Positions 1-64,000 of a stretch of 64,000 nucleotides of DNA are shown here, in pieces. Position 1 is the first letter of the stretch, and every line of letters begins with the position of its first letter. Source of the DNA: an uncultured delta proteobacterium. Its GTDB lineage: Bacteria; Myxococcota_A; UBA9160; SMWR01. A program made the translations under genes and the position numbers. The notes beneath the pieces were generated by a model. The model worked only from the letters and a program-made list of their open reading frames with translations. It was not told where the DNA came from and did no database searches. Location: assembly GCA_963832165.1 (NCBI GenBank), contig CAWHTE010000007.1, positions 672,001-736,000 of the forward strand, given 5' to 3'.

Positions 1-546
1 AGCTACTTCGAACGGCGTGTGATCCAACGCGCGCTCGCGATCACGGGCGCGCGCGACGCGACCGTGATCGACGTGCCGTGCGGCGCCGGTCGCCTCACGC
101 CGCTTCTGTTGCCCGTGTCGAAACTGCTCGTCTCGTCCGACTACTCGCCCGCCATGCTGCACTTCTTCCGCCGCGCGCACGGCAAGCCCTGCTTCGTGGG
201 GAGCGCGTTCGATCTGCCGTTCGCGAACCGCACCTTCGACGTCGTCTTCTCGGCGCGCCTGTCGCATCACATCGAATCGGACGCGCGCCGCACCGACTAT
301 CTGCGCGAGCTCATGCGCATCAGCCGGGGCTCCGTGATCGTCACGATCTTCGACCGCAACTCGCTCAAGAACCTGCTGCGAGAGCTCTCGCGCCGCTTCC
401 GCGGCAAGCGCAGCAAGCACACGTTTTCGCGCGACGACGTCGACCGGATCGCGCGCGAGGGCGGCTTTGCGATCGCCGCGGGTCTCCCGCTCTCGCGGCT
501 CGCATCGGGCCACGTGTTCTACGTGCTGCGCCGCTCCGCGAAGTAG
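1..546 (+). CDS. Class I SAM-dependent methyltransferase (5' end runs off the window)
   Basis: Motif I variant VIDVPCGAGR and DLPFANRTFDVV; frame open to base 1. Confidence 0.85.
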   Translation, partial: SYFERRVIQRALAITGARDATVIDVPCGAGRLTPLLLPVSKLLVSSDYSPAMLHFFRRAHGKPCFVGSAFDLPFANRTFDVVFSARLSHHIESDARRTDYLRELMRISRGSVIVTIFDRNSLKNLLRELSRRFRGKRSKHTFSRDDVDRIAREGGFAIAAGLPLSRLASGHVFYVLRRSAK

Positions 547-560
547 GAGGGAGTCTGGAG

Positions 561-1133
561 ATGACGGGACCGCGGCACTGGACCACGCTCGAGAGCGAAG
601 CGATCCAGGATTGCCGCGTGTTCTCCGTGCGCCGCATTCGCGCGCGCTCGCCGCGCACGGGCGACGCGCACGACTTCTTCGCGCTCGACTCGTCCGACTG
701 GGTGAACGTCGTAGCGATCACTCCCGAGGAGAGCGTGGTGATGGTGCGACAGTTCCGGCACGGCGCGGGGCAGGTCACGCTCGAGACGCCGGGCGGCCTC
801 GTCGATCCGGGCGAGACTCCGGCCGAAGCGGCGGCGCGCGAGCTGCTCGAGGAGACCGGCTATGCGGCCGACGAAATCGTTCCGCTCGGCGCCCTGAATC
901 CAAATCCCGCGCTGTTCAGCAATCGCCTGCACGGATTCCTCGCGCGCGGCGCGCGGCCCGTCTGCGAGGTGCGCAACGATCGCACCGAGGAGACGCACGT
1001 CGAGCTCGTGCCGCTTGCGGAGCTGCGCGAGGCCGTGCGCGCGGGTCGCGTCGACCACGCGCTCGTGATCGCAGTCGCCTATCTCTATGAGCTGGATTCG
1101 AGCTCAGTCGGCGGCTCGGTGGGGCGGCGGTAG
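561..1133 (+). CDS. NUDIX hydrolase (ADP-ribose pyrophosphatase-like)
   Basis: Nudix box GLVDPGETPAEAAARELLEETGY; AGGAGG/GGAG upstream of ATG 561. Confidence 0.9.
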   Translation: MTGPRHWTTLESEAIQDCRVFSVRRIRARSPRTGDAHDFFALDSSDWVNVVAITPEESVVMVRQFRHGAGQVTLETPGGLVDPGETPAEAAARELLEETGYAADEIVPLGALNPNPALFSNRLHGFLARGARPVCEVRNDRTEETHVELVPLAELREAVRAGRVDHALVIAVAYLYELDSSSVGGSVGRR

Positions 1134-2324
1134 CCACCAGGGCAGCAGCGCGGCCACGACCAGTGCTCCGCAGCCGCCGACCTGATAGGGCGCGTCGGGG
1201 CCCGCCGCGTCGAGGAGCAGCCCCGCCCCCAGGAACGACAGCAGCCCGCCCAGGCTCACCCCCACCATGGCCAGGAGATTCTGAGCCGTCGAGCGCAGCT
1301 GCTCGGGCACGACGGCCTCGACGTAGAGCGGGCTCCCGATCACGAGCCCGGCCACCGTGATCCCGTGCAGCGCCTGCGCGGGGATCATCCAATCCGACTC
1401 GGGCGCGAACCCGCACACGATCCAGCGCACGCCGCCCGCCACGAGGCCCATCGCGAGCAGCCCGCGCGCGCCCACTCTCTGGAGTGTCGCGCCCGACAGC
1501 GCGATGAGCGGGAGCTCGAGCGAGAGCATCAGCACCCAGAGGTGGCTCACCGTGTCGAGACTGCCGCCATGCGCGCGCACGAAGATCGGAAAGATGCCCA
1601 TCGGGCCCTGCAGCATCAGGTAGCCGAGCAGCGCCATGCCGAGCAGGCGCACGTAGGGCCGGTGGGCGAGCAGACGCCGCCAGTCGCCGCGCTCCGCGCG
1701 CACTTCGAGCGCGCTCGAGCGCGGCAGTGCGAGCGCGATCGCGGCCGCGACCAGCATCAACGCGGCCGTGGCCGGGAACATCAGCGCGAGCGCGGGCTCC
1801 GAGGGTCCACCCGGCGCAGCGGCCAGGCCGCGCGCGGGATCGATCCAGCTGAGCAGGAACGGGAAGCCGAACACGAGCGCGCCGTAACCGACCGTTCCCC
1901 ACGCGCGGTACAGGCCGAAATCGTGCGTGGTCACGTTCGGCGCGATCGCGAACGTGACGGCGACGGCCGTGGGCACGAGTGCGGTAGAGAAGCACGACAG
2001 CACTGAGGTCAGCACGAGCATCGAAGCGAAGTCCGAGCCGAGCGTGAGCGACGCATAACCTGCGGCCGAGCCCAATGAGAGAACGGCGAGCACCCGCGCG
2101 CGCGTTCCCGTGCGATCGGCGAGCACTCCCCACACGGGCTGCGCCGCGATCGCCACGAGCGGTGGGATCGCGAGCAGCGCGCCCACCTGCCATCCCGTGA
2201 GCGCGAGGTTCTCGCGCAGGTAGAGGCTGAAGAACGGGAAGAAGATCCCGAGGCTGCCGAGGCTGCAGAACCAGAACGACGACATCGCGAAGCCGGCGCG
2301 TGTCGGCCGAGCGGGCGTGTGCAC
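1104..2324 (-). CDS. MFS transporter (nucleoside:H+ symporter/MFS_1-like)
   Basis: About 12 hydrophobic segments, WGVLADRTG motif A, YRAWGTVGY; start is GTG 2324 or ATG 2285. Confidence 0.85.
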   Translation of the reverse strand: MHTPARPTRAGFAMSSFWFCSLGSLGIFFPFFSLYLRENLALTGWQVGALLAIPPLVAIAAQPVWGVLADRTGTRARVLAVLSLGSAAGYASLTLGSDFASMLVLTSVLSCFSTALVPTAVAVTFAIAPNVTTHDFGLYRAWGTVGYGALVFGFPFLLSWIDPARGLAAAPGGPSEPALALMFPATAALMLVAAAIALALPRSSALEVRAERGDWRRLLAHRPYVRLLGMALLGYLMLQGPMGIFPIFVRAHGGSLDTVSHLWVLMLSLELPLIALSGATLQRVGARGLLAMGLVAGGVRWIVCGFAPESDWMIPAQALHGITVAGLVIGSPLYVEAVVPEQLRSTAQNLLAMVGVSLGGLLSFLGAGLLLDAAGPDAPYQVGGCGALVVAALLPWWLPPPHRAAD

Positions 2325-2328
2325 CCGA

Positions 2329-2694
2329 TCAGACCGCCGATTCGACGCGCGCGAGCAGCACGTCCACGAGCCGCTCGTCGAATCCCAGCGGCGCCGCCAC
2401 GCGCACGCGCAGCGCAGGGTGTGCGGCGCGCGCGCGCTCGACGAGCTGCGGGATGTCGCGGCTCGTGTGGCGCCCGGGACCGAGGAAGTAGGGGCACACC
2501 ACCACCTCGCTCGCGCCGCGCGCGGCGCAGCGCTCGAGGGCCGCGGCCAGCGTCGGCTCGGCGAGCTCCATGTGCGCCACCTCGACGATCGCGCCGCGCA
2601 GCCGCGCGCGCACGGCATCCGCGATCCGATCGAGCAGCTCGTTGGCCTCGGAGAGCTGGCTCCCGTGGTCGACGAGCAGGATCGCGCGGCTCAC
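2329..2694 (-). CDS. Short CbiX/SirB-type chelatase domain protein
   Basis: ILLVDHGS, HMELAEP and PYFLGPGRH...DIP motifs; GTG overlaps the ferredoxin stop. Confidence 0.85.
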   Translation of the reverse strand: MSRAILLVDHGSQLSEANELLDRIADAVRARLRGAIVEVAHMELAEPTLAAALERCAARGASEVVVCPYFLGPGRHTSRDIPQLVERARAAHPALRVRVAAPLGFDERLVDVLLARVESAV

Positions 2695-2981
2695 CAGTAA
2701 GGCGCCGTGACGGAGAGATCCGCGCACACGCGGATCTGGCACGCGAGCCGCAGCCGCGGGTCGATCCGGTTGCGCTGCTTGGTGCGCGACTCCTCGGGGG
2801 TCTCGGCGGGGATGTCGTCCCGACCCGCGAGGATCTCGAGGCCGCAGCGACCGCACAGCCCATCGGCCCGGCACGCGCTCGCAATCGGCAGCTTTGCGCC
2901 GCGCACGGCGTCGATCAGCAGCGTGCCGGCCGGCACGCGAACGCTGCGATCCTGTCCCGGGAAGTGGACCTGGACGTCCAT
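2691..2981 (-). CDS. 2Fe-2S ferredoxin
   Basis: C-x5-C-x2-C (ACRADGLCGRC) plus RLACQ. Confidence 0.9.
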   Translation of the reverse strand: MDVQVHFPGQDRSVRVPAGTLLIDAVRGAKLPIASACRADGLCGRCGLEILAGRDDIPAETPEESRTKQRNRIDPRLRLACQIRVCADLSVTAPYW

Positions 2982-3045
2982 CGCGGGCCAGCGTAGGGCG
3001 GTGCCCAACGGGCCGCAAAACGAGTACGTCCCGTATACTGGCCCC

Positions 3046-3771
3046 ATGCCCACCGCCGGCATTCTCGTGATCGGCAACGAGATCCTCTCGGGGAAGGTGG
3101 TCGATACCAACTCCCCGTACTTGTGTAGGGAGCTCCGCGCGCTCGGGGTCGACGTCGAGCGCATCGTCACGATTCCGGACGTGATCGATGTGATCGCCGA
3201 GAACGTGCGCGCGATGTCCAAGACCTACGACCTCGTGTTCACGTCGGGCGGTATCGGACCCACGCACGACGACCTCACGATCGACGGAATCGCGGCGGCG
3301 TTCGGCCGCCAGCTCGAGCACAGCGAGACGATCGCGGCGCGGATCGAGCGCGCCACGGGCAAGGTGCCGAACGCGAGCCAGCTCAAGATGGCCCAGGTGC
3401 CCGCGGGCGCGACGCTGATCGACGCGGGAGATCTCTGGTTCCCGCTCGTGGTGGTCGAGAACGTCTACATCTTCCCGGGCATCCCGGAGCTGCTGCGCAA
3501 GAAGTTCGAGTCGGCGCGCGATCGGTTCCGCGGCGTTCCGTTCGTGATCAAGCGCGTCTACGTGACGCGCATGGAGAGCGAGATCGCCGAGCACCTCCAC
3601 GAGCTGCTCGCGGAGTTCCCCGAGCTCCATCTCGGCTCGTACCCGCGCATCCAGGAGGAGTCGTTCCGCGTGATGTTGACGCTCGAGTCGCGCGACGCGG
3701 GCTACGTGCAGCGCGCGCTCGACTCGCTGCTCGGTCGCCTTCCGGACGGCGCGGTTCGCCGGGTGGAGTGA
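3046..3771 (+). CDS. CinA N-terminal/molybdopterin-binding domain protein (FAD hydrolase-like)
   Basis: IGNEILSGKVVDTN, SGGIGPTHDD and FPGIP motifs. Confidence 0.9.
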   Translation: MPTAGILVIGNEILSGKVVDTNSPYLCRELRALGVDVERIVTIPDVIDVIAENVRAMSKTYDLVFTSGGIGPTHDDLTIDGIAAAFGRQLEHSETIAARIERATGKVPNASQLKMAQVPAGATLIDAGDLWFPLVVVENVYIFPGIPELLRKKFESARDRFRGVPFVIKRVYVTRMESEIAEHLHELLAEFPELHLGSYPRIQEESFRVMLTLESRDAGYVQRALDSLLGRLPDGAVRRVE

Positions 3772-4205
3772 CGGACTCCCTCGCGTCGGCAACCTCCTGG
3801 TTCGCGTACGGGCATCCCGCATGGATGATCGCCGCGATCGGCATGTGTCTGCTCGCGCTGCGCATCGGCCTGTCGCTGCGGCGAGCGCGTCTCGCGCGGC
3901 GCCCGCCGTCGCACGGCGCGCGCGCGCGGCACCTGCGCATCGCGAAGCCCGCGGTCGTGCTCGTTCTGGTGGGCTTCGCGCTGGGTCCGCTCTCGGTCGC
4001 GCTGCTGCGCGACTGGACGCCGATGAGCAGCTTCCACGCGCTGCTCGGCGGGATCGCGGCGGTGCTGTTCGCGGGCGCCGGGCTCCAGGGGCGCCGCCTC
4101 GAGCGCGGCGATCGCGACGCGCGCAACCTGCACGCGCTGCTCGGTGGTGCTGCGGTGTCGATCGCGCTCGCGGCGGCGATCGCGGGCTTCGTGCTGCTGC
4201 CCTAG
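3768..4205 (+). CDS. Small 4-TM membrane protein (DUF4079/cytochrome b561-like)
   Basis: Four hydrophobic helices with a His in or beside each (GHP, RHL, FHA, LHA); GTGA overlap with the upstream gene. Confidence 0.65.
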   Translation: MTDSLASATSWFAYGHPAWMIAAIGMCLLALRIGLSLRRARLARRPPSHGARARHLRIAKPAVVLVLVGFALGPLSVALLRDWTPMSSFHALLGGIAAVLFAGAGLQGRRLERGDRDARNLHALLGGAAVSIALAAAIAGFVLLP

Positions 4206-4227
4206 CGCAGGAAGCCGAGGGCTCCGC

Positions 4228-4974
4228 CTACTTCTGCACCGTGTAGGTCGTGCTGAGGTAGCGACCCATCTCACTCGTCTCCGCGCGCGCGACCCTTGCA
4301 CCGAGCTGCTTCAGCAGTGCGACGACCTCCCGCTCGGGGATCGCGTACGTCTCCATGTGCGGGCCCGGCCGCGCACTGCGCGCGGCTCTGCGCTGCTCGC
4401 GCCGCCGCTCGAGCAGCGAATCGGGGATCAGGCGCTCGAGCGCGCGGACGACGCGGCGGTCGAGCCGCGCGTCCTTCCGGCGTCCGCTCGGGATCTGCAT
4501 CAGCAGCACTCCGCCGGGCCGCAAGATGCGCACGAACTCGCGGATGTAGCCGATCGCGTACTCCGGCCGCATGTGCTGCAACACGAGCAGCGTCAGCACG
4601 AAGTCGAACGACGCGTCGCCGAATATGCTCAGGTCGTCGCACTCGTTCAGCACGAAGCGACAGCGGGGATGGTCGCGGTTGAGCTCGCCCGCCAGCTCCA
4701 CCATCGACGCGGCGATGTCGATGCCGACCACTTCGTCGTAGTAGTCGCCGAGCGCGCGGCTCAAGCGGCCCGCTCCGCATCCGAAGTCGAGCGCTCGTTC
4801 GCGCCGCGTGGCGAGCCCGCTTGCGTCGAGGTCGCGCATCACCTGCGCGATCACGACGCTTCCGGTCTCGAAGAACTCGTCCTGCTTCCAGTCGTCGCGA
4901 TTCGTGAGGATCGCGAAGAATGGGCGCTCGCGGCCGAATTCGTCCCAGTTCCGTCGCAGCTCTTCGATTTTCAT
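4228..4974 (-). CDS. Class I SAM-dependent methyltransferase
   Basis: ALDFGCGAGRL, VLQH and RILRPGG motifs. Confidence 0.9.
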   Translation of the reverse strand: MKIEELRRNWDEFGRERPFFAILTNRDDWKQDEFFETGSVVIAQVMRDLDASGLATRRERALDFGCGAGRLSRALGDYYDEVVGIDIAASMVELAGELNRDHPRCRFVLNECDDLSIFGDASFDFVLTLLVLQHMRPEYAIGYIREFVRILRPGGVLLMQIPSGRRKDARLDRRVVRALERLIPDSLLERRREQRRAARSARPGPHMETYAIPEREVVALLKQLGARVARAETSEMGRYLSTTYTVQK

Positions 4975-5172
4975 TCGCCGCCCATGGTACTTCGCAGGCG
5001 CCCAGCGTCAGCGAGAAGAGCGCCGCGCCGGCCCATCTCTTCGCGCTGCGGCGCGATCCCCCGTTTCACCGTCAGTGGCGCGAGCTCAAGGCCGCGTGAA
5101 TTCGAGGGTTTTGCGCGCTAACCCTCATCCCGCGGAGCGCCGAACGCGCCCCCGGTTGGAGCGGAGCGAGCC

Positions 5173-6369
5173 ATGGCTGAACTGTTCGACGACCAAGAGA
5201 AGATCCGACTCTTCCTTCCCGAGATCATGCGCTGTCCACAGCCGGCCTATGCCGATCTCCGATCGAAGTGTCCCGTCGGGCGCATGTTCTTCACGAATTC
5301 GCCGGTCGTGTCGCGCTTCCAGGACGTACACGATGCGCTGCGCGATCCGGAGACCTTCTCGTCCGAGATCGACCTGAAGCTCGGCAACGTGCGGCCGATG
5401 ATTCCGCAGCAGCTCGATCCGCCCGTGCAGACGCGCTACCGCAAGCTGCTCGACCCCCTGTTCTCGCGCCCGAAGATGGCGGAGCTCGTGCCCGGGATCC
5501 GCGCGCACGCCAAGGCGCTGATCGATGAGGTCGCGGAGAAGGGCGAGTGCGAGTTCGATTCGGCGTTCGCGATTCCGCTGCCGTGCATTGCGTTCCTGAG
5601 CCTGTTCGGGCTGCCGCACTCGGATCTGCCGACCTTCCTCGACATGAAGGACGGGATCATCCGCCCGCACAAGTTCCTGCCGCCGGGTAGCTACGATCTC
5701 GCGAAGGCAGAAGAGATCCGGAACACCACCAGCCAGCGGATGTACGCCTACTTCGACGACGAGATCGCGCGGCGCCGTGTGAATCCGAAGCAGGATCTTC
5801 TCGGCGATCTCCTCTCCGCGGAGATCGACGGCAAGAAGCTCGAGCACAACGAGATCCTCGACATCTGCTACCTGATGTTGATGGCGGGCCTCGACACGGT
5901 GACCGCGACGCTCGGCTGCAACATCGCCTATCTCGCGGCGAACCCCGATCAACGCCGGCGGCTGGTGGAGAACCCCGGGCTGATCCCGGCCGCGGTCGAG
6001 GAACTCCTGCGCTGGGAGACGCCCGTCACCGCGGTGCCGCGCGTCGCCAAGAAGGACGTGAAGATCCAGGGCTTCGAGATCAAGGCGGGGGAGATCGTCA
6101 CGTTCCTGATCGGCTCGGCCAATACCGATGACACCCGCTTCCAGAACGCGCAGTCGGTCGACTTCGATCGCGAGCACAACAAGCACGTGGCGTTCGGGAT
6201 CGGTCCGCACCGCTGCCTCGGCTCGCACCTCGCGCGCATGGAGCTCCAGGTGGCGATGGAGGAGTGGCACAAGCGCATTCCCGAGTACTCGATCAAGCCG
6301 GGCGAGACGCCCACCTACTCACCGGGGATCCGCGAGGTGATGTACCTGCCGCTGGTGTGGAGCGCGTAG
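5173..6369 (+). CDS. Cytochrome P450
   Basis: I-helix AGLDT, ExxR (EELLR), heme ligand FGIGPHRCLG. Confidence 0.95.
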   Translation: MAELFDDQEKIRLFLPEIMRCPQPAYADLRSKCPVGRMFFTNSPVVSRFQDVHDALRDPETFSSEIDLKLGNVRPMIPQQLDPPVQTRYRKLLDPLFSRPKMAELVPGIRAHAKALIDEVAEKGECEFDSAFAIPLPCIAFLSLFGLPHSDLPTFLDMKDGIIRPHKFLPPGSYDLAKAEEIRNTTSQRMYAYFDDEIARRRVNPKQDLLGDLLSAEIDGKKLEHNEILDICYLMLMAGLDTVTATLGCNIAYLAANPDQRRRLVENPGLIPAAVEELLRWETPVTAVPRVAKKDVKIQGFEIKAGEIVTFLIGSANTDDTRFQNAQSVDFDREHNKHVAFGIGPHRCLGSHLARMELQVAMEEWHKRIPEYSIKPGETPTYSPGIREVMYLPLVWSA

Positions 6370-6373
6370 CGAC

Positions 6374-6565
6374 GTGAAGCTGCGGCTCGACGAGGCGAAG
6401 TGCACGGGTCACGGGCGCTGCTATGTGCTCGGCCCCGACGTGTTCGGCGAGGACGATTCCGGGCACTGCGTGCTGCGCGTGACCGAAGTGCCCCCCGCGC
6501 TCGCCGACCAGGCGCGCGCGGGCGAGCAGAATTGTCCGGAAGGCGCGCTCTCGATCGAGCGGTAG
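6374..6565 (+). CDS. 3Fe-4S-type ferredoxin (P450 partner)
   Basis: CTGHGRC...CPEGAL; starts 4 nt after the P450 stop. Confidence 0.9.
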   Translation: MKLRLDEAKCTGHGRCYVLGPDVFGEDDSGHCVLRVTEVPPALADQARAGEQNCPEGALSIER

Positions 6566-6659
6566 CGAGGCGGATGCGCGCCTGGCGATGCGTCGCGCGC
6601 GGCCCGTGCGACTCGTGGCGAGTGGGCCTGGCGTCATCGTCTACCATGGCCGGTCTCCC

Positions 6660-8564
6660 ATGCCGCTCCTCAGCTTCGATCGCGTCTCGATCGCCTTCGG
6701 GCAGGCCCCCCTGCTCGAGGATGCGAGCTTCACGGTCGAGGCCGGCGAGCGCATCGGCCTGATCGGCCGCAATGGCGCTGGCAAGTCGACGCTGCTCCAG
6801 CTCGTCGACGGTGCAGTGGCGCCCGACGCCGGCGAGGTGTGGCGACAGCCGGGGCTTCGGATTGCACGCCTCGCGCAGGAGCTGCCCGGCGACGCGGGCG
6901 CGACCGTCTACGACGCGGTCGCGGAGGGGCTCTCCGCGGCCGGGCGGCTGCTCGCGGAATACCACCACGTTTCGCACGAGGTCGCGAACGACGCATCGCT
7001 GCTGCGTCGCATGGAGGAGCTTCAGCACGAAATCGAAGCGTGCGATGGCTGGAGCCTCGGGCAGCGTGTGGATCAGATCCTCGCGCGGCTCGAGCTCGAC
7101 GGAGAGGCTTTCCTCGGTGCACTGTCGGGCGGTTGGAAGCGCCGCGTCGCGCTCGCTCGTGCGCTCGTCAGCGAGCCCGACCTGTTGCTGTTGGACGAGC
7201 CCACCAACCACCTCGACATCGAAGTGATCCAGTGGCTGGAGGAGCGCCTGCAGGAGCTCTCCGGCGGCGTTCTCTTCGTGACCCACGATCGCGCGCTGCT
7301 GACGCGGCTCGCGACGCGGATTCTCGAGCTCGATCGCGGTGCGCTGACCTCCTGGCCGGGGAGCTATCCCCGCTTCGTCGCGGACAAGGCCGCCGCGCTC
7401 GAACAAGAGGAGCGCCAGCAGGCGGTTTTCGACAAGAAGCTCGCCCAGGAAGAAGTGTGGATCCGCAAGGGCATCAAGGCGCGCCGCACGCGCAACGAGG
7501 GTCGCGTGCGGGCGTTGCTTCGGCTGCGCGAACAGCGCGCGCAGCGACGCGAGCTGGAGGGAAAGGCACGAATCGCGCTCGATCCGGGCGAAAGCTCGGG
7601 AAAGCTCGTGATCGACGCGGAGCAGGTCGCGTTCGCGTGGGGCGGCCTGCCCGTCGTGCGCGATCTCTCGCTGCGCATCATGCGCGGCGACCGGATCGGC
7701 CTGGTCGGCCCGAATGGCGCGGGCAAGACCACGCTGTTGCGGATCCTGCTCGGGGAACTCGCGCCGACCTCGGGAAGCGTTCGCCTCGGCACGAAAGTCC
7801 AGGTGGCCTACTTCGATCAGCTGCGCGCCGAGCTGGCGCTGGACCGGACGGTGATCGGGAACATCGCCGATGGGAGCGAGTACACCGAGATCAACGGGCA
7901 GCGTCGCCACGTGCTCGGCTATTTGCAGGATTTCCTGTTCAGTCCCGAACGCGCGCGCACGCCGGTGAGCGCGCTCTCGGGAGGCGAACGCAACCGCGTC
8001 TTGCTCGCGCGTCTCTTCGCACAGCCTGCGAATCTGCTCGTGATGGACGAGCCCACCAATGACCTCGATCTCGAAACCCTCGAGCTGCTCGAAGAGCTGT
8101 TGATCGAGTATCCCGGCACGCTGCTCCTGGCCTCACACGACCGCGCGTTCCTCGACAACGTGGTTACCTCGACGATCGTCTTCGAGGGCGGAGGACGCGT
8201 GCAGGAGCACGTCGGCGGATACTCGGATTGGATCCGCTACACGCAGCGGTTGGCCTCCGCCAAAGCGACAGAGAGCGCGAAGCGCGCGCCCTCCCCGCCG
8301 TCTCCTACCGAGCGCGCAGGGAAGCCTCGGCGCCAGAAGCTCTCGTTCCGCGAGGCGCGGGAATTGGCGGATACACCGGGCAGGATCGAGGCGCTCGAGC
8401 GCGAGCAGGCGGAGCTCGGCGCACGTGTGAGCGAGCCCGCGTTCTACAAGAGCGAAGCTGCCGAACAAGCGCACGTGCACGCGCGACTGGCGGCGCTCCC
8501 GGCGGAGCTCGCCGCGGCGTATGGGCGCTGGGAGGCTCTGGAGATGCGGCGCGAGGAGTCGTGA
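6660..8564 (+). CDS. uup: ABC-F family ATPase Uup
   Basis: Two ABC domains (GRNGAGKS, LSGGW, DEPTNHLD; GPNGAGKT, LSGGE), WIRKGIKARRTRNEGRVRAL linker, C-terminal coiled coil. Confidence 0.92.
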   Translation: MPLLSFDRVSIAFGQAPLLEDASFTVEAGERIGLIGRNGAGKSTLLQLVDGAVAPDAGEVWRQPGLRIARLAQELPGDAGATVYDAVAEGLSAAGRLLAEYHHVSHEVANDASLLRRMEELQHEIEACDGWSLGQRVDQILARLELDGEAFLGALSGGWKRRVALARALVSEPDLLLLDEPTNHLDIEVIQWLEERLQELSGGVLFVTHDRALLTRLATRILELDRGALTSWPGSYPRFVADKAAALEQEERQQAVFDKKLAQEEVWIRKGIKARRTRNEGRVRALLRLREQRAQRRELEGKARIALDPGESSGKLVIDAEQVAFAWGGLPVVRDLSLRIMRGDRIGLVGPNGAGKTTLLRILLGELAPTSGSVRLGTKVQVAYFDQLRAELALDRTVIGNIADGSEYTEINGQRRHVLGYLQDFLFSPERARTPVSALSGGERNRVLLARLFAQPANLLVMDEPTNDLDLETLELLEELLIEYPGTLLLASHDRAFLDNVVTSTIVFEGGGRVQEHVGGYSDWIRYTQRLASAKATESAKRAPSPPSPTERAGKPRRQKLSFREARELADTPGRIEALEREQAELGARVSEPAFYKSEAAEQAHVHARLAALPAELAAAYGRWEALEMRREES

Positions 8565-8607
8565 GGCATCCCGGGCCGCGATCGTGCGCTTTACCTGTTA
8601 GGCGGAG

Positions 8608-9699
8608 CTAGCGCGGCAGCGCGTCGAGTGCGCGCTGGCGCAGCCAGTGGTCGGCGAGCACGAGGCAGACCATCGCCTCGACCATCGGCACCGCGCGCGG
8701 GAGCACGCACGGGTCGTGGCGGCCCTGCGCCTCGAGCGTGGTAGCGCGGCCGTCGCGCGTGACGGTCTGCTGCGCCTGCGAGATCGTGGCGGTGGGCTTG
8801 AACGCCACGCGCACCACGATGTCCTCGCCGTTGCTGATGCCGCCCTGCACGCCGCCCGAGCGGTTGGCGGCCGTGCGCGGTCGGCCGTCGGGACCCGGCA
8901 CGAACGGATCGTTGTGCTCGATGCCCGTCATGTGCGAGCCGGCGAAGCCGCTGCCGATCTCGAAGCCCTTCGACGCGGGCAGCGACATCAGCGCGCGCGC
9001 GAGGTCGGCCTCGAGCTTGTCGAACACGGGCTCGCCGAGCCCCGCTGGCACACGCCGCGCGACGCACTCCACCACGCCGCCGAGCGAGTCACCGCGCGCG
9101 CGCGCGGCCTCGATGATCGCGGCCATCTCCGCGGCGGCGGCCGCATCGGGGCAGCGCACCGGATTCGCCTCGATGCTCGCGAGCGTAACCGCGCCCGCAT
9201 CGATCTTGGCCTCGACGTCGTAGACGCGCTGCACCCACGCGAGCACCTCCACGCCGCCGAGCTCCGCGATGAGCTTGCGCGCGATCGCGCCCGCCGCGAC
9301 GCGACCGACCGTCTCTCGGGCGCTGGCGCGTCCGCCGCCCTGCCAGTTGCGCACGCCGTACTTCTCTTCGGTGGTGAAGTCGGCGTGCGAAGGGCGGTAG
9401 ACGTCCTTCATGTGCTCGTAGGCACTCGGCCGCGCGTCCTGGTTGCGCACGAGCAGTGCGATCGGAGTGCCGAGCGTCACACCCTCGAACACACCCGAGA
9501 GGATCTCCACGCGATCCTCTTCCTGGCGCGGTGTCGTGAGCGAGCTCTGACCCGGCCGCCGCCGATCGAGGTCGCGTTGGATCTCCGCGGCGTCGATCGG
9601 CAGCCGCGGCGGACACCCGTCCACGACGACACCGACACCTCCGCCGTGACTCTCGCCGAACGTGGTGATCTGGAATGCGTGACCGAAGCGGCTCGACAC
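8608..9699 (-). CDS. aroC: Chorismate synthase
   Basis: [24 protein letters not shown] and GRHDPCV motifs. Confidence 0.97.
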
Positions 9700-9717
9700 G
9701 TCGCGAAGATACCCCGA

Positions 9718-10795
9718 CTACGGTGGACTAGCCTGCAAGCCCAACGCCTTGCGGGTCGGGCCGCCGAGCGGGAGCGCCGCGAGTGCCGATCTCGACACCC
9801 AGCGGTGTGCGTCCCAGCCCGAACGCCGGACGCGTCCCGCACCCGCTCTGCCGCGGTACACGTGCAGACGCAGCAGCCGGTGGGTGAACGCGTGCTCCAC
9901 GATGCCCAGCGGCTCGGACGCGGACACGGCGAGGCCGATTCCCTCGCGCAGCGCGCGCGCGAGTGCGCGCGCGGGAGCTTCTCCCTCGCGCAGCTCGCCG
10001 CCGGGTAGCTCCCAGAGGCCACCGAGCAGACCGCGCTGGGGCCGCTGCACGGCCAACACGCGGTCGTGTCGGACCAGGAATCCCGCCACGGCCTCGCACG
10101 CGGCGCACCGCAGCCGGGCGCGAGCGGATCGGCAGCAGCTCCGCGCGCCCCTGCGCGCGAGCGGCGCAGTGCGGCTGCCACGGGCACGCGGGACACTGCG
10201 GCGCGCGCGGCGTGCACACGGTGGCGCCGAGCTCCATGAGCGCCTGGTTCATCGCTCCGGGATCATCGCCGCGCGCGAGCTGCTCGGCCTCGCTCCAGAG
10301 CCGCTCCTGTACTGCGGCGCTGCGCACGTCGGCGTCGATCGCGAAAACGCGCGCGAGCACGCGCGCGACGTTGCCGTCGACGATCGGAGCCGGCTTGTCG
10401 AACGCGATCGAGGCGAGCGCGCCGGCCGTGTAGCGTCCGACGCCCGGCAGCTCACGCAGCGCGTCCACGTCCCCGGGCAGCCGGCCCGCGTGGTGCTCCA
10501 TCACGATCTGCGCGGCGCGGTGCAGATTGCGCGCGCGCGAGTAGTAACCGAGACCCGCCCACAGCGCGATCACGTCGTCGGTGTCGGCGGTCGCGAGCGT
10601 CTCGACGTCGGGGAAGCGCGCGAGGAAGCGCTCCCAGTACGGGATCACCGTCTCCACCCGCGTCTGCTGGAGCATCGTCTCGGAGATCCAGATCGCGTAC
10701 GGGTCGCGCGTGCGCCGCCACGGCAGATCGCGGCGGTGGGCGCGATACCACGCGAGCAGCTTCCTGCGCAGCGCGCTGCGCGGGCGCGGAGTCAC
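9718..10795 (-). CDS. mutY: A/G-specific adenine glycosylase MutY (frameshift near 10096, probably a sequencing error)
   Basis: SETMLQQT, WAGLGYYSRARNLH, LPGVGRYTAGA, Fe-S loop CTPRAPQCPACP; C-terminal Nudix-like domain (GLLGGLWELP, HAFTH) in the adjacent frame. Confidence 0.93.
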
Positions 10796-12150
10796 TGCGC
10801 CTGCGGCTGCGGATTCAGATTCGGCACGACGTGATCGGTGACCCATTTCGCGTCCCACCACTCGATCGGGTCGACGTAGGTGTTGCCGACCAGCGTCGCG
10901 AAGTGGAGGTGGTCGCCGCCGGCGAGGCCCGTCGCTCCGGTGAGGCCGAGCGTCTGGCCGCCCTCGACGCTCGCGTCGGCCGCGACATCGATGCGCGACA
11001 GGTGGCCGTAGAGCGAGGTGAGTCCGAGCCCGTGGTCCAGGATCACGCAGTTGCCGTAGATCCCGAGATCGCCCGCGAACAGCACGCGCCCTGCGGCGGC
11101 GGCGGTCACGGGCGCGGCGGAGAGGGATGCGAGGTCGTAGCCATAGTGAATGGCGCGTGAGATCTCGCGCCCGTCCACGGTATACACGCGCTTCTCGCCG
11201 AAGCGGCTGGTCACCTTCGAGTTCGCGAGCTGGTGCAGGCTGCCCGAGAAGAGCGGCTCCGGCGCCGTGCCGGCGATGATCACGCGAATCCGGTCCTCGT
11301 TCTCCTTGCGCACGCGCGTGTTCACGTCGTGAAACGCGGAGTCAGGGTCCCCAGCCGCGGTCTGCGGCGCGAGTCGCGGAACTACCTGCTCGAGGAACGC
11401 ATTCGACAACTGCACCTTGCCCTCGGGCTGCGCGTAGGGCTGCACGACCACCGACCAGCCCGCCTCGCTGCTGTTGCCCGCGGCGTCCTGCGCGAACACG
11501 CGCACGGGCGCCTTCGCATCGACGTCCGTGGGAAACGCGAACAACGCGATGCGCTCGTTCGCACCGGCGCCCTTGCGCGGGAAGCCGCGGTACTCGACCG
11601 TGCCGACGCGCACGCCGTCGCGCGCGGTGGCCTCGGAGATCCGATAGGCGACCGATCCCGAGCCGCCCTGACGCACGTAGGTGATGCCGCTGATCCCGCT
11701 CGTGACCTCGATGCGCGGCGGCTCGAGATCGACGCGCAGCGGCAGGTCGCGCCGCACTTCGTTGCCCGAGAGCCCTCCGCGCCACGACCAGTCGCGCACG
11801 GCGATCGAGAGCGTGGCCGGTCCCTTGAGGGCGCCGAGCGCAGCGGGATCGAGTTGCACGGCGGCCTCGTGCTCGTGGCGCACGCCGCCCGAGAGCAGGT
11901 TGCCCGGGAACAATTCCTCGAGCAGCACCTGCTCGCCGCTCGCCTGCGCGATCGCCACGCGCAGCGAGCGCAGACCCGAGCGTTGGTCGCTCGCGCGCAG
12001 GTCGAGCTGCACGCCGCTCTTGCCTACCACGAGCTCCGACTCGGGTGCGACGAGGCCCGGGACCTCGCTCTCGGATCGGTACCACGCGAATCCACCGATC
12101 CCGACCACGACGATCACGACGAGAATCAGGAGCCAGCCCGATGCCTTCAT
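10792..12150 (-). CDS. M23 family metallopeptidase with N-terminal membrane anchor
   Basis: HYGYDLA, YGHLS and TGLAGGDHLHF motifs. Confidence 0.92.
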   Translation of the reverse strand: MKASGWLLILVVIVVVGIGGFAWYRSESEVPGLVAPESELVVGKSGVQLDLRASDQRSGLRSLRVAIAQASGEQVLLEELFPGNLLSGGVRHEHEAAVQLDPAALGALKGPATLSIAVRDWSWRGGLSGNEVRRDLPLRVDLEPPRIEVTSGISGITYVRQGGSGSVAYRISEATARDGVRVGTVEYRGFPRKGAGANERIALFAFPTDVDAKAPVRVFAQDAAGNSSEAGWSVVVQPYAQPEGKVQLSNAFLEQVVPRLAPQTAAGDPDSAFHDVNTRVRKENEDRIRVIIAGTAPEPLFSGSLHQLANSKVTSRFGEKRVYTVDGREISRAIHYGYDLASLSAAPVTAAAAGRVLFAGDLGIYGNCVILDHGLGLTSLYGHLSRIDVAADASVEGGQTLGLTGATGLAGGDHLHFATLVGNTYVDPIEWWDAKWVTDHVVPNLNPQPQAQ

Positions 12151-12247
12151 ATCCCCTCCCCCCCGGAAGCGCGGCGAAGATACCCAACGCGCGCGTTGAC
12201 GCCTGCGCCGCTCGGGGCGATGCTGCGCACTCCCCAGGGAGGCTCTC

Positions 12248-12853
12248 ATGAACCAGTTGCGCCGCATCGTCCTGTTGCGCCACGGCAACACCGTCGGCAA
12301 CTCCCACGAGCGCTTCCACGGCAGCGGCGACGTGGCGCTCTCGGACGAGGGCCGGGAGCAGATGCGCGCCGCGGCGCGCGCGCTCACGACCGAAGTGTTC
12401 GATCTGGTCGCGGCGAGCCCGCTGCAGCGCGCGTGGCAGAGCGCGGCGATGCTCGCCAACGGCGCGCACGTGCTGCTCGTGCCCGAGTTCCGCGAGATCG
12501 ATTTCGGGCGCTGGGAGGGGATGACCGCCCAGGAGATCGAGGCGCAGGACCCCGTGCTCTATCGCTCCTGGCGCGAAGGCGCCGCCGACTTCGAGTTCCC
12601 GGGCGGCGAGCGGCGCGCGGCGTTCCGCGAGCGCGTGGCGAAGGGCTTCGAGACGCTCGCGAACAGCGGAGCCGAGAACGTGCTGCTGGTCGCGCACCGC
12701 GGCGTGGCGCGCGCGCTCGCGATGCACCTGCTCGGCGAGCCGCTCCCGGCGCCGCCCGAGCTCGGCGAGACGGTGTCGTTCACGCGCGACGGCGAGCGCT
12801 GGTTCCGCGGTCGGCGCGGCAGCAATCCGCCCGCGCTCGGCACCGCGGCCTAA
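12248..12853 (+). CDS. Histidine phosphatase family protein
   Basis: LLRHG, EIDFGRWEG and VAHRG motifs. Confidence 0.92.
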   Translation: MNQLRRIVLLRHGNTVGNSHERFHGSGDVALSDEGREQMRAAARALTTEVFDLVAASPLQRAWQSAAMLANGAHVLLVPEFREIDFGRWEGMTAQEIEAQDPVLYRSWREGAADFEFPGGERRAAFRERVAKGFETLANSGAENVLLVAHRGVARALAMHLLGEPLPAPPELGETVSFTRDGERWFRGRRGSNPPALGTAA

Positions 12854-12910
12854 CGCGCCGCCGCGCGCGGCTCGCATCGCCTGCGCGCGCGCAAATCCGG
12901 TCCCAATCGC

Positions 12911-13804
12911 ATGCCCGATCGATTCGAAGAGCAGCCGTCGCTACCCGCGCGTCTCACGCAGGCGCTCGTTCCCGCACCGGTCTGGCAGCTGGGCCGCGAT
13001 CTCGGCGCGCGCCTGCGCGAGACGCCGACCCGGCTCAACGCCTACGGCTTCGATCCCTACGGCTTCCATCCCGATACGGCGCGGCGCGGGCTGCTGCCCT
13101 CCGCGCTGCTCTACCGTTACTACTTCCGGGTCGAGACCCACGGCATCGCATCCGTGCCGCAGGGGCGCATGCTCCTGATCGGCAACCACTCTGGCCAGTT
13201 CGGCTACGACGGCGCGATGCTCGCGATGTCGATGCTGCTCGACGCGCGTCCCCCGCGGCTGTGTCGCGGCATGGCGGAGTTCATGTTCTGGCGCACGCCG
13301 TGGGCCGGGACCTTCGCGAGTCGACTCGGCATGATGGCCGGCACACCGAGCAACTGCGCCGCGATGCTCGAGGCGGGCGAGTGCGTGATGGTGTTTCCGG
13401 AGGGCGCGCGCGGCGCGAACAAGCCCTTCCGCCAGCGCTACCAGCTGCAGCGCTTCGGGCTCGGGTTCATGCGCCTCGCACTCGAGACGAACACCCCGAT
13501 CGTCCCGGTCGGTATCGTCGGAGCCGAGGAGCAGCAGCCCGGCTTCGCAAATTTCGAGGGGCTCGGAAAGCGGCTCGGACTTCCCTCTCTGCCGATCACG
13601 ATCAGCTCGCCGTGGCTGGGCCTGCTCGGCCCGAGCTTCGCGCTGCCCGTGAAGTACCACATCTACTTCGGTGAGCCGCTGCGCTTCGACGGTGGGCCCG
13701 ACGACGAGGACGCGGTGATCGAGCAGAAGGTCGACGTCGTGAAGGGCGCGATCACCGCACTGCTCGACCGCGGCCGGTCGGAGCGCAAAGGGATCTTCTT
13801 CTGA
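12911..13804 (+). CDS. Lysophospholipid/PlsC-family acyltransferase
   Basis: NHSGQFGYD (HxxxxD-like), FPEG and PIVPVGIVGAEE motifs. Confidence 0.9.
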   Translation: MPDRFEEQPSLPARLTQALVPAPVWQLGRDLGARLRETPTRLNAYGFDPYGFHPDTARRGLLPSALLYRYYFRVETHGIASVPQGRMLLIGNHSGQFGYDGAMLAMSMLLDARPPRLCRGMAEFMFWRTPWAGTFASRLGMMAGTPSNCAAMLEAGECVMVFPEGARGANKPFRQRYQLQRFGLGFMRLALETNTPIVPVGIVGAEEQQPGFANFEGLGKRLGLPSLPITISSPWLGLLGPSFALPVKYHIYFGEPLRFDGGPDDEDAVIEQKVDVVKGAITALLDRGRSERKGIFF

Positions 13805-13826
13805 TCCCAACCCGCGCGGCCGCGGA

Positions 13827-14624
13827 TCACATCGGGGACATCAGCCGATACGCGAGATCGAGGATCCGGCGGCGCGGCACGAACGGCACCGCGCGCGCGA
13901 GCAACCGGTTGCGCGCACCCGTGATGACGACGCGCTGGTTCTCCTGGAAGCCGCGGTAGCCCTCCTCGGCCACGCTGCGCGAGGTCATCGGCGTTCCGAG
14001 CGACGTGAGCCGCGTCTTCCCGGTGCCCGCGCGCTCTCGAAACCTGCTCGCTGTCGGACCCGGGCACAGGCAGCTCACCTTCACACCGGTGTCCAGCGCC
14101 TCGCGCCACAGCGCCTCGGAGAACGAGAGCACGAAGGCCTTCGATGCGTAGTAGACCGCCATCAGCGGGCCGGGCTGGAAGGCCGACGTCGACGCCACGT
14201 TCAGCACGCCGCCGCGTTTGCGCGCGAGCATCTGTGGCCAGAAGGCGTGCGTGAGCTCCACGAGCGCGCGCACGTTCAGGTCGATCATGCCGAGCTGAGC
14301 GACCTCGTCGGAGCCGGCGAAGCCGCCCGCGCTGCCGTAGCCCGCGTTGTTCACGAGCACGTCTACGGCGATCCCGCGCGCGCGGACCTCGTCCGCCAGG
14401 CGGTGGCCGGCGCCGTGGGCGCCGAGGTCGATCGCAATCGGCATCACCTTCACGCCGTACTGCTTCGCGATGCGCTCGGCCTGCTCTTTCAGCGTGGCCT
14501 CGCTGCGCGCCGAGAGCACGAGGTCGTAGCCATCCTGCGCGAAGCACTCGGCGAGATCGACACCGATGCCGTAGCTCGCGCCCGTCACCAGCGCCGTCTG
14601 CCCGTCGCCCGGTCGGTTCGCCAT
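13827..14624 (-). CDS. Short-chain dehydrogenase/reductase
   Basis: TGASYGIG, NNAG and YYASK motifs. Confidence 0.93.
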   Translation of the reverse strand: MANRPGDGQTALVTGASYGIGVDLAECFAQDGYDLVLSARSEATLKEQAERIAKQYGVKVMPIAIDLGAHGAGHRLADEVRARGIAVDVLVNNAGYGSAGGFAGSDEVAQLGMIDLNVRALVELTHAFWPQMLARKRGGVLNVASTSAFQPGPLMAVYYASKAFVLSFSEALWREALDTGVKVSCLCPGPTASRFRERAGTGKTRLTSLGTPMTSRSVAEEGYRGFQENQRVVITGARNRLLARAVPFVPRRRILDLAYRLMSPM

Positions 14625-14664
14625 CGTCGACTCCTCTGCGCGCTTCATCGCGCTTGGAGACGAA

Positions 14665-16620
<1,956 letters not shown>

Positions 16621-16626
16621 GCGCGC

Positions 16627-17961
16627 CTAGCGCCCTTCGTTCACGAGCGCTTCGAGCTCGTCCGGATCCTTGGGAATCGAAAGCGTCAGATTCTCGTGGC
16701 CGTCGGCGGTGATCAAGATGTCGTCCTCGATCCGAACGCCGATGCCGCGGAAGCGCGCATCCACGTCGGCGTCGGCGGCAATGTACAGACCCGGCTCGAC
16801 CGTGAACACGATCCCGGGAGCGAGCGGCCGCGGTGCTCCGTCCTGCCGATAGCTGCCCACGTCGTGCACGTCGAGCCCGAGCCAATGGCTCGTGGAGTGC
16901 ATGTAGTAGGGCTTGTAGGCCTCGCGCGCGGCGAGCTCTGCGGGGTCGCCCGCGAGAATGCCGAGCTCGACCAGACCCTCGACGAGCGCCTTCACCGCGG
17001 CGTCGTGGATCTCCGGCAGCGTGCTGCCCGGGCGGCACTGCTCGATCCCCGCCTGCTCGGAGGCGAGGACCACCTCGTAGATCGCGCGCGCGGGCCCCGT
17101 GAAGCGTCCGCCCACGGGATAGGTACGCGTCACGTCCGAGGCGTAGCCCTCGAGCTCGCAGCCCGCGTCGATGAGCACCAGCTCGTCGTCGCGCAGCTTC
17201 TGATCGTTGCGCACGTAGTGCAGCACGGTTGCGTTCGCACCGCCGCCCACGATCGTGGTGTAGGCGGGTCCGCGCGCGCCGCGCCGCCGGAACGTGAACT
17301 CGAGCGCGGCCTGGAGCTCGTACTCGAATGTGCCGGGCCAGGCGAGCTTCGCGGCCGCAGCGTGGCCCTCGCGGCTGATCTGCGCGGCGCGCCGCATCAG
17401 ATCGAGCTCGGAAGGGTCCTTGAACAGCCGCATCCCGTGCGTGATCGAGCGCGCATCGACGATCGCGTCGGCGGGATCGGCATTCATGCGCGAGCGCACG
17501 CGCATCTGATCGAGCGCCGCGACGAGTCGCGCGTCGAACGCGGGATCGCGTCCGAGCACGTGGTAGATGCGCTGCGCGCTGCGGATCAGGTCGGGGATCT
17601 TCGCGAGCAGATCGGTGTTCGGATGCGCCTCGTCCGCTCCGAAGTCCTGGATGGCGCCCTCGGCCCCAGGTCGATACCCATTCCAGATCTCGAGCGCGCG
17701 ATCGCGCGGCTCGACGAACAACGTGTAGGCGGGACCGCCGTCGGTGCGCAGCACTGCCGTGGCGCCCGGGTGATCGAATCCCGTCAGGTACCAGAAGTCG
17801 CTGTCCTGGCGGAACGGGAACTCGGTGTCGCGCGAGCGCGTGACCAGATTCGCGCCGCGGAAGATCGCGACGGCGCCGGGGCCCATCGCATCGCGCACTC
17901 GTTGGCGGCGTTCGGCGAACACGCGAGGAGGATACGGGGGAGCGTGTTGCCCTTCAATCAC
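16627..17961 (-). CDS. pepP: Xaa-Pro aminopeptidase P
   Basis: FRQDSDFWYLTG, DAGCE...SDVTRT, HWLGLDVHD, TVEPGLY and GVRIEDD motifs; start uncertain. Confidence 0.93.
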   Translation of the reverse strand: MIEGQHAPPYPPRVFAERRQRVRDAMGPGAVAIFRGANLVTRSRDTEFPFRQDSDFWYLTGFDHPGATAVLRTDGGPAYTLFVEPRDRALEIWNGYRPGAEGAIQDFGADEAHPNTDLLAKIPDLIRSAQRIYHVLGRDPAFDARLVAALDQMRVRSRMNADPADAIVDARSITHGMRLFKDPSELDLMRRAAQISREGHAAAAKLAWPGTFEYELQAALEFTFRRRGARGPAYTTIVGGGANATVLHYVRNDQKLRDDELVLIDAGCELEGYASDVTRTYPVGGRFTGPARAIYEVVLASEQAGIEQCRPGSTLPEIHDAAVKALVEGLVELGILAGDPAELAAREAYKPYYMHSTSHWLGLDVHDVGSYRQDGAPRPLAPGIVFTVEPGLYIAADADVDARFRGIGVRIEDDILITADGHENLTLSIPKDPDELEALVNEGR

Positions 17962-19103
17962 GGCGCGTCGACACAAACGACGGTCACGTCTGCGCAGTAG
18001 GTGACGCACATGCGATCGCCGTACAGGACGCCCGTGTAGTAGAGGCCGGCCGGGTCGGGCCGCGGAAGTGCAGCGCTGCGCACGCGCCCGTCGGGATGCA
18101 ACACGTGCACGATCCCGCTCCAGCGCGTCACCACGACGCGCCCGTCCGGAGCCACCTGGATGTCCTGCGCGAAGTCGAGCTCGGGCGCGAACGCGTCGTC
18201 GAGCGGCACGCGCTTCGGCTCACCGCGTCCGGGCGGCGGCACGACCTCGAGCCACAGCGCGTTGCCCTCCGCCTCGGCGCGGTAGATCGTGCCGTCGCGG
18301 GCCTTCGCCGCGAACAAGAGCTCGGGCGGCTCGGGAACGATCCGCGCCCGGCCGCTCGCGTCGATCGCGATCGCATCCTGCCGCGCGCCCATCTGTGCAT
18401 TGGGCTGCGCGCCGAGCGGGAGCTGGTCCGCCGTGATCCAGAGCTCGCGGCGCAGGCCGTCCCAGAGCGGCGTCTTGGGCGCCACGCGGTAGCCCGGCGG
18501 CGCGACGAGCGACCAGAGCTTCACCGTGTGGCCGTCGCGATCGAACGCGATCGCGTCGCCGTTGCCGCCGTCATCCGCGCCCGTGCCATAGCGCGTCGCG
18601 ATCACCGTTCCGTCGGGACCCTCGCCAAGCTCGTTGAGCGCTCCGCCGAGTGCGAGGCGCCGAACCTGTCCGGTCGCGGGCGACACCGCCCCCGCGTCCT
18701 CGAAGAATGTGGTGAAGTAGACGTCGCCGTCTGCTCCCACGAGTACGTCCCATACGCCGGATCGGCTGTCGGGACCGCCCACATCGAGCGGCGGGAGCCA
18801 GCGTTCGCGCACGAGATCGAAGCGGCCGATCCGCTGCGGCCCGGGATGCCGCAGGTCGGCCGTGGGGTCTCCGCCCGCGCCCGCCATCGCCGACCAGAAC
18901 GCCGCCTCGCCGAAGTACAGGACGCCATCCACTCCGCGCGCGCCGTACCAGGCGCAGTAGCGCTCGTCCGCGCTCGGAGCCCTCGCGACATGCATGGACA
19001 CGTTCGCGGCGCGCGGGAACGGCGCCGCGGGTTCGCGGGCCGCGCCGCTCGCGCACGCGAGCGCTGCCAGCGTGGCGAGCGCCGCGCACGCGCTCCGCAG
19101 CAT
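17958..19103 (-). CDS. Hypothetical lipoprotein, probably beta-propeller-like
   Basis: Signal peptide with lipobox-like AALA-C; repeated DG-x-V/I/L-Y/V strands; TGA/GTG overlap with pepP. Confidence 0.6.
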   Translation of the reverse strand: MLRSACAALATLAALACASGAAREPAAPFPRAANVSMHVARAPSADERYCAWYGARGVDGVLYFGEAAFWSAMAGAGGDPTADLRHPGPQRIGRFDLVRERWLPPLDVGGPDSRSGVWDVLVGADGDVYFTTFFEDAGAVSPATGQVRRLALGGALNELGEGPDGTVIATRYGTGADDGGNGDAIAFDRDGHTVKLWSLVAPPGYRVAPKTPLWDGLRRELWITADQLPLGAQPNAQMGARQDAIAIDASGRARIVPEPPELLFAAKARDGTIYRAEAEGNALWLEVVPPPGRGEPKRVPLDDAFAPELDFAQDIQVAPDGRVVVTRWSGIVHVLHPDGRVRSAALPRPDPAGLYYTGVLYGDRMCVTYCADVTVVCVDAP

Positions 19104-19303
19104 GCAGCTTCGCATGGCTGCGCATCTATTGGCGGCACCAGACTTAAGCATTTGTTTTCGAATGTGTTTCTCTCCAACTCGATCGCGGTCCGCATTCTCA
19201 CGCTGCCCGCAGCGCAGCCTGAGGATGCGGCGCGCCCTCGGCCCCGCCGCGCGGAATCTCAATAGAGGCGCACAGTTGCGATTGCTGCCTTGTGCGCCGG
19301 CCC

Positions 19304-19319
19304 TGGCACGCTTCGTGCT
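19304..19319 (+). promoter_or_regulatory. Sigma54 (-24/-12) promoter
   Basis: TGGCACGCTTCGTGCT matches TGGCACG-N4-(T)TGCW with exact GG-N10-GC spacing, in an intergenic region. Confidence 0.75.
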
Positions 19320-19329
19320 CTTCCATGGG

Positions 19330-19535
19330 ATGACAGGAAATGGGATTGGTCTGGTGCGGACCGATCGGACGGAAGCGGGCGCGCACGGTCGATCGAGTCC
19401 GGACCTCAGGCACCTCCCGGGTTATATCAAAGGCGACTTCCCCAGAACGGCACCCGCCTTTTTTCCGGGCGAAAGCCAGGTTCCAGATCAGAACGCCCCT
19501 CCGACGGAGGTTCCGTCGGGGGGGCGTGTCGTTTT
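19330..19535 (+). ncRNA. Candidate sigma54-dependent structured small RNA
   Basis: Lies between the sigma54 promoter and a 16-bp hairpin with a T-rich tail; has internal stems and a GAAA tetraloop; no convincing ORF. Confidence 0.5.
19493..19535 (+). terminator. Strong hairpin/intrinsic terminator (may also serve the convergent rnd)
   Basis: ACGCCCCTCCGACGGA-GGT-TCCGTCGGGGGGGCGT (16 bp, one G-U pair) followed by GTCGTTTT. Confidence 0.75.
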
Positions 19536-19547
19536 GGGAGACGCCCG

Positions 19548-20717
19548 TTAGGGGCGCCCGCCCTCCCGGGCTTCGCGCGCTTCGAGCGCCACGGTCACGA
19601 CCTCGGCGCCGAACTCGCGCAAGAACCAGCCCTTGAGCTCGGGGAGTCCCTCGAGGTCGCTCGCGGTGTTCGGCGCGCGCCAGGCGATCGCTTCGAGCGC
19701 GGAGTTCGGACACAGGACGCCCGGGTCGAGCGCGAGCTGCTGAGCGCGCTCGGCTCGCCAGCGCTTGAGCGCGATCAGCCGCCGGTCTGCGTGGCGGTCC
19801 ATGCGGCGCCGCCCGCTCGGCGGGAGCTTCGGGATCGGGCCGTGCTCGTCCGCGCGCCCGTCGCGCACGGCCGCGAGCACTTCGCGCCCGAGCCGGCGCA
19901 AGAGCAGATCCGTGATGCCCTTGATCTCCGCCAGTTCCGAGAGCTTCTTCGGACGCCGCTCCGCGATTTCGATCAGCGTGCGATTCCCGAGCACCTTGAA
20001 CGGCGGCCGGTCCATCTCTCGCGCGCGCCGGTCGCGCACCAGATACAGCGCGCGCAGCACCGAGAGCGCCTTCGGATCGAGCTTGCGCGCACCCTTGATG
20101 CGCAGATAGCCCAGCTCGTCGAACTCGCGGTCGGGCCAGCGCCGTCGGCACAGCGCCTCGAACTCTTCGACGGCCCAGCGGTTCCGCTTCACTTCCTTGA
20201 GCTCGCGCCACAAGAGCTCGGCGAGCGGAAGCAGGTAGAGCACGTCGGCGGCCGCATAGCTCATCTGCTGTTGAGTGAGCGGGCGGCGCGACCAGTCGGA
20301 GCGCTGCTCGTCCTTGGGCAGGTTCACGTCGAAGTGACGCGCTGCGATTCGCGACAGGCCCACGGACGGATAGCCGAGCAGCTGCGCCGAGATCATCGTG
20401 TCGAACAGGTTCGCGAACTGGAACGAGCAGTCGCGCTTGAGCACGAAGATGTCGTACTCGGCTGCGTGGAAGACCTTGCGGATCTCGGGCGACGCGAACA
20501 CGGGCCCGAGCGGCGCGAGCTCGGCGGGGCCTCCGAGCGCGAGCGGGTCGATCAAGTAGATCTGCCGGCGCGTGCCGATCTGGACCAGGCAGGTCTTGTC
20601 GAAATAGTGATAGAAGCTGTCCGCCTCGGTATCGACGGCGATCACCTTCTCGCTCATCAGATCGTGCGCGAGCGTTTCGAGATCCGCGCGGGTCTCGATC
20701 AGTTCGTAGTCCGCCAC
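19548..20717 (-). CDS. rnd: Ribonuclease D (DEDDy exonuclease with two HRDC domains)
   Basis: AVDTEADS, KVFHAAEYD, SDWSRRPLT and YAAADV motifs; HRDC DRPPFKVL; GTG 20717 after GAGGG. Confidence 0.93.
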   Translation of the reverse strand: MADYELIETRADLETLAHDLMSEKVIAVDTEADSFYHYFDKTCLVQIGTRRQIYLIDPLALGGPAELAPLGPVFASPEIRKVFHAAEYDIFVLKRDCSFQFANLFDTMISAQLLGYPSVGLSRIAARHFDVNLPKDEQRSDWSRRPLTQQQMSYAAADVLYLLPLAELLWRELKEVKRNRWAVEEFEALCRRRWPDREFDELGYLRIKGARKLDPKALSVLRALYLVRDRRAREMDRPPFKVLGNRTLIEIAERRPKKLSELAEIKGITDLLLRRLGREVLAAVRDGRADEHGPIPKLPPSGRRRMDRHADRRLIALKRWRAERAQQLALDPGVLCPNSALEAIAWRAPNTASDLEGLPELKGWFLREFGAEVVTVALEAREAREGGRP

Positions 20718-20925
20718 TCTTTCCCTCAATCGCACCCGCCAATCGGATTGCGGATCGTCTTATCAGCCACGAGGGGGAGGGGGGACGACCAAGACATCCC
20801 GTGATTCGATGGAGGATTCGCGCGCGGGACACCAACACCGCGGGAGGAACGAGGGCGGCGTCAGGGCCGCAAGCTAGCCGACGCGCTGCCCCGGGGAAAG
20901 CGGTGTCGGGGTACTCTCCGCGGCG

Positions 20926-22074
20926 ATGTGGACGGCTGGAGCCGGGTTCTCGACCCATCCCGATGGCGAGCTCGCGGCGCGCGAGGCCGCCGCGCAGGCA
21001 ATTGCGGCCGCGGGCGGAGCCGACGCGGCGCTCTTGTTCGCGGGTCCCGCTCATCGCGAGACCGCGCGCGCGCTCGTAGCCGCGGCGTGTGCCGAGCTCG
21101 GCACGAAACGGGTGGTGGGCGGACTCGCGCACGGTGTGATCGGAGTCGGGCACGAGCTGGAGGGCGGGGCGGGCGTGTCCGTGCTCGCGGTGCGCGGGCT
21201 CGACGTAGAGACGCTCTGGATACCGGACCTCGCGGGCAACGAGCAGGTCGCGGCCGAGGAGGTTGCGGCGCGCCTCGCCGGCGGTGCGCGCGAGCAGGAC
21301 CTCGTGGTGCTGATCCCGGATCCGCGCGCGCTCCAGCCCGACGCGCTGCTCGCGGAGATCCGCGAGGTGATCGGGCCCGCCGGCGTGGTGGGTGCCGGAG
21401 CCGGGGACCCTGTCAGCGATGCACCGCTCGTGTGGTCCGGCTCCGAGATCGCGGGCGGCGCGCTCTCGGGTCTGGTGCTGCGCGGTGCGCGCGCGCGCCG
21501 GATCGGGGTCACGCAGGCGTGCCGCCCCGTGACCGAGCTGCTCACGGTCACGCGCGCGCAGGGACCCTGGGTGCTCGAGCTCGACGGTCGTCCCGCGCTC
21601 GATGTCTATCGCGAAGCCGCACGCGCGCCGCTCGCGGAGGACCTGCGCCGCGCCGCTGCGTTCCTGCTCGCGGCGCTGCCGCGCGACGCCGCGAATCCGC
21701 TGGCCCCGGGTGGCTATCTCGTTCGCAATATCGCGGGGTTCGCTCCGGACGCGAACGCGTTCGCAATCCCGGTCGAGCTCGCGAAGGGCGACCGGATCGC
21801 GCTGGTCCTCCGCGAGCCCGAAACCGCGCGCGAGGATCTCAAGGCGATGCTCGCGGGCCTCGGCGCCGATCCGCCTGGGCTCGCGCTGTACTTCGACTGC
21901 TGCGCACGCGGCGCGGGATTTTTCGGCGTACCCGGCCTGGAGTCCGCCTACCTCCATCAGGCGCTCGGCGAGGCTCCGCTCGCGGGCATGTTCGGCTCGT
22001 GCGAGCTGGGTCCGATCGCTGGCCGATCGGAGCTGCTCACCTACACGGGGGTGCTCGCGCTGCTCGACCACTGA
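20926..22074 (+). CDS. FIST N/C domain sensory protein
   Basis: TQACRPV, LELDGRPAL, YLVRNI, YFDCCARG and GMFGSCELGP motifs. Confidence 0.88.
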   Translation: MWTAGAGFSTHPDGELAAREAAAQAIAAAGGADAALLFAGPAHRETARALVAAACAELGTKRVVGGLAHGVIGVGHELEGGAGVSVLAVRGLDVETLWIPDLAGNEQVAAEEVAARLAGGAREQDLVVLIPDPRALQPDALLAEIREVIGPAGVVGAGAGDPVSDAPLVWSGSEIAGGALSGLVLRGARARRIGVTQACRPVTELLTVTRAQGPWVLELDGRPALDVYREAARAPLAEDLRRAAAFLLAALPRDAANPLAPGGYLVRNIAGFAPDANAFAIPVELAKGDRIALVLREPETAREDLKAMLAGLGADPPGLALYFDCCARGAGFFGVPGLESAYLHQALGEAPLAGMFGSCELGPIAGRSELLTYTGVLALLDH

Positions 22075-22077
22075 GTT

Positions 22078-22114
22078 GTTCCGTTAAAAGGAACTTGATT
22101 CTGACATACGGAAC
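22078..22114. promoter_or_regulatory. Tandem palindromic operator-like sites upstream of the IclR gene
   Basis: GTTCC-N7-GGAAC (22078-22094) and TTCTG-N5-CGGAA (22099-22113) in an AT-rich gap. Confidence 0.5.
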
Positions 22115-22148
22115 AGCGATTCTCCCGATCGACCAGGGAGGTTCGCAG

Positions 22149-22892
22149 TTGCGGGCGCTCACGAGCATCGAGAAGGCGGTCGACGTTCTCTTCCACCTGC
22201 ACGCGGCGCCGGAGCCCGTGGGCGTGACTCAGCTCGGCCGGGCGATCGGCCTGCCGAAGTCGAGCGTCCACCGATTGCTCGCCTCGCTGACCAAGCGCGG
22301 CCTCGTCCAGCAGGATGCGCGCGGCGGCTACGAGCCGGGAGTGGCGCTGATGGCGCTGGGGCTCGGCGCGCAGGAGCGCGATCCGCTCGTGATCGCCGCG
22401 CGACCCGTGCTCGAGAGCGAGGCCGCGGCGACGGGCGAGACGGTCTTTCTCGTGGCGATGCGCGCGCGCAGGCTCATCGTGCTCGACAAGGCCGAGGGCA
22501 CGGGCTTTCTGCGCGCGGCGCCGCAGGTGGGTTCGGTCGTACCCGTGCACGCGACGGCCGTGGGCAAGCTCTTCCTCGCGAACGGTCTCGCGCCTCTCGT
22601 GCGCATGCCGCTCGAGCGCTTCACGGACCACACGCCCGTCAGCGCGGTCGAGCTGGAGCGCGCCGTTGCGCGCGCGCGCCGCGACGGCACCGCCACGAGT
22701 CGCGAGGAATGGATGCCCGGCCTGTCGGTGCTCGCCGCGCCGATCTCGGTGCGCGGCCAGATGCGCGGGGCGCTCGCGCTGGGCGCGCCGACGCCGAGGC
22801 TGCCCGCGTCGGCGGAGGGCGCGTTGCTCGCGCACGTGCGCGTCGCGGCCGAGCGCATCTCCGCGCGACTCGCGGGGACCGGTCATGAGTGA
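22149..22892 (+). CDS. IclR family transcriptional regulator
   Basis: SIEKAVDVL, HTH GLPKSSVHRLL, HATAVGK; TTG start after GGAGG. Confidence 0.92.
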   Translation: MRALTSIEKAVDVLFHLHAAPEPVGVTQLGRAIGLPKSSVHRLLASLTKRGLVQQDARGGYEPGVALMALGLGAQERDPLVIAARPVLESEAAATGETVFLVAMRARRLIVLDKAEGTGFLRAAPQVGSVVPVHATAVGKLFLANGLAPLVRMPLERFTDHTPVSAVELERAVARARRDGTATSREEWMPGLSVLAAPISVRGQMRGALALGAPTPRLPASAEGALLAHVRVAAERISARLAGTGHE

Positions 22893-23763
22893 GCCGACTG
22901 CGCGCGCCTGGCTCGACGGACGTGTGATTCCCCTCGCCGATGCGCGGATTCCGATCACCGACCACGGGCTCCTCTACGGCGACGGAATCTTCGAGGGGAT
23001 CCGGATCAGGAGCGCGCGCGTGTTCCGGCTCGACGACCACCTCGCGCGCTTCGCCACCGCGGCGCGCGCGATCGGCCTGGCGCTTCCGGGCGGAATCGCG
23101 GCCGCGCGCACGGCCGTGCTCGAGACCGCGCGCGCGTTCGGACAGAACGAGGCCTACGCGCGGCTCGTGTGCACGCGTGGCGTCGGCGCGCTCGGCGTCG
23201 ATCCGCTTCCGTGTCGCGAACCGCGCCTGTTCTGCATCGTCGATCGCATCAAGCTCTACGACGAGCGCCAACAGAGCGAGGGGCTGGACCTCGTGACCGT
23301 GAGCGTGCGCAGGCCGCCGGCCGACGTGCTCGATCCGCGCGTGAAGAGCCTCAACTATCTGAACAACGTGCTCGCCAAACGCGAGGCGCGGCTGCGCGGC
23401 GCGGACGAGGCGCTCGTGCTGAACGCACAGGGCAACATCGCGGAAGCGGCCGTGGCCAACATCTTCTGCGTGCGCGATGGAGTGCTCATGACACCACCCG
23501 CGACCGACGGCGCGCTCGAGGGCATCACCCGGCGCACCGTGCTCGAGCTCGCGCGCGAGCTCGCGATCCCGGCGCAGGAGCGCACGCTCGGGCGCTTCGA
23601 CCTGTTCGCGTGCACGGAGGCATTCCTCACCGGCAGCGGAGCCGGCCTCGTGCCGGTGCGCAGCCTCGACGGCGAGCGCCTCGGCGGTCCGGGTCCGGTG
23701 TTCGGCCAGATCCGCGCAGCATTCGAGCGCGCTGCGCCAGCGCTCGGCGTCCCCTTCCAGTAG
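22885..23763 (+). CDS. ilvE: Class IV aminotransferase (branched-chain amino acid aminotransferase-like)
   Basis: DHGLLYGDGIFEG, KSLNYLNN, LEGITR and EAFLTG motifs. Confidence 0.85.
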   Translation: MSEPTARAWLDGRVIPLADARIPITDHGLLYGDGIFEGIRIRSARVFRLDDHLARFATAARAIGLALPGGIAAARTAVLETARAFGQNEAYARLVCTRGVGALGVDPLPCREPRLFCIVDRIKLYDERQQSEGLDLVTVSVRRPPADVLDPRVKSLNYLNNVLAKREARLRGADEALVLNAQGNIAEAAVANIFCVRDGVLMTPPATDGALEGITRRTVLELARELAIPAQERTLGRFDLFACTEAFLTGSGAGLVPVRSLDGERLGGPGPVFGQIRAAFERAAPALGVPFQ

Positions 23764-23790
23764 CCTCAGCGGCGACGCCAGGGGGGAACC

Positions 23791-25519
23791 GTGCGCTGGT
23801 CCGAAGCATTCATTCCCACGCTGCGCGACGACCCCGCCGATGCCGAGGCGGCGAGCCATCGGCTGCTCGTGCGCGCGGGGTTCGTGCGCCAGCTGATGGC
23901 GGGCGCGTACTCGCTGCTGCCGCTCGGGCAGCGCGTGTGCCAGAAGATCACGCAGATCGTACGGACCGAGATGGACGCGATCGGCGGCCAGGAGTTCAAG
24001 CTGCCCGCGCTGCACCCCGCCGAGCTCTGGAAGCGCTCCGGGCGCTGGGAGGTGATGGGCGACGAGATGTTCCGGCTCGTGGATCGCAAGGGCGCAGACG
24101 TCGCGCTCGGCATGACCCACGAGGAGGTGTTCGCGACTGCTCGCGGGCGAGCTGCGCAGCTACAAGGAGCTGCCGCAGATCTGGTACCAGATCCAGACCA
24201 AGTTCCGCGACGAGCCGCGTCCCAAGTCGGGCGTATTGCGCGTGCGCGAGTTCACGATGAAGGACTCGTACTCGCTCGACCTCGCACAGGCCGGCCTGGA
24301 CGCGTCGTTCCAGCGACACTTCGAAGCGTACCGGAAGATCTTCCGGCGCTGCGGCGTCGAGACGCTCGCGGTGGAAGCGTCGTCGGGCAGCATGGGCGGC
24401 AGCGAGTCGATCGAGTTCATGGTCGAGAGCGACGCAGGCGAGGACTTCGTCGCGACCTGCGCGCGCTGCGGCTACTCCGCGAACGTCGAGAAGGCCACCT
24501 CGCAGCTGGCGGCGGCCGAGGACGCGCCGGGCCCGCGTGCAGCCGAGCGCTTTCCGACTCCGGGTGTGCGCACGATCGAGGATCTCGCGAGCTTTGCGGG
24601 CGGCGCACCGGCCGAGCGCCAGATCAAGACGCTCGTCTACTCGGTGGACGGCGTGCTCGTGCTCGTCCTGCTGCGCGGCGATCACGCGCTCTCCGAGCAG
24701 AAGCTCCACGACCAGGTGGAGGCGCGCGAGATCCGTCCCGCGAGCGAGGCGGAGATCCGCGCCGCGCTGGGAGCGGGCCCGGGGAGCCTGGGCGCTGTCG
24801 GTGTCACGGGCCGCACCGTGATCGCCGACTTCGCGCTCGACGGCCGCCACGACATGACGACGGGCGCCAACCAGGACGACTTCCATCTGCGCGGCGTCGA
24901 CGTCGAGCGCGACATCGCCGTGAAGCACTGGCTCGATCTGCGCGAGGTGCGCGCAGGGGATGGGTGCCCCTCGTGCGGCGATCCGCTGCGCGTGGTGAAG
25001 ACGATCGAGGTCGGACACATCTTCAAGCTCGGCACGCGCTACAGCGAGGCGCTCGGAGCGAAGGTGCTCGACGAGGCCGGTGTCTCGCGGCCGATCATCA
25101 TGGGCTCGTACGGGATCGGCATCGAGCGCGCGATGGCGGCGGTGGTCGAGCGCTGCCACGACGCGAACGGGATCGTGTGGCCGATGGCGGTGGCGCCTTA
25201 CGAAGTGATCGTGACGCTCGTGAAGCCGACCGATCTCGCGATCGCCGAGGCGGGCGGGCAGGTCTACGACGCGCTGCGCGCCGCGGGCATCCAGGTCCTG
25301 CTCGACGATCGCGACGACCGTCCCGGCGTGAAGTTCAAGGACGCTGATCTGATCGGGATTCCCTACCGCGTGACGATCGGGCCCAAGGGGATCGCCGAAG
25401 GGAAGGTCGAGATCACACGCCGCAAGACTGGCCAGGCGCGCAGTGTCGACCTCCAGAAGGCCGCGAGCACCGTGACCGAATCGGTGCTCGAGGAACGCTC
25501 CTTCGCGCCGGGTAGTTAG
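23791..25519 (+). CDS. proS: Proline--tRNA ligase (frameshift near 24138, probably a sequencing error)
   Basis: [55 protein letters not shown] and KFKDADLIG in the second frame. Confidence 0.96.
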
Positions 25520-25524
25520 GTCCG

Positions 25525-26688
25525 ATGAGCGCACCGGCGATTCCGTACGCGGGGCGCACGATCATCGGCCTCGCGCACGAGCAGTTCCGCGCGATCCAAC
25601 GCACGGTCCAGATCCTGTTCCGGATCGCACATTCGCCTGCCTACGAGCAGCGCGTCGACGCCGGCGCCGACGCGTTCACGCGGTTCACACCCGGCAACTT
25701 CGGCGTGTTCATGGGCTACGACTTCCACATCACGCCGGCCGGCCCGAAGCTGATCGAGGTGAACACGAACGCGGGCGGCGCGCTGCTCAACGGGCTGCAC
25801 ACGGCGTCGCTGTGCGATCCGGAACGGCTCGCGTGCCTGTGCGCGGACCTGCTCCCGGTCGAGGAGATCCAGGAGCGCATCGTGCGCACGTTCGTTTCCG
25901 AGTTCGAGGCCGTGCGCGGTGTGGGCGCGCGGCCGGCGCTGATCGCGATCGCGGATGAGCGGCCACGCGAGCAGTTCCTGTACCCGGAGTTCGAGCTGTT
26001 CGCGCAGCTGTTCGAGGCGCAGGGAATCCGCGCCGCGATCTGCGACACGGCGGAGCTCGCGCTCGCGGAGGACGGGCTCGCGTTGCGCGGCGAGCGCGTC
26101 GATCTCGTCTATCTGCGCGACACCGACTTCGGGCTCGCCTCGCCGCGCGCGGCCGCTCTGCGCGCGGCCTATCTCGCGCGACAGGTGGTGGTGACGCCGG
26201 CGCCGCGCGAGCACCACCTGCTCGCGAACAAGCGCCGGCTCGCGATCTTCTCTTCGGCCGCGGCGATCGCGGAGCTCGGCGCCGGCGCCGAGGAAGTCCA
26301 GCACCTCGCCGAGGTGGTCCCCGAGACGCGCGACCTCGCCGAGCTCGGCCGCGAGCGCGCGTGGCTCGAGCGGAAGGAATGGGTGTTCAAGCCGAGTGCG
26401 TCGTTCGGCAGCCGCGCCGTGTACCGCGGCGACAAGATCTCGCGAACGAAGCTCGAACAGATCGCGGGCGACGCCGACTTCCTCGCACAGCGCCGCGTGG
26501 AGCCCGGGCTCGTCGAGGTCGAAACCGAGGCGGGCCCGCGCGAGATGAAGTTCGATGTGCGCGCCTACGCCTACCGCGACGAGGTGTTGTTGCTCGGCGC
26601 GCGCGTCTACCAGGGCCAGGTCACCAACCTGCGCAGTGCGGGCGGCGGCTTCTCGGCAATCTGCGTCGCGCGCACGGCGCAGGCGTGA
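25525..26688 (+). CDS. Circularly permuted ATP-grasp-like amide ligase (glutathionylspermidine synthase/CP-ATP-grasp-like)
   Basis: GYDFH...KLIEVNTNAGG near the N-terminus; later WVFKPSASFGSRAVY, AQRRV, DVRAY and GGGF. Confidence 0.7.
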   Translation: MSAPAIPYAGRTIIGLAHEQFRAIQRTVQILFRIAHSPAYEQRVDAGADAFTRFTPGNFGVFMGYDFHITPAGPKLIEVNTNAGGALLNGLHTASLCDPERLACLCADLLPVEEIQERIVRTFVSEFEAVRGVGARPALIAIADERPREQFLYPEFELFAQLFEAQGIRAAICDTAELALAEDGLALRGERVDLVYLRDTDFGLASPRAAALRAAYLARQVVVTPAPREHHLLANKRRLAIFSSAAAIAELGAGAEEVQHLAEVVPETRDLAELGRERAWLERKEWVFKPSASFGSRAVYRGDKISRTKLEQIAGDADFLAQRRVEPGLVEVETEAGPREMKFDVRAYAYRDEVLLLGARVYQGQVTNLRSAGGGFSAICVARTAQA

Positions 26689-27104
26689 GCTCTGCTCTCG
26701 CAGACGCGACGGTCCTCCTGCACATCGTGTTCGTCGCCTTCGTGGTCGGCGGGGGTCTGTTCGCCGTGCGTTGGCCGCGGGTCGCATGGCTGCATCTGCC
26801 GGCCGCTGCCTGGGGTGCGTGCGTCGAGTTCGCGGGCTGGACCTGTCCGCTCACGCCGCTCGAGAACTGGCTTCGCGAACAGGGCGGCGGCGCCACCTAC
26901 ACCTCGGGCTTCATCGAGCACTACGTGCTGCCCGTCCTCTACCCGGCCTCGCTCACGCGCCCGCTCCAGTGGTTGCTGGGCGGCCTCGTCGTGCTGATCA
27001 ACGCCGGCGTATACGCCTGCGTCTTCCGCGGCCGGATCGCTAGTGCGCTTCGAGGAGCTCGCGCTTCGCGCGGCGCAGGAAGAACAGGCCGATCGTCGCG
27101 TTGA
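26685..27104 (+). CDS. DUF2784 family membrane protein
   Basis: WLHLPAAAWG, CPLTPLENWLR and GFIEHYVLPVLYP motifs. Confidence 0.88.
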   Translation: MSSALADATVLLHIVFVAFVVGGGLFAVRWPRVAWLHLPAAAWGACVEFAGWTCPLTPLENWLREQGGGATYTSGFIEHYVLPVLYPASLTRPLQWLLGGLVVLINAGVYACVFRGRIASALRGARASRGAGRTGRSSR

Positions 27105-28005
27105 AGAAGATGAAGAAGTTGTGCATCACGAAGCCGAACGCGGACATCTGCGCCTCGCGCTCGGGGAACAGCACCACCCAGATCGTGATCGCCGCGGCGC
27201 GCATCGGCGTGGGCACTGCGGCCGCGAAGAAGATCACGGGCAGGACGCCGAGCATGTGCAGGAAGCTCGCCTCGACGCCGAACAGCCGCAGCGCGAGCGT
27301 GTAGACGATCACGGCCGCGAGCAGCGCCGGCGAGCGCAGCACTGCGACACCCACATAGCGCAGCGGACCCGCCTCGCGGAACGCCTTCAAGATCGGGCGA
27401 TCGCGCAGTGCCGAGCCCGGCGCGATCCAGCCGCGGAAGAACGCGATCCAGACGCCGAACAGCGCGAACACGCCGAGCGCGATCCAGGGCACGAGCCGGA
27501 ACTGCGCGGGCAGCTCGTCGCCCGAGATCGCATAACCGACCAACGCCCAGAAGGTCAGGTAGAGCAGCTCGCAGAACATGATGAACAGCATCGAAGAGCC
27601 GACTTCCCAGCCCGGAACGCCGTGGCGCCGGTTCAGGTAGAGAGCCATCGCGCCCTTGCCGACCTGCTCGTTCAGGATCGAGATGATGTACGCGCTCGCG
27701 CGGATCGGGAGGATCGCGGTCCACGGCACGCGCGCATTGAACCACGTGACCACGCGCCAGACGACGGTCGAATCCACGAGGAAGAAGAACGCGGAGTAGG
27801 GGATCATCAGCGCGAGCCAGTGAAGCCAGTTCACGCTCGCGAACACCTCGAGCAGGTACGCGTACGCCGACATGCCCTGGCGCGCAGCCGCGCCGGAGAT
27901 CCGGTTTCCCAGCCACGCGAAACACACGAGTGTCAGGAGCCACGGCAGCGCGCGCTGCCACAGCGGCGGCGTCGGGCGCGCGGCAGTGCTGGGCGTGCTC
28001 GTCAT
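27040..28005 (-). CDS. Lysylphosphatidylglycerol synthase TM-domain (flippase-like) membrane protein
   Basis: About 8 TM helices with UPF0104-like layout; family assigned by pattern only. Confidence 0.6.
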   Translation of the reverse strand: MTSTPSTAARPTPPLWQRALPWLLTLVCFAWLGNRISGAAARQGMSAYAYLLEVFASVNWLHWLALMIPYSAFFFLVDSTVVWRVVTWFNARVPWTAILPIRASAYIISILNEQVGKGAMALYLNRRHGVPGWEVGSSMLFIMFCELLYLTFWALVGYAISGDELPAQFRLVPWIALGVFALFGVWIAFFRGWIAPGSALRDRPILKAFREAGPLRYVGVAVLRSPALLAAVIVYTLALRLFGVEASFLHMLGVLPVIFFAAAVPTPMRAAAITIWVVLFPEREAQMSAFGFVMHNFFIFFNATIGLFFLRRAKRELLEAH

Positions 28006-28930
28006 CGCTCGTGCCCCGCGAGCGCTTCGCGCAGCGCCGCGTCGAGCGGCGTGAGCGCGATGCCGAGCCGCGCGCGCGCGGGCTCCGGGTCGATCGCGTC
28101 GTCGCGCTCGAGCACGCCCAGCATCGCGCGCGTGATCGGAGGCTCCGCGCTCGTGCGCTCGGCGATCCACGCGAAGGCATGGGCGAGCGCGGCCGGCACG
28201 CTGCCGATCGACACCTGCGTGCCGAGCACGGCCGCCGCGCGCTGCACGAGCTCGCGGTGCGGGAGCGACTCGGGCCCGGCGAGCTCGAGCACCACATCGT
28301 CGAGGCCCGGCCGGTCGAGCGCGGCGGCGAGCGAGGCGACCACGTCGCGTGCGGCGATCGGCTGTGCGAGCGCGGCTCCGCCGCTCACGAGCCGCGCGTT
28401 CGGACCGCGCGCCTGGCGCTCGAGCGCGGCGGAAGCCGGGTCGCCGGCGCCGAGCACCATCGGCACGCGGATCACCACCGCGGGCGTCTTCGCGCGCAAC
28501 AGGATCGCGTCGGCTCGCGCACGCGAGGCGAGGCAGGCGTTCGGCGAAGCGGGGTCGGCGCCCAGGATCGAGAGCGCGATGATCCGGCGCAGCCCACAGC
28601 GGTCCGCCGCGGTCGCGAGTGCCTCGCATGCGCGCTCATGCGCGTCCACGTAGCGGTTGGTGCGCGTCTGCTTGAGGATGCCCGACCAGATGGATCGCCG
28701 CATCACAACCCGCCGCGTGCTTCGCGAGCATGTCCGGGTCGCGAGTAGTCGACGATCGCGACCTCGGGCCGCACCCGCTCCGGCAGCGCGCGTACGGCCT
28801 CGGCCGCGCGCTCCGAGCGCACGAGCGCGCGCACGGCGCGCGGCGGGCTCGCCTCGGCGAGATGCGCGCAGAGCTTGCGACCGAGCCGTCCGTTGGCTCC
28901 CGTGACGAGGATCGGGCGTTCCGACACCAA
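28002..28930 (-). CDS. NAD(P)H-binding epimerase/NDUFA9-like protein (frameshifts near 28744 and 28684)
   Basis: ILVTGANGRLG, VRALVRS; AAIHLVG/ILKQ across frames; QPIAARDV and ELAGPE motifs. Confidence 0.8.
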
Positions 28931-28934
28931 CGGC

Positions 28935-29687
28935 TCAGATCGACATGATGCCGCGGCGCGGTCGTGCGTCGGTGCCGAATGTCTCTGCAGAGAGCGGCGC
29001 CCCCGCGGCCGCGAGCGCTTCGCGCTGCTTCGGCGGCGGCACGGTCATCGAGGCTTGTTCGAACGGGACGAGCCTCTGGAAGCAGTCGTGTCCGAGCGCG
29101 CGTTCGACGAACGCCGCGGTGCGGGGCCAGCGCGCGGCATCGACGCGGTAGCGCGAGAATGCCGCGTTGCGGAAGAAGGCCGCGATCGCGATGTCGGCGA
29201 CGCCGATCTCTCCGAACAGGAAGCCCTGCTCGGGCAGCTGCGACTCGAGATAGTCGAGCACGTGCGGAAGCTCCACATCGAGCGCGTGGCGCAACACCGC
29301 CTCGTCGGTCGGCACGCCGAACACGCGCGGATTGATCGCGACCTGATTGAACAGGCGCCAGATCATCACCTCGCCCATGCGCGTGTCCGCGAACTCCTCG
29401 AGCCAGCGCGCGCGGGCGCGGTCGGCCGGCTCGCGCGGGTAGAGCGCTGGCGTGGGATGGCGATCTTCGAGGTACTCGCAGATCACCGTGGAGTCGCAAA
29501 GCGTGACCTTCTCGTCGATGTACACGGGAATGCGCCGGAGCGGGGAGATCTCGCCGAAGCGATCGTTGCCGAAGAACGGGACGATCGGGTCGATCTCGTA
29601 GCGGACGCCCTTCAGGTGCATCACCGCGAGCACCTTCCGAACGTACGGAGAGATGTAGCTGCCGACGATGTGGACCGGCGTGGTCAT
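28935..29687 (-). CDS. Glutathione S-transferase family protein
   Basis: SPYVRKV, SPLRRIP, DSTVICEYLED and ADIAIA motifs. Confidence 0.92.
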   Translation of the reverse strand: MTTPVHIVGSYISPYVRKVLAVMHLKGVRYEIDPIVPFFGNDRFGEISPLRRIPVYIDEKVTLCDSTVICEYLEDRHPTPALYPREPADRARARWLEEFADTRMGEVMIWRLFNQVAINPRVFGVPTDEAVLRHALDVELPHVLDYLESQLPEQGFLFGEIGVADIAIAAFFRNAAFSRYRVDAARWPRTAAFVERALGHDCFQRLVPFEQASMTVPPPKQREALAAAGAPLSAETFGTDARPRRGIMSI

Positions 29688-29724
29688 GACCTGCCTCCCG
29701 CGAGTCGGGCACTCCGAATCGGGA

Positions 29725-30856
29725 TCATCTCACACGGTGGGCCAGCGCCGCAGCCACCGCGATCGCGGCGCACCAGAGAGCAAGGCTGCCGAAGCCGAGA
29801 CCGATCCCGGCCGCGTCTCCTGCGGCGCCCGTGAGCCAGGGCACCGCGAAGCCGCCGAGCGCGCCCGCACCCGCCACGAGGCCGGTCGCCATGCCGCGCG
29901 CCGAGGGCGCGGCCTGGCCCGCGAGCGCGATCATCACGGGATAGATGCTGCCGAGCGCAGCGCCGAGCGCGAACAGCGCGACCTCGAGCGGCGTGCCCGC
30001 GAAGCTCGCCGTCGCCGCGAGCACCACCGTGGCGGCCGCGCCCGAGGCCAGGAGCACGCGCGCGTCGAGCGCGTGCGTGTCGAGCACGCGCGCGCCGAGC
30101 AACGCGACGCGGCCGACCAGGAGACCCAGCCAGAACGCGCTGATGCCGAGCTGTCCGCGCGCCGCGTCGAGCCCGAGCGCCTCGCTCGCGTACGGAACCG
30201 CGAACACCGTCACCGACGACTCGACGCCGACGTAGGCGAAGGCGACCGCTGCGAGCGGAATGAGCGGCGCGAGCGCGAGTGAGGCACGCGCTTCGCGATC
30301 GGGTGTCGGTACGCGCGGCTCCGGGCCGGGCAGCGGCACGCACGCGGCCCACCCGGCGAGCAGCACATGCGCCCAGCCGAGCGCGTGGAAGCTGTCCGTG
30401 AAGTGGTGGGTCGAGGCGATCCAGCCGACCAGCGGCGGTCCGAACATCGCGCCAACCGTGGCGGCCGAGTGCACGGCGAGCATCGGCCGCACCGCGCGCT
30501 CGCGATAGCGCTGCACCACCACCGCGTTGATCAGCGTGTCGTAGAGCCCGATTCCCGCGCCCGCGAACGCCGCGTGCGCGAGCCAGCGCGCATAGCCCAT
30601 CTCGCGTTCGACCCCGAGCAGCGCGGCGGCGGCCACCAGGGTCGATCCCACGAACAGCGGGCGGCGCGGATAGCGGTCGAAGAGCGGTCCCGCGATCACG
30701 ACGCCTGCGCCGAGCCCGAGTGCGAGCGACGAGGCGAGCAGGCCCGACTGCGAGAGATCGAGCCCGAGCTCGTGCGGCGAGATTCGCCTGGTTGGCGCCG
30801 ACCAGCACGAGCACCACGCCGAAGGCGAGGAACGCGCAGAAGCACAGCGCCAGCAC
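29725..30856 (-). CDS. MFS transporter (frameshift near 30775)
   Basis: GPLFDRYPRR motif A and about 12 TM helices; first TM is in the adjacent frame. Confidence 0.82.
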
Positions 30857-30917
30857 CGGCGGGAGGCTATCTCAGATGGGCGTCGTCTCCGCGTCGCGCA
30901 GCGCGGAATGTGAGTGC

Positions 30918-31965
30918 CTACGGAAGTGCGTCGAGCCAGTCGAGCACGGCCTCCATGTAGAGCTGCGCGTTGAGCATCTGGTTCATGTCGTGGCCCGCAG
31001 CGGGCAGGATGTAGGCGTCGATCGACGGGACGTTCGGACCCAGGCGCGGTCCCTCGAACGCGATCAGCGCCTGCTCGCTCGTGCACGGCGCACCACCGAG
31101 CGCGGGCCCGCAGAAGAGCGAGTCGACTTCGCCGACGGTCAGGAACACCGGCACACGAATGTCGAGCGGGTGCAACAGGATCAGCGGATAGGTCTGGAGC
31201 TCGGACGAACGTGACGGTTCCCTTGGTCATCTCGTCGTAGCGAACCACCGCAGGATCGACGGTGGCGGGCGCGTAGAACGCCCCGTGACGCGAACCGACT
31301 TGGGTCGTCAGGTAACCGGGATCGAGCCCCGAGAACACGCCGAAGCGCGGATCGGCCAGCGCCGGGTACAGATTCGGTACGACGAGCACGGGCGCATTCA
31401 CGGTCGTGAGCCCGTGGGTGGCGCCCGTGAGGACGACGGCGTCGACGTCGTCGTAGCGGCTGGCTTCGAACCAGATCGTCCAGCTGCCGTAGGAGTGGCC
31501 GACCAGCACCACGGAATCGAACACCTTGCCATTGGCATCGGCGATCGTGCCCGCGCGGACGGCCTGGACCACCTGGTGCACCGTGTGGGCATTCGTATCG
31601 ATCGTCACGAACGCGCTCAGCGGATGGGAGCTGTTGCCGGCGCCGATCCGATCGAGCGCGAGCGTCGAGTATCCCGCCGCGAGCGCAGCGGCGACGAACG
31701 AGTAGCGATCGGTGTGACCCGTCGGGTCGGGGAAGTCCCAGTAGTTGCGGTCGTAGGTGATGCCGTGCACGAGCACGAGCAGCGTGCCCGTCGGCGCCGG
31801 GCCGGGGCGGCACAGCCGCCCGAAGATCTTCTGGTTGACCGGAGCGCCCGGCGCGAGTGCGACCGGGACGGTGACGTTGCTGCACACCGCGTTTGCCGCG
31901 GAGCTCGCGAACGAGCCGAGCGATGCCAGGACGCCCAAGGTGAGCGCGAACCATCGAGCGCGCAT
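30918..31965 (-). CDS. Secreted alpha/beta hydrolase (frameshift near 31204)
   Basis: Signal peptide, LVHGITY, nucleophile GHSYG, GEVDSLFC and AGHDMN (Ser-Asp-His triad). Confidence 0.85.
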
Positions 31966-32127
31966 GTGATCCCTCCCGAATCGCAGCTCGCCGCAGCGAC
32001 CTGCGACCGCGACCTTACGCTTCGAGGCGAAGCAGGGTCAACCGACGCGCGACAGGCTCTCACACCCGGGCGCGAGACGTTCGTTAGGGATTCATTAGCT
32101 AGGTGATCTAATCAATCGGCAGGCTGC

Positions 32128-32508
32128 TCAGAGCATTCCGAGCTCGAGCTTCGCGGCTTCGGACATCATCCCGGGGTTCCAGGGGGGATCCCACACCAGG
32201 TCGAGCACCACCGACGATACGCCCTCGACGCTGCGCGCTTTCGACTCCACCTCGGGCGGCAGCTCCTCGGCGGCTGGACACATCGGCGAGGTGAGCGTCA
32301 TCTGGATCTGGACCGCGCCGCTGTCGTCGAGCTTCACCTTGTAGATCAGGCCGAGCTCGTAGATGTCGACGGGGATCTCGGGATCGAACACGGTCTTGAG
32401 CTGCTGCACGATGCGGTCGCCCACCGCGCGCATGGCTGCGGGCGCCTCGACGATCGCGTCGAAGTCCGGGCTCTGGGTCTCTTTCTGCGGGGTCGTTTCG
32501 TCACTCAT
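32128..32508 (-). CDS. sufT: SUF system Fe-S assembly protein, DUF59 (SufT-like)
   Basis: DPEIPVDIYELGLIY, MTLTSPMCP and WDPPW motifs. Confidence 0.9.
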   Translation of the reverse strand: MSDETTPQKETQSPDFDAIVEAPAAMRAVGDRIVQQLKTVFDPEIPVDIYELGLIYKVKLDDSGAVQIQMTLTSPMCPAAEELPPEVESKARSVEGVSSVVLDLVWDPPWNPGMMSEAAKLELGML

Positions 32509-32513
32509 TGCGA

Positions 32514-34187
<1,674 letters not shown>

Positions 34188-34191
<4 letters not shown>

Positions 34192-35516
34192 GCTGCCTCC
34201 TCACGGGCGCGGCGCAGACACGCGACTACCGCATCGTCCAGCCCCTCGGCAAGCGCGCGCGCGGGCAGGCGCTCGAGCACCTCGAGCGCGAACCCGCGCA
34301 GCAGGAGGTCGCGCGCGCGCTGTTCGGGGATTCCGCGCGAGCGCAGGTAGAACAGCGCGTTCTCGTCGAGCCGCCCGATCGTCGAGCCGTGGCTGCATTT
34401 CACGTCGTCGGCGTAGATTTCGAGCTGGGGCTTGGTGTCGATCTCGGCGCGCGCGCCCAGGAGCAGGTTCGGGTTCGACTGCGAGGCGGAGGTCTTCTGC
34501 GCGTCGGGTCGCACGATCACGCGGCCGCGGAACACGCCGCGCGCCGCGCCGCCGAGCGCGCCCTTGTAGAGCTCCCGGCTCGTGCCGTGCGGTACCGCGT
34601 GATCCACTTCGGTGTGGTTGTCGAGCACGCTGTTGCCGCCGCCGACGAACAGACCGTCGAGAGTGCACTGCGCGCCCTCGCCCGCGAGGAGCACACCCGC
34701 GTCGTTGCGCACGAGCCGGCCGCCCAGCGTGATCGTGTGCGCGCTGAAAGTACTGTCGCGTTCCTGGCGCACCGAGAGGTTCGAGACGTGGAAGTGCGCA
34801 TCGCCCTCGCGCTGCAGCAGCACCCAGTGGACGGTCGCGTTCGCTCCCACGTGGATCTCGGTCACTGCATTGGTGAAGCCGGGACCCTCGCCCACGCTCA
34901 CGTGATCCTGGACGATCGTCACGCGGCTGCCCGCCTCCGCCACGACCACGACGCGCGGATGGGCCATGTGCGGCTGCGCGCCGCCGACGCTCGCAAACAC
35001 CAGATGCAGCGGCTGTTCGAAGGCGACGCCGCGCGGCGCGCGCACGACCGCGCCGTCGCTCGCGAACGCCGAGTTGAGCGCGGCGAACGGGTGCAGCTTG
35101 ATGTCGACGTAGTGATCGAGACGCGCCTCGATCGGGCTCGTGCCGTCCGCGAGCAGCGCGGCCAGGCTGTCGCAGCGCGCTCCGCCGGGCAGGCCCGGTG
35201 CCGAGGACAGCGCGGGCAACGCGCGGCCGTTCGAGAACGCGTACAGGCTGCACGCGAACAGCGGCGTCGCGAGCTCCTCGAGATCGGCGCGCTCGATGCG
35301 CGCGGGCTCTGCGAGCGAGAACGGCAGCGCTGCGAGCGGAGCGAGGCTCGTGTAGCGCCACTCTTCCTCGCGCGTGCTCGGTAGCCCGCGCTCTGCGAAC
35401 GCAGCGATCGCGTCGCGTCGGTGCGCCGCGAGCCAGGCCGGCTCTCCGCGGCGCGTTTCCGCGAACGCGCGGTGCTCGGCCACGAAGCGGTCGCGCGCGG
35501 TCTCGAGCGCGCTCAT
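34188..35516 (-). CDS. sufD: Fe-S cluster assembly protein SufD
   Basis: EEWRYT, KPQLEIYADDVKCSHG and FYLRSRGI motifs. Confidence 0.95.
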
Positions 35517-36273
35517 CGCGCCGTTCCCTCGACCCAGCCGTAGCCCTTGTCCTCGAGCTCGAGCGCGAGCTCCTTGCCCCCGCTCTTCACGATCCGACCG
35601 CCCGCCAACACGTGCACCGCGTCGGGCACGATGTAGTCGAGCAGGCGCTGGTAGTGCGTGATCACGAGCATCGACCGCTCGGGATGGCGCAGCGCGTTGA
35701 CGCCGTCCGCGACGACCCTCAGCGCGTCGATGTCGAGCCCCGAGTCGGTCTCGTCGAGCACCGCGAACTTCGGCTCCAGGATCGCCATCTGGAGGATCTC
35801 ATTGCGCTTCTTCTCGCCGCCCGAGAACCCTTCGTTGACCGAGCGCTGCATGAGCTTCTCGTCCATCTCGACGAGCTTCATCTTCTCGCGTGCGAGCGCG
35901 AGGAAGTCGATCGCGTCGAGCTCCGGCTCTCCGCGGTGGCTGCGCACCGCGTTGAGCGCGGCCTTGAGGAAGTACATGTTCGCGACGCCCGGAATCTCGA
36001 CGGGGTACTGGAAGGCCAGGAAGATTCCCTCGCGCGCGCGCTCCTCGGCCGACAGCGCGAGCAGGTCGCGGCCCTCGTAGCGCACCGATCCGCGCGTGAC
36101 CTCCACCGAGGGACGACCCGCGAGCACGTTGGCGAGCGTGCTCTTGCCCGATCCGTTCGGGCCCATGATCGCGTGCACCTGGCCGGGCGGAATGACGAGG
36201 TCCACTCCCTTGAGGATCTCGGCACCGCCGGCAGTCGCGTGCACGTCCGAAAGCTCGAGCATCGGCGTCCCCA

Positions 36274-36274
<1 letters not shown>
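35513..36274 (-). CDS. sufC: Fe-S cluster assembly ATPase SufC
   Basis: MGPNGSGKST, FQYPVEIPGV, FSGGEKKRNE and LDETDSGLD motifs. Confidence 0.96.
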
Positions 36275-37734
<1,460 letters not shown>

Positions 37735-37747
37735 GGGGGTTCCTTGG

Positions 37748-38224
37748 TTAGGTCAGCGGTCGCGTGTCGAGGCCGGTCGTATCCACGCCGAGGCTCGCGA
37801 GCGGGACGAGCGAGCCGGGTGCGTCGAGCGCGGCGAGATCGGCCAGGCGGATCCGCGAGAGCGCGTCGTGCACCGCCCGATTGATCCGCTGCCATGGCGT
37901 GCGCACGTGGCAGCGCGGCTCCTGTGAGCACGCGCCCTCGTGCAGGTTGCAGTCAGTGAGCGCGATCGGGCCCTCGAGCGCCGCGATCATGTCGGGCACC
38001 GTGATGCTCTCGGCGGGGCGCGCGAGCCGATAGCCGCCCTTCGCGCCGCGCGCCGACGCGAGCAGACCTTCGCGCGCGAGCGCCTTGAGCAGCTTGCTCA
38101 CCGCGGGTAGCGGGAGCTGGGTCTCGGCGGCGATGTCGCGCGCTGCGTGCGGGCCCTCCCCGGCGCTCGCGAGGTGCGCCATCAGCACGATGCCGTAGTC
38201 GGTGAGTCTGCCCAGGCGGATCAT
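37748..38224 (-). CDS. Rrf2-family SUF system regulator
   Basis: [19 protein letters not shown] and three Cys (CNLHEGAC...C); first gene of the suf operon. Confidence 0.92.
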
Positions 38225-38253
38225 GGCTGTGCTCCGTACGTCCTCTTGCACGA

Positions 38254-38300
38254 TAAGGGACCGAACCGGTCCTGTAAATATCGGACCGCTGAGGTCCCCT
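38254..38300. promoter_or_regulatory. Tandem GGACC-N5-GGTCC palindromes, probable Rrf2 operator
   Basis: GGACCgaaccGGTCC (38258-38272) and GGACCgctgaGGTCC (38283-38297), just upstream of the Rrf2 start. Confidence 0.7.
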
Positions 38301-38351
38301 ATGGACTCCGAAGTGGCACGTTGATGGAATTACCCTGTGTTTTCAGTGCCT

Positions 38352-39593
38352 TCAGCCGCCGGATGCGATCAGCGACCCCAGCGCGGGAAGGCCATCGCGC
38401 GGCCAGTCGAGCGGGGGGCTCTGGAGCTCTCCCGGGCTGCAGACCCGCGAGGCGCCCAGCGCGCGGAGCCCGGCTTCGACCCCGGGCTGGGCGCGGCCGA
38501 AACCCGCAACCGCGACGCCGGCGAGGTGCGCCGCGAGCGGCCCGAGCGCGTGGCCGAGCTGCTCGGGTGCAGGGAGCGGGTGCACGCGGACGAAGCGGTG
38601 CAGCGGAGCCGGACGCAGCGCCGCTTCGGACTCGCAGACGACCGCCCAGCTCGCGTCGCGCGCAGCGTGCACGGTCACCTGCGAGCCCGCGGCCGCGCGC
38701 AGCTCGGCGCCCGCGAGCTCGTGGGCGAACAGCGCGGCCGCACCCGCGTCGACCGCGCCGCGCGGCAGCGCGCGACCGACTGCGTCGAGCTCGCGCGCGA
38801 GCGCGTCTGCGACGCGCCGACACGAGCTGGTGTCGCCTGCGACGTAGACCGCGATCGGCGATAGACAGCCCAGCTGATCCCAGAGCGCCGTGTCGAGCGC
38901 GATGCCGCGCGCGGCGGCGTCGAGTGCGCCGCCGTCGCAGGACTCCGGGCCGAGCAGCGCGAGCGAGAGCCGGTGCCCGTGGCGCAGCAGCGCCTGGTGC
39001 GGGCGCATCCGCTCAGCGACCGCAGCGATCGTCGCGTCGGAGCCCGTCGCGAGTACGCAGCTCGCGCCCAGGAAGGCCTCCATGCACGCCGCATCCGTAC
39101 CCGCGAATCCGACCACCTCCACGCAGCGGCCAAGCTCGGGATCGATCGCCGCGATCGAGCGCGCGACGAGCGGCGCGGTGATCCGGTCCCGCGCGGCGGT
39201 CTTCACGAGCACGGGTGAGCGCAGCGCGAGCGGCGCGATCACTGAGAGCAGCGCCGGCATCGGAATCGAGCCCGCGAGCAGCACCGAGGTCACGTCGTAC
39301 CCGCGCGCGAGCTCTCCACTGCGCGCGAGCTCGCGCTCGGCGAGCGCGCGCAGCGCGTCGCCGGTCCAGGGTGCGAGCCCACGCGCGAGCCCCTCGAGCA
39401 CGTTCTGCGGCGAGAAGCCGGTCGCTGCGGGCAGCTCGCGTTCGAGCGCGCTCCGCTCGGGCCCTTCGCGATCGCGCCAGCGCTCGAGCACGGCGGCGAG
39501 CGCGTCGATCACTGCGCGCGCGGGCCGCCGCCGCAGCTCTTCGCCAGCCGCGCGCAGCGCCGCGAGGCGCGCGCGCAGCGCGTCGGGTGTCAC
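38352..39593 (-). CDS. Acyl-CoA/acyl-protein reductase, LuxC-like
   Basis: ALDH-fold motifs LAGSIP, VLVK, ATGSDATI, HGHRLS; catalytic Cys in WDQLGCLSP. Confidence 0.85.
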   Translation of the reverse strand: MTPDALRARLAALRAAGEELRRRPARAVIDALAAVLERWRDREGPERSALERELPAATGFSPQNVLEGLARGLAPWTGDALRALAERELARSGELARGYDVTSVLLAGSIPMPALLSVIAPLALRSPVLVKTAARDRITAPLVARSIAAIDPELGRCVEVVGFAGTDAACMEAFLGASCVLATGSDATIAAVAERMRPHQALLRHGHRLSLALLGPESCDGGALDAAARGIALDTALWDQLGCLSPIAVYVAGDTSSCRRVADALARELDAVGRALPRGAVDAGAAALFAHELAGAELRAAAGSQVTVHAARDASWAVVCESEAALRPAPLHRFVRVHPLPAPEQLGHALGPLAAHLAGVAVAGFGRAQPGVEAGLRALGASRVCSPGELQSPPLDWPRDGLPALGSLIASGG

Positions 39594-40711
39594 GGCCCCG
39601 CGTCCGCGAGCAGCGCGTCGGCGCCGATCGAGCAGCCGCGCTCCTCGGCGTCGGCGTCGCGGCCGATCACCTCGAAGCCGTCGCCGATCGCGCAGCCGAG
39701 ATCGGCCGTCTCGAGCGCACACACGCTGCCCGTGTTCGCGAGGTCGTGCACCGCGATGCGGCCGCGCGCGCCCGGTGCGACCTCCTCGCCGCTGATCGGA
39801 TCCAGGATCCGCACGCGCGTCCACGGCGGCGCGATTTTGCGGCGCGGCGCAGCCGGCTCGCGCAGCAGCGAGTCGTAGAACTGGCTGCCGAGCTCGGTCA
39901 TCCCGTATTGATTGACGATGCGCGCGGGCGGCACACCGAGGCGGTCCTCGATCCAGCCGTAGAGCTCGGCGCGCGGCAGGCTGCGCGAGCGCCCCTTGAA
40001 CCCGCCCGTCTCCATCACGCGCGCAGCGCGCGGCAACGCGAAGCGGATGGCGCGGCGCTCGAGCTCCTCGAGCAGGTGCACGAACGCGAACGCGGTGCCG
40101 CCGACGAACACGGCTCGATCCGCGCGCGACGCCGCTTCGAGCTCGCGCAGCGCGCGCGGCACGTCGAGCCCGCCGCTCTCGATCCAGTGGCTGCTCTCCG
40201 GGCTTCCGGCCTCCCGCATCGCGATGTCGAACATGTGCGAGAGCGAGGAGTCGCTCGCCTCGCGCGCGCTCGGCGCGAGAACGTGGAACGGAATCCGCTC
40301 GCGCGGCGCGAGGTCGGGCAGCAAGGCGCGCGCGAACGATGCGAACAGCGACGCCTCGTAGACCGCGAGCGTATCGAGCAGCAGCGCGCCGCGCTGCGCG
40401 TGCGCGGTAGTGCCGCTGGTGCGGAACACGAACGCGGCGCGCTCGCGTTCGAAGCTCGTGAGCGAGAGCTCCTTGAATGCGCCGGTCGGGACGGCGGGCA
40501 CGTCCTGCCAGCGGCGCACGACCGCGGGCGTGCGCCCGCGCGCTTCGCAGAAGCGGCGATAGGGTGCGCAGCGCTCGAACTGGAACGCGAACAGCGCGAG
40601 CGCGAGATCCTCGAAGCGCGCGTCGTCGCCGCGCCACGACGTCTCGCGGGTCCACGCGATCACGGCCGCATCGAGCTCTGCGCGCGCGGGGTCGGGTCCG
40701 GCGACGCTCAT
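39590..40711 (-). CDS. Acyl-protein synthetase, LuxE-like
   Basis: FRTSGTT, METGGFKGR, NQYGMTELGSQFY, DLANTGS and C-terminal RGCS acylation Cys. Confidence 0.88.
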   Translation of the reverse strand: MSVAGPDPARAELDAAVIAWTRETSWRGDDARFEDLALALFAFQFERCAPYRRFCEARGRTPAVVRRWQDVPAVPTGAFKELSLTSFERERAAFVFRTSGTTAHAQRGALLLDTLAVYEASLFASFARALLPDLAPRERIPFHVLAPSAREASDSSLSHMFDIAMREAGSPESSHWIESGGLDVPRALRELEAASRADRAVFVGGTAFAFVHLLEELERRAIRFALPRAARVMETGGFKGRSRSLPRAELYGWIEDRLGVPPARIVNQYGMTELGSQFYDSLLREPAAPRRKIAPPWTRVRILDPISGEEVAPGARGRIAVHDLANTGSVCALETADLGCAIGDGFEVIGRDADAEERGCSIGADALLADAGP

Positions 40712-41962
40712 CGCAGCTCGTCCACGAGCGCGTCGAGCGCGAAATCGAGCGCTTCGCGGCCGATCGAGAGCGGCGGCGAGAGCGCGATCACGCGCGCGTC
40801 GTCGCCGGCCGGCAGCGCGATCACGCCGCGCGCGAGCAGGCCGCCGAGTGCGCTGCGCACCACTTCGGGCCCGCTGCACTCCACGCCCAGCAACAGCCCG
40901 CGGCCGCGCACCTCGGTAACCCTCGCGAGGTCGGCGGTGGCGCCGCGAAGCCGCGAGAGCACCTGCGCCCCGACCTCTGCAGCGCGCTCGACGAGCTTCT
41001 CCTCCTCCAGCACGGCGAGCGACGCGAGCGCAGCTGCGCACGCGGGCGGATGTCCGAGGAAGGTCTGGGTGTGGAGCGCTTCCCCGCGCGAGGGCGGCCA
41101 GGCATCCATCACCTCGGCGCGCCCGATGCACGCGGAGATCGGCATGCCCGAGGAGAGGCCCTTGCCCACGCACAGCAGGTCGGGCCGCACTCCCTCGTGT
41201 TCGCACGCGAACCACGCGCCCGTGCGCCCGAAGCCCGTGTAGACCTCGTCGGCGACGAGCAGCCATCCCTCGGCGTCGCACACGCGGCGCAGCTCCGCGA
41301 GAAAGCCCGCGGGCGGGACGCGCTCTCCCCCGCGGCCCTGGATCGGCTCGACGATCACCGCGCCGACGGCGCGTTCCACACGCGGCCGCCGCGCGGCGCA
41401 CGTCGGCGGCATCCCCAAAGTGCGCAAACGCGGTCGCGTGCGCGAGCCGTGCCGCGAACGGCGCGCGGAACTCGTCGCGGTGCGTTGCATCGAGCGCTCC
41501 GATCGCGAGCCCGTGATAGGCGCCCTCGAACGCGACGACTCCCGTGCGCCCGGTCGCGAGTGCCGCGGTCTTCAGCGCGATCTCGACCGCATCGCTGCCC
41601 GACGATCCGAGCACTGCGCGCGCGGGACCTCCGCCCGGAAAGCGCCGCGCGAGCGCCTCGAGCAACTCCACCTTGACCGGTGACGGATGGACGTCGCCCA
41701 TCGCGTGCATGAGCGTGGCCGCCTGCTCCGCCACGGCGCCCACCACGCGCGGATGCGCGTGGCCGACGTTCGCGACCCCGAACGCCGCGCCGAGGTCGAC
41801 ATAGCGGTTGCCGTCGACGTCCCAGACGTTCGCGCCGAACGCGCGCTGCCAGAAGATCGGCTCGGGGTCGAGGCAGGTGACGTTGCGCGACTCCACGAGC
41901 GCGAGGCGCCTCGCGAGCTCGCGCGAGCGCGGGCCGGGGACGCGCGTGTGAAGCGCGGGCAA
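40708..41962 (-). CDS. Class III PLP aminotransferase (frameshift near 41373; start approximate)
   Basis: WDVDGNRYVD, SGSDAVEIALK, AYHG; EPIQGRGG, DEVYTGFGRTG, PDLLCVGK and VRGRGL motifs. Confidence 0.9.
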
Positions 41963-42010
41963 TATCGGTGTGGGGGGCCACGCGCGGCAGTGTAGCTGTA
42001 AGATCGCGTC

Positions 42011-42560
42011 GTGACGGCGAATCCCACACCGGCGGCCGAGCGCGCGCGGGCGGGCGAGCACACCGCCTACGTCGCGCTCGGATCCAATCTCGGCGAACGC
42101 GAACACCACCTCGCGGCCGCGCTCGCAGCGCTGCGCGCGCTGCGCGGGGTTCGCGACGTCGCGTCTTCGCGCATCTACGAGACCGATCCGGTCGGGCCGG
42201 GCGAACAGCGGCCCTATCTGAACGCGGTCGCGCGTCTGCACACGCACCTCGCACCGCGCGAGCTGCTCGAGCGGTTGCTCGCGATCGAGCGCAGTGAAGG
42301 TCGCGAGCGCGGCGCCGGTGCGCAACGCACCGCGCACGCTCGACCTCGACCTGCTGCTCTACGACGATTGCGAGCTCAGTGAGTCGGACCTCGTCGTTCC
42401 GCATCCGCGCATGACGCAGCGCCCGTTCGTACTCGAGCCGCTCTGCGAGCTCGCACCCGATCTCGTGATCCCGGGCCTGGGTGCGCGGGTCTCCGCGCTC
42501 GCCGAGGCGGTTCGCGACCCGGACGCGGTGCGCGTGCGCGAGACTCGAGTCGGGAGGTAG
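42011..42560 (+). CDS. folK: HPPK, 2-amino-4-hydroxy-6-hydroxymethyldihydropteridine diphosphokinase (frameshift near 42314)
   Basis: [23 protein letters not shown] and [15 protein letters not shown] in the second frame. Confidence 0.93.
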
Positions 42561-42562
42561 TG

Positions 42563-42865
42563 ATGGCGATCGCGGCGGTCAGCATCTCGCCGGTCGGTGT
42601 CGGGACCAGCGTCTCCCGGTACGTGGCGGCTGCGCTCGAGGTCGTGCGCGCACAGGACCGCGTTCGCTACCGGCTCGATCCGATGTTCACCACGCTCGAA
42701 GGTGAGCTCGGCGACATCTACGCGCTCGTCCATGCGATGCAGGAGGCGGTGTTCACCGCGGGCGCCGAGCGCGTGGGTACCGTGATCAAGATCGACGACC
42801 GGCGCGATCGCACAGTGCGCATGGAAGACAAGATTTCCTCCGTCGAGCAGCTGCTCGGAGACTGA
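42563..42865 (+). CDS. MTH1187/YkoF thiamine-binding family protein
   Basis: SVSRYVA, PMFTTLEG and IKIDDRRD motifs. Confidence 0.88.
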   Translation: MAIAAVSISPVGVGTSVSRYVAAALEVVRAQDRVRYRLDPMFTTLEGELGDIYALVHAMQEAVFTAGAERVGTVIKIDDRRDRTVRMEDKISSVEQLLGD

Positions 42866-42871
42866 GCCCGC

Positions 42872-44527
42872 TTGCGCCTAGCCTCTCCGCTTATGCTGCT
42901 CGCGACTCTGATCGCGACCGGGGCGGTCTATGCGCAGGTCGCGCGCTTCGAGTTCGTGAGCTGGGACGACCCGCTCTACGTGACGTCCAACGCGCAGGTG
43001 CAGGGTGGCCTGTCGGCAGCGGGCGCGGCCTGGGCGCTGACCTCGCGAGCGGACAGCAACTGGCTCCCGCTGACCTGGCTCTCGCACATGCTCGACGTGG
43101 AGCTGTTCGGCATGTGGGCCGGCGGCCACCACATCACCAACCTGTTGCTCCACGCGATCGACACCGCGCTCTTGTTCGCGCTGTTGCTTGCGGCGACGCG
43201 CGAGCGCTTCGCGAGCGCATTCGTGGCGGCGCTGTTCGCGCTCCACCCGCTCCACGTCGAAGTCGTGGCGTGGGTCTCCCAGCGCAAGGAGCTGCTCTCG
43301 ACCGGCTTCGGGTTGCTCTCGGCGCTCGCCTACGTCGCCTGGACCCGGCACGGCGGAGCCGCGCGCTATGCGGGGTGCGTGATCGCGTTCGCCGCGGCGC
43401 TCGCCTCCAAGTCGATGCTCGTGACGCTGCCGTTCGCGCTGCTGCTGTTCGATTACTGGCCACTCCGCCGCACGCGCTTCGGCGCGCGGGACGCGCAGTC
43501 GACCTCGCCCGCGCTGGCACGGCTGCTGCTCGAGAAGCTGCCGCTGTTCGCGCTGTCGTTCGCGGCGAGCGCGTCCGCGTTCGCTGCACAGCACATCGCG
43601 CGCAGTCACGCGCCGGACGTGCCGCTCGCGCTGCGGCTCGCGCACGCGGCGGTCGCACCGTTCCGCTATCTCGGGCTCGCACTGTGGCCCAGCGATCTGT
43701 CGGTGCTCTATCCGCATCCGTACGCGCCCGAGCTCGGCGGAGAGCCGTGGTCGCACGCGACCGTGGCGGCCGCGGTCGTCGCGCTGGTCGCGATCACCGC
43801 GGGCGTGCTCGCCGCGCGGCGGCGTCCCTACCTCGCGGTCGGCTGGCTCTGGTTCCTCGGCACGCTCGTTCCTGTGATCGGCCTGGTGCAGATCGGGCCG
43901 CAGGGGCTCGCCGATCGCTACACCTACGTGCCGCTGATCGGGCCGTTCATCGCGCTCGCGTGGGGCGCGCGCGACCTGATCGCCGCGCTGCGCGCGCGTT
44001 GGCGCTCCGCGCCGCAGATCGCCGCATCGGCGCTCGCGGCGGTCGCGCTCGCCGCGTCCGGCGCTGCGAGTCACGCGCGCGCGCGCGTCTGGCACGACTC
44101 CGAGAGCCTCTACCGCGCCTCGCTGGCCGCGACGCCGAGCAACCCGGTGCTGCTCTACAACCTCGGCGTCGCCCAGGCGCAGCAGGGCCGGGTCGAGGAC
44201 GCCGTTCGCAGCTACGAAGCGGCGCTCGCGATCGACCCGGGGCATCCGGCCGCCAACACCAACCTCGGAAACATCCGGCTGCGCGCGGGGCAACCCGAGC
44301 GGGCGATCGAGCATTACCGCGCGGCACTGCGCCGGGACCCCGACGACGTCGAGACGCTCCAGAACCTCAGCCGCGTGCTCGCGTGGCGTGGGGAGGTCGC
44401 CGAGGCGCTCGCGCAGCTGGAGCGGGCGGTCCAGCTCGCTCCGGAGAATCCCAGCGTGCGCCGCGACCTGGATGCGGTCCGAGCGGCACTCCCAGGAGGA
44501 GCCGGGAACCCCGAGGCCATTCATTAG
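42872..44527 (+). CDS. TMTC-like GT-C membrane glycosyltransferase with C-terminal TPRs
   Basis: WDD, WLPLTWLS, FALHPLHVEVVAWVSQRKE and ADRYTYVP motifs; TPR repeats. Confidence 0.85.
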   Translation: MRLASPLMLLATLIATGAVYAQVARFEFVSWDDPLYVTSNAQVQGGLSAAGAAWALTSRADSNWLPLTWLSHMLDVELFGMWAGGHHITNLLLHAIDTALLFALLLAATRERFASAFVAALFALHPLHVEVVAWVSQRKELLSTGFGLLSALAYVAWTRHGGAARYAGCVIAFAAALASKSMLVTLPFALLLFDYWPLRRTRFGARDAQSTSPALARLLLEKLPLFALSFAASASAFAAQHIARSHAPDVPLALRLAHAAVAPFRYLGLALWPSDLSVLYPHPYAPELGGEPWSHATVAAAVVALVAITAGVLAARRRPYLAVGWLWFLGTLVPVIGLVQIGPQGLADRYTYVPLIGPFIALAWGARDLIAALRARWRSAPQIAASALAAVALAASGAASHARARVWHDSESLYRASLAATPSNPVLLYNLGVAQAQQGRVEDAVRSYEAALAIDPGHPAANTNLGNIRLRAGQPERAIEHYRAALRRDPDDVETLQNLSRVLAWRGEVAEALAQLERAVQLAPENPSVRRDLDAVRAALPGGAGNPEAIH

Positions 44528-44602
44528 CCCTGTATATCAGTCGGGATTTGTTGAAATAGTCTCGAGTTCCGGTACGGTTTCTCCGATCCCAGCTGGGACC
44601 CA

Positions 44603-45364
44603 ATGTCCTCCAATCGCCTCAATCCGCTGTCGAACGAGCTTCTGAGCGTCATCCGCTCGGGCGAGGCTGAGACGTGGAGCCCCCAAGAAATCCTCACTTG
44701 GGGAATCAAGAATTTCCGACCCAGGATCGCGCTGTCCTGCTCGTTCGGTGCGCCCGAGGGTCTCGTCCTGCTCGACATGATGGACCGGATCGATCCGGAG
44801 TCGCGCGTGTTCGTTCTCGACACGGGCCGATTGCCGCAGGCGACGTACGACCTCATCGACCGCGTTCGGGAGCGCTACGACAAGCGCATCGAGGTGGTCG
44901 CGCCGGACGGTGCGGCCGTCTCCGCGATGGTCGGCGAGCACGGCATGAATCTGTTCTACGACTCGGTCGAGAAGCGCCAGCTGTGCTGCGGCGTGCGCAA
45001 GGTCCAGCCGCTGAAGCGCTACCTCGGCGAGCTCGACGCCTGGGTGACCGGGCTGCGCCGCGACCAGAATTTCACGCGCAGCGATACGGCCAAGATCCAG
45101 ATCGACCACACCCATGGCGGCATCGTCAAGCTGAACCCGATTGCCGACTGGACGCGCGCGCAGGTGCTCGACTACGTGCGCGCACACAACGTCCCGACCA
45201 ACCGGCTCCACGGCAAGGGCTATCCGTCGGTGGGCTGCGAGCCGTGCTCGCGGGCGGTGCGCCCGGGCGAAGATGATCGCGCGGGGCGCTGGTGGTGGGA
45301 GAGCGCCGGCAATCGCGAGTGTGGGATCCACTTCGGCGAGGAGGGCCAGGGATCCGGTATCTAG
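44603..45364 (+). CDS. cysH: Adenylyl-/phosphoadenylyl-sulfate reductase (Fe-S, APS reductase type)
   Basis: LDTGRL, CCGVRKVQP, TGLRRDQ, GYPSVGCEPC and ECGIH motifs. Confidence 0.95.
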   Translation: MSSNRLNPLSNELLSVIRSGEAETWSPQEILTWGIKNFRPRIALSCSFGAPEGLVLLDMMDRIDPESRVFVLDTGRLPQATYDLIDRVRERYDKRIEVVAPDGAAVSAMVGEHGMNLFYDSVEKRQLCCGVRKVQPLKRYLGELDAWVTGLRRDQNFTRSDTAKIQIDHTHGGIVKLNPIADWTRAQVLDYVRAHNVPTNRLHGKGYPSVGCEPCSRAVRPGEDDRAGRWWWESAGNRECGIHFGEEGQGSGI

Positions 45365-45924
45365 CCCGATTCCGCTCGGCTGCGCCTCGCTCAGCGTCGA
45401 CCGACTCCGTCGGCCTCCTTGCGAGACGCGAGTTCCTTGTCGCGTGCGCTGGCGCCGCGCTGTGGCCGGTCCTCGGCGCGAGCCGCGCACGCGCGGCGAA
45501 CGAGCTCCCGACCGCGCTGCTCGAGTCGAGCCCGTTCGTCTACATCTCGCCGCTGCGCGCCGACGGCAGCGAGAGCACCTGCCACGGCGAGGTCTGGTAC
45601 GGCTGGATCGACGGCGCCGTGTTGATCAACACGGCCCCGATCACCTGGAAGAGCCGCGCGCTCGCGAAAGGGCGCGATCGCGCGCGGATCTGGGTGGGCG
45701 ACCACGGCCGCGTGAAGCAGATGATCGGCAAGAACGAAGCGTTCCGCAGCGCGCCGCACTTCGACGCGCGCGTGGATTCGGTCAAGGACGGCGACGCGCT
45801 GCTCGAGCGCCTGCTCGTGCTCTACGCGAAGAAGTATCCCCGCGAGATCGACACCTGGCGCGACAAGATGCGCGACGGCTACAAGAGCGGCGATCGGCTG
45901 CTGCTGCGCTACACGCCCGTCTAA
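45292..45924 (+). CDS. Hypothetical Tat-exported protein with PNPOx-like split-barrel features (start uncertain)
   Basis: RREFL twin-arginine motif, h-region and ARA site; VYISPLRADG...EVWY...KKY pattern. Confidence 0.6.
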   Translation: MVGERRQSRVWDPLRRGGPGIRYLARFRSAAPRSASTDSVGLLARREFLVACAGAALWPVLGASRARAANELPTALLESSPFVYISPLRADGSESTCHGEVWYGWIDGAVLINTAPITWKSRALAKGRDRARIWVGDHGRVKQMIGKNEAFRSAPHFDARVDSVKDGDALLERLLVLYAKKYPREIDTWRDKMRDGYKSGDRLLLRYTPV

Positions 45925-46095
45925 CGGTGTTCGCGCGCTCCGAGTTGCGCGCCCAGCAGAAAGTTCTACGTGATATGTGCGCTCGTGATAGGGTGGCGCG
46001 CGAACCACGTAGGGGCGATTCGTGACGCTCGGATTCTTCACGCGAACCCTGATTGCGACCAGCGCGATCTGGCTCGCGTTCGGCTGCGCGCTCCA

Positions 46096-47157
46096 CTAGC
46101 GCTCCGCGCGCACGTAGTTGACGAGCCGCCCGACGCGTTCGATTTCTATCTCGACCACGTCGCCGTCGCGCAGCCAGCGCGCGGGCTCGCGCGCTGCGCC
46201 CACGCCTCCGGGCGTTCCGGTCAGGATCACGTCGCCGGGCTCGAGCCGCATGAGGCGCGAGGCGAACGCGATGATCTCGGTGACCGGGAAGTGCATGTCC
46301 TTGGTGCGCGCCGATTGCACGATCTCGCCTGACAGGCGCGTGACGAGCCCGAGGTCCTGCGGGTCGGAGATCTCGTCCGCGGTGACCAGCCACGGCCCGA
46401 GCGGGGCGAACGTGTCGCACGATTTGCCGAGGAAGCGCTGGCCGCGCACACCCTGGAAATCGCGCGCCGTCACGTCGTTGGCGACGCAGTAGCCCGCGAT
46501 CTTCGCGGCCGCCTCTTCCGGCGCGATGCGCTGCGCGGGCTGACCGATCACCACAGCGAGCTCGCCTTCGTAGTCCGCCTCGCGCACGGTGCTCGGGACG
46601 ACGATCTCGTCTTCGGGGCCGATCACCGCAGACGAGGCCTTGATGAACAGGACCGGCTCCACGGGAGGTGAGCTGTCACCGCGCTCGCGCGCGTGATCGG
46701 GATAGTTGCGCGCGACGCCGACGATCTTTCCCGGGCGCGGCACGGGTGCGTGCAGGCGGACCGACGCGCGTGGCAACACGATTCCCGCCGCGCGCAGATC
46801 GGGCGCGTCGTAGCGCTCGAGCGCGTCGCGCACGAACTCGAGTGCGCTGCGCGCGGCGGAGAGCGCGCTCGCGCCGCGCGCGAGGAATGCGATCGGGTCC
46901 GAGGGGATCAGCGATTCGGCCTCGGCCTCGGGTGCACCCGCATCGCCCTGCGCGAGCTTCACCGCGAGCGCACGCGTGAGGTCGACGACCGCGCCGGTGT
47001 CCGGACCGGAGGAAATCAGCGCTCCCAGGCGCCGCGCGCCGGGCGCAAACAGCTCGCTCGAGAGTGCGAGCCCCGTGCGCCCGAGCACGTCGAGGCCCGC
47101 GGAAGGCACGGCCCCGCGTGCTCGGCGCGCCGATCGCTCGAAGCTCACGATCCGCAT
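46096..47157 (-). CDS. Fumarylacetoacetate hydrolase family protein
   Basis: KIVGVARNYPDH, DYEGELAVVIG, NDVTARD, GKSCDTF and TGTPGGVG motifs. Confidence 0.93.
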   Translation of the reverse strand: MRIVSFERSARRARGAVPSAGLDVLGRTGLALSSELFAPGARRLGALISSGPDTGAVVDLTRALAVKLAQGDAGAPEAEAESLIPSDPIAFLARGASALSAARSALEFVRDALERYDAPDLRAAGIVLPRASVRLHAPVPRPGKIVGVARNYPDHARERGDSSPPVEPVLFIKASSAVIGPEDEIVVPSTVREADYEGELAVVIGQPAQRIAPEEAAAKIAGYCVANDVTARDFQGVRGQRFLGKSCDTFAPLGPWLVTADEISDPQDLGLVTRLSGEIVQSARTKDMHFPVTEIIAFASRLMRLEPGDVILTGTPGGVGAAREPARWLRDGDVVEIEIERVGRLVNYVRAER

Positions 47158-47301
47158 CGACCCTCCCGGTTTCCCGAAGTTGCGCGTGCGCTGCGCACCG
47201 GTGGGCTGTCCTGATCCCGCGGGCCGCGAAGATTCAAGCCCGCGCGCCCCCCTGCCGAAAAGCGCTTCGGGAGCCGTTCGAGCTTATCACGGGAGATGCC
47301 C

Positions 47302-47634
47302 ATGACTTCTCCGTCTTCGACGTCCTCTGCCGACCTGCTCCGGCGGGTCGGCATCCTGCTCGGGTGGATTTCGCTGTTCGCGACGATCGCTTTGATGTCG
47401 CCCGGCATCGTGGCGACGGCCAACGCCGAGGAGGCGGCTTCGGCTGCTGGACCCGCGTGCCAGGTGAGCGCCGACGCCGACGATCAGACGGCGCACGAGC
47501 TCTCCCAGATGATCGAGCGGCTGCGGGCAGCGACCGCCGAGCAGCCCGACTCCGCAAGCGACGTCGTTTCGCTGAACACGCGCGGCTGGAACTACACGAC
47601 GACGCTCGCCGCACCGCCCGCCGAGCGCCGCTAG
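47302..47634 (+). CDS. Small hypothetical secreted/membrane-anchored protein
   Basis: RR plus hydrophobic stretch and ANA cleavage-like site; GGAG RBS; followed by a hairpin. Confidence 0.6.
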   Translation: MTSPSSTSSADLLRRVGILLGWISLFATIALMSPGIVATANAEEAASAAGPACQVSADADDQTAHELSQMIERLRAATAEQPDSASDVVSLNTRGWNYTTTLAAPPAERR

Positions 47635-47640
47635 CTCGAA

Positions 47641-47667
47641 CGACTCCCTCTCGGGGAGGGGCGTTTT
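47641..47667 (+). terminator. Probable intrinsic terminator
   Basis: CCCTC-TCGGG-GAGGG stem-loop followed by GCGTTTT, right after the stop at 47634. Confidence 0.5.
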
Positions 47668-47719
47668 GACACCGGATGGGGTGGGGTCTTAGCTTCGGGC
47701 CCGGGTGCCTGGATCCCTA

Positions 47720-50266
47720 ATGAACCCGTCGTCCACCCTTCGCGTGCGCCGCGCGATCGCCGGCCTGTTCCTCGCCTGGTCGCTGGTCGCGATCGTGCTC
47801 TCGCTCGCGGCACTGCGCGCCCCGGGCGATCGCCTCTACCACCCGTTCACCCACACGCGTCTCGCGACCACTTCCGTGATCGCCGAGGTCGCGCCCTCGG
47901 CACAGGAAAGCGGAGCCGAGCCCGGCGACGTGATCGTGGCGATGAACGGCCGCCCCTATCACGAGGTGCTGCGCGCGGGCGTGCACGACCTCGACCCCGC
48001 GCGCGCGAACCTGTACCTGCTCGAGAAGAGGGACGGGCGACGCATCGAAGTGTCGCTCGCGCCCGAACCGATTGCGTGGACCCAGACGCCGACTGCGGCC
48101 GCCCTTCACGCGCTCATGGTGCTCGTCGCGGGGTTCTACCTCGTGACGGGCGGGGCCGCGTGGTGGCTCAAGTCGGATCGCTCCGAGGCGTGGGCGCTCA
48201 TGCTCTTCTGCAGCACGATGGCCGCGCAGCTCGCGACCATGCCGCAGACGAACCTGATCCCGCTCGGCTGGCCGCGCATGCTCGTGAACGTTCCGCTGAT
48301 CGGCGCGACCACGTTCCATCTCTTCACCACCTATCCAATCGAGCCGGGTTGGGTGGTCAGGCACCGGCGCGCGCAGCTGCTGCCCTACGCGGCCGCGCTC
48401 TGCCTCGCCGTGTTCTCGCTCACGGAGCGCGAGTTCGGCGCGCCGGTCGGCCTCGGCCTCACGCTCTCCTACGTGTTCACCCAGCTCCTGATGGTGGCGT
48501 CGCTCGCGATCGTGGCGTTCGAGCGCCGCAACCATGGCGAGGGTCCGCTGCGCAACCGCGCCGACCTGATGTTCTGGGCCGCGCTCGTGAGCTTCGGCCC
48601 GATCCTGTTGATCTACTTGGCCGAGTGGCTGCTGCAGACGCCATTCCCGTCACACGTGGCAATGCTCTGGCTGTCGCTGTTCCCGGTGGCCGTCGGCTAC
48701 GGGATCGTGCGCCGTCAGCTCTTCGAAGTGCGCAGCGTCGCGAAGTCCTCCGCGGCGTACGGTGCCGCGACGCTCGCGATCACGGGCGTGTTCGCATTCC
48801 TGATCACATTCGCCGATGCGGCGGTTTCGCGCCTGAACATCAGCTTCCGCTGGTTCCAGGTGACCTTCCTGTTCTTCGCGATCCTCGCGTTCAACCCGCT
48901 GCGCAACCGGCTCCAGAACCTGGTGGACCGCTTCTTCGACCGCGATCGCGAGACCTACCGCGTGGCCGTGCGCGAGATCTCCGAGGCAATGGTGTCGATG
49001 CTCTCGCTGCCCGAGATCGCCGACCGCATCCTGCTCGCGCTCACCGACACCATGGGCGTCGAGCGCGCGATGGTGATGATGGTGGACGACCAGGGGAAGG
49101 TGCTGCGCTCGGCGGCCTCGCGCGGCGAGTGGGACGAGGAGGATCTCTCGCTCGAGATCCGCTCCGATCACCCGATCTGGAAGCACCTGTGGATGCGCCG
49201 CGAGGACCTCTCGCGCGTCGACTTCGACGAGGAACCCGACGTGGAATACCGCGAGGCGTGCCGCGACGTCTTCGACACGCTCGAGGTCGAGCTGCTCGTG
49301 CCCATCCTCTATGGAGTCGATCTGCTCGGGGTGATCGCGGTGGGCCGCAAGATCTCGGGCGACCGCCTCGTAGGCGACGACCGGACGCTCTTGCGCACGC
49401 TCGCGAACCAGAGTTCGATCGCGATCGAGAACGCGAAGGCGTTCGACGAGATCGCGAAGCTCAACGAGACGCTCGAGGCGCGTGTCGAAGAGCGCACGGC
49501 CGAGCTCCAGGACACGCAGGCGCAGCTCGTACAGGCCGAGAAGATGAAGAGTCTCGGCCAGCTCGTGGCGGGCGTCGCGCACGAGCTCAACAACCCGATC
49601 GGCTTCGTGCATGCCAACCTGCAACTGCTCGACGAGTACGTGCGCAAGTTCGTCGACGCACAGCGCACGGGTGGCGATCCGGAGCGCGCGCGCGAGGCGA
49701 TCACGAAGCTGCTCGCGCGCAGCCGCGAGGGAACCGAGCGGGTCAAGAAGATCGTGCAGGACCTGCGCACCTTCTCGCGCATGGACCACGCCGAGCTCCA
49801 GGACGTGGACCTGCACGAGGAGATCGAGCGCACGCTCGCGCTCATGGAGCCGCGCTTCAAGAACGGTATTGCGGTCGAGCGCGACTACGGCGAGATCCCG
49901 CGCGTTCGCTGCTATGCCGGTCAGCTGAACCAGGTATTCCTGAACCTGCTCATGAACGCGTGCGATGCGATGAAGGACCAGGGGAAGATCACGGTCCGCA
50001 CGCGGCGCGCGCCGCTCGGCGTGCGCCTCTCGTTCGCGGACGACGGTCCGGGTATTCCCGAGAACGTGCGCAGTCGGATCTTCGACCCGTTCTTCACGAC
50101 CAAGCCGGTGGGCGAGGGCACCGGGCTCGGCCTGTCTCTCTCTCACGGGATCATCGAGCGTCACGGCGGGAACATCCACGTCGAGTCGGAGCCCGGTCAC
50201 GGCGCGATGTTCGTGATCGATCTGCCGCTGGTTCCGGTCGGCGACGCGGTCGCGGCCGCGCGCTAG
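47720..50266 (+). CDS. Sensor histidine kinase (PDZ-like, multi-TM, GAF, HisKA/HATPase)
   Basis: [16 protein letters not shown]-like motif, many TM helices, [14 protein letters not shown]-box, and NACDA/DDGPG/FFTTK/GTGLGL boxes. Confidence 0.93.
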
Positions 50267-50613
50267 CGGACCGCTTCGCGGTCGCGCTCGACTTCGACCT
50301 CGAGCTCGCGGCCCATCCCGATCGGCACGACCTCGATGCACAGGTCTTCGTCGCGGAACGCAGCGCGTCCGTCGGCGTCGACCTCGGGCTCCAGCACCAC
50401 GAGCCGCGGCTCGTAGCCGGGCCCCTTCGCGTAGATCTTGTGCGGCTGATCCGTGCGCAGCGCGGCTTCGTTCCCTTCGAGCAGCTCCCCGTCCACGTAG
50501 AGCGTGACCTCGCGCGGCACGCATTCGATGCGCACTATCTGGGTCGTGGCGCAGCCCGCGGCCGCGGCGACGAGCAGCGCGGCGAGACCGGCGAGCGGAC
50601 GGGCTCGAGGCAT
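50263..50613 (-). CDS. Small lipoprotein (PEGA-like)
   Basis: Lipobox AAG-C; P-x-x-V-x-L-Y-V-D-G and GYEP pattern. Confidence 0.65.
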   Translation of the reverse strand: MPRARPLAGLAALLVAAAAGCATTQIVRIECVPREVTLYVDGELLEGNEAALRTDQPHKIYAKGPGYEPRLVVLEPEVDADGRAAFRDEDLCIEVVPIGMGRELEVEVERDREAVR

Positions 50614-50670
50614 TCGCCGCGAGACTAGCTTAGATTCCAGAGCGTGACGGGAATCAGCGGGGGCGACGGC

Positions 50671-51183
50671 ATGACTGCGCTCGATCGCGTGATCGCACGC
50701 GACGAGATCCGTCAGCTCGCCTATCGCTATGCGTGGGCGGTCGACGCGCGCGACATCGACCTGCTCGTGTCGCTATTCGTGCCCGACGTGCGCGTGGGAC
50801 GCGACCGGATCGGGCACGACGCGCTGCGGGAGTTCTGGCGCGAGTCGCTCTCCGCAACGGGTGTGTCGATCCTGTTCGTGGGCAATCACCTGATCGACTT
50901 CCAGGACTCGGATCACGCGACGGGCGGCGTCTATTGTCGCGCGCAGGTCCAGGACGGCGAACGTTGGATCGAGCAGGCGATCCACTACCGCGATACCTAC
51001 GAGCGCCGCGAGGGAGCCTGGCTGTTCGTGCGCCGCATTCACCGCCTCTGGTACGGAGTCGAGGCCGCCGAGCGACCGCTCGACCAGCCGCCCGCGAACT
51101 GGCCCGAGCGCCAGGAGGGCCGCGGAACGCTGCCCGAGGAGTGGGCGACCTGGCACGCGTTCTGGAAGAGCGGCGGCGGCTGA
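50671..51183 (+). CDS. SnoaL-like/NTF2-family protein
   Basis: IRQLAYRYAWAVDARD, GNHLIDF and YRDTYER...WLF motifs. Confidence 0.88.
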   Translation: MTALDRVIARDEIRQLAYRYAWAVDARDIDLLVSLFVPDVRVGRDRIGHDALREFWRESLSATGVSILFVGNHLIDFQDSDHATGGVYCRAQVQDGERWIEQAIHYRDTYERREGAWLFVRRIHRLWYGVEAAERPLDQPPANWPERQEGRGTLPEEWATWHAFWKSGGG

Positions 51184-52470
51184 GTGTCGGACGATCGCGC
51201 CGAGATCCTGATCGTCGGAGGCGGCATCATCGGCACGAGCCTCGCGTGGGCGCTCGCGGTGCGCGGCGCGCGCGGCGTGGCCGTGGTCGACCTCGACCTC
51301 GCGGGTCTGTACGCCTCGTCGGAGCTGAACGCGGGCGGAGCACGCGCCACCTGGTGGCAGCCCGTCAACATCGATGCGTGTCGCGCCACGCTCGACTTCT
51401 TCGGCGAGCACGCCGAGGAGTTCGGCTTCCGCCGCCGCGGCTATCTGTGGCTCTACGACGATCCGGATCTTCACGCCCAGGCGCTCGAGAAGCGGTCGCT
51501 CCAGAACGCGCGCGGGCTCGGCGTCGAGGCGCTCGGAGTCGCCGACGTCGCGGAGCGCTTCCCGCTGCTCGACCGCGCACTCGACGAGCTGGTCGGAGCG
51601 ACCTACTCGCCGCGCGACGGCCTCGTCAACCCGAATGCCGTGCGCGCGTGGTTCCGCCGCGAAGCCGAGTCGCTCGGCGTGCGCTTCCTGAACCGACACT
51701 ACGTCACCGGAGTCGAGACGCGGCGCGTGGCAGGTGCGGGCGGCAGCCTGCGGCGGGTCTCCGCGCTGGACGTCGTCGAGGTCGAGCGCCGCGGCGTGCT
51801 CGAAGACGAGGAGCGCGTGCGCGAGATCCTCGTGAGCCACCGCGTGAAGGCGGCCGATCAGCGCGGCGAGGTGCGCATCGCGTGCGACGTGGTCGTGAAC
51901 TGTCTCGGTGCATGGTCTCCGATCTTCTCGGCCAAGGTGGGCGTCACGGACGTCACCGAGCCGGTGCGCCGCCAGATCTGTCTCGTCGACGTGCACGCGA
52001 GCGATCTCGCGCCGGGCGTCGATCTCGATGCGCTCGGCATGATCGTCGACGCGAGCGACCTCTACTTTCATCCCGAAGGCGCTCACGTGCTCGCGGGTTA
52101 TTCGATTCCCGACGAGGGCAGCGGCTTCGACTTCGACTACGACGGCGAGCCGTTCTTCGAAACCTACATCTGGCCGCGTCTGGCGCACCGCGCGAGCAGC
52201 TTCGAGCGCTGCGGCCACGTGCGCGGTTGGTCCGGACTCTACGAGGTGACTCCCGACCGCAGCGGGATCGCCGGCGCCGTTCCCGGCTTCGCCAATTTCT
52301 TCGAAGCCCACGCGTTCACGGGCCGCGGCGTGATGCAGTCCTACGCGGTCGGACAGGCGATGGCCGAGCGGATCGACACGGGGCGCTTCGGTGCGATCGA
52401 TCTCGCGCCGCTCGACCGCGGGCGCTTCACTGACCCCAAGCGCTGGGTGACCGAGGCGCTGCACATCTAG
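51184..52470 (+). CDS. FAD-dependent oxidoreductase (DAO/sarcosine oxidase beta/FOXRED1-like)
   Basis: IVGGGIIGTS, DGLVNP, WSGLYEVTPD and FTGRGVMQS motifs. Confidence 0.9.
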   Translation: MSDDRAEILIVGGGIIGTSLAWALAVRGARGVAVVDLDLAGLYASSELNAGGARATWWQPVNIDACRATLDFFGEHAEEFGFRRRGYLWLYDDPDLHAQALEKRSLQNARGLGVEALGVADVAERFPLLDRALDELVGATYSPRDGLVNPNAVRAWFRREAESLGVRFLNRHYVTGVETRRVAGAGGSLRRVSALDVVEVERRGVLEDEERVREILVSHRVKAADQRGEVRIACDVVVNCLGAWSPIFSAKVGVTDVTEPVRRQICLVDVHASDLAPGVDLDALGMIVDASDLYFHPEGAHVLAGYSIPDEGSGFDFDYDGEPFFETYIWPRLAHRASSFERCGHVRGWSGLYEVTPDRSGIAGAVPGFANFFEAHAFTGRGVMQSYAVGQAMAERIDTGRFGAIDLAPLDRGRFTDPKRWVTEALHI

Positions 52471-52486
52471 TGCGAAGCGCGAGGGG

Positions 52487-52930
52487 CTACGATTCGCACC
52501 AGCGCTGCAGCTGCGCCAGGGTCTGATCGACGCGCTCCGCGGAGAGCCGCCGCACATCGAAGCGGTCGAGCTCGCCCCCGATCATCGGCAGCGTGTTGTT
52601 CGCGACCAGCCGCAGCGATAGGCGGGTGGCATCCGGGACCTGATCCAGGAGCGTGTAGGTCTCTTCGAACTCGAACGACGCGAGCCGCACCGCGGAGCGC
52701 AGGCGCTCCGCGGGGACCACCTCGAGCGGATCCTCGCAGTGCGACACCGTCACGGAGCCGAGCAGGCAGCGCCAGCGGGCGGGCCGGCCCAGCGTGGGGT
52801 AATCGGGGATCGGCGCCTCGAGCGAGATCCTGCGCTCGTCCCAGCGGATCAGCTCGTCGGGTGACACCAAAGCGCGCCAGACCCGAGCCCGCGGGCTTCG
52901 AATCACCTTCGACATCGCGATGGTGATCAA
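52487..52930 (-). CDS. SRPBCC/START-fold protein
   Basis: IRSPRARVWRAL...W and LAQLQRWCE pattern; start TTG 52930 or ATG 52915. Confidence 0.7.
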   Translation of the reverse strand: MITIAMSKVIRSPRARVWRALVSPDELIRWDERRISLEAPIPDYPTLGRPARWRCLLGSVTVSHCEDPLEVVPAERLRSAVRLASFEFEETYTLLDQVPDATRLSLRLVANNTLPMIGGELDRFDVRRLSAERVDQTLAQLQRWCES

Positions 52931-53034
52931 GCGCTCCCCACCCCCATGGGGCCGCAGGATGCACGCCGCACTGGCTCCCCGCAAGCGGCAGAATGCCCCG
53001 CCTAGCCTCGATCGCCGCTCTGTGTCGAGCGTCC

Positions 53035-55990
53035 TTAACGCGCGGTGAGCAGCCGGCGCTCCGAAGCACGCACGCGAGCCGTCATGATCCGGAGCAGCTC
53101 CAGCCCGATCTCGGGCATCTGGAGCAGGAGGGCCTTCAGGTTCGCGCCATCCACTGCGAGCAGCCGCGTCGGCTCGCAGGCGACCACGGTGGCGCTGCGC
53201 GGTGCGTCGTCGAGGATCGCCATTTCCCCGAAATAGCCGCCCGCCGTCATCGTCGAGAGCTGGCGCGCGTCGGAGCCGCCATAGTCGAGCCAGGCCTCGG
53301 CGCTGCCCTCGAGCAGCAGATAGAGCTCTCCGCCCGGGTCTCCTTCGCGCACGATCACTTCTCCGGCCAGGAACGTGGCGTCGCGCGCGAGGCGCAGCAC
53401 GGCATCGAGCTGATCGAGGTTCAGGTTCTCGAACAGCGGCACACGCTTGAGGGCGAGCAGGCGCTCCATGACGTCGGCCCCGGGAGGCGGAGTTTCGCCC
53501 ACGTGCGGCTCGCGCGCCGCCAGGGCCATCTGAACCCAGCGGTCCTCGGATAGGCGCGCATCGGCGAGGAAGGCCTCGCGGCTCGCGGGCAGCTCCACGG
53601 ACGCGCCGATCGCGGTGATCCGCTCCTCGATCAGACCCGGCTCGTGCATGAGCACGAGCAATCGCGCAGCGGCGCGATCGCCGAGGTTCGAGAGCACTTC
53701 GAGTGCGTCGCCGCGCGAGCGCGACCCGCCGAAGCGCAGCGCACGCTCCACCCGTCGCACCACGCGCGGGCTCTCGATCAGCTCGAGCGCGCGAAACGCA
53801 ATCCGGCGCTGGAGCACGAACTCGTCCGCGACGGCGACGTGCAGGAAGCGCGCATCGATCTCGCCCTCGTTCGGGAGCAGCTCCAGGGCCGCGAGCGCCT
53901 GCCAGGCGAGCTCGGCGCGCCGGCGCAGCTCCGCGAACAGGAGGCGTCTGCGGTGCGGGTGATCGCCTGCGGCGACCGCTTCGAGTGCAGCGCCCGCGGT
54001 CGCCTCGCTCGCGTCGCGGAGGTAGGGCAGTGCGGCCTCGACACCCGCGGCGCCGGCCGCGGAGAGCGCCTCTGCGGCGCAGACGCGCACCGCGGCCACG
54101 GGATCGCTCAGCGCGCGCGCGATGCGCTCGCTCTCTACGCTCCCGAGGCCGCGCACGCCGCGCAGCGCCGCGCTCCGCACGCGCGCATCGTCGGATTCGA
54201 GCGCGCGCGCGATCGCGTCGGCCGGCACGCGGTCGGATGACACTGCAGCGAGTCGCTCGAGGGCGCGCGATCTGCGCGTCTGGATCCGGGCTCGCGAGCA
54301 TCGGCACGAGCAGCTCCGACGCCGACGGCCAGCGTGCGGCGGCCGCCGCGCGCACGCGCGGGTCGGGATCGCGAAGCAGCGGCTCGAAATCGGCGAGCGC
54401 GGTGCCCGGCAGCGCCTCGATCACCGCGAGCCGCACTCCTGCGTCGGGATCGGCGAGCGCGGCGCGCAGCGCGGCGTCCGTTCCGCTGGATCCTGCGATG
54501 GCGCGCGCGCAGGCTGCGCGCACGCTCGCGACCGGATGCGCGAGCCCGCGTACGAGCGGATCGGTGACACCGCGCTGGCCGAGGCTCGCGATCAGCTGGA
54601 GCAGCGAACGCGACGGGCGCGCGGACTCCGCGCGCAAGAGCTCGTCGCACAGATCGGAGAGCCGTTCGGCCTCCCAGGCGCCGATCTCGTCGTCGAGATC
54701 GCCGAGGTCGAGGCGGCCGGTGCGAATGCCCTCGATCAGCGTATCGAGGTAGGCGCGGCCCGCACCGAGATTGGCCACGAAATAGGCGAGCGCGGCTCCA
54801 CCGCCGAGCAGCGCGAGCATTCTCAAGTCCGGCGTTTCGAGCGCGAGCAGCAGAAATCCCGCGCCACTCATCCCGCCGAAGATGACGACGCCTTCCAGAA
54901 ACGCGCGAATCCGGCCCCGGAAGCGCGTCGGCAACGCGTTGAAGATCAGCGTGCGCGCGGGCTGCGCTACGGCGTTCTCGACCATCTCGCGATTGGCGCG
55001 CGCCGCGATCGCGGTGTCGAGCCGGGCCGACGCGAACAGCGCGCCAAAGCTCGCGACCGTGAGCGCGGGGTGCACCACGTGCGAGCCCGCGACACCGAAG
55101 CGGCGGATCAGCCACGGCGTGACCCAGAGCTCGAGCGCGAGCTCGACGAGGTTCGAGAGCGCGAGGAAGGTGCCAATGAACACCGCGAGTGACGTCGGGT
55201 CCGGATGGCTGCGCACGAATATGTCCAGATAGATGTACTGCGCCACGAACTGCGCGAACACCATCCCGAAGGCCGACACCACGAGCCAACGCCCGAGCCG
55301 CGAGCTGCGCACGTAGCGCACCGCTGCGGCGATGCTGGCGACGCTGGTCTCGTCGGCTTCTTCACCGCCGAGCGGGCCCCAGCGGCGCAACGGCCGCCGG
55401 GCGAGCACCAGCAGCGCGGCCGATGCGCACAAGAGCACCCCCCACACGGTGATCGTCGCGAGCGGTCCCAGCGCGCCCGCGGTGAACGCGCCGATCAGAC
55501 CGCCGAGCAGCCCGCCCACGCTCGACCCGATCGTGAATACGGGCACGAGCCGCTTGCTCGTCAGCGTGTCGAAGTAGTCGCCTGCGAAGGTCCAGAAGTG
55601 GTTCACGAGCACGGAGTTAGTCAGGTAGTAGGCCGCGATCAGCGCGAACAGCACGCTCGAGCCCGGCACGGGCACGACGATCGGCAGCGCGATCAGCACC
55701 ACCCCCGCGCCCACCAACATCTGCGAGAACAGCGAGTCGTTGCGCAGCTGGCCGACCACCGCCGCGTAGATCCCCGAGCCGATCATCGCGGCGATCGCCG
55801 CGATCACGAACGCGAGCGGCAGGAGCGGGGCTCCGAGCTCGGTGAGGAAGAGCGCTTCGGAGCCGGCGAGGCCGATCGTCTGCGCGGCGGTCACGAGGGT
55901 GAGCACTCCCGTGAAGAACACCGCGCGCGCGCGCTCGGTGCGGCGGACGGCCGGCAGAATGCGCCAGAAGTGCTCGAACGCGCGCAGCAT
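53035..55990 (-). CDS. NTT/TLC-like MFS transporter fused to HEAT repeats and a cNMP-binding domain (frameshift near 54264)
   Basis: About 12 TM N-terminus (HFWTFAGDYFDTLTSKRL); LADPDAGVR/DPDPRVR HEAT repeats; LKRVPLF...REGD...FGEMAILDDAPRSATV CAP domain. Confidence 0.85.
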
Positions 55991-56105
55991 TGGCGGCACA
56001 GGATAGGGTGCCGGAACGAGCGGGCACGCGCGGTGCTCAGGCGGGGGCGGCGCCGCGTCGATGTTCGGAAGGAGGCGCCGGTCCGACGGCGCCGGGGAGT
56101 CCGGT

Positions 56106-56678
56106 TTGTCCACCGTCGCTCGCCGCCGCAACGGCTTCACGATGATCGAGCTCATGATCGTCGTGGGCATCATCGGCGTGCTGGCAGCCGTCGCGATCCC
56201 CACCTTCCTCCGCTACCAGCTGCGCACGCGCGCCACCGAGACGCTCACCCACCTCAAGGGGATCGCGACCACCGAGGACGCCTACTACGCCGAGCACGGG
56301 ACCTATGTGAGCGTGCCGAACCCCGTGCCGGCGGTGCTGCCGGGCACGTCGCGCGTGCCGTGGCCCACCAACACGCAGTTCAACGTGATCGGCTGGGCGC
56401 CCGAGGGCGGTGTCGTCTTCCAGTACCGCGTCGGCGCGGACGATCCGATGGGCACCGGCGCGCTCACGCGCTTCACGGCCGAGACGACCGCGGATCTCGA
56501 CGTCGACGGCGTGCAGAGCTTCTACGCGCTGATCCGACCGATGGCGGGCGTCGGCGGTCTCCCGGGCGCGCTGCCCGGCACCACCTGCGTCGCATCGGGA
56601 GTCTTTGGCGCGGGTGGGCAGAACGTGCTCGACGTGCCGGGACCCTGCGACTCCGCATCGGGGCGCAGCAAATTCTAG
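56106..56678 (+). CDS. Type IV pilin-like protein
   Basis: Class III signal RRRNG/FTMIELMIVVGIIGVLAAVAIP with E5; two C-terminal Cys; start TTG 56106 or ATG 56061. Confidence 0.9.
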   Translation: MSTVARRRNGFTMIELMIVVGIIGVLAAVAIPTFLRYQLRTRATETLTHLKGIATTEDAYYAEHGTYVSVPNPVPAVLPGTSRVPWPTNTQFNVIGWAPEGGVVFQYRVGADDPMGTGALTRFTAETTADLDVDGVQSFYALIRPMAGVGGLPGALPGTTCVASGVFGAGGQNVLDVPGPCDSASGRSKF

Positions 56679-56681
56679 GCG

Positions 56682-57687
56682 CTAGCGCCCCAGCTCGCGC
56701 GCGACCTCCGCCCACGGCTCGGGATCGCGCGACCAGTGCGCGAGCAGGCTCACGCGATCCGCGAGATCGCCGCAGCGCTCGCGCACGCGCGCGGCCACGC
56801 GATCCATCGGCGCGCAGATCGCCACCGCTTCGAGCAGCTCGTCGCTGATCAGGCCCGTCATCTCGGCCCACTGGCCGCGCTTCGAGAGCGCGTTCAGCTC
56901 GGGCTGGAGATCGCCCAGGCCGTGGGCATCGAGCACGACGCGATAGGCGGGCGTCGAGGCGTAGAACGCGATCTGACCCTTGGTGAGGTTGCGGGTGCGC
57001 TCGGTCTCTTCGTCGTTCGCGCCGCTCGCCACCATGATCTGGAACGAGAGCTTCACGTCCTTGCGCGCGCGACCCGCGGCGGCGATGCCGCGCTCGATCG
57101 CGGGTAGCGTCACCTCGGCCACCGACTTCGCGGTGTTGAACGGGTGCACGAAGAAGCCGTCGGCGACCTCGCCCGCCACCTCGGTCATGCGCGGTCCGAC
57201 GCCCGCGATGAAGATCGGCGGGTTTCCGTACGGGTTCGCGCCCGGGTTGAACGCCGGGATCATCAGCGTGTGCTGATAGAACTCGCCGCGGAAATCGAGC
57301 CGGCCGCCCTCGGCCCAGCAGCGCCAGATCTCGCGGATCGCGAGCACCATCTCGCGCATGCGCGCGGCCGGGGCGCGACCACGGCATCGAGAAGCGCTTC
57401 TCGATGTGCGGGCGGATCTGCGTGCCGAGCCCGAGCAGGAAGCGGCCCTTCGAAAGCGCCTGCAGATCCCAGCCGATGTTCGCGAGCAGCATCGGGTTGC
57501 GCGCGAACGCGATCGCGATCGCGGTGTAGAGCTCGATGCGCTCGGTAGTCTGGGAGGCGAGCACGAGCGGGAAGAAGGGATCGTGCGGGCCTTCGAAGGT
57601 GAAGCCGCCGTCGTAGCCGAGCTGCTCGAGGCGACGCGCGGCCTCGCCGGGCGCGCTCGCATCCATGATCGCGGCATCGACCTTCAT
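56682..57687 (-). CDS. LLM-class, probably F420-dependent oxidoreductase (frameshift near 57370)
   Basis: HDPFFPL, AIAFARNPM, LGLGTQIRPHIEKRF; GEFYQHTLM and FYASTPAY motifs. Confidence 0.88.
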
Positions 57688-57740
57688 GATTCCTCCGAGT
57701 TGGAACACTATAGACTTCCCGGATCGAACAAGGAGAAGCC

Positions 57741-58553
57741 ATGCCCGAGACTCCCGCCGTCCGCGTCGAGCGCGACGGACCCGTGACCACCGTGATCCTC
57801 TGCCGCCCGGACGTGCGCAACGCCGTCGACGGACCAACCGCGGCCGCGCTCGCCGACGCGTTCCTCGCGTTCGAGCGCGATCCCGATGCGCACGTGGCGG
57901 TGTTCTTCGGCGATCACGGCACGTTCTGCGCGGGCGCGGATCTCAAGGCGATCAGCCAGATGCGCGGCAATCGCGTCGACGAGCCCGTCACGGGAAAGGA
58001 CTGGAATCCGCTCGGTGTCGACGGTCCGATGGGCCCTTCGCGCATGCTGCTCTCGAAGCCCGTGATCGCGGCGGTGGCGGGCTATGCGGTGGCGGGCGGG
58101 CTCGAGCTCTCGCTCTGGTGCGATCTGCGCGTCGTCGAGGAGGACGCGGTATTCGGCGTGTTCTGCCGCCGTTGGGGCGTACCGCTCATGGACGGCGGTA
58201 CCGTGCGTCTGCCGCGCATCGTCGGACACGGCCGCGCGCTCGACCTGATCCTCACGGGCCGCCCGGTGCGCGCCGACGAGGCGCTCGCAATCGGCCTCGC
58301 GAACCGCGTCGTTCCGCGCGGTGCCGCGCGCCGCGAAGCGGAGGCGCTCGCGCGCGAGCTGTGCCGGTTCCCGCAGGTCTGCATGCGCGCCGACCGCCGC
58401 TCCGCCTACGAGCAGTGGGACCAGTCGCTCGACGCCGCGCTGCACACCGAATGGAGGATCGGCATGGAGGCGGTCCGCGCCGGCGAGACGTTCAAGGGTG
58501 CGTCGCGCTTCGCGTCGGGACACGGCCGCAGCGGCAGCTTCGACGATCTCTGA
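57741..58553 (+). CDS. Enoyl-CoA hydratase/crotonase family protein
   Basis: FCAGADLK, KPVIAAVAGYAVAGGLEL and GVPLMDGG motifs. Confidence 0.93.
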   Translation: MPETPAVRVERDGPVTTVILCRPDVRNAVDGPTAAALADAFLAFERDPDAHVAVFFGDHGTFCAGADLKAISQMRGNRVDEPVTGKDWNPLGVDGPMGPSRMLLSKPVIAAVAGYAVAGGLELSLWCDLRVVEEDAVFGVFCRRWGVPLMDGGTVRLPRIVGHGRALDLILTGRPVRADEALAIGLANRVVPRGAARREAEALARELCRFPQVCMRADRRSAYEQWDQSLDAALHTEWRIGMEAVRAGETFKGASRFASGHGRSGSFDDL

Positions 58554-58567
58554 GACTTGCGCCTGCG

Positions 58568-59221
58568 ATGATCCGCGCACTCGTCTTCGATCTCGACGGC
58601 TTGATCCTCGACACCGAGTCGGTGGTCTACGCGTCGTGGCAGAGCGCCTACCAGGTGCACGGCGTTCCGCTGCCGCTCGACCTGTGGCTGCGCGCGATCG
58701 GCAGCGACGCAACCCACTTCGAGCCGCTCTCCTATCTGCTCGAACGCCGGCCCGGCCTCGACGTCGAGGAGCTGCACGCTCAGCGCCGCGTCGTGCGCGA
58801 TCGCCTGCTCGCCGACCTCGCGCCGTGCGCGGGGGTTCCGGAGCGGATCGCCGAGGCGCGTGCGCGCGGCCTCCGGCTCGCGGTGGCGTCGAGCTCGGAG
58901 CGCGCATGGGTCGAGGGACACCTCACGCGCCTCGGGCTGCGCGAGCACTTCTCCGCGATCCGCTGCCGCGAGGACGTGTCGCGCGTAAAGCCGGACCCGA
59001 CGCTCTACCGCTCGGCACTCGCTGCGATCGGCGTCCCGCCCGAACACGCGGTGGCGTTCGAGGACTCGCCGAACGGTGTGGCCGCCGCCGTCGCAGCGGG
59101 CATGCGCTGCGTGGCGATCCCGGGTCCGATGACGCGCAGCCTGCGCTTCGACGCTGCGCACCTCGAGCTCTCGTCGCTCGCCGAGCTCCCGCTCGACGAG
59201 ATCCTCGCGCGCGTCGCCTAA
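58568..59221 (+). CDS. HAD-superfamily hydrolase
   Basis: FDLDGLILD, VASSS, KPDP and FEDSPNG motifs. Confidence 0.93.
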   Translation: MIRALVFDLDGLILDTESVVYASWQSAYQVHGVPLPLDLWLRAIGSDATHFEPLSYLLERRPGLDVEELHAQRRVVRDRLLADLAPCAGVPERIAEARARGLRLAVASSSERAWVEGHLTRLGLREHFSAIRCREDVSRVKPDPTLYRSALAAIGVPPEHAVAFEDSPNGVAAAVAAGMRCVAIPGPMTRSLRFDAAHLELSSLAELPLDEILARVA

Positions 59222-60114
59222 TTCTCTTCCGTTTGGCGGTCCAAAAACTTCTTGAGCTGGCGATCGCGGTGGCTCGCTGCGCTGAAGTACTTGATGTAGG
59301 GCTCCCAGCGCGGAGGGCGCGCCGCTTCCGGCCGATCGCCCATCACCGTCACGCGCTGAATCACGCGCTCGCCCTCGAAATCGTTCAGCACGTGGTGCTG
59401 CGTGCAGCGGTTGTCCCACATCGCGATCGTGCCGGGAGTCCAGTGATATCGGACCGTGAAGCGCGGGCTCTGGATCCAGCGCACGAGGAAGGAGAGCAGC
59501 GCCTCGCTCTCCTGATGCGACAGCTCGACGATCCGGCGCGTGAAGTGCTCGTTCACGAACAGCGACTTCTTCTTCGTCACCGGATGCACGCGAACGACCG
59601 GGTGGATCGCCATCTGCTCGACGTTGCCGTGCGGGTGCGCGTCGTGCAGCGCCGAGAGCCCCTCGCAGAAGTCCTTCATCGCGGGCGACAGCTCGTCGTA
59701 GGCCTTGTAAGCGTTCGCCCACATCGTGTCGCCGCCCACGGTCGGGCACTTCACCATGTGCAGGATCGAGAGCAGCGAAGGCTCGGCCTGGCAGGTGAGG
59801 TCGCTGTGCCACTCGTCGGCGATCGCGCCGGCTCCCGAGTTGGCGCGCAGCTCGAAGAACTCCGGGCGCTCGCCGCCCAGCGCGAGGTTCGGGTGCGGCT
59901 CGAGCTTGCCGAACAGGCGTCCGAAGGCGATGTGCTCGTCGGGTGATAGGCGCTGATTCGGGAAGAACAGCACCTGGTGATCCATCAGGAGCGATCGGAT
60001 CACGTCGGCGTCGGCCGGGCCGGCTTTCGCGAGCGCGATGCCGTGGATCTCGGCTCCGAGCGAGCCCGAGAGGCGGGTGACGTCGAGCTGCGGTGCGGGG
60101 CTGGCGAGGGCCAT
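59218..60114 (-). CDS. TauD/TfdA family Fe(II)/2-oxoglutarate dioxygenase
   Basis: WHSD, GGDT, HPVVRVHP and WDNRCTQH motifs. Confidence 0.94.
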   Translation of the reverse strand: MALASPAPQLDVTRLSGSLGAEIHGIALAKAGPADADVIRSLLMDHQVLFFPNQRLSPDEHIAFGRLFGKLEPHPNLALGGERPEFFELRANSGAGAIADEWHSDLTCQAEPSLLSILHMVKCPTVGGDTMWANAYKAYDELSPAMKDFCEGLSALHDAHPHGNVEQMAIHPVVRVHPVTKKKSLFVNEHFTRRIVELSHQESEALLSFLVRWIQSPRFTVRYHWTPGTIAMWDNRCTQHHVLNDFEGERVIQRVTVMGDRPEAARPPRWEPYIKYFSAASHRDRQLKKFLDRQTEEN

Positions 60115-60146
60115 CACGTCCTCCTCACGCGGTTACGCGCAGCATA

Positions 60147-61076
60147 TCAGGCTGCCCGCACCCGAGGGCAGAGGAAGCGCAGCGCAGGGCCGGTGCGGAT
60201 CGCGAGCCGGCGTGCCGGGGGGAAGAGCTCCGCGTCGATGCTCCACGCGAGCGGCGCGGCGAGGCGCAGCTCGGCCTGGCGGCACGGGAAATGCGCGAGC
60301 GATCCGCCGCGCGACCCCGCGCGCAGCGCGGGCAGCTCGAGCGCCAGACGCGCCGCGCTCGCCCCCGTGGTCGCGAAATGGATCCGCTCGGGATCGCTGC
60401 CCGCGCTGTAGAACGGAGCGAAGCCGAGCCCGATGTGGCGCACCGCGGCGGCGGCGATCACCGTGAAGTGTCGCTGCTCGATCCGCTTCCCGTCCACCTC
60501 GAGATCGGCCTCGAACGGCGCGAACGTGCGGTGCGCGAGCGGACCGCGCAGCAGCGCCGAGGTGCACAGCCGCCCGACCACGGAGAGCGCACCGGCGGGG
60601 CCCATCGCCCCGCCGTAGTAGAGCTCGAGAAAGCGCACGCCCACACCGTTGACGAACAGGAATCCGAGCACGGGCGCATCGCTGTCGGCGGTGACGCTCA
60701 CCACCGCGCGGCGGTGCTCGCAGAGATCGCCGCGGAGCAGCTGCGCGAGCGTGTGGTCGGGTGCGCCGCGCGCGCCCAGCGAGCTCGCAATCGTGTTCAC
60801 GGTGCCGCCGCGCGTCGGGACGATCGCGGGCAGCGCGGCCGGATCGCGGCGGTGCAAGAGGTGCGTGAGCGTGTGCGGAAGCGTTCCATCGCCACCCACG
60901 AGCACGAGCGCGTCGATGTCCTGTTCGAGCAGCGACGCGAGCGCGGGCTCGATCTCGTCGACGTGGGCCGTGAGCGCGGTGCGCTCGCGCGATGCGAGGT
61001 CCTGTAGACGCTCCACGAGGCCCGGATCGCGCCGCACGCTGCGTGCGTTCGCGTTGATCAGCACCCCCGCGCGCAT
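60147..61076 (-). CDS. Diacylglycerol kinase catalytic-domain family protein
   Basis: VLINANA, VGGDGT, GGTVNTIA and IDAE motifs. Confidence 0.85.
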   Translation of the reverse strand: MRAGVLINANARSVRRDPGLVERLQDLASRERTALTAHVDEIEPALASLLEQDIDALVLVGGDGTLPHTLTHLLHRRDPAALPAIVPTRGGTVNTIASSLGARGAPDHTLAQLLRGDLCEHRRAVVSVTADSDAPVLGFLFVNGVGVRFLELYYGGAMGPAGALSVVGRLCTSALLRGPLAHRTFAPFEADLEVDGKRIEQRHFTVIAAAAVRHIGLGFAPFYSAGSDPERIHFATTGASAARLALELPALRAGSRGGSLAHFPCRQAELRLAAPLAWSIDAELFPPARRLAIRTGPALRFLCPRVRAA

Positions 61077-61113
61077 CGTCACGAAGGCTGACTCTATGGC
61101 TACTCTGGGCGCA

Positions 61114-61899
61114 ATGCCGCCCCAACCCAGCTCGGTCGCGACCTACCGGCGACGGATCGGTGCGTCGCTCGATCGCGTCTGGGAGAACGTGCGCGACTGG
61201 GAGCACCTGCCCTGGCTGCACCGCGAGAGCTTCGCATCGGTCGCGCTCGAGCAAGCGGACGCAACGGGCTGGCGCGCGCGGATCGGGCTGCGGGCGCCCG
61301 GCGGCGCGGCGATCCGGCTCGAGCTCGTCGCGAGCGACGACCGCCGCTATGTGTCGCGCACGCTCACGGGGCCCGGTGCGGGCAGCGAGATCTGGACCCG
61401 GCTCGATCCGATCGACGCGCATCACACCGACATCGAGGTGGAGTTCCTGGTGCCCGGCGTCCCTGCGGACCGCCGCGATGCGCTGGGCGCCTCCTACATC
61501 GCGCTCTACACGCTCTTGTGGGATCAGGACGAGGCGATGATGCAGCGCCGCAGCTGGCTGCTCGATACACCGCGCGCCGTGCGCGCCGCGCGCGAGCCGG
61601 TCGACCTCGGCCCCGCCGCGGAGCTCGACGCGCGCCTGCCGCTGCGCGCCGTGTTCGGCGGGCGGTCCGTCGTGGTCGCGCGCTGCGGCGACGAGCTGCT
61701 CGCCTACGACGCGCTGTGTCCGCACGCACTCGGCCCGATCGACGAGGCTCCGCTCGTGGACGGACGCGTCGAGTGCCCGTGGCACGGCAAGACGTTCGAC
61801 GTGCGCACGGGCCGGGGCTGCGGCGCCGACCATCGCCTGCGGCTGGCCCCGGCGCCGCGCGTCGAGGTCGTGGGCGGACGGGTGCGGCTGGTCGGCTAG
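61114..61899 (+). CDS. Rieske protein with N-terminal START-like catalytic domain (inverted Rieske oxygenase architecture)
   Basis: N-terminal WENVRDWEHLPWLH and later DQD; C-terminal CPH-x16-CPWH; start 61114 or 61096. Confidence 0.85.
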   Translation: MPPQPSSVATYRRRIGASLDRVWENVRDWEHLPWLHRESFASVALEQADATGWRARIGLRAPGGAAIRLELVASDDRRYVSRTLTGPGAGSEIWTRLDPIDAHHTDIEVEFLVPGVPADRRDALGASYIALYTLLWDQDEAMMQRRSWLLDTPRAVRAAREPVDLGPAAELDARLPLRAVFGGRSVVVARCGDELLAYDALCPHALGPIDEAPLVDGRVECPWHGKTFDVRTGRGCGADHRLRLAPAPRVEVVGGRVRLVG

Positions 61900-63185
61900 C
61901 GCTTCGCAAGAGCGAGCTCCGCGCGCGCGTCCGGGTGGGCGATCGCGATCAGGGCTTCGCGGCGCGCGTCGTTGGTGAGCCCGGCCAGCTCCGCGGCGCC
62001 GTACTCGGTGATCACGACGTCCACCTGATGGCGAGGCGTGGTCACGCAGACTCCGGGTCCGAACGCGGGCACGATGCGCGAGACCGGTCCCGCGCTTCCC
62101 TTCGCCTGCGACGGCAGGCAGATCAGCGACCGGCCTCCTTCCGAGAACGCGGCGCCCGCGACGAACTCCTCGTGACCGCCAATGCCCGAATACTGTCGGC
62201 CCCCGATCTGGTCGGCGACCACCTGCCCCACCAGATCGACCGACAGCGCGCTGTTGATCGACACGAGCGAGCGATTGCGCGCGATGATCGCGGGGTCGTT
62301 CACGGCGTCGACGGGCAAGAAGCGCACGAGCTCGCGGCCCTCGCCGTCGAGCCAGTCGTAGAGCTCGCGCGTGCCCATCGCGAACGTGCACACCGACACG
62401 CCGTCGTGCAGTCCCTTGCGCCGGTTCGTCACCTTGCCGGCGCGGTGCAGCTTCATGAGACCCGTGGTGAACATCTCGGAATGAACGCCGTAGTCGCCGC
62501 CGCTGCGCTCGGCGAGGACCTGCGCGACCGCGCTGGCGATGCCTCCGATCCCCGTCTGCAGCGTTGCGCCGTCGGCGATGAACGCGGCGGCGTGCTCGGC
62601 GATCGCGCGCTCGACGTCGGAGGGAGCCGGGTCGGGCAGCGCGAGCGGCTCGCGTTCGGAATGGATCAACGCGTCGATGTCGCGCACGTGGATCGCGTGG
62701 GGGTGATCGGGCGGCAGGCCCTGGGTGCGCGGCAGGCGCGGATTGACCTCGACGATCAACACGCGATTCGGATCGCGCCCGCAGCGCAAAAGCTCGTCGA
62801 CCGTCGCACCCGCGTGTAGCGCGAGCGAGCAGAAGCCGTCGCGGTCGGGCGGGGTGGCGCAGGTCGCCATCACGCGCGGCGCCATCCGCTTTGCGATGCG
62901 CGCGAAGCGCCGGAAGTCGGCCGGCACGAAGCGCACCGCGTGGCCCGCGTCGCGCAGCGCGCGCTCGACCGGTCCGTAGAAGCCCGACCGGAGCTCGACA
63001 CCGGGGCGTGTGAACAGCGCGAACGCGTCGACGAGCAGGGCCGCAAACACCTCGAGCCGCTCGAAGCGCTCGCGCGCGCCGAGCGCGTGCATGAGCTCCA
63101 CGGGCTGCCCGGGTCCGAGCGGAACCACGAGCGTGTCGCGGTCCCGGATCAGCCGGCTGGCCGCCTCCGGTGTCAGTTCATTCAT
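61896..63185 (-). CDS. Acetyl-CoA hydrolase/4-hydroxybutyrate CoA-transferase family protein
   Basis: TLQTGIG, GVHSEM, SINSALSVDLVGQV, SGIGG, ITEYG and IAHPD motifs. Confidence 0.92.
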   Translation of the reverse strand: MNELTPEAASRLIRDRDTLVVPLGPGQPVELMHALGARERFERLEVFAALLVDAFALFTRPGVELRSGFYGPVERALRDAGHAVRFVPADFRRFARIAKRMAPRVMATCATPPDRDGFCSLALHAGATVDELLRCGRDPNRVLIVEVNPRLPRTQGLPPDHPHAIHVRDIDALIHSEREPLALPDPAPSDVERAIAEHAAAFIADGATLQTGIGGIASAVAQVLAERSGGDYGVHSEMFTTGLMKLHRAGKVTNRRKGLHDGVSVCTFAMGTRELYDWLDGEGRELVRFLPVDAVNDPAIIARNRSLVSINSALSVDLVGQVVADQIGGRQYSGIGGHEEFVAGAAFSEGGRSLICLPSQAKGSAGPVSRIVPAFGPGVCVTTPRHQVDVVITEYGAAELAGLTNDARREALIAIAHPDARAELALAKR

Positions 63186-63215
63186 GGGTTCCTCCGCGGC
63201 CGGGAGCGTAAGCCC

Positions 63216-63265
63216 TTGACAGCGCTGGGTCCGCTGGGATATCTAGAACCAGAATTATGGTTCTA
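63216..63265 (+). promoter_or_regulatory. -35 TTGACA plus perfect palindromic TetR operator overlapping the start codon
   Basis: TTGACA at 63216-63221; TAGAACCA-N6-TGGTTCTA at 63244-63265. Confidence 0.7.
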
Positions 63266-63931
63266 ATTTCGGATTCGGATCGGGTCCCCGAGCTGCGCTG
63301 GGTGCGTCCGCCCCAGCAGGCGCGCAGCCAACAGACGCTCGATCGCCTGCTCGACGCCGCCGAAGCGCTCGTGTCGGAGAAGGGCTTCGACGACGCGCCG
63401 GTCGCCGAGATCGCGCGGCGCGCCGGATCCTCGGTGGGCGCGTTCTACAGCCGGTTCCCCGACAAGGACTCGCTGCTCGGCGCACTCAACGAGCGCTTTC
63501 TCGTGCAGGCGGTCGCCACCGCCGATGCCGCGCTCGATCCGGCGCTCTGGCAGCGCGCGAGCATCGGGGAGATCAGCACTGCGTTCGTGCGCTTCCTGGT
63601 CGAGATCCACCGCGAGCAGCGCGGACTCCTGCGCGCCTTCTCGCTGCGCATGCGCGTCGACCCCGTGTTCCAGGCGCGGCGCGAGCGGCTCGCGCATCAC
63701 GTCGGCGGGAGACTCTCGGAGCTCCTGCTCGCGCACCGCGCCGAGATCCAGCACGCCGACCCGCACCGCGCCGCGGCGTTCGCGCTCACGATGGTGTTCG
63801 GCGTGCTCGAGCACACGATCGTGTTTGGCGAGATGCGCTCCGGCGCCTTCACCTGGACCGACGAGGATCTGTCCGCCGAGCTCTCTCGCGCGTTCCTCGC
63901 CTATCTGGTCGTCCCGACGCGCCCTGCCTAG
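63257..63931 (+). CDS. TetR/AcrR family transcriptional regulator
   Basis: PQQARSQQTLDRLLDAA and IARRAGSSVGAFYSRFPDK HTH. Confidence 0.93.
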   Translation: MVLISDSDRVPELRWVRPPQQARSQQTLDRLLDAAEALVSEKGFDDAPVAEIARRAGSSVGAFYSRFPDKDSLLGALNERFLVQAVATADAALDPALWQRASIGEISTAFVRFLVEIHREQRGLLRAFSLRMRVDPVFQARRERLAHHVGGRLSELLLAHRAEIQHADPHRAAAFALTMVFGVLEHTIVFGEMRSGAFTWTDEDLSAELSRAFLAYLVVPTRPA

Positions 63932-63940
63932 GAGAACCCG

Positions 63941-64000
63941 ATGCAAGCGATGACCCAGTTCCATCCGAGCGACCGCCGCGCCGTCGAGCGCATCGACGTT
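63941..64000 (+). CDS. Start of a gene truncated by the window end
   Basis: AGGAG RBS, then ATG MQAMTQFHPSDRRAVERIDV open to the end. Confidence 0.55.
   Translation, partial: MQAMTQFHPSDRRAVERIDV

Follow-up and report, generated by a model that had tools for sequence, protein, structure and literature searches.

Several bacterial small RNAs are transcribed from sigma-54-dependent promoters, among them Qrr in Vibrio, GlmY and GlmZ in Enterobacteria, and CrcZ and NrsZ in Pseudomonas. Most of these RNAs depend on Hfq or another protein, and they are built without a closing helix and three-way junction. In the few bacteria where sigma-54-dependent sRNAs are known, they control central decisions, which range from quorum sensing (Qrr) over cell-envelope synthesis (GlmY/GlmZ) and carbon choice (CrcZ) to multicellular development (Pxr). 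Pxr is found in Myxococcus xanthus and related Cystobacterineae. Pxr of M. xanthus is presented as sigma-54-dependent (PMC10217877; PMC5568312), processed by RNase D (PMC10217877) and described over ~111 positions with three stem-loops and a C-rich sequence (PMC5568312), in agreement with the background given in the original prediction. PMC10217877 also reports co-transcription of rnd in M. xanthus with a peptidase gene lying downstream of it.

Within the window, i.e., the whole 64,000-nt stretch of DNA analysed here, the original prediction had placed an undescribed, sigma-54-driven, structured sRNA convergent on rnd, the gene for RNase D. Our comparative sequence analysis strongly supports this proposal: promoter, structure and terminator are conserved in more than 100 genomes, the stems covary, Rfam holds no match, and the RNA is present in RNA libraries. 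It is a new family within the known class of sigma-54-dependent sRNAs. Taken as a whole, the locus is probably best explained as a non-coding RNA gene in its own right, representing a hitherto undescribed family. Our literature search returned the Pxr papers but no description of this RNA.

The RNA gene occupies ~205 nt of the plus strand, counted from its predicted start, and lies between two minus-strand genes (Table 1). Its convergent neighbour rnd matches the Pfam families DNA_pol_A_exo1 (4.9e-43) and HRDC (1.5e-31), and the terminator of the RNA ends just before the rnd stop codon. No Pfam family was found for the lipoprotein-like gene on the other side. In all 63 loci with enough flanking sequence, the gene convergent on the RNA is rnd. 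The genes rnd-(lipoprotein)-pepP form a conserved block, which is also kept in genomes without the RNA and is contiguous there (gaps of 88-130 nt); vertical inheritance alone could thus account for the adjacency of the RNA and rnd. Five loci (L030, L053, L062, L069 and L082) keep the RNA although 0.4-1.6 kb of other DNA parts it from rnd.

Table 1 Features of the RNA gene and its surroundings in the window
Feature	Position	Strand	Details
pepP-like M24 aminopeptidase gene	16627..18009	-	Peptidase_M24 3.4e-62, AMP_N 8.7e-35; last gene of the rnd-lipoprotein-pepP block
Lipoprotein-like gene	17958..19115	-	points away from the RNA promoter region; signal-peptide-like N-terminus (translation)
Putative bEBP site	19213..19229		17-bp NtrC-type palindrome CGCAGCCTGAGGATGCG; upstream of the promoter, 91 bp from the T of TGGCAC
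Sigma-54 promoter, -24 TGGCAC / -12 GTGCT	19304..19319	+	reads TGGCACGCTTCGTGCT; GG-N10-GC spacing
Predicted transcription start	19330	+	from the -12 GC (C19318 = -12) by sigma-54 promoter geometry
P1 closing helix	19347..19354 with 19483..19490	+	covaries; double changes at 4/8 pairs (sequence-only alignment)
P2 hairpin	19357..19401	+	stem 19357-67 / 19390-401 covaries; tip 19375-19384 GCG-GGCG-CGC nearly invariant
P3 long hairpin	19402..19482	+	three sub-helices; apical loop 19436-19454 (CUUCCCCAGAACGGCACCC) nearly invariant, C-rich
Intrinsic terminator	19493..19535	+	16-bp hairpin 19493-19527, then GTCGTTTTGG; T run 19532-19535
rnd (RNase D)	19548..20735	-	convergent on the RNA gene; stop codon 19548-19550

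The promoter element described in the original prediction, TGGCACG-N4-GTGCT with GG-N10-GC spacing, is present at 19304-19319. The pattern TGGCACGNNNNNTGCT has two matches in the 64,000-nt window where 0.04 are expected, the second of which lies at 43515 inside an apparent open coding frame. All of the first 20 loci examined carry TGGCACG-N4-[C/G]TGCT, and of the 47 loci confirmed by the covariance model, 43 match a strict regular expression for the promoter, always at the same distance. The four exceptions keep GGCACG: the -12 element reads GTG[G/T/A]A in L047, L053 and L057, and the -24 element reads CGGCAC in L054. It is strongly supported by this sequence evidence that sigma-54 RNA polymerase would bind the -24/-12 element. 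The genome from which the window derives (hereafter, the source genome) has one copy of rpoN (G000 C4:586970, 208 bits), and rpoN is also kept in all five genomes without the RNA that were checked.

Upstream of the promoter, 35 of 64 unique loci have a palindrome of the form xGC-N11-GCx in which six or more of the seven pairs are symmetric, whereas shuffled sequences gave a mean of 3.1 and a maximum of 9. These sites cluster at ~-80 to -117 and ~-186 to -216. An IHF-like site is present in 20/64 loci versus 0.31 in shuffles, and 19 of the 20 sites fall at -37 to -42. At the locus in the window, the palindrome ends in CGC/GCG, not in TGC/GCA, and a recognisable IHF site was not found. The source genome has 26 matches to PF00158, the AAA+ domain of bEBPs, and 19 of these score at least 98 bits; none lies within the window, and the nearest bEBP domain is more than 100 kb away on the contig. 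Searching for the activator by means of the palindrome returned one other sigma-54-like promoter with a similar palindrome in the source genome, which does not stand beside a bEBP. We propose that an NtrC-type enhancer-binding protein, bound at the palindrome or palindromes ~90-115 bp upstream, would be required for transcription. In many loci additional palindromes ~190-215 bp upstream may contribute, and the intervening IHF-like site of many relatives would aid DNA bending. The RNA would then be made only when some signal activates the enhancer-binding protein. That the plus-strand transcript would run to the intrinsic terminator abutting the stop codon of rnd is, in contrast, strongly supported.

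Of the 151 genomes of the order that were searched with the covariance model, 116 have the RNA, each in one copy, and these span 12 of 12 families. Most of the sampled genomes of g18, g14, g31 and g52 gave no match. The sister family was without a match (0/4 genomes), and the remaining phylum gave a single weak match in 123 genomes (1/127 including the sister family). Judged by these searches, the RNA is kept as a single-copy gene across the whole order of uncultured soil Myxococcota. The case combines order-wide, single-copy occurrence with a complete enhancer-type promoter and offers a handle on regulation in organisms that cannot be grown so far.

The conserved fold is a Y-shaped three-way junction, in which the closing helix P1 is combined with the hairpin P2 and the long hairpin P3. 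Both the stem 19357-67 / 19390-401 and the possible closing helix noted in the original prediction correspond to conserved, covarying helices, namely P2 and P1. The single-sequence fold has a z of -3.83, as good a value being reached in 0 of 200 shuffles, and a long hairpin over the P3 arm appears in most of 20 single-sequence folds. In the sequence-only alignment, the share of paired cells is 83.6%, versus 73.5% in shuffled alignments and 31-49% in slid controls, and double changes occur at 39 of 60 pairs, a number reached by 0/500 shuffles. When 66 sequences were aligned to the covariance model, 86.9% of cells were paired and 52/60 pairs showed double changes. RNAalifold on 46 previously unused genomes recovers P1, the inner part of P2 and the terminator.

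For P1, an independent sequence set shows exchanges between GC and AU in 15 sequences and between UA and CG in 15, with 94.6% of cells paired on the model alignment. Pairs with double changes number 13/15 in P2 and 12/14 in the outer part of P3 on the sequence-only alignment, rising to 15/15 and 14/14 on the model-fitted alignment. The stem of the terminator, which had been described as a 16-bp hairpin with a T-rich tail before the rnd stop and is found as such, has compensatory changes at 9/12 (sequence-only) and 11/12 (model alignment) of its pairs; one locus, L058, is without the terminator. G-U pairs are frequent, with 18 UG at a single pair of P2 as an example, and are compatible with the plus strand only. 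P2 carries the invariant GGGCGCGC and ends in CGGGCGCG, while the P3 loop measures 19-20 nt across loci and is C-rich, reading CUUUCCCC(C)AGAACGGCACCC. The GGC-GAAA-GCC tetraloop proposed at 19468-77 is not conserved; instead, residues 19464-69 pair with 19416-21 and residues 19475-77 with 19409-11, inside P3. The GCGGG and CCCGC segments, which had been suggested to form a pseudoknot, hardly vary among the loci, and the 3' strand of the inner P3 helix shares residues with CCCGC. Some loci have lost single arms while keeping the promoter: L059 is without P2, L061 without the P2 tip, and L064 without P3.

Contigs from four soil or rhizosphere metatranscriptome runs, belonging to four studies, cover 19341-19491 at 85-99% identity; these contigs are strandless, and DNA carry-over is possible. 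The sequencing runs identified comprised 14 DNA runs with 20-36% of the sampled words and six RNA runs with 4-7%, and the contigs came from the RNA runs X15, X16, X17 and X19. Per-contig word depth, which is a rough guide, was 29-39 on the RNA in X16 and 283-544 in X19, whereas rnd had a depth of 2.7 in X16 and 4.6 in X19. In these two runs the contigs begin at 19341 (without a loose end); in X15 and X17 an adapter junction lies at 19343. These starts lie 11-13 nt downstream of the predicted 19330, but contigs cannot define true RNA ends. Contigs starting at 19341-19343 rather than at 19330 mean either that the RNA is processed or that transcription starts off the sigma-54 geometry. As a weak hint, 19341-19343 could possibly be the mature 5' end, and the abundant form may be 5'-trimmed to about this position. 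One 151-nt contig spans 19342-19491, which may reflect read length, and an adapter junction follows 19479. The segments 19150-19338 and 19493-19527 are uncovered in the four RNA runs, which is uninterpretable as the runs were selected via the same stretch and a 35-nt palindrome can break k-mer contigs.

Rfam 15 gave no family at the gathering score over the whole window. At E<=10, region 19100-19650 gave only unrelated families at chance level, the best with an E of 0.3. Rfam presumably holds a Pxr model. Compared with Qrr, GlmY/GlmZ, CrcZ and NrsZ, the new RNA is alike in having a bEBP site, often IHF, a -24/-12 promoter, a small RNA product and an intrinsic terminator, and in each of them the effector segments are highly conserved; these RNAs are not homologous to it.

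How the RNA acts was approached from its conserved segments. Folded into a Y, in which P1 joins both ends and carries the arms P2 and P3, the RNA would act in trans through two invariant tips. As either arm has been lost in some lineages, the tips may work as modules that can be separated. The effector step that we prefer, albeit tentatively, is that the exposed C-rich P3 loop (CUUUCCCCCAG) pairs with G-rich mRNA sites, e.g. ribosome-binding regions, like the loops of other sRNAs with a C-rich loop, and the P2 tip would be a second recognition site, for protein or RNA. A separate observation, which speaks against base pairing, is that the rigid three-way junction and the invariant paired P2 tip resemble an RNA engaged in protein or tertiary contacts. 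Since Hfq was not detected in the source genome (89% complete), a classical Hfq-dependent mechanism is unlikely; CsrA was not detected there either. We compared the P3 loop with 6478 translation-start regions of the source genome, the starts being crude GC3-based calls, and obtained a continuous energy distribution without an outlier. Complementarity of the P3 loop to the start region of rnd stands out in the source genome (z -4.4) and in the congener G001 (z -2.7), and does not appear in any of the remaining 44 loci. This test drew on 55 loci with an rnd 5' end, nine of which were dropped as the regular expression missed the loop in seven and the start in two. With 2/46 loci standing out and a mean z of 0.07, we rejected the idea that the P3 loop targets the start of the rnd mRNA throughout the family.

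Could the locus be explained otherwise? Open frames run over the RNA at 19330-19551 (73 codons) and 19340-19636 (98 aa), and tblastn of the ORFs gives weak matches in relatives, so one might regard a 73-aa or 98-aa protein as the product and the hairpin as the rnd terminator only. The frame noted in the original prediction does exist, but it bears no coding signal: divergence by codon position is 0.335/0.367/0.310 and the third-position bias is absent, 1-nt frame-shifting indels occur among members of the genus, and in one congener each of the three frames is interrupted by stops. The tblastn matches are equal in two frames, no Pfam family was found, and the three frames are open to a similar degree, which is to be expected with a GC content of 70%. 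We therefore rejected both ORFs as the product, and we assign the protein reading next to no weight. Homology to Pxr is hardly more credible, even though both RNAs come from Myxococcota, are C-rich and structured, and have sigma-54-type promoters with an NtrC-like activator (presumed for the new RNA). RNase D is linked to Pxr by experiment (PMC10217877), and to the new RNA by gene adjacency alone. The two differ in size and fold, with a three-way junction of ~205 nt versus three stem-loops over ~111 positions, and in context: pxr stands beside the activator gene pxrR/nla19, whereas the new RNA stands beside rnd and a lipoprotein-like gene, far from any bEBP domain. They also belong to different orders, that of the new RNA being uncultured. 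Similarity between them was not detected in Rfam at E<=10, the published descriptions setting them apart otherwise, and outside the order our covariance model gave no convincing match. The published Northern probe sequence for Pxr (PMC5568312) matched 0 of 401 genomes of the phylum with up to three mismatches. Also improbable, if less so, is a cis-acting antisense or transcriptional-interference unit, in which sigma-54 transcription towards rnd and the shared hairpin would control read-through into lipoprotein/pepP or how stable the 3' end of rnd is. It would fit with the RNA gene sitting on the opposite strand inside the otherwise contiguous rnd-(lipoprotein)-pepP block and with the co-transcription reported for M. 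xanthus, and the hairpin is without a clean U run on the minus strand, so that read-through from rnd is plausible. However, antisense action alone leaves a covarying three-way junction with two invariant loops over 12 families unexplained, and the RNA persists in the five loci where it is separated from rnd.

The most serious competitor to base pairing, although still unlikely in our view, is a stable protein-binding RNA, i.e., a sponge, scaffold or RNP component like 6S, Y RNA, CsrB or GlmY, with the P2 tip and P3 loop as protein sites, both ends matured to P1, and the 3' trailer trimmed by an exonuclease such as RNase D. The rigid Y core with its ends paired in P1 would suit such a role, as would the P2-tip pairs, which are invariant while all other stems covary, the high depth per contig in RNA libraries, the missing Hfq signal, and contig 5' ends just outside P1 together with the 151-nt contig and the adapter after 19479. 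RNase D would enter through the constant adjacency of rnd and through the processing of an sRNA in M. xanthus (PMC10217877). Yet the contig ends are subject to the limits given above, and the adjacency may be inherited rather than functional. 6S RNA (RF00013) offers a comparison, being likewise single-copy, abundant, structured and about 180-200 nt long. RF00013 has no match at the locus or anywhere in the source genome, and canonical 6S was detected in 2 of 24 genomes of the order versus 95 of 127 elsewhere in the phylum. However, 6S is a rod with a central bubble, whereas the new RNA is Y-shaped and has a sigma-54-type promoter. A simple replacement of 6S is unsupported, since G023, G047 and G084 carry neither the new RNA nor a detectable 6S and G050 and G052 carry both. 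Where the 6S gene would be expected from synteny with G050, there is a small membrane-protein-like ORF and no Rfam match at E<=1. The more specific idea of a new, order-specific class of stable and abundant protein-binding RNA, switched by sigma-54, matured to P1 at both ends and trimmed at its 3' trailer by RNase D, appears rather improbable to us. If true, RNase D would have matured sRNAs in two independent instances within Myxococcota, and the RNA might be a global regulator of a lineage in which canonical 6S mostly escapes detection.

Returning to the preferred reading of a trans-acting, sigma-54-dependent sRNA, the promoter-plus-palindrome signature is usable for finding the activator and its regulon, the two invariant RNA motifs for finding targets or partners, and the connection to RNase D is testable. 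RNA family databases should include the new RNA, as the conserved intergenic block is otherwise annotated as a spurious ORF. For the neighbouring gene, the conserved N-terminus M-A-D-F/Y-E and a GAGG upstream indicate that the true start of rnd is likely the GTG at 20717.

The 432-bp intergenic gap between the two minus-strand genes carries, on its plus strand, a sigma-54 promoter element and a terminator-like hairpin whose end lies 13 nt from the rnd stop codon. Folding of the 213-nt stretch gave a structure that beat 200 of 200 shuffles (z -3.83). As promoter element, hairpin and better-than-shuffle fold are all present, the original prediction of a structured sigma-54 sRNA convergent on rnd rests on a real observation.

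Features of the RNA locus and its flanking genes (window positions).
Feature	Position	Strand	Remarks
Lipoprotein-like gene	17958-19115	-	385 aa; start ~19115; without Pfam family
Putative NtrC-type palindrome	19213-19229		CGCAGCCTGAGGATGCG; palindrome search
Sigma-54 -24/-12 element	19304-19319	+	TGGCACGCTTCGTGCT; GG-N10-GC spacing exact
P1, closing helix	19347-54 with 19483-90	+	common fold
P2, hairpin	19357-71 with 19386-401	+	common fold; tip GCG-GGCG-CGC
P3, long hairpin	19402-35 with 19455-82	+	common fold; three sub-helices, 19-20-nt apical loop
Terminator-like 16-bp hairpin	19493-19527	+	followed by GTCGTTTTGG; sole strong such site in region
rnd	19548-20735	-	Pfam DNA_pol_A_exo1 and HRDC

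A BLAST search with 19280-19560 against 61 relatives yielded matches in 20 genomes. Their plain MAFFT alignment shows the expected conserved -24/-12 box, TGGCACG-N4-[C/G]TGCT, in 20/20 loci, in 3' direction from which lie three blocks, AAGCGGGCGCGCAC, AGGCGCTTTCCCCAGAACGGCACCCCGCC and CCAGATC; a GC-rich hairpin and its T run come last. The covariance model R1, built on these 20 sequences, found full-length single matches in 116/151 genomes sampled across the order, a lower bound because a divergent copy with promoter adjoins rnd in one genome missed by R1 (G077). By quality and rank, matches covered 68/90 high-quality genomes, 58/65 genera and 12/12 families; second 'matches' in the window's own genome and in G021 were due to the terminator, echoed on the minus strand. 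Applied to a sample of the whole phylum, R1 matched 17/24 genomes of the order, 0/4 of the sole other family in the class and, outside the class, 1/123 genomes with a weak partial match (E 7.7e-5). Scanning 185,579 species genomes for the motif returned 49 loci, 45 of which were confirmed by the model; the other four (L076, L090, L098 and L107) were dismissed as chance matches. Most of these records are titled by their depositors as Myxococcota or Deltaproteobacteria MAGs. Several with model-confirmed RNA bear the titles Spirochaetales, Opitutales, Desulfobacterales or Proteobacteria, which probably reflects inconsistent binning taxonomy.

When the 20 RNAs were folded one by one, most converged on one architecture, in which the terminator follows P1-P3 as the fourth element. 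P2 and P1 correspond to the two stems noticed originally. The GGC-GAAA-GCC tetraloop proposed with them is not conserved, and its bases form part of the P3 3' strand. The suggested pseudoknot partners GCGGG and CCCGC are both invariant and uninformative for covariation; their pairing would compete with the inner P3 helix. Covariation of the stems in relatives, as anticipated, was evident in the sequence-only alignment: 83.6% of cells were paired versus 73.5% in shuffles, both sides changed in 39/60 pairs, and 0/500 shuffles reached any of five measures. Sliding the partners as a control lowered pairing to 31-49%. In a replication set of 46 genomes unused for R1 plus the own sequence, RNAalifold recovered P1 (GC<->AU in 15 sequences, UA<->CG in 15), the terminator and inner P2, where single pairs showed as many as 18 double changes. 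It missed the outer helices of P3, a consequence of MAFFT misaligning these variable arms. Alignment of 66 sequences to R1, which is biased towards structure, placed 86.9% of cells in pairs, with double changes in 52/60 pairs and in 14/14 pairs of outer P3. Numerous G-U pairs are compatible with the plus strand only. Reduced forms confined to particular lineages and keeping the promoter lack P2 (L059), the conserved P2 tip (L061) or P3 (L064), which suggests that the P2 and P3 tips are separable modules. L058, another such form, has an A-rich tail in place of the terminator hairpin.

A protein gene was rejected as an explanation. The three forward frames are open to a similar degree, which is the expectation at 70% GC, and divergence by codon position (0.335/0.367/0.310) lacks a third-position excess. 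Indels of 1 nt separate congeners, one of which has every frame interrupted by stops. Matches of two overlapping ORFs by tblastn were equally weak in two frames. The 73-codon ORF noted at the outset thus shows no coding signal. Identity with 6S RNA was likewise rejected: its Rfam family RF00013 has no match here and another fold, two genomes carry both RNAs, and several carry neither. RF00013 occurs in 95/127 genomes of the phylum outside the order versus 2/24 inside it (G050 and G052). In the own genome, the region syntenic to the G050 6S gene (C5:348900-349900, L131) holds a small membrane-protein-like ORF and no Rfam match at E<=1. Pxr of M. xanthus shares phylum, a sigma-54-type promoter and a connection to RNase D with the RNA beside rnd, the connection being experimental for Pxr and one of gene adjacency here; its published description sets it apart by size, fold, taxonomic range and context beside pxrR (PMC10217877; PMC5568312). 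The Rfam search proposed at the outset gave no matching family in Rfam 15, and we found no description in open-access papers or bioRxiv. Together with promoter and covariation, this strongly supports the claim of an undescribed sigma-54 sRNA: the RNA forms a family of its own, predicted to belong to the known class of sigma-54-dependent small RNAs, with unusually complete computational support.

By strict regular expression, the -24/-12 element was found in 43/47 model-confirmed loci at a fixed distance to the RNA. One exception has CGGCAC at -24. Three others (L047, L053 and L057, all of one family, f12) keep TGGCACG and have GTGGA, GTGTA or GTGAA at -12 instead of xTGCx, which is atypical of sigma-54 promoters. 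The TGGCACGNNNNNTGCT pattern occurs twice in the window versus 0.04 expected; the second exact match (43515-43530, plus strand) lies inside an apparent open coding frame, rich in leucine and alanine, and is probably due to chance. Upstream, an IHF-like site (WWTYAR-N4-TTR) was found in 20/64 unique loci versus 0.31 in shuffles, in 19 of the 20 at positions -37 to -42, counted from the initial T of TGGCAC; none was recognisable at the own locus. NtrC-type palindromes (17 bp, xGC-N11-GCx with at least 6/7 symmetric pairs, typically TGCAGCC-N3-GGCTGCA) were present in 35/64 unique loci versus 3.1 in shuffles and cluster near -80 to -117 and -186 to -216. This layout reads as that of a textbook enhancer-dependent sigma-54 promoter, from which activator binding and activation are predicted. 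In the own genome there is a single rpoN, along with 19 strong AAA+ domains of enhancer-binding proteins (bEBPs), the latter all outside the window. It also has a second sigma-54-like promoter, TGGCACGGAGCGTGCT, at C2:254327-254630 (L124 228-531), with a similar palindrome, CGCCGCCGCAGGCGGCG, 94 bp upstream. The ORF behind it (55 codons, GGGGGA ribosome-binding site, no Pfam family) may be co-regulated with the RNA.

Among unique loci with enough flank, the convergent downstream neighbour of the RNA was rnd in 63/63. The distance from rnd to the terminator is ~20-150 nt in most loci, with 0.4-1.6 kb of other DNA between them in five. The opposite flank holds the lipoprotein-like gene, pepP or both, in the orientation of rnd. 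In the RNA-less genomes G023, G019, G047 and G084, these genes directly follow rnd; the gaps that were measured span 88-130 nt. Judging from this gene order, the RNA gene lies within an older conserved rnd block, so that it may neighbour rnd through inheritance and not for a functional reason. All five RNA-less genomes checked retain rpoN. In M. xanthus, a downstream peptidase gene is co-transcribed with rnd (PMC10217877). The lipoprotein-like protein, ~40-59% identical among loci, adjoins the RNA in most of them, and its gene is also retained in some genomes without the RNA.

Six metatranscriptome runs each contained a few of the sampled words. We examined contigs from four of them, representing four soil or rhizosphere studies, and all four yielded contigs over 19341-19491 at 85-99% identity. 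Word depth was 29-39 (run X16) and 283-544 (run X19) on RNA contigs and 2.7 and 4.6 on rnd contigs, a rough indication, since these values average over each contig, add up all organisms and come from runs chosen via the same stretch. Contigs from X16 and X19 start at 19341 without a loose end, and those from X15 and X17 have adapter sequence joined at 19343. This is a weak hint, from contigs that reveal neither strand nor true RNA ends, that the abundant species begins 11-13 nt 3' of position 19330, where the -12 element predicts the start. Other genera have ~10 nt less between promoter and P1, so a longer leader, subsequently trimmed, may be produced in the window's genus.

We regard as established an order-wide, single-copy gene with an enhancer-type sigma-54 promoter, whose covarying Y-shaped RNA with terminator is present in RNA libraries. 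A signal-activated NtrC-type bEBP would switch it on, and the RNA would act in trans via its two invariant tips, P2 and P3. As the effector step we favour base pairing between G-rich mRNA sites and the C-rich loop exposed on P3, because this loop resembles a seed region in its length, lack of pairing and invariance. C-rich loops serve base pairing in other sRNAs. The functional site of Pxr likewise lies within a loop (PMC5568312). Against base pairing count the searches for Hfq and CsrA, neither of which was detected in the own genome (89% complete), and the P2 tip, an invariant paired element that suggests recognition by a protein or via a tertiary contact. No outlier emerged when 6478 start regions were crudely scanned for a target. 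For these reasons, a stable, protein-binding, end-matured RNA is a serious rival, albeit an unlikely one in our judgement; processing by RNase D would form part of it as an attractive, hypothetical idea.

With respect to base pairing by the P3 loop, the rnd start region of the own genome shows strong complementarity to it (-35 kcal/mol, z -4.4). The stretches concerned are GGCGGGUGC...GAGGGAAAG within 20700-20750 (minus strand) and the loop at 19436-19458 (plus strand). One congener gave z -2.7, and the complementarity was absent in 44 other loci tested; it is either a genus-level acquisition or chance. For rnd itself, the true start is probably not the upstream GTG at 20735 but the one at 20717, which opens M-A-D-Y-E behind a GAGGGA. 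Around this start (20690-20740, minus strand), relatives keep [T/G]TG-GCN-GAC-TTC-GAG with GAGG upstream. Many relatives carry the motif CCCCCCGG at 25-50 nt 5' of the rnd start; it may be a regulatory element or the 3' half of an upstream terminator.

Follow-up and report, generated by a model that had tools for sequence, protein, structure and literature searches.

On its way to queuosine, 7-carboxy-7-deazaguanine (CDG) is normally converted to preQ1 by QueC (preQ0 synthase) and QueF (nitrile reductase) (PMC13740343, PMC11130926), and this pair, in its slot between QueE and Tgt, is what reviews give for the step (PMC11130926, PMC13740343, PMC13602947). The reduction of a long-chain acid is understood from the LuxC-LuxE fatty acid reductase of Photobacterium phosphoreum, whose structure is known (PDB 7XC6; PMC9157457) and whose genes are linked to luxAB and luxD. 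A third system makes amines: dodecylamine is produced by the omega-transaminase TabA together with TabE, a protein that groups with LuxC, and here, as with TamH, a thioester becomes an aldehyde and then, by class III transamination, a primary amine, starting from an ACP-bound C12 chain within a secondary-metabolite cluster (bioRxiv 10.1101/2025.08.11.669332). In this study we describe three coupled genes from an uncultured delta proteobacterium, found in a stretch of 64,000 nucleotides (the window), which bring a LuxE-like synthetase and a LuxC-like reductase together with a class III aminotransferase. We propose that this trio probably provides a route from CDG to preQ1 for queuosine that is independent of QueC and QueF.

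Organisation and conservation of the trio

The trio occupies the minus strand as overlapping open reading frames. First comes the aminotransferase, with its N-terminal part at 41378..41981 (GTG start at 41981; YHGL replacing the YHGR motif of GabT) and, beyond a second break in the frame, its C-terminal part at 40708..41377 (DEVYTG; PLP-lysine motif CVGKGL). Its stop overlaps the start of the LuxE-like adenylating acyl-protein synthetase (39590..40711; 373 aa) in an ATGA at 40708-40711, and the LuxE-like gene in turn meets that of the LuxC-like acyl-protein thioester reductase (38352..39593; 413 aa) in a GTGA at 39590-39593. The LuxE-like frame is unbroken (PF04443, 56 bits against a cut-off of 24.9), carries a TSGTT loop and a GGFKGR stretch, and closes with ...ERGCSIG, the RGCS motif holding Cys360; the LuxC-like frame, equally unbroken (PF05893, 154.7 bits against 21), holds Cys243 in DQLGC. 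Both the coupling and the intact cysteines described in the initial annotation were thereby confirmed. The same annotation had noted the absence of luxA, luxB and luxD, and none was found when 49 further open reading frames of the window were scanned in Pfam; its sole luciferase-like protein (56682-57677, 15 kb off) belongs to the F420-dependent LLM oxidoreductases, exceeding the cut-off of TIGR03617. Rfam gave no match, to preQ1 riboswitches or otherwise, in the window or in five trio loci, and among the matching public sequencing runs, all with shares of 0.10 or less, no RNA run was listed.

The aminotransferase is split across frames (PF00202, 107.9 bits at 41980-41378 and 220.8 bits at 41361-40708) by two one-base breaks, one between ~41975 and ~41953, within about the first ten codons, and one at ~41372-41366. 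These are likely to be assembly errors, since the neighbouring sufS and folK are likewise frame-broken in this assembly and a near-identical 151-letter contig spanning 41841-41992 differs by one gap (depth 2). In 29 related loci the gene is single-frame (423-434 aa; 388 aa in L015, truncated by the contig end). Intact relatives include L002-L004 and locus L214 of the cultured Minicystis rosea. The flanking genes serve here as context: divergent folK (42011..42560, plus strand), itself split over two frames, repeatedly adjoins the trio in the host's order, and the SUF-system Rrf2 regulator (37748..38224, minus strand), which heads the downstream suf operon, recurs beside it in close kin only.

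Across 30 order-level loci, the window's own counted, the aminotransferase lies immediately upstream of the LuxE-like gene in every case and the LuxC-like gene immediately downstream in 29, the remaining locus stopping at a contig edge. The arrangement exceeds chance, and this survey of neighbourhoods upholds the earlier description of a stand-alone module. With the LuxE-like gene present in 249 of the 301 genomes of the host phylum, the trio is a single-copy core trait of that phylum; Cys360 is invariant in 31 of 31 aligned sequences and Cys243 in 26 of 26. Trio flanks consist of folK, suf and assorted housekeeping genes, with no bipyrrole cluster; ACP, thioesterase and lipid genes do not recur in order-level or wider loci, nor do luxD and luxAB in the wider loci. 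A phage collection yielded zero LuxE-like matches, and the ESM Atlas returned LuxE clusters only. Even a genome of 1.8 Mb (G125) keeps the trio, a QueE-like gene and QueA, with PanD, ArgC and an over-cut-off LysA absent. The lux system differs from the trio, in which an aminotransferase is coupled to the LuxE-like and LuxC-like genes and which belongs to a single-copy core and mirrors QueC/QueF. TabE/TabA and TamH differ in their ACP-bound substrate, whereas the trio has no ACP, possesses a LuxE-type self-acylating activator and is conserved phylum-wide in single copy.

Enzyme families and the nature of the substrate

LuxE and LuxC of 7XC6 were the only solved relatives found for the LuxE-like and LuxC-like proteins: the C-terminal cysteine motif KGCxLS of LuxE aligns with RGCS, its GGWKTK stretch with GGFKGR, and the catalytic cysteine motif DQQAC of LuxC with DQLGC. 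This kinship, with TabE and TabA as a precedent for dodecylamine, lends some weight to the initial annotation's proposal that a long-chain fatty acid is converted by way of the fatty aldehyde to a fatty amine or amino-lipid, as for the tambjamine tail, and the lack of a carboxylate-binding arginine in the aminotransferase, described below, would suit an alkyl substrate too. However, the proteins score only 54.7 bits against the NCBIfam LuxE equivalog cut-off of 550 and 64.9 against the LuxC cut-off of 750. Furthermore, the LuxC-like proteins end ~30 residues early (the 7XC6 profile match stops at chain residue 447 of 477, and in 26 LuxC-like sequences the DG motif is followed by 7-27 residues, median 17, where 7XC6 has 46), and as a result they lack the segment P460-P488 that completes the 40-Å hydrophobic cleft of LuxC. 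As genes for lipid chemistry are not recurrent and the QueC/QueF mirror would be left unexplained, we regard a fatty substrate as very improbable. What endures of the original reading is its order of reactions, acid to aldehyde to amine, which appears to be the best-fitting chemistry; its fatty amines and amino-lipids are set aside in favour of CDG, to which the phyletic pattern points. The suggested reverse direction, amine catabolism, fits poorly with ATP-dependent adenylation and with retention in the 1.8-Mb genome.

The aminotransferase constitutes its own orthologous group (profile E ≤ 7e-126, with paralogues at ≥ 1.3e-106) and scores below every NCBIfam cut-off shown. Its best solved matches are GabT (8.7e-102) and putrescine aminotransferase, and it has in common with GabT, ArgD, OAT and PatA the fold, the PLP lysine and the GGxxxP and DE motifs. 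In GabT, OAT and AcOAT, however, an arginine binds the substrate carboxylate where the trio enzyme has leucine or valine: the arginine of the HGR motif, which we take to be OAT Arg180 of PMC4244111, is missing in 25 of 25 aligned aminotransferases, which read YHGL/V instead. Such a loss is expected if the substrate carries no distal carboxylate. With this arginine absent and equivalog scores not reached, a housekeeping identity as GabT, ArgD or OAT was rejected; the group is distinct by profile and travels with the LuxE-like gene, orthologues occurring in 40 of 42 strong-LuxE genomes, unlinked cases included, and in none of 31 genomes that are LuxE-negative and QueC-positive.

Within the same LuxE subfamily, members of a nested clade lie downstream of TPP riboswitches and in the company of thiamine-salvage genes, and the subfamily therefore plausibly handles small heteroaromatic acids. 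Thiamine salvage was discarded as the role of the trio itself, for the TPP-linked loci form a separate clade with an SDR and without the aminotransferase. A homocitrate/aminoadipate link was likewise discarded, those loci forming another separate clade; four of five homocitrate-linked genomes also carry an aminotransferase orthologue and at least two LuxE matches, and the full trio was read in two.

A distribution that mirrors QueC and QueF

The trio and the QueC/QueF pair were observed to have complementary distributions. Within the host phylum QueC occurs in 47 of 52 LuxE-less genomes (45 over cut-off; 32 of the 52 deduced from numbering gaps in the LuxE match list) versus 8 of 249 LuxE-positive ones, counts that overstate independence because the genomes are related. 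Two of those eight matches are sub-cut-off fragments; G179 and G311, which have both QueC and LuxE, have weak LuxE matches; G286 is without an aminotransferase orthologue, and its LuxE falls into another clade; and in G219 and G269 QueC lies inside separate que clusters next to non-housekeeping genes. Strong QueF, sought in this phylum only, occurs in 40 of 52 LuxE-less genomes versus 2 of 249 LuxE-positive ones (again G179 and G311); weak PF14489 matches elsewhere were taken as FolE, as is the one in the window's own genome (5e-6), and excluded from this count. A mid-scoring QueF-like gene is present in 13 LuxE-positive genomes, and all six that were read lack the catalytic-cysteine motif. 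The pattern recurs inside one family, where G167 has adjacent QueC and QueF without the trio and nine members have the LuxE-like gene without QueC. In a second phylum over-cut-off QueC is found in 0 of 93 strong-LuxE versus 21 of 48 other genomes, and in a third in 0 of 5 LuxE-positive versus 127 of 136 others, although in three of those five LuxC is missing from the surrounding 1.5 kb, and a sub-cut-off QueC-like gene is present in two.

The steps on either side are retained. A QueE-like gene and QueA, an enzyme that requires an aminomethyl group, are each present in 63 of 63 LuxE-positive panel genomes (beyond the host phylum, these searches covered G469). In L181, QueE is moreover the gene immediately 5' of LuxE-LuxC, and in L065 some 3 kb separate it from the trio, which speaks for the proposal. 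The window's own genome holds FolE, two QueD-like genes, a QueE-like gene and a Tgt that, checked in this genome only, retains the preQ1-type residues Cys158 and Val233; neither QueC nor QueF was found there, and a search for QueA in this 89% complete genome was also negative. The order's QueE-like protein is divergent (71 bits against a curated cut-off of 206), and one of seven other candidates passes a cut-off. This divergence, and a phage DpdA2 that can reportedly insert CDG at low efficiency (PMC10516641), would suit a trio that acts elsewhere in the deazaguanine pathway, on CDG nucleotide or tRNA-bound CDG or towards another 7-substituted product such as an alcohol, to give a queuosine variant; the same phyletic pattern fits, but the preQ1-type Tgt, the universal retention of QueA and the tracking of the aminotransferase with LuxE make such a role quite unlikely.

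A further possibility is that the product of the trio is a different small amine of housekeeping metabolism, made from its acid, that preQ1 is salvaged and that the mirror is a coincidence of lineages. The preQ0/preQ1 transporter QPTR, present in three of five trio genomes tested (the window's own among them), means that salvage could supply preQ1. Physical links to que genes are scarce: 120 wider trio loci contain QueE twice, FolE twice and a weak QueD-like match once. The LuxE family also switches substrates, as its thiamine- and homocitrate-linked sister clades indicate. Against this, the mirror is seen in three phyla as well as inside one family, QueE-like genes are kept throughout the panel though CDG has no other listed tRNA-modification use, and QPTR is absent from G005 and G052, trio genomes that are 99% complete. 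Nor is there a gap for such an amine to fill: PanD, LysA and ArgC occur in four of five trio genomes, and for ThiC the figures are 54 of 63 versus 12 of 17, on which grounds the replacement of beta-alanine, lysine, ornithine or thiamine-pyrimidine synthesis was rejected. We consider this explanation unlikely, and conversion of CDG to preQ1 remains our preferred reading.

A proposed nitrile-free route and its significance

Under the proposed scheme the LuxE-like enzyme would use ATP to adenylate the CDG carboxyl and hold the resulting thioester on Cys360; the acyl group would then move to Cys243 of the LuxC-like enzyme, where reduction by NAD(P)H would free 7-formyl-7-deazaguanine, a known compound that QueF gating mutants release. 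The aminotransferase would aminate this aldehyde, with glutamate or alanine as the likely donor, to give 7-aminomethyl-7-deazaguanine (preQ1) for insertion into tRNA by Tgt. The carboxyl carbon of CDG would thus end as the aminomethyl carbon with no nitrile (preQ0) on the way. Gene families, catalytic cysteines, the PLP lysine, coupling, conservation, the QueC/QueF mirror and the retention of QueE-like, Tgt and QueA proteins were observed directly, and we infer the enzymatic steps from the chemistry of LuxE/LuxC and class III aminotransferases. Substrate, product and position in the pathway would be those of QueC and QueF, but the folds are unrelated, a thioester and an aldehyde would take the place of the amide and nitrile intermediates, and nitrogen would arrive from an amino donor through PLP chemistry. 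A largely open-access literature yielded neither a reduction and transamination of CDG nor a role for LuxE/LuxC in queuosine synthesis, and the trio would be an undescribed replacement of two textbook enzymes.

A second, nitrile-free pathway for de novo queuosine synthesis probably operates in most Myxococcota and in parts of several other phyla, and the root of LuxE/LuxC would then be a cofactor- and nucleobase-acid reductase with offshoots in thiamine salvage and at homocitrate-linked loci. Genomes lacking QueC and QueF would ordinarily count as queuosine salvagers; if the proposal is true, many such bacteria would be makers (in this phylum alone the middle gene occurs in 249 of 301 genomes), which would alter how the supply of queuine is reconstructed for soils and microbiomes. 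Genes that are widely mislabelled as 'long-chain fatty acid ligase / acyl-CoA reductase' would also gain a function, and a carboxylate-to-amine cascade that needs no carrier would become available for a heteroaromatic acid. Finally, the proposal would suggest a housekeeping background from which the reductases of bioluminescence may derive.

An overlapping operon and its conservation

On the minus strand of the window, a class III aminotransferase gene (41981-40708), in pieces in the assembly, runs by an ATGA overlap into a gene for a 373-aa LuxE-like protein (40711-39590), which in turn runs by a GTGA overlap into one for a 413-aa LuxC-like protein (39593-38352). The initial annotation's account of this operon is confirmed: the RGCS and DQLGC motifs both retain their cysteine, which lines up with the catalytic one in the LuxE and LuxC structure (PDB 7XC6), and no luciferase lies beside the trio, the sole luciferase-like gene in the window being an F420-dependent oxidoreductase 15 kb away. 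The LuxE-like and LuxC-like genes each occur once in the genome (tblastn). The aminotransferase is broken near 41975-41953 and 41372-41366 but unbroken, in a single frame, in 29 related loci; the neighbouring sufS and folK are likewise broken, and the many one-base breaks across the suf/folK region point to an indel-prone assembly. Downstream lies a complete suf operon with an Rrf2 regulator (32128-38224; sufS in pieces), and upstream, on the opposite strand, folK and a gene for an MTH1187-family thiamine-binding protein (42011-42865). A single frame of 746 aa at 29725-31965 spans both an alpha/beta-hydrolase and an MFS transporter, which a frame break may have fused artificially.

The trio is real and conserved. 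Its LuxE-like gene is present in 38 of 41 relatives and, almost always in single copy, in 249 of 301 genomes of the phylum (kinship inflates the genome counts in all phyla). The conservation of neighbourhood that the initial annotation proposed to survey is borne out at order level, where the aminotransferase lies directly 5' of the LuxE-like gene in 30/30 loci and the LuxC-like gene directly 3' in 29/30; four-base overlaps, counted from start codons chosen by our own heuristic, occur in 24/29 and 25/28 junctions of related loci. Among 40 wider loci picked to span families, 26 contain the aminotransferase. Flanks vary, and no ACP, thioesterase or lipid enzyme recurs beside the trio in the related and wider loci. 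Such conservation is typical of a housekeeping function.

A scan of GTDB contigs gave at least 80 LuxE-like loci among the matches listed, assigned by their records to Myxococcota, Vulcanimicrobiota, Gemmatimonadota, Acidobacteriota, Verrucomicrobiota, Binatota and others, with the order LuxE-LuxC-aminotransferase in some of them. In five loci with this order (L159, L168, L169, L173, L176) a Cys/Met PLP enzyme and a CoA-binding protein come before the three genes, and a Gfo/Idh/MocA oxidoreductase after them; two of the five, L168 and L173, fall with Vulcanimicrobiota in the LuxE-like tree, contrary to their record titles. Genome G262 encodes a 771-aa LuxE-LuxC fusion immediately behind the aminotransferase (L069:6516-8831).

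Offshoot clades of the LuxE-like family

The LuxE-like tree (129 stretches, excluding loci with fewer than 270 matched residues) has two offshoot clades, 12 members being thiamine-linked and 8 homocitrate-synthase-linked, each with a distinct set of residues at 118, 155-160 and 206 (putative acyl-pocket positions); SSL is common to the thiamine clade and the trio type. Neighbours in the thiamine-linked clade are SDR, ABC/NMT1 and ThiD/ThiE genes, with a TPP riboswitch in 2/3 plasmid loci. LuxE-LuxC-SDR arrangements, many of them accompanied by ThiD/ThiE or by an ABC transporter of NMT1/THI5 type, are seen at L142:8767-12312, L143:8683-14809 and L144, and further ones at L160, L161, L163, L165, L167, L170, L171 and L180; a candidate function is thiamine salvage, in which an oxidised fragment, a carboxylic acid, would be taken back to the alcohol. 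The homocitrate-linked loci (L055, L070, L074, L081, L051, L175, L191, L194) carry a TIGR04190-like B12 radical-SAM protein, a homocitrate-synthase-like protein, both homoaconitase subunits, large and small, and an FAD oxidoreductase. Neither an isocitrate-type dehydrogenase nor an aminotransferase was found within them; they look like an undescribed pathway of 2-oxoacid elongation and reduction.

A mirror image of QueC and QueF

QueC and QueF are the textbook enzymes leading from 7-carboxy-7-deazaguanine (CDG) to 7-aminomethyl-7-deazaguanine (preQ1), the queuosine precursor. Across the same 301 genomes QueC (TIGR00364) was found in 47 of 52 LuxE-negative genomes (45 over cut-off; 32 of the 52 inferred from gaps in the numbering of the LuxE-positive list) versus 8 of 249 LuxE-positive ones. 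Among these eight, G179 and G311 match LuxE weakly at best (E 1.7e-5 and 1.7e-4), G286 has a LuxE from another clade and lacks the aminotransferase orthologue, G182 and G296 have QueC below cut-off, in G318 it lies on a contig of 6.5 kb, and G219 and G269 have it in separate que clusters. These clusters (L103:4716-11999 and L105:283-5998; QueC, QueE, QueD and FolE2-like), adjoining non-housekeeping genes, presumably resemble 7-deazaguanine DNA-modification islands.

Strong QueF matches (E < 1e-29) follow suit, in 40/52 LuxE-negative versus 2/249 LuxE-positive genomes (G179 and G311), and the 14 mid-scoring matches belong to G167 and 13 LuxE-positive genomes. The six mid-scoring proteins read all lack the cysteine of the C-P-x-T-G-Q-P-D motif of a strong QueF, which we take to be the catalytic one. 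QueF needs its catalytic cysteine, according to the part of PMC13740343 consulted. The six, 183-201 aa long with an N-terminal extension (L097:4516-5121, L098:4083-4634, L099:4650-5231, L100:4615-5196, L101:2105-2707, L102:3234-3836), come from trio-carrying genomes without QueC. A switch is visible even within one family, where G167 lacks the trio and has QueC adjoining QueF, and nine of its kin are LuxE-like-positive and QueC-negative. The aminotransferase orthologue occurs in 40/42 strong-LuxE genomes versus 0/31 LuxE-negative, QueC-positive ones; its presence in 2/5 genomes with neither LuxE-like gene nor QueC suggests assembly gaps in those two.

The pattern recurs in other phyla. In that of G323, probably Vulcanimicrobiota from its place in the LuxE-like tree, the LuxE-like match is strong in 93 of 141 genomes (92 without G434, flagged as unpublished), with QueC over cut-off in 0/93 (two sub-cut-off) versus 21/48 others. 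In that of G469 (Acidobacteriota per its record) QueC exceeds cut-off in 127/136 genomes without strong LuxE (126 without G494, also flagged) versus 0/5 with it, 2/5 of the latter carrying sub-cut-off QueC-like genes and 3/5 having no LuxC within 1.5 kb of LuxE. Ten genomes from LuxE loci of various phyla, two overlapping other phylum draws, yielded no QueC over cut-off. Three 1.9-Mb genomes (G479, G538, G573; loci L282, L287, L285) have an intermediate-scoring LuxE-like gene, and QueC was not found in them.

Among control pathways, PanD, LysA and ArgC exceed cut-off in 4/5 trio genomes, the exception being the 1.8-Mb G125, which keeps the trio, a QueE-like gene and QueA; ThiC is found in 54/63 LuxE-positive versus 12/17 LuxE-negative genomes of an 80-genome panel. 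Were preQ1 salvaged and the trio making another small amine, which we think improbable, the preQ0/preQ1 transporter QPTR could serve the salvage: it is present in 3/5 trio genomes searched, that of the window among them, and absent from two 99%-complete ones, and it was matched in the E. coli control as well.

A putative route from CDG to preQ1

The remaining queuosine pathway is widely kept: QueA occurs in 80/80 panel genomes and a QueE-like gene in 57/63 LuxE-positive ones when the query is the protein from the window's genome, the other six being recovered by other queries. All seven QueE-like candidates scanned matched QueE models best (1/7 over cut-off). In the window's own genome (89% complete) FolE adjoins two QueD-like genes, the QueE-like gene is divergent, and Tgt carries Cys158 and Val233; QueC, QueF and QueA were not found there. 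The QueE-like protein of the order (~256 aa; G000:C4:658329-659099, L095:1483-2253) falls far under all QueE cut-offs; its gene comes after a conserved one of 375 aa that matched nothing in NCBIfam at 1e-10. By coordinates the QueE-like gene adjoins thiC in five genomes (G147:C48, G225:C1, G069:C69, G167:C19, G110:C138).

The acid-to-aldehyde-to-amine chemistry of the initial annotation stands in outline, and its fatty substrate is not supported, CDG being the most likely acid; a fatty amine we regard as very unlikely. At the GabT arginine position, presumably the carboxyl-binding Arg of the HGR motif, 25/25 trio aminotransferases have Leu or Val. In GABA-AT, OAT and AcOAT this arginine binds the substrate carboxyl (PMC4244111, consulted in part). 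Compared with LuxC of 7XC6, the LuxC-like proteins end ~30 residues earlier, without P460-P488, the segment that completes a 40-Å hydrophobic cleft (PMC9157457, in the part consulted).

We favour, with good though not full confidence, conversion of CDG to preQ1 by the trio. CDG would become CDG-AMP and then a thioester on the LuxE cysteine, pass to the LuxC cysteine, and leave as 7-formyl-7-deazaguanine, the putative precursor of preQ1; each step is drawn from family chemistry (PMC9157457 and bioRxiv 10.1101/2025.08.11.669332, both consulted in part) and phyletic complementarity. A variant product or substrate level inside the deazaguanine pathway has a small chance of being correct, smaller than that of the salvage alternative. 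The weakest point of the CDG-to-preQ1 reading is sparse clustering with que genes, QueE lying inside only 2/120 wider loci. No paper on a trio-type route appeared among those listed by the literature searches; on queuosine and deazaguanines the analysis drew on passages of PMC11130926, PMC13740343, PMC10516641, PMC3660597 and PMC13602947. The proposed route would be a new one, leading by known enzyme families to a known product.
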